A stretch of 12,658 nt of DNA from a bacterium (lineage in GTDB: Bacteria > SAR324 > NAC60-12). The DNA lies in the NCBI GenBank assembly GCA_965233585.1, contig CBDDTI010000086.1, positions 1 to 12,658 of the forward strand. Direction: 5' to 3'. The translations under genes and the position numbers were made by a program. The notes below the pieces were generated by a model. It was not told the origin of the DNA and did not search any database. It saw only the letters and a list, made by a program, of their open reading frames with translations. The number at the start of each line of letters is the position of its first letter. The stretch's first letter is position 1. Shown here piece by piece: positions 1 to 12,658 of the stretch.

Positions 1-146
1 AACATGGCGGTCGCGAGGGCAGATCTCATCGGTTCTACTTCAACTTTTACTCTTTGCATTCAGTAACAGCAAATTTGGGAGACACGGGAAATGATCTGTT
101 ACAAACAGCAGTGATAAACATATTGAACTTGCACATTTTGATTATG

Positions 147-187
147 ACTTGACGTTTCGTATGTACTCTACATACATTTTCAAAAGT
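147..187 (-). ncRNA. Second copy of the minimal hammerhead motif in the left inverted arm
   Basis: Exact reverse complement of 748-788. Confidence 0.72.
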
Positions 188-296
188 AACCGTTGAAATT
201 TAAAACAGCTATTTATATATATATATATATTACAAAGGTGAGGGGACTGGAACCTAGATTAAGCAAATACTTAACAGTAAAATAAAACAGAACAGA

Positions 297-485
297 TTAA
301 TAAAGCATCAACTTTTCATTTCCGACGTTGACATTGAAAGCTGGCTCAAGTTCTTGAATATATAAGGTCTCTTTTATTTTACAATGATAGTCTGTTTTGC
401 CCTTCGCTAAAATATCAAAATGATCCCACTTGATGTTGTGTCCAGTGGCCTTGACGTGGTCAGCAATGGCTGAAGTATTGTCAGT
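297..485 (-). pseudogene. C-terminal fragment of PLE GIY-YIG endonuclease (left copy): TDNTSAIADHVKATGHNIKWDHFDILAKGKTDYHCKIKETLYIQELEPAFNVNVGNEKLMLY*
   Basis: Open frame ending in TAA at 299-297; SAIxxH..TGH..W..F.IL....IKExLxI....PxxN is the typical PLE GIY-YIG C-terminal pattern; no start codon. Confidence 0.85.
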
Positions 486-501
486 TGTGAACGATTAATA
501 C

Positions 502-636
502 AAGTGGGATCATTTTGATATTTTAGCGAAGGGCAAAACAGACTATCATTGTAAAATAAAAGAGACCTTATATATTCAAGAACTTGAGCCAGCTTTCAAT
601 GTCAACGTCGGAAATGAAAAGTTGATGCTTTATTAA
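502..636 (+). pseudogene. C-terminal fragment of PLE GIY-YIG endonuclease (right copy): KWDHFDILAKGKTDYHCKIKETLYIQELEPAFNVNVGNEKLMLY*
   Basis: Inverted duplicate of the left copy, truncated further 3'; TAA at 634-636. Confidence 0.85.
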
Positions 637-747
637 TCTGTTCTGTTTTATTTTACTGTTAAGTATTTGCTTAATCTAGGTTCCAGTCCCCTCACCTTTG
701 TAATATATATATATATATATAAATAGCTGTTTTAAATTTCAACGGTT

Positions 748-788
748 ACTTTTGAAAATGTATGTAGAGTACATACGAAACGTCAAGT
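748..788 (+). ncRNA. Minimal type I hammerhead ribozyme motif (PLE-associated, U3-A8 core variant)
   Basis: Stem I ACUU(748-751)/AAGU(785-788); core UUGAAAA (752-758) plus extra U759; stem II GUAUGUA(760-766)/UACAUAC(770-776); GAAA (777-780); palindromic ACGU stem III; GUC cleavage triplet ending at 784. Confidence 0.75.
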
Positions 789-1202
789 CATAATCAAAAT
801 GTGCAAGTTCAATATGTTTATCACTGCTGTTTGTGTCTTATTTTTGATCAAATTACGATGGCCCAAGAACAAAAGTATTTATGATCTGTTACGTTTTGGC
901 AATGGGAAAACAACGCCTAAGACCGCACGTGGTTGTGGGATACGGCATTAAAATTTTCTGGCCGGGCCTTTTCATTACGTCACCAGATTACCTGGATATT
1001 CCGCGAGATTGAGCAGGGTAATTGTTTTATTATTCAACAAATTGATAACAAAACTCGTAACATTTTTAAATCTTTCTGTCGACATTTTTTCACTTCACTT
1101 TTTCTTCCCACGTACGAAGTTACGTATACCGCCGGATATCTGTTACCTACGGATGACAGATATCGAGAGCATCATGACCATATTTGGATAGTGTTACAAT
1201 TT

Positions 1203-1452
1203 GGATCCACGAGGCGATAGCCGAGTGGATCCGCAGACTGCTTTGACGATGTTATGACGAAATTAATTGTTTATAACAGGACAGACGCATGAAACACTGA
1301 CGTCCATTTGTTTTTTACGATAACAAACTGTCAAATTTTCCGCTCTCGCTCGTTACTGCATAGCATAAATTATAAATTCATGTGTCTGTCCGCTTGCTGA
1401 CGATAAAAATTAGCCAATGAGCGCGCGAAAACTTGTGCTGTTATCGTAAAAA
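1203..1452. repeat. Part of an unclassified interspersed repeat with a hairpin and interleaved inverted repeats
   Basis: Hairpin GGATCCAC-GA-GGC-GATA-GCC-GA-GTGGATCC (1203-1232); inverted repeats 1279-1293/1377-1391 and 1312-1325/1439-1452; outer boundaries uncertain. Confidence 0.5.
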
Positions 1453-1625
1453 GAACTTTGGATCGACCGTAACTCAACCCCCTGTAAGCACGTGATTAGG
1501 CATCATGACAACGAGAGCCATTGAGTCGTCCATCAAATATAGCAAACTTAGTTTTGAATTTTGTAACAAGTTAGATATAGAAATATTTTCAAAACTTCTC
1601 CCTCGTGACCAAGAAAAGAATTTAA

Positions 1626-2429
1626 GGTGGCCGAATAATCTCGTTCCCAGATCTCTTCGGCTTCGTCCACAAGAGATCTGGGAACGAGATTAGTGACCGA
1701 ACACAGTTTTCGCGCGCGCGTTCTTGCTGATGCGATTCAGCGCGCGCACAAGGATTGCAAAAACAAACATGTCGTCGATGCGATCATTTTGTTTGCTAAA
1801 TGCCCGCTCTAACTTTGATGTTTATCTTCCTAATTGAACGCAGTGTGTTGATGGTTTTAGTCTTTATAACAAAGGTGTGTTAGAAAAGGTAACGGCTCGA
1901 AGAACGCAGCAATTCTCGGATTTTTCTACATTATCGAAAGGACCGTCGAAAGAACCCAGTTAAATGCAGCGTATGCGCGGTTGCTCTAAAAATTGAGAAC
2001 GATTGCTTTTGCGGAAACTTGCCGATTTCTAACGATGCACTCGTTCGAAGATCAAGAAATTTGGTAAAAAGGTAGTTCAGAAACCAAGTGAATGATCTAT
2101 CACGAAAAATATGAATTTTGACGCAGGGAACTTTTAATAATACAGAAAAAGATTTACGGCGAATTACGAAAAACGCCTATGTCAAAATTGTATTAGAACA
2201 GTGTTGAAAGAAGGGATTTTATGTGAATTTGAAGTGAAAAAATCTAACCACTGGATTTTTTTTTTAAATAAACAAAAACCATTTTTAAGTCTTGTTTTTA
2301 ACCAGCTCCATTGCCATGGCAACAGCACACACTCTAGCCAAAATGCGAGAAAATACTTCTGTGGTTAACCTTGACTCTTGCAAAAAACGGGCGCCAAAAC
2401 ATCAATATTTAATGGTGAATTAGGCCACC
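1626..2429. mobile_element. Non-autonomous Kolobok-like DNA transposon
   Basis: TTAA on both sides (1622-1625, 2430-2433); termini GGTGGCCGAA ... TTAGGCCACC; TTAA duplication with RR termini fits Kolobok; no transposase ORF. Confidence 0.65.
1636..1692. mobile_element. 57-bp hairpin MITE nested in the Kolobok-like left terminus
   Basis: Perfect 22-bp arms TAATCTCGTTCCCAGATCTCTT (1636-1657 / 1671-1692); 9-bp flanking repeat GTGGCCGAA (1627-1635) / GTGACCGAA (1693-1701). Confidence 0.8.
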
Positions 2430-2449
2430 TTAAGCAGTCAACAAGAATC

Positions 2450-2618
2450 CATCCTCGGAGAACCAGGGGCAGTCAATGGGGGCGGGAAAAAGTCTAAACG
2501 GGCAAGAAAAAAATTCGGGCGAAGAAAGGTCAAAAGTTTTTTTTCGCACAGAATTTTTTTTCTCGCCCTTTTAGACTTTTCCCCGCCCCAACTAACTGCC
2601 CCTGGGTCTCCGAGGATG
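2450..2618. mobile_element. Fold-back MITE (169 bp)
   Basis: Long imperfect TIRs CATCCTCGGAGAaCCAGGGGCAGT... / ...ACTGCCCCTGGGTCTCCGAGGATG pairing over about 70 bp; degenerate 9-bp flanks ACAAGAATC/ACAAGCACA. Confidence 0.8.
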
Positions 2619-3180
2619 ACAAGCACAACCCCAGTTGAACTCAGAGACTTTAGGAGAAGGGAACAAGCGGAAATGTGACATGGTGTTCATATCTTTTAGA
2701 AATACACCTTGATCAGAAATGCCTGTTCGTTGTTTAGGTCTGCTGTCATGAACCTTTCTAGAACCTCTAATTTCATTGAATCTTGTTAGCACGAAGCTCT
2801 ATTGTTTTAGGGCTAGGGTCCATTGCTACTATTGTTTCTAAATCATTTTCTCAGCCAATCCTGTGAGACATTTCGAAGAGCTTTGTGGCCGTTCAGGTTG
2901 GGCAAATCTCTGCATGTGCGTTAAACCAACAAACTTGCACCACTGCATTTCAAAGTTACTCTAATCTAGAAAAATTGAGAAGTGTGATTTAGCTACTGCA
3001 GCGTTTGTGCGAGTCCCTACCTTTAAAAGAGTACAGTAAACAAATACACAACTTCACACATAAACCCTTTTCTCATAAGTAGAGTATTTACAATGCTAGC
3101 AGATCAAAATATGTCATTTAAGATGTTCGTTTGTTACATCAAGTAAACAATCTTTGATTTTCTTTGCGGAGCTCTTTGGA

Positions 3181-3218
3181 GAAAAACACCACGGTTGAAC
3201 TCTCCGCTTTCGTTTATT
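3181..3218 (-). terminator. Probable ISY1 polyadenylation signal with downstream GU-rich element
   Basis: Minus strand reads AATAAA (3218-3213), about 20 nt containing a CA, then GTGGTGTTTTTC (3192-3181); about 430 nt after the stop codon. Confidence 0.6.
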
Positions 3219-3435
3219 AGGTAAAGGATGAAGACTTCTTGAAGCACAAATCGACTTCCCTGAGTAAGGAAGATCTCAGTTCAGGAAGTTAGAATTCAAG
3301 GATTCTGAACAGAGAAGAAATGAGGGAATTCAGAACTAGATGGAAACTCAGTTTTCAGTAACACTTTACAGTTGTGGCTGGCTGCGTAGATCAGAATTAG
3401 ACTCTGAATTCTTGCTTAATAACGCCACGATAATA

Positions 3436-3615
3436 CAGCCTCGCTTCCGTCAGCGGCCTCGCTTCCGTAAGAGTGAAGAAACATCGTAGGAACGAGGCTG
3501 CCACCGTGCGCAGGTCCAGCTGTTCTTCGTAACCATCCTAACTTCGTTTGACGTAATTTGATACGCCATCTTGAGTCCAGCTTCTCAGAGAAGACCTGGG
3601 CTGGAAGCGATGGTG
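3436..3615. mobile_element. Possible MITE-like element in the ISY1 3' UTR
   Basis: Imperfect TIRs CAGCCTCGCTTCC (3436-3448) / GGAAGCGATGGTG (3603-3615), 11/13; internal copies of the motif at 3456-3468 (direct) and 3489-3500 (inverted); no clear TSD. Confidence 0.45.
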
Positions 3616-3648
3616 TGCAGTATATAAGGTATGTACGCATGCACGCTG

Positions 3649-10444
<6,796 letters not shown>

Positions 10445-11025
10445 CTGTGAATTAATCAAGCATACCGTTTTGAGCAATATATTTATTGGATGAAATTGAA
10501 CAACCTGTAGTAGGCAAAATATATTTTACTAAAACCAATTGAAGGCTTCGGTGGAAAAAGGGCGGTAGGATTTTTACTCAAAATTGAACTTTGTCGAAAA
10601 CGCTCCAAATTTCGCATGCAGTTTTGTTTAGGTGCGTTAAACAATGTTCTGTATGTTTTTTTGCTGAAGTTTTCTTCGTTTACGAGATATTACGTATGCA
10701 AAAAAGCCTGTATTTGTGGTCTCATCAGCACGTGACCGGAAAGACGGTAATTTCACTTAAAATCCAGCAAAATATTGATCTTTTGCAGCGTGTAACCTTA
10801 AAAAGTGCTGATTTTGGGGTAAAACCGTTACAATTTTGATTTCACGTTAACGTGCGACCGCAAAGACGTTAATTTCACTCAAATTACTGCTCAAAACTAG
10901 GGTTAGCACTGAAAGTTAGGGTTACGGAACAAGGTTAGGGTTACAGTTAAGATCAGCATACGTTAGGGTTAGCGCTGTGTTAGACCACGGACGGACTTTG
11001 ATTTCACTTAGAAAACAGTGTAAAG

Positions 11026-11635
11026 TTCATTTCACGCAGCGCGTAAGCTCAAAAACCTAGATTTCAGGTCAAAATAGGTTAGAATGTAGATTTTACGTTA
11101 ACGCCTGACGGCAAGGCTGTTGATTTGACTTAAAAACGAACAAAATCTTCATTTCACGCAGCGCCTAAGCTCAAAATCCGAGATTTGAGGTCAAAATAGG
11201 TTAGAATGTTGATTTCACGTTAAGGCTTGACGGCAAGGCTGTTGATTTGACTTAAAAACGAACAAAATCTTCATTTCACGCTGCGCCTAAGCTCAAAATC
11301 CGAGATTTCAGGTCAAAATAGGTTAGAATGTTGATTTCACGTTAAGGCTTGACGGCAAGGCTGTTGATTTGACTTCAAAACAAACAAAATCTTTATTTCA
11401 CGCAGCGCGTAAGCTCAAAAACCTCGATTTCAGGTCAAAATAGGCTAGAATGTTGATTTCACGTTAAGGCCTGACGGCAAGGCCGTTGATTTGACTTAAA
11501 AATGAGAAAAATCTTCATTTCATGCAGCGCGTAAGTTAAAAACCTCGATTTCAGGTCAAAATAGGTTAGAATGTGTATTTCACTTGAACGTGTGAGAGCA
11601 AGGATGTTGACTTCAGTTAGGAAACAACAAAATGT
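11026..11635 (+). repeat. 122-bp tandem repeat, about 5 homogeneous copies, with diverged copies at about 10730-10897
   Basis: The TTCACG/TTCATG anchor recurs at 11031, 11153, 11275, 11397 and 11519 (period 122); the last unit diverges after about 11575. Confidence 0.92.
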
Positions 11636-12658
11636 TAACTATCTGCAACGTATAACCCTTCTGTGCCGCAACATACAGGTCTCCATACATCTGCACGGCC
11701 GCTGATCCCAGAAGTTTCAAACACTGCAAATCGTGCCGATTTGAAATTAAATCAACGCAACCTGGATCACAGATCTATGTTTCAATCGATCGCTTCTTGT
11801 TGGCCATTATTAGTTGAAATAAAAAAGGAAAAAACAAGCTCTGTAATTAGTTTAACTTTGTCTTGTCTTGTCCTGTCTTGTCTCTTGTCCTGCAGAATGT
11901 GATCGCAATGCATGCCGGGAAGGTTCTTTATTCCTCGTGTGCGGGTAAACATGGCGCTCGATACAAGACAAATTTTATAAGTCTAAAAGCAGTTCTCGCT
12001 TTCCAAACTTTGATGCTAGCAACGCTTGGCAAATGGGCCACAACTCACGACAGGGTTATTTTCTTGGGCAAGAACTGCTCTTGGACTTTGCTGTCTGGAT
12101 CGACCTGACTTCAAACGCCGATAACTCGCTTATATCACCGAGTTGCGTTCGAAGTTACAGAGCACATTTTGCTTCTTTAAAACGTGTTGACGACTTACGG
12201 GTTTATCAAGGCTTCATGATGCCTTTCAACCACCAGGCAGGCTACAAGGTACTTAAAAACAATGCTTAAGAGCAGTTTGCTGTAAGGATCAACTAAGGTC
12301 ATGCAATATAGAAAAAACCGATTTTCCCAAACTTTGCCAGAACAAAGGCCTAGGTAAACTAGTTATAAAAATATAAGTTTCAGGTCGTTTAGATTTTTAT
12401 TTATTTTTTTGGAATTTTTTTTGTATTTTGCGCTCTTGGCGGCCTAAATTGACATCGAAATCGAGCATTTTCCGGAAGCTCCCGTTTAAAAAGTAGAAGT
12501 GTTGTACAAAAGATCAACCCAGGATATCAAAAGACCTTATTTCTTCTGCTTATTGCCGGTGAAAAATTTGAAAGGGAGTTGAACCTGAATTTTTGACGAA
12601 TTTTTTATATTTATGCTTCGCGACTGAGGTCACCAACTCTGAATTTGGACGAAATTCA

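Follow-up and report, generated by a model that had tools for sequence, protein, structure and literature searches.

The question raised by positions 748-788 of the window, that is, of the whole 12,658-nt contig analysed here, is whether a stretch in which the parts of a hammerhead ribozyme follow one another in proper order around an unusual core box is a ribozyme motif at all, and, if so, whether the unusual box is a maintained variant or a product of decay. We consider it highly probable that the stretch is a minimal type I hammerhead of a Penelope-like element (PLE), that it belongs to the U3-A8 subtype and is of the kind proposed to cleave as a dimer, and that the U3-A8 pair is kept in the source copies of the family while the locus itself is dead.

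The motif and its structural elements

The motif is 41 nt long, lies on the forward strand and reads ACUU/UUGAAAA/U/GUAUGUA/GAG/UACAUAC/GAAA/CG/UC/AAGU. Stem I is formed by the 5' strand ACUU (748-751) and the 3' strand AAGU (785-788), which make four Watson-Crick pairs. The core box UUGAAAA occupies positions 752-758, with U3 at 752 and A8 at 757, and is followed by an unpaired U (759) at the 5' end of helix II. The helix II hairpin (760-776) has seven base pairs, 760-766 with 770-776, and the three-nucleotide loop GAG (767-769). It is followed by G12-A13-A14 (777-779), by the palindrome ACGU corresponding to A15.1-C-G-U16.1 (780-783, with A15.1 at A780 and U16.1 at U783), and by C17 (784). 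The scissile bond predicted by the hammerhead rule is 784/785. An earlier note on this DNA had set out the same sequence in hammerhead order, and its reading matches letter by letter. The U3-A8 pair that it described in place of C3-G8 is present at 752/757, helix III does consist of ACGU only (780-783), without a loop, and all of its structural statements on a minimal type I topology hold.

The 5' core of the motif has the form N3-U-G-A-N-N8-A of the minimal hammerhead rule, with positions 3 and 8 capable of Watson-Crick pairing. The 3' core has GAA, A15.1...U16.1 and an H (not G) at position 17, and the helices follow the pattern of an open helix I of 4-5 bp, a long helix II and an unpaired base on its 5' side. 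Helix III is represented by the palindrome only, and its pairing is possible solely between two copies. In the active hammerhead fold the pair between positions 3 and 8 makes a tertiary contact and lies outside any helix.

The Penelope-like element and its insertion

The C-terminal remnant of an RT/GIY-YIG open reading frame is found on the forward strand at 501-636. It comprises the last 45 residues, with the stop codon at 634-636. The motif is located 112 nt downstream of this stop codon and about 50-90 nt from the 3' end of the element, which bears out its earlier placement in the 3' part of a Penelope element. Longer copies in the assembly carry up to 320 aa of this frame at a contig end, and the 320-aa fragment of the family includes an RT motif and the block VIY..C..C..FYIG...R..EH. 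Its Pfam match to RVT_1 scores 13.9 bits, below the cut-off. No GIY-YIG match above the Pfam cut-off was obtained for the short endonuclease tail, the 320-aa fragment or two other PLE tails. A search for longer relatives gave 375 proteins at E <=1e-10 among 1317 candidates. The best relative, P0002 (792 aa), is 88% identical and matches RVT_1 with 43.7 bits against a cut-off of 29.6. Another relative, P0039, has both RVT_1 and, at its C terminus, a GIY-YIG domain (residues 624-671) above the Pfam cut-off, and the 320-aa family frame matches it over the GIY-YIG block with an E-value of 2e-72. The GIY-YIG assignment is made through homology to P0039. Two cysteines between GIY and YIG are the hallmark of the PLE endonuclease in the account of this domain in PMC8557442, and the family frame has the arrangement of an endonuclease-positive PLE, an RT followed by a C-terminal GIY-YIG with two Cys. 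The best named relative of the frame comes from a hydrozoan, and the lead from a protein atlas consists of eukaryotic clusters with HTH_animal, GIY-YIG and RVT_1. A Pfam search with the five longest other frames of the window returned no family, and apart from the PLE remnant no gene could be recognised in the window. The location of the motif may be called a 'pLTR' by analogy; neither a full-length copy nor a tandem one is present in the window.

The locus is a dead insertion of two 5'-truncated copies arranged head to head. Copy A (103-500) is inverted, lies on the reverse strand and lacks a 3' tail, and its arm is complementary to 501-834. Copy B (501-880), on the forward strand, has a 3' tail. 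About 20 near-identical copies occur in the assembly, and the match of other copies to the window reaches as far as positions 879-885. The arm pairs 101-230/705-834 and 214-432/501-719 are each 100% complementary and are offset by 2 nt, which equals one (TA)n unit; the (TA)n run in the 3' UTR at 702-721 has one unit more than its counterpart in the other arm. The 68-nt 'spacer' at 433-500 can be assigned to copy A because residues 94-155 of the family endonuclease tail match positions 482..297 with 97% identity in tblastn. The 3' extension, or tail (835-880, forward strand), is present in copy B only, and copy A ends at the equivalent of 832-834. The 3' ends of the family copies fall into two clusters, one of 10 copies at about 845-855 and one of 6 copies at about 874-885. 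Measured from the arm boundary, the tail of copy B is about 46 nt long; the two clusters give about 30-40 nt.

The insertion is flanked by a 12-nt target-site duplication, ATGATCTGTTAC, at 91-102 on the left and 881-892 on the right. Contig C674 contains an empty paralogous site, in which the sequence of window positions 1-102 directly adjoins that of 881-998 and ATGATCTGTTAC is found once. Since it occurs twice in the window, the insertion is defined as 103-880 and as a single event. The flanks 1-102 and 881-998 are themselves repeated in the assembly at 93-96% identity, in C674 (5318-5525) and C732 (7-124); the flank is thus part of another repeat family or a diverged duplicate and not unique DNA.

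This anatomy combines 5' truncation, an inverted partner that is likewise truncated, a duplicated target site and a tail on one side. It agrees with the features described as typical of PLEs in PMC8557442, where an inverted copy with a truncated 5' end lies next to the first, the target-site duplication varies in length, and one end may bear a tail of 30-40 bp. This optional tail is also described in PMC11167929, where it is traced to two start sites of reverse transcription. Copies paired head to head are likewise found in other contigs, among them C461, C624, C648, C718, C110 and C703. The second copy of the motif which had been reported at 187-147 on the reverse strand is indeed an exact reverse complement of 748-788 (147-187, in copy A). 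However, it is the other arm of one inverted duplication and hence is not an independent occurrence.

It is important to consider the origin of the DNA. The assembly is listed as prokaryotic, with 12.0 Mb in 747 contigs, 92% completeness and 2% contamination. Prokaryotic-looking contigs number 38 (3.8 Mb) and include four of 0.26-1.07 Mb. In 619 contigs (6.5 Mb) less than 30% of the length is in open reading frames of at least 120 aa, and animal-type retroelements, microsatellites and satellites are found there. More than half of the bases of the assembly appear to be host DNA, animal and probably cnidarian, that was binned together with a bacterium whose G+C content is similar.

Several other repeats occur in the window. 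Units repeated in tandem every 122 nt occupy 10998-11607 (also 10705-11621); at least four of them are full and are 71-92% identical to a reference pair. A 57-nt core also recurs upstream, and the array looks satellite-like. A 59-nt unit is repeated three times in tandem at 6057-6231 (68-92% identical), and long (ATT)n/(ATC)n microsatellite tracts are found at 7976-8323. The arms of an inverted repeat at 2450-2618 are 64 nt each and 89% complementary, and the spacer between them is 41 nt long. Open reading frames on both strands of this repeat give the same low-complexity peptide, and the repeat may represent a small element of the foldback or MITE-like kind.

Positions 3 and 8 in the assembly and in known hammerheads

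The 12.0-Mb assembly that contains the window was searched with a strict descriptor. It required a 4-bp stem I and the box N-UGA-N-N-A, allowed an unpaired base before a stem II of 4 bp or more, and then asked for GAA, for a helix III in the form of an A...U palindrome and for H. Positions 3 and 8 were left unconstrained, and the reversed genome and two block shuffles served as controls. It found 73 motifs in the assembly; the reversed genome gave none and the two shuffles gave 2 and 1. A relaxed descriptor (stem I of at least 3 bp) gave 105 motifs against none in the reversed genome. The four large gene-dense contigs contain none of the 73 strict motifs. A chance match in AT-rich sequence is practically negligible as an explanation: the UUGAAAA box is of low complexity, and loose patterns with it also pick up satellites that are unrelated, for example the arrays in C559 and C698, but a chance match accounts neither for the excess of strict matches over the controls nor for the fixed position of the motif behind the PLE frame. 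The satellite arrays in C559 (about 14430-16742) and C698 (about 10892-12694) have units with UUGAAAA...GAAA A UA; considered as hammerheads in their own right, they fail the strict descriptor and look like a chance resemblance.

Among the 105 motifs of the relaxed descriptor, 84 have the unpaired base 5' of helix II and 73 have ACGU as helix III. The catalytic positions of the core are all kept across families whose stems are completely different. The assembly also contains hammerheads with a CUGAYGA core, in C3, C76, C105, C122, C128, C147, C612, C633, C658, C85, C381 and C622. These have a helix II of 4-5 bp and longer palindromic helix III loops, CAGCUG and CCAUGG, and resemble the canonical retrozyme-type type I hammerheads of corals.

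The states at positions 3 and 8 are restricted. In the strict set (n=73), C/G occurs in 44 motifs, U/A in 22 and other combinations in 7, the last being GG twice and UG, AC, AA, GA and CA once each. Neither G/C nor A/U was found among these 73. The relaxed set (n=105) has 58 C/G, 36 U/A and 11 others. When the strict set is reduced to sequence classes defined by the pair, by how stem II begins and by stem I, 36 classes remain, of which 22 are C/G, 7 are U/A and 7 are other.

The group homologous to the window was collected by BLAST with positions 731-800 and then aligned. The family consensus of the box is UUGAAAA and not CUGANGA: each of the 18 copies that are at least 90% identical to the motif of the window has UUGAAAA. 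The covariation at positions 3 and 8 anticipated in the earlier note is also observed. The 41 rows at 80% identity or more divide into 20 U/A, 20 C/G and one G/A (in C643), with no U/G or C/A intermediates. The C/G sister families read CUGAAGA or CUGAGGA, and keep the stem I ACUU/AAGU, the unpaired U and the stem II base GUAUG/CAUAC. The motif is the best conserved part of the 3' UTR between the sister families, with 87.5% over 741-788 compared with about 72% over 741-882; upstream of 741 these families do not align.

These data bear on whether U3 and A8 could be a copy- or family-specific decay of a once canonical motif, now inactive. The locus is a dead 5'-truncated insertion, and older copies of the family have indeed acquired disabling changes, for example G12 to A in C354 and C339 and G at position 3 in C643. 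However, the 18 closest copies share the box with both changes always together, and the U/A pair is present in seven of the strict-descriptor classes and behind two endonuclease clades. Random decay would also give many U/G and C/A combinations, and the 73 strict motifs include one of each. Decay is therefore a very improbable explanation. Comparison of the copies indicates instead that the U3-A8 pair is maintained in the source copies of the family and is not a decay product.

It is important to compare this motif with hammerheads already described. In the passages of Perreault et al. 2011 (PMC3088659) on natural variants, several hammerheads have C3/G8 covarying to U3/A8, and hammerheads with covarying positions 3 and 8 are stated to be active in vitro, with reference to Przybilski and Hammann 2007. 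The exchange is the same as here; the variants came from general covariance-model searches and are not described in those passages as PLE motifs without helix III. The relevant sections of Cervera and De la Pena 2014 (PMC4209133) describe minimal hammerheads in the terminal repeats of PLEs, with a helix I of 4-5 bp, a helix II of 7-8 bp and an unpaired base 5' of stem II. U3-A8 covariation is reported there, together with its being missed by a CUGANGA descriptor. The same sections report large sets of minimal hammerheads in invertebrates from cnidarians to arthropods, most copies in truncated elements, and pairs on opposite strands separated by 100-700 bp; the two motifs of this window are about 560 bp apart. 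The U3-A8 subtype in these sections shares with 748-788 its topology, helix lengths, unpaired base, palindrome and terminal-repeat site, and there is no structural difference between them. The U3-A8 example given is Cercyon of Schistosoma mansoni, while the motif here belongs to another PLE family and to DNA that looks cnidarian or coral-associated.

The hammerheads of metazoan retrozymes and satellites, as treated in PMC7229834, are also of type I, have a helix III that is short and palindromic, act as dimers, and are abundant in corals together with minimal PLE-type motifs. One coral genome is credited there with more than 6,000 type I hammerheads, of which all but 1,508 are minimal and PLE-like. 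According to the same text, retrozyme hammerheads have a 6-bp helix I, a 4-bp helix II and loop-loop contacts, and occur in tandem repeats of 170-400 bp and in circular RNAs. Unlike these, the motif at 748-788 is without loop contacts, and the window holds no tandem array of it. The novelty that the earlier note had implied for the U3-A8 variant does not stand, the exchange being reported in 2011 (PMC3088659) and, for PLEs and with the CUGANGA miss, in 2014 (PMC4209133). The motif is an ordinary example of an already published class. As a discovery it has little value, with both U3-A8 hammerheads (2011) and their abundance in PLEs (2014) in print.

The Rfam hammerhead models gave no match to the motif, either at the gathering score or at E-values up to 10. 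The canonical CUGAAGA sister motif in L026, taken as a control, was likewise without an Rfam hammerhead match. The miss is therefore due to the architecture without helix III and not to the U3-A8 change. The best Rfam matches are plant microRNA-precursor models on the long inverted repeat, below their gathering scores. The microRNA precursors suggested in this way at window positions 324-609 and at L026 1543-1694 (among them MIR2646 with 128 bits and MIR166) are artefacts of the PLE hairpins and were dismissed. Such hairpins could in principle feed small-RNA pathways. The lesson for annotation is that Rfam misses both the U3-A8 motif and its canonical sister, and that inverted PLE pairs give spurious microRNA-precursor matches.

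Proposed cleavage and origins of the U3-A8 pair

PLE hammerheads reportedly cleave as dimers, as a paper of 2017 is said to have found. A single copy of the present motif would be unable to close helix III. Two copies, as tandem units or as two RNAs, would pair through ACGU (780-783) to form a helix III of 4 bp. Stem I would then form in trans, the 5' strand of one copy pairing with the 3' strand of the other, giving two composite active sites. Each of these would cut on the 3' side of C17 (784|785), leaving a 2',3'-cyclic phosphate and a 5'-OH. In the topology with an intermolecular helix III, stem I in trans is nested and stem I in cis is crossing. The prediction is accordingly one of cleavage of a dimer at 784/785.

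Folding of 744-792 as a monomer gave a minimum free energy of -7.7 kcal/mol for a structure with stem I in a shifted register and the helix II hairpin kept; the hammerhead structure has -5.8. The minimum free energy structure of the homodimer is a plain extended duplex. Folding energies thus do not pick out the hammerhead. In the window the motifs are on opposite strands, and a read-through RNA would therefore fold as a hairpin of about 330 bp and not as a ribozyme. The ribozyme function would belong to the source copies of the family, and the fold is not expected at 103-880.

The 334-nt arm is present in 23 listed runs from nine studies; seven runs are recorded as RNA, and one RNA study with the arm is labelled coral metagenome. 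All 23 runs are represented by assembled contigs, which cannot show RNA ends. Some contigs that come from RNA libraries, in two studies, run across 784/785 and extend 31 nt or more to either side of it (X11 record 12, X15 record 19 and X6 records 28-30), which means that uncut RNA or carried-over DNA exists. Contig depth over 501-900 rises from about 795 to 880, with loose ends at 796-800, and this rise is read only as a stretch shared by more copies of the repeat.

The bridging contigs would also be compatible with a fold kept for a role other than cleavage, for example as a structural signal bound by a protein, or with a motif that merely hitch-hikes, the cut playing no part in the life cycle. 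In the experiments described in PMC4209133, dimeric and trimeric constructs of PLE minimal hammerheads had low activity. For the anole PLE, the sections of PMC11167929 on its hammerhead report that catalytic mutants are without effect on insertion in vitro and that no RNA-seq reads end at the site. PLE clades without hammerheads proliferate well according to the discussion in PMC8557442, whose authors raise the possibility that the motifs are parasites of PLEs. However, the strict covariation at positions 3 and 8, with C/G or U/A in 66 of the 73 strict motifs, is hard to explain unless the active fold matters. Homologous families without intermediates at these positions, and a catalytic core kept across families with different stems, point in the same direction. 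The same sections of PMC11167929 also state that C3G or G8C alone abolishes cleavage of the anole hammerhead and that the double mutant partly restores it. We regard a role without cleavage as unlikely, and retain the reading of the motif as a minimal PLE hammerhead that is proposed to act as a dimer.

The number of times that the U3-A8 pair arose was considered with the endonuclease tails. An open reading frame of at least 90 aa ending no more than 350 nt upstream accompanies 42 of the 105 motifs. The GIY...CxxC...YIG signature is present in 27 of the 42 frames, the other 15 rows being dropped; 25 retained 60 aa or more once trimmed, and 24 are distinct. A maximum-likelihood tree of these 24 tails (101 columns) needs the U/A label to change twice (2-3 times over the 5-95% bootstrap range). 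Only a single inner branch has good support, and the well-supported branches by themselves make just one change necessary. The first U/A group, the family of the window, is nested with C/G sisters, and the second is a distant clade in which all members are U/A. This arrangement weakly suggests two independent origins of U3-A8 within the assembly. It is possible, though not the outcome we would favour, that the change from C3-G8 to U3-A8 was fixed at least twice in one host genome, in unrelated PLE lineages, one of them nested among C3-G8 sisters with the same stems, and with almost no intermediates.

Close PLE families of one genome thus differ at exactly positions 3 and 8, with stems I and II kept. 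Such matched sister families provide direct comparative support for the C3-G8 tertiary pair, and are a handy pair for a cleavage assay. If the repeated fixation is true, it would imply a strong and still continuing selection on the catalytically folded core as PLEs propagate. This would be in tension with the in vitro data suggesting that the hammerhead is dispensable for insertion, and the sister pair would then be a natural system for asking what use the ribozyme is to the element.
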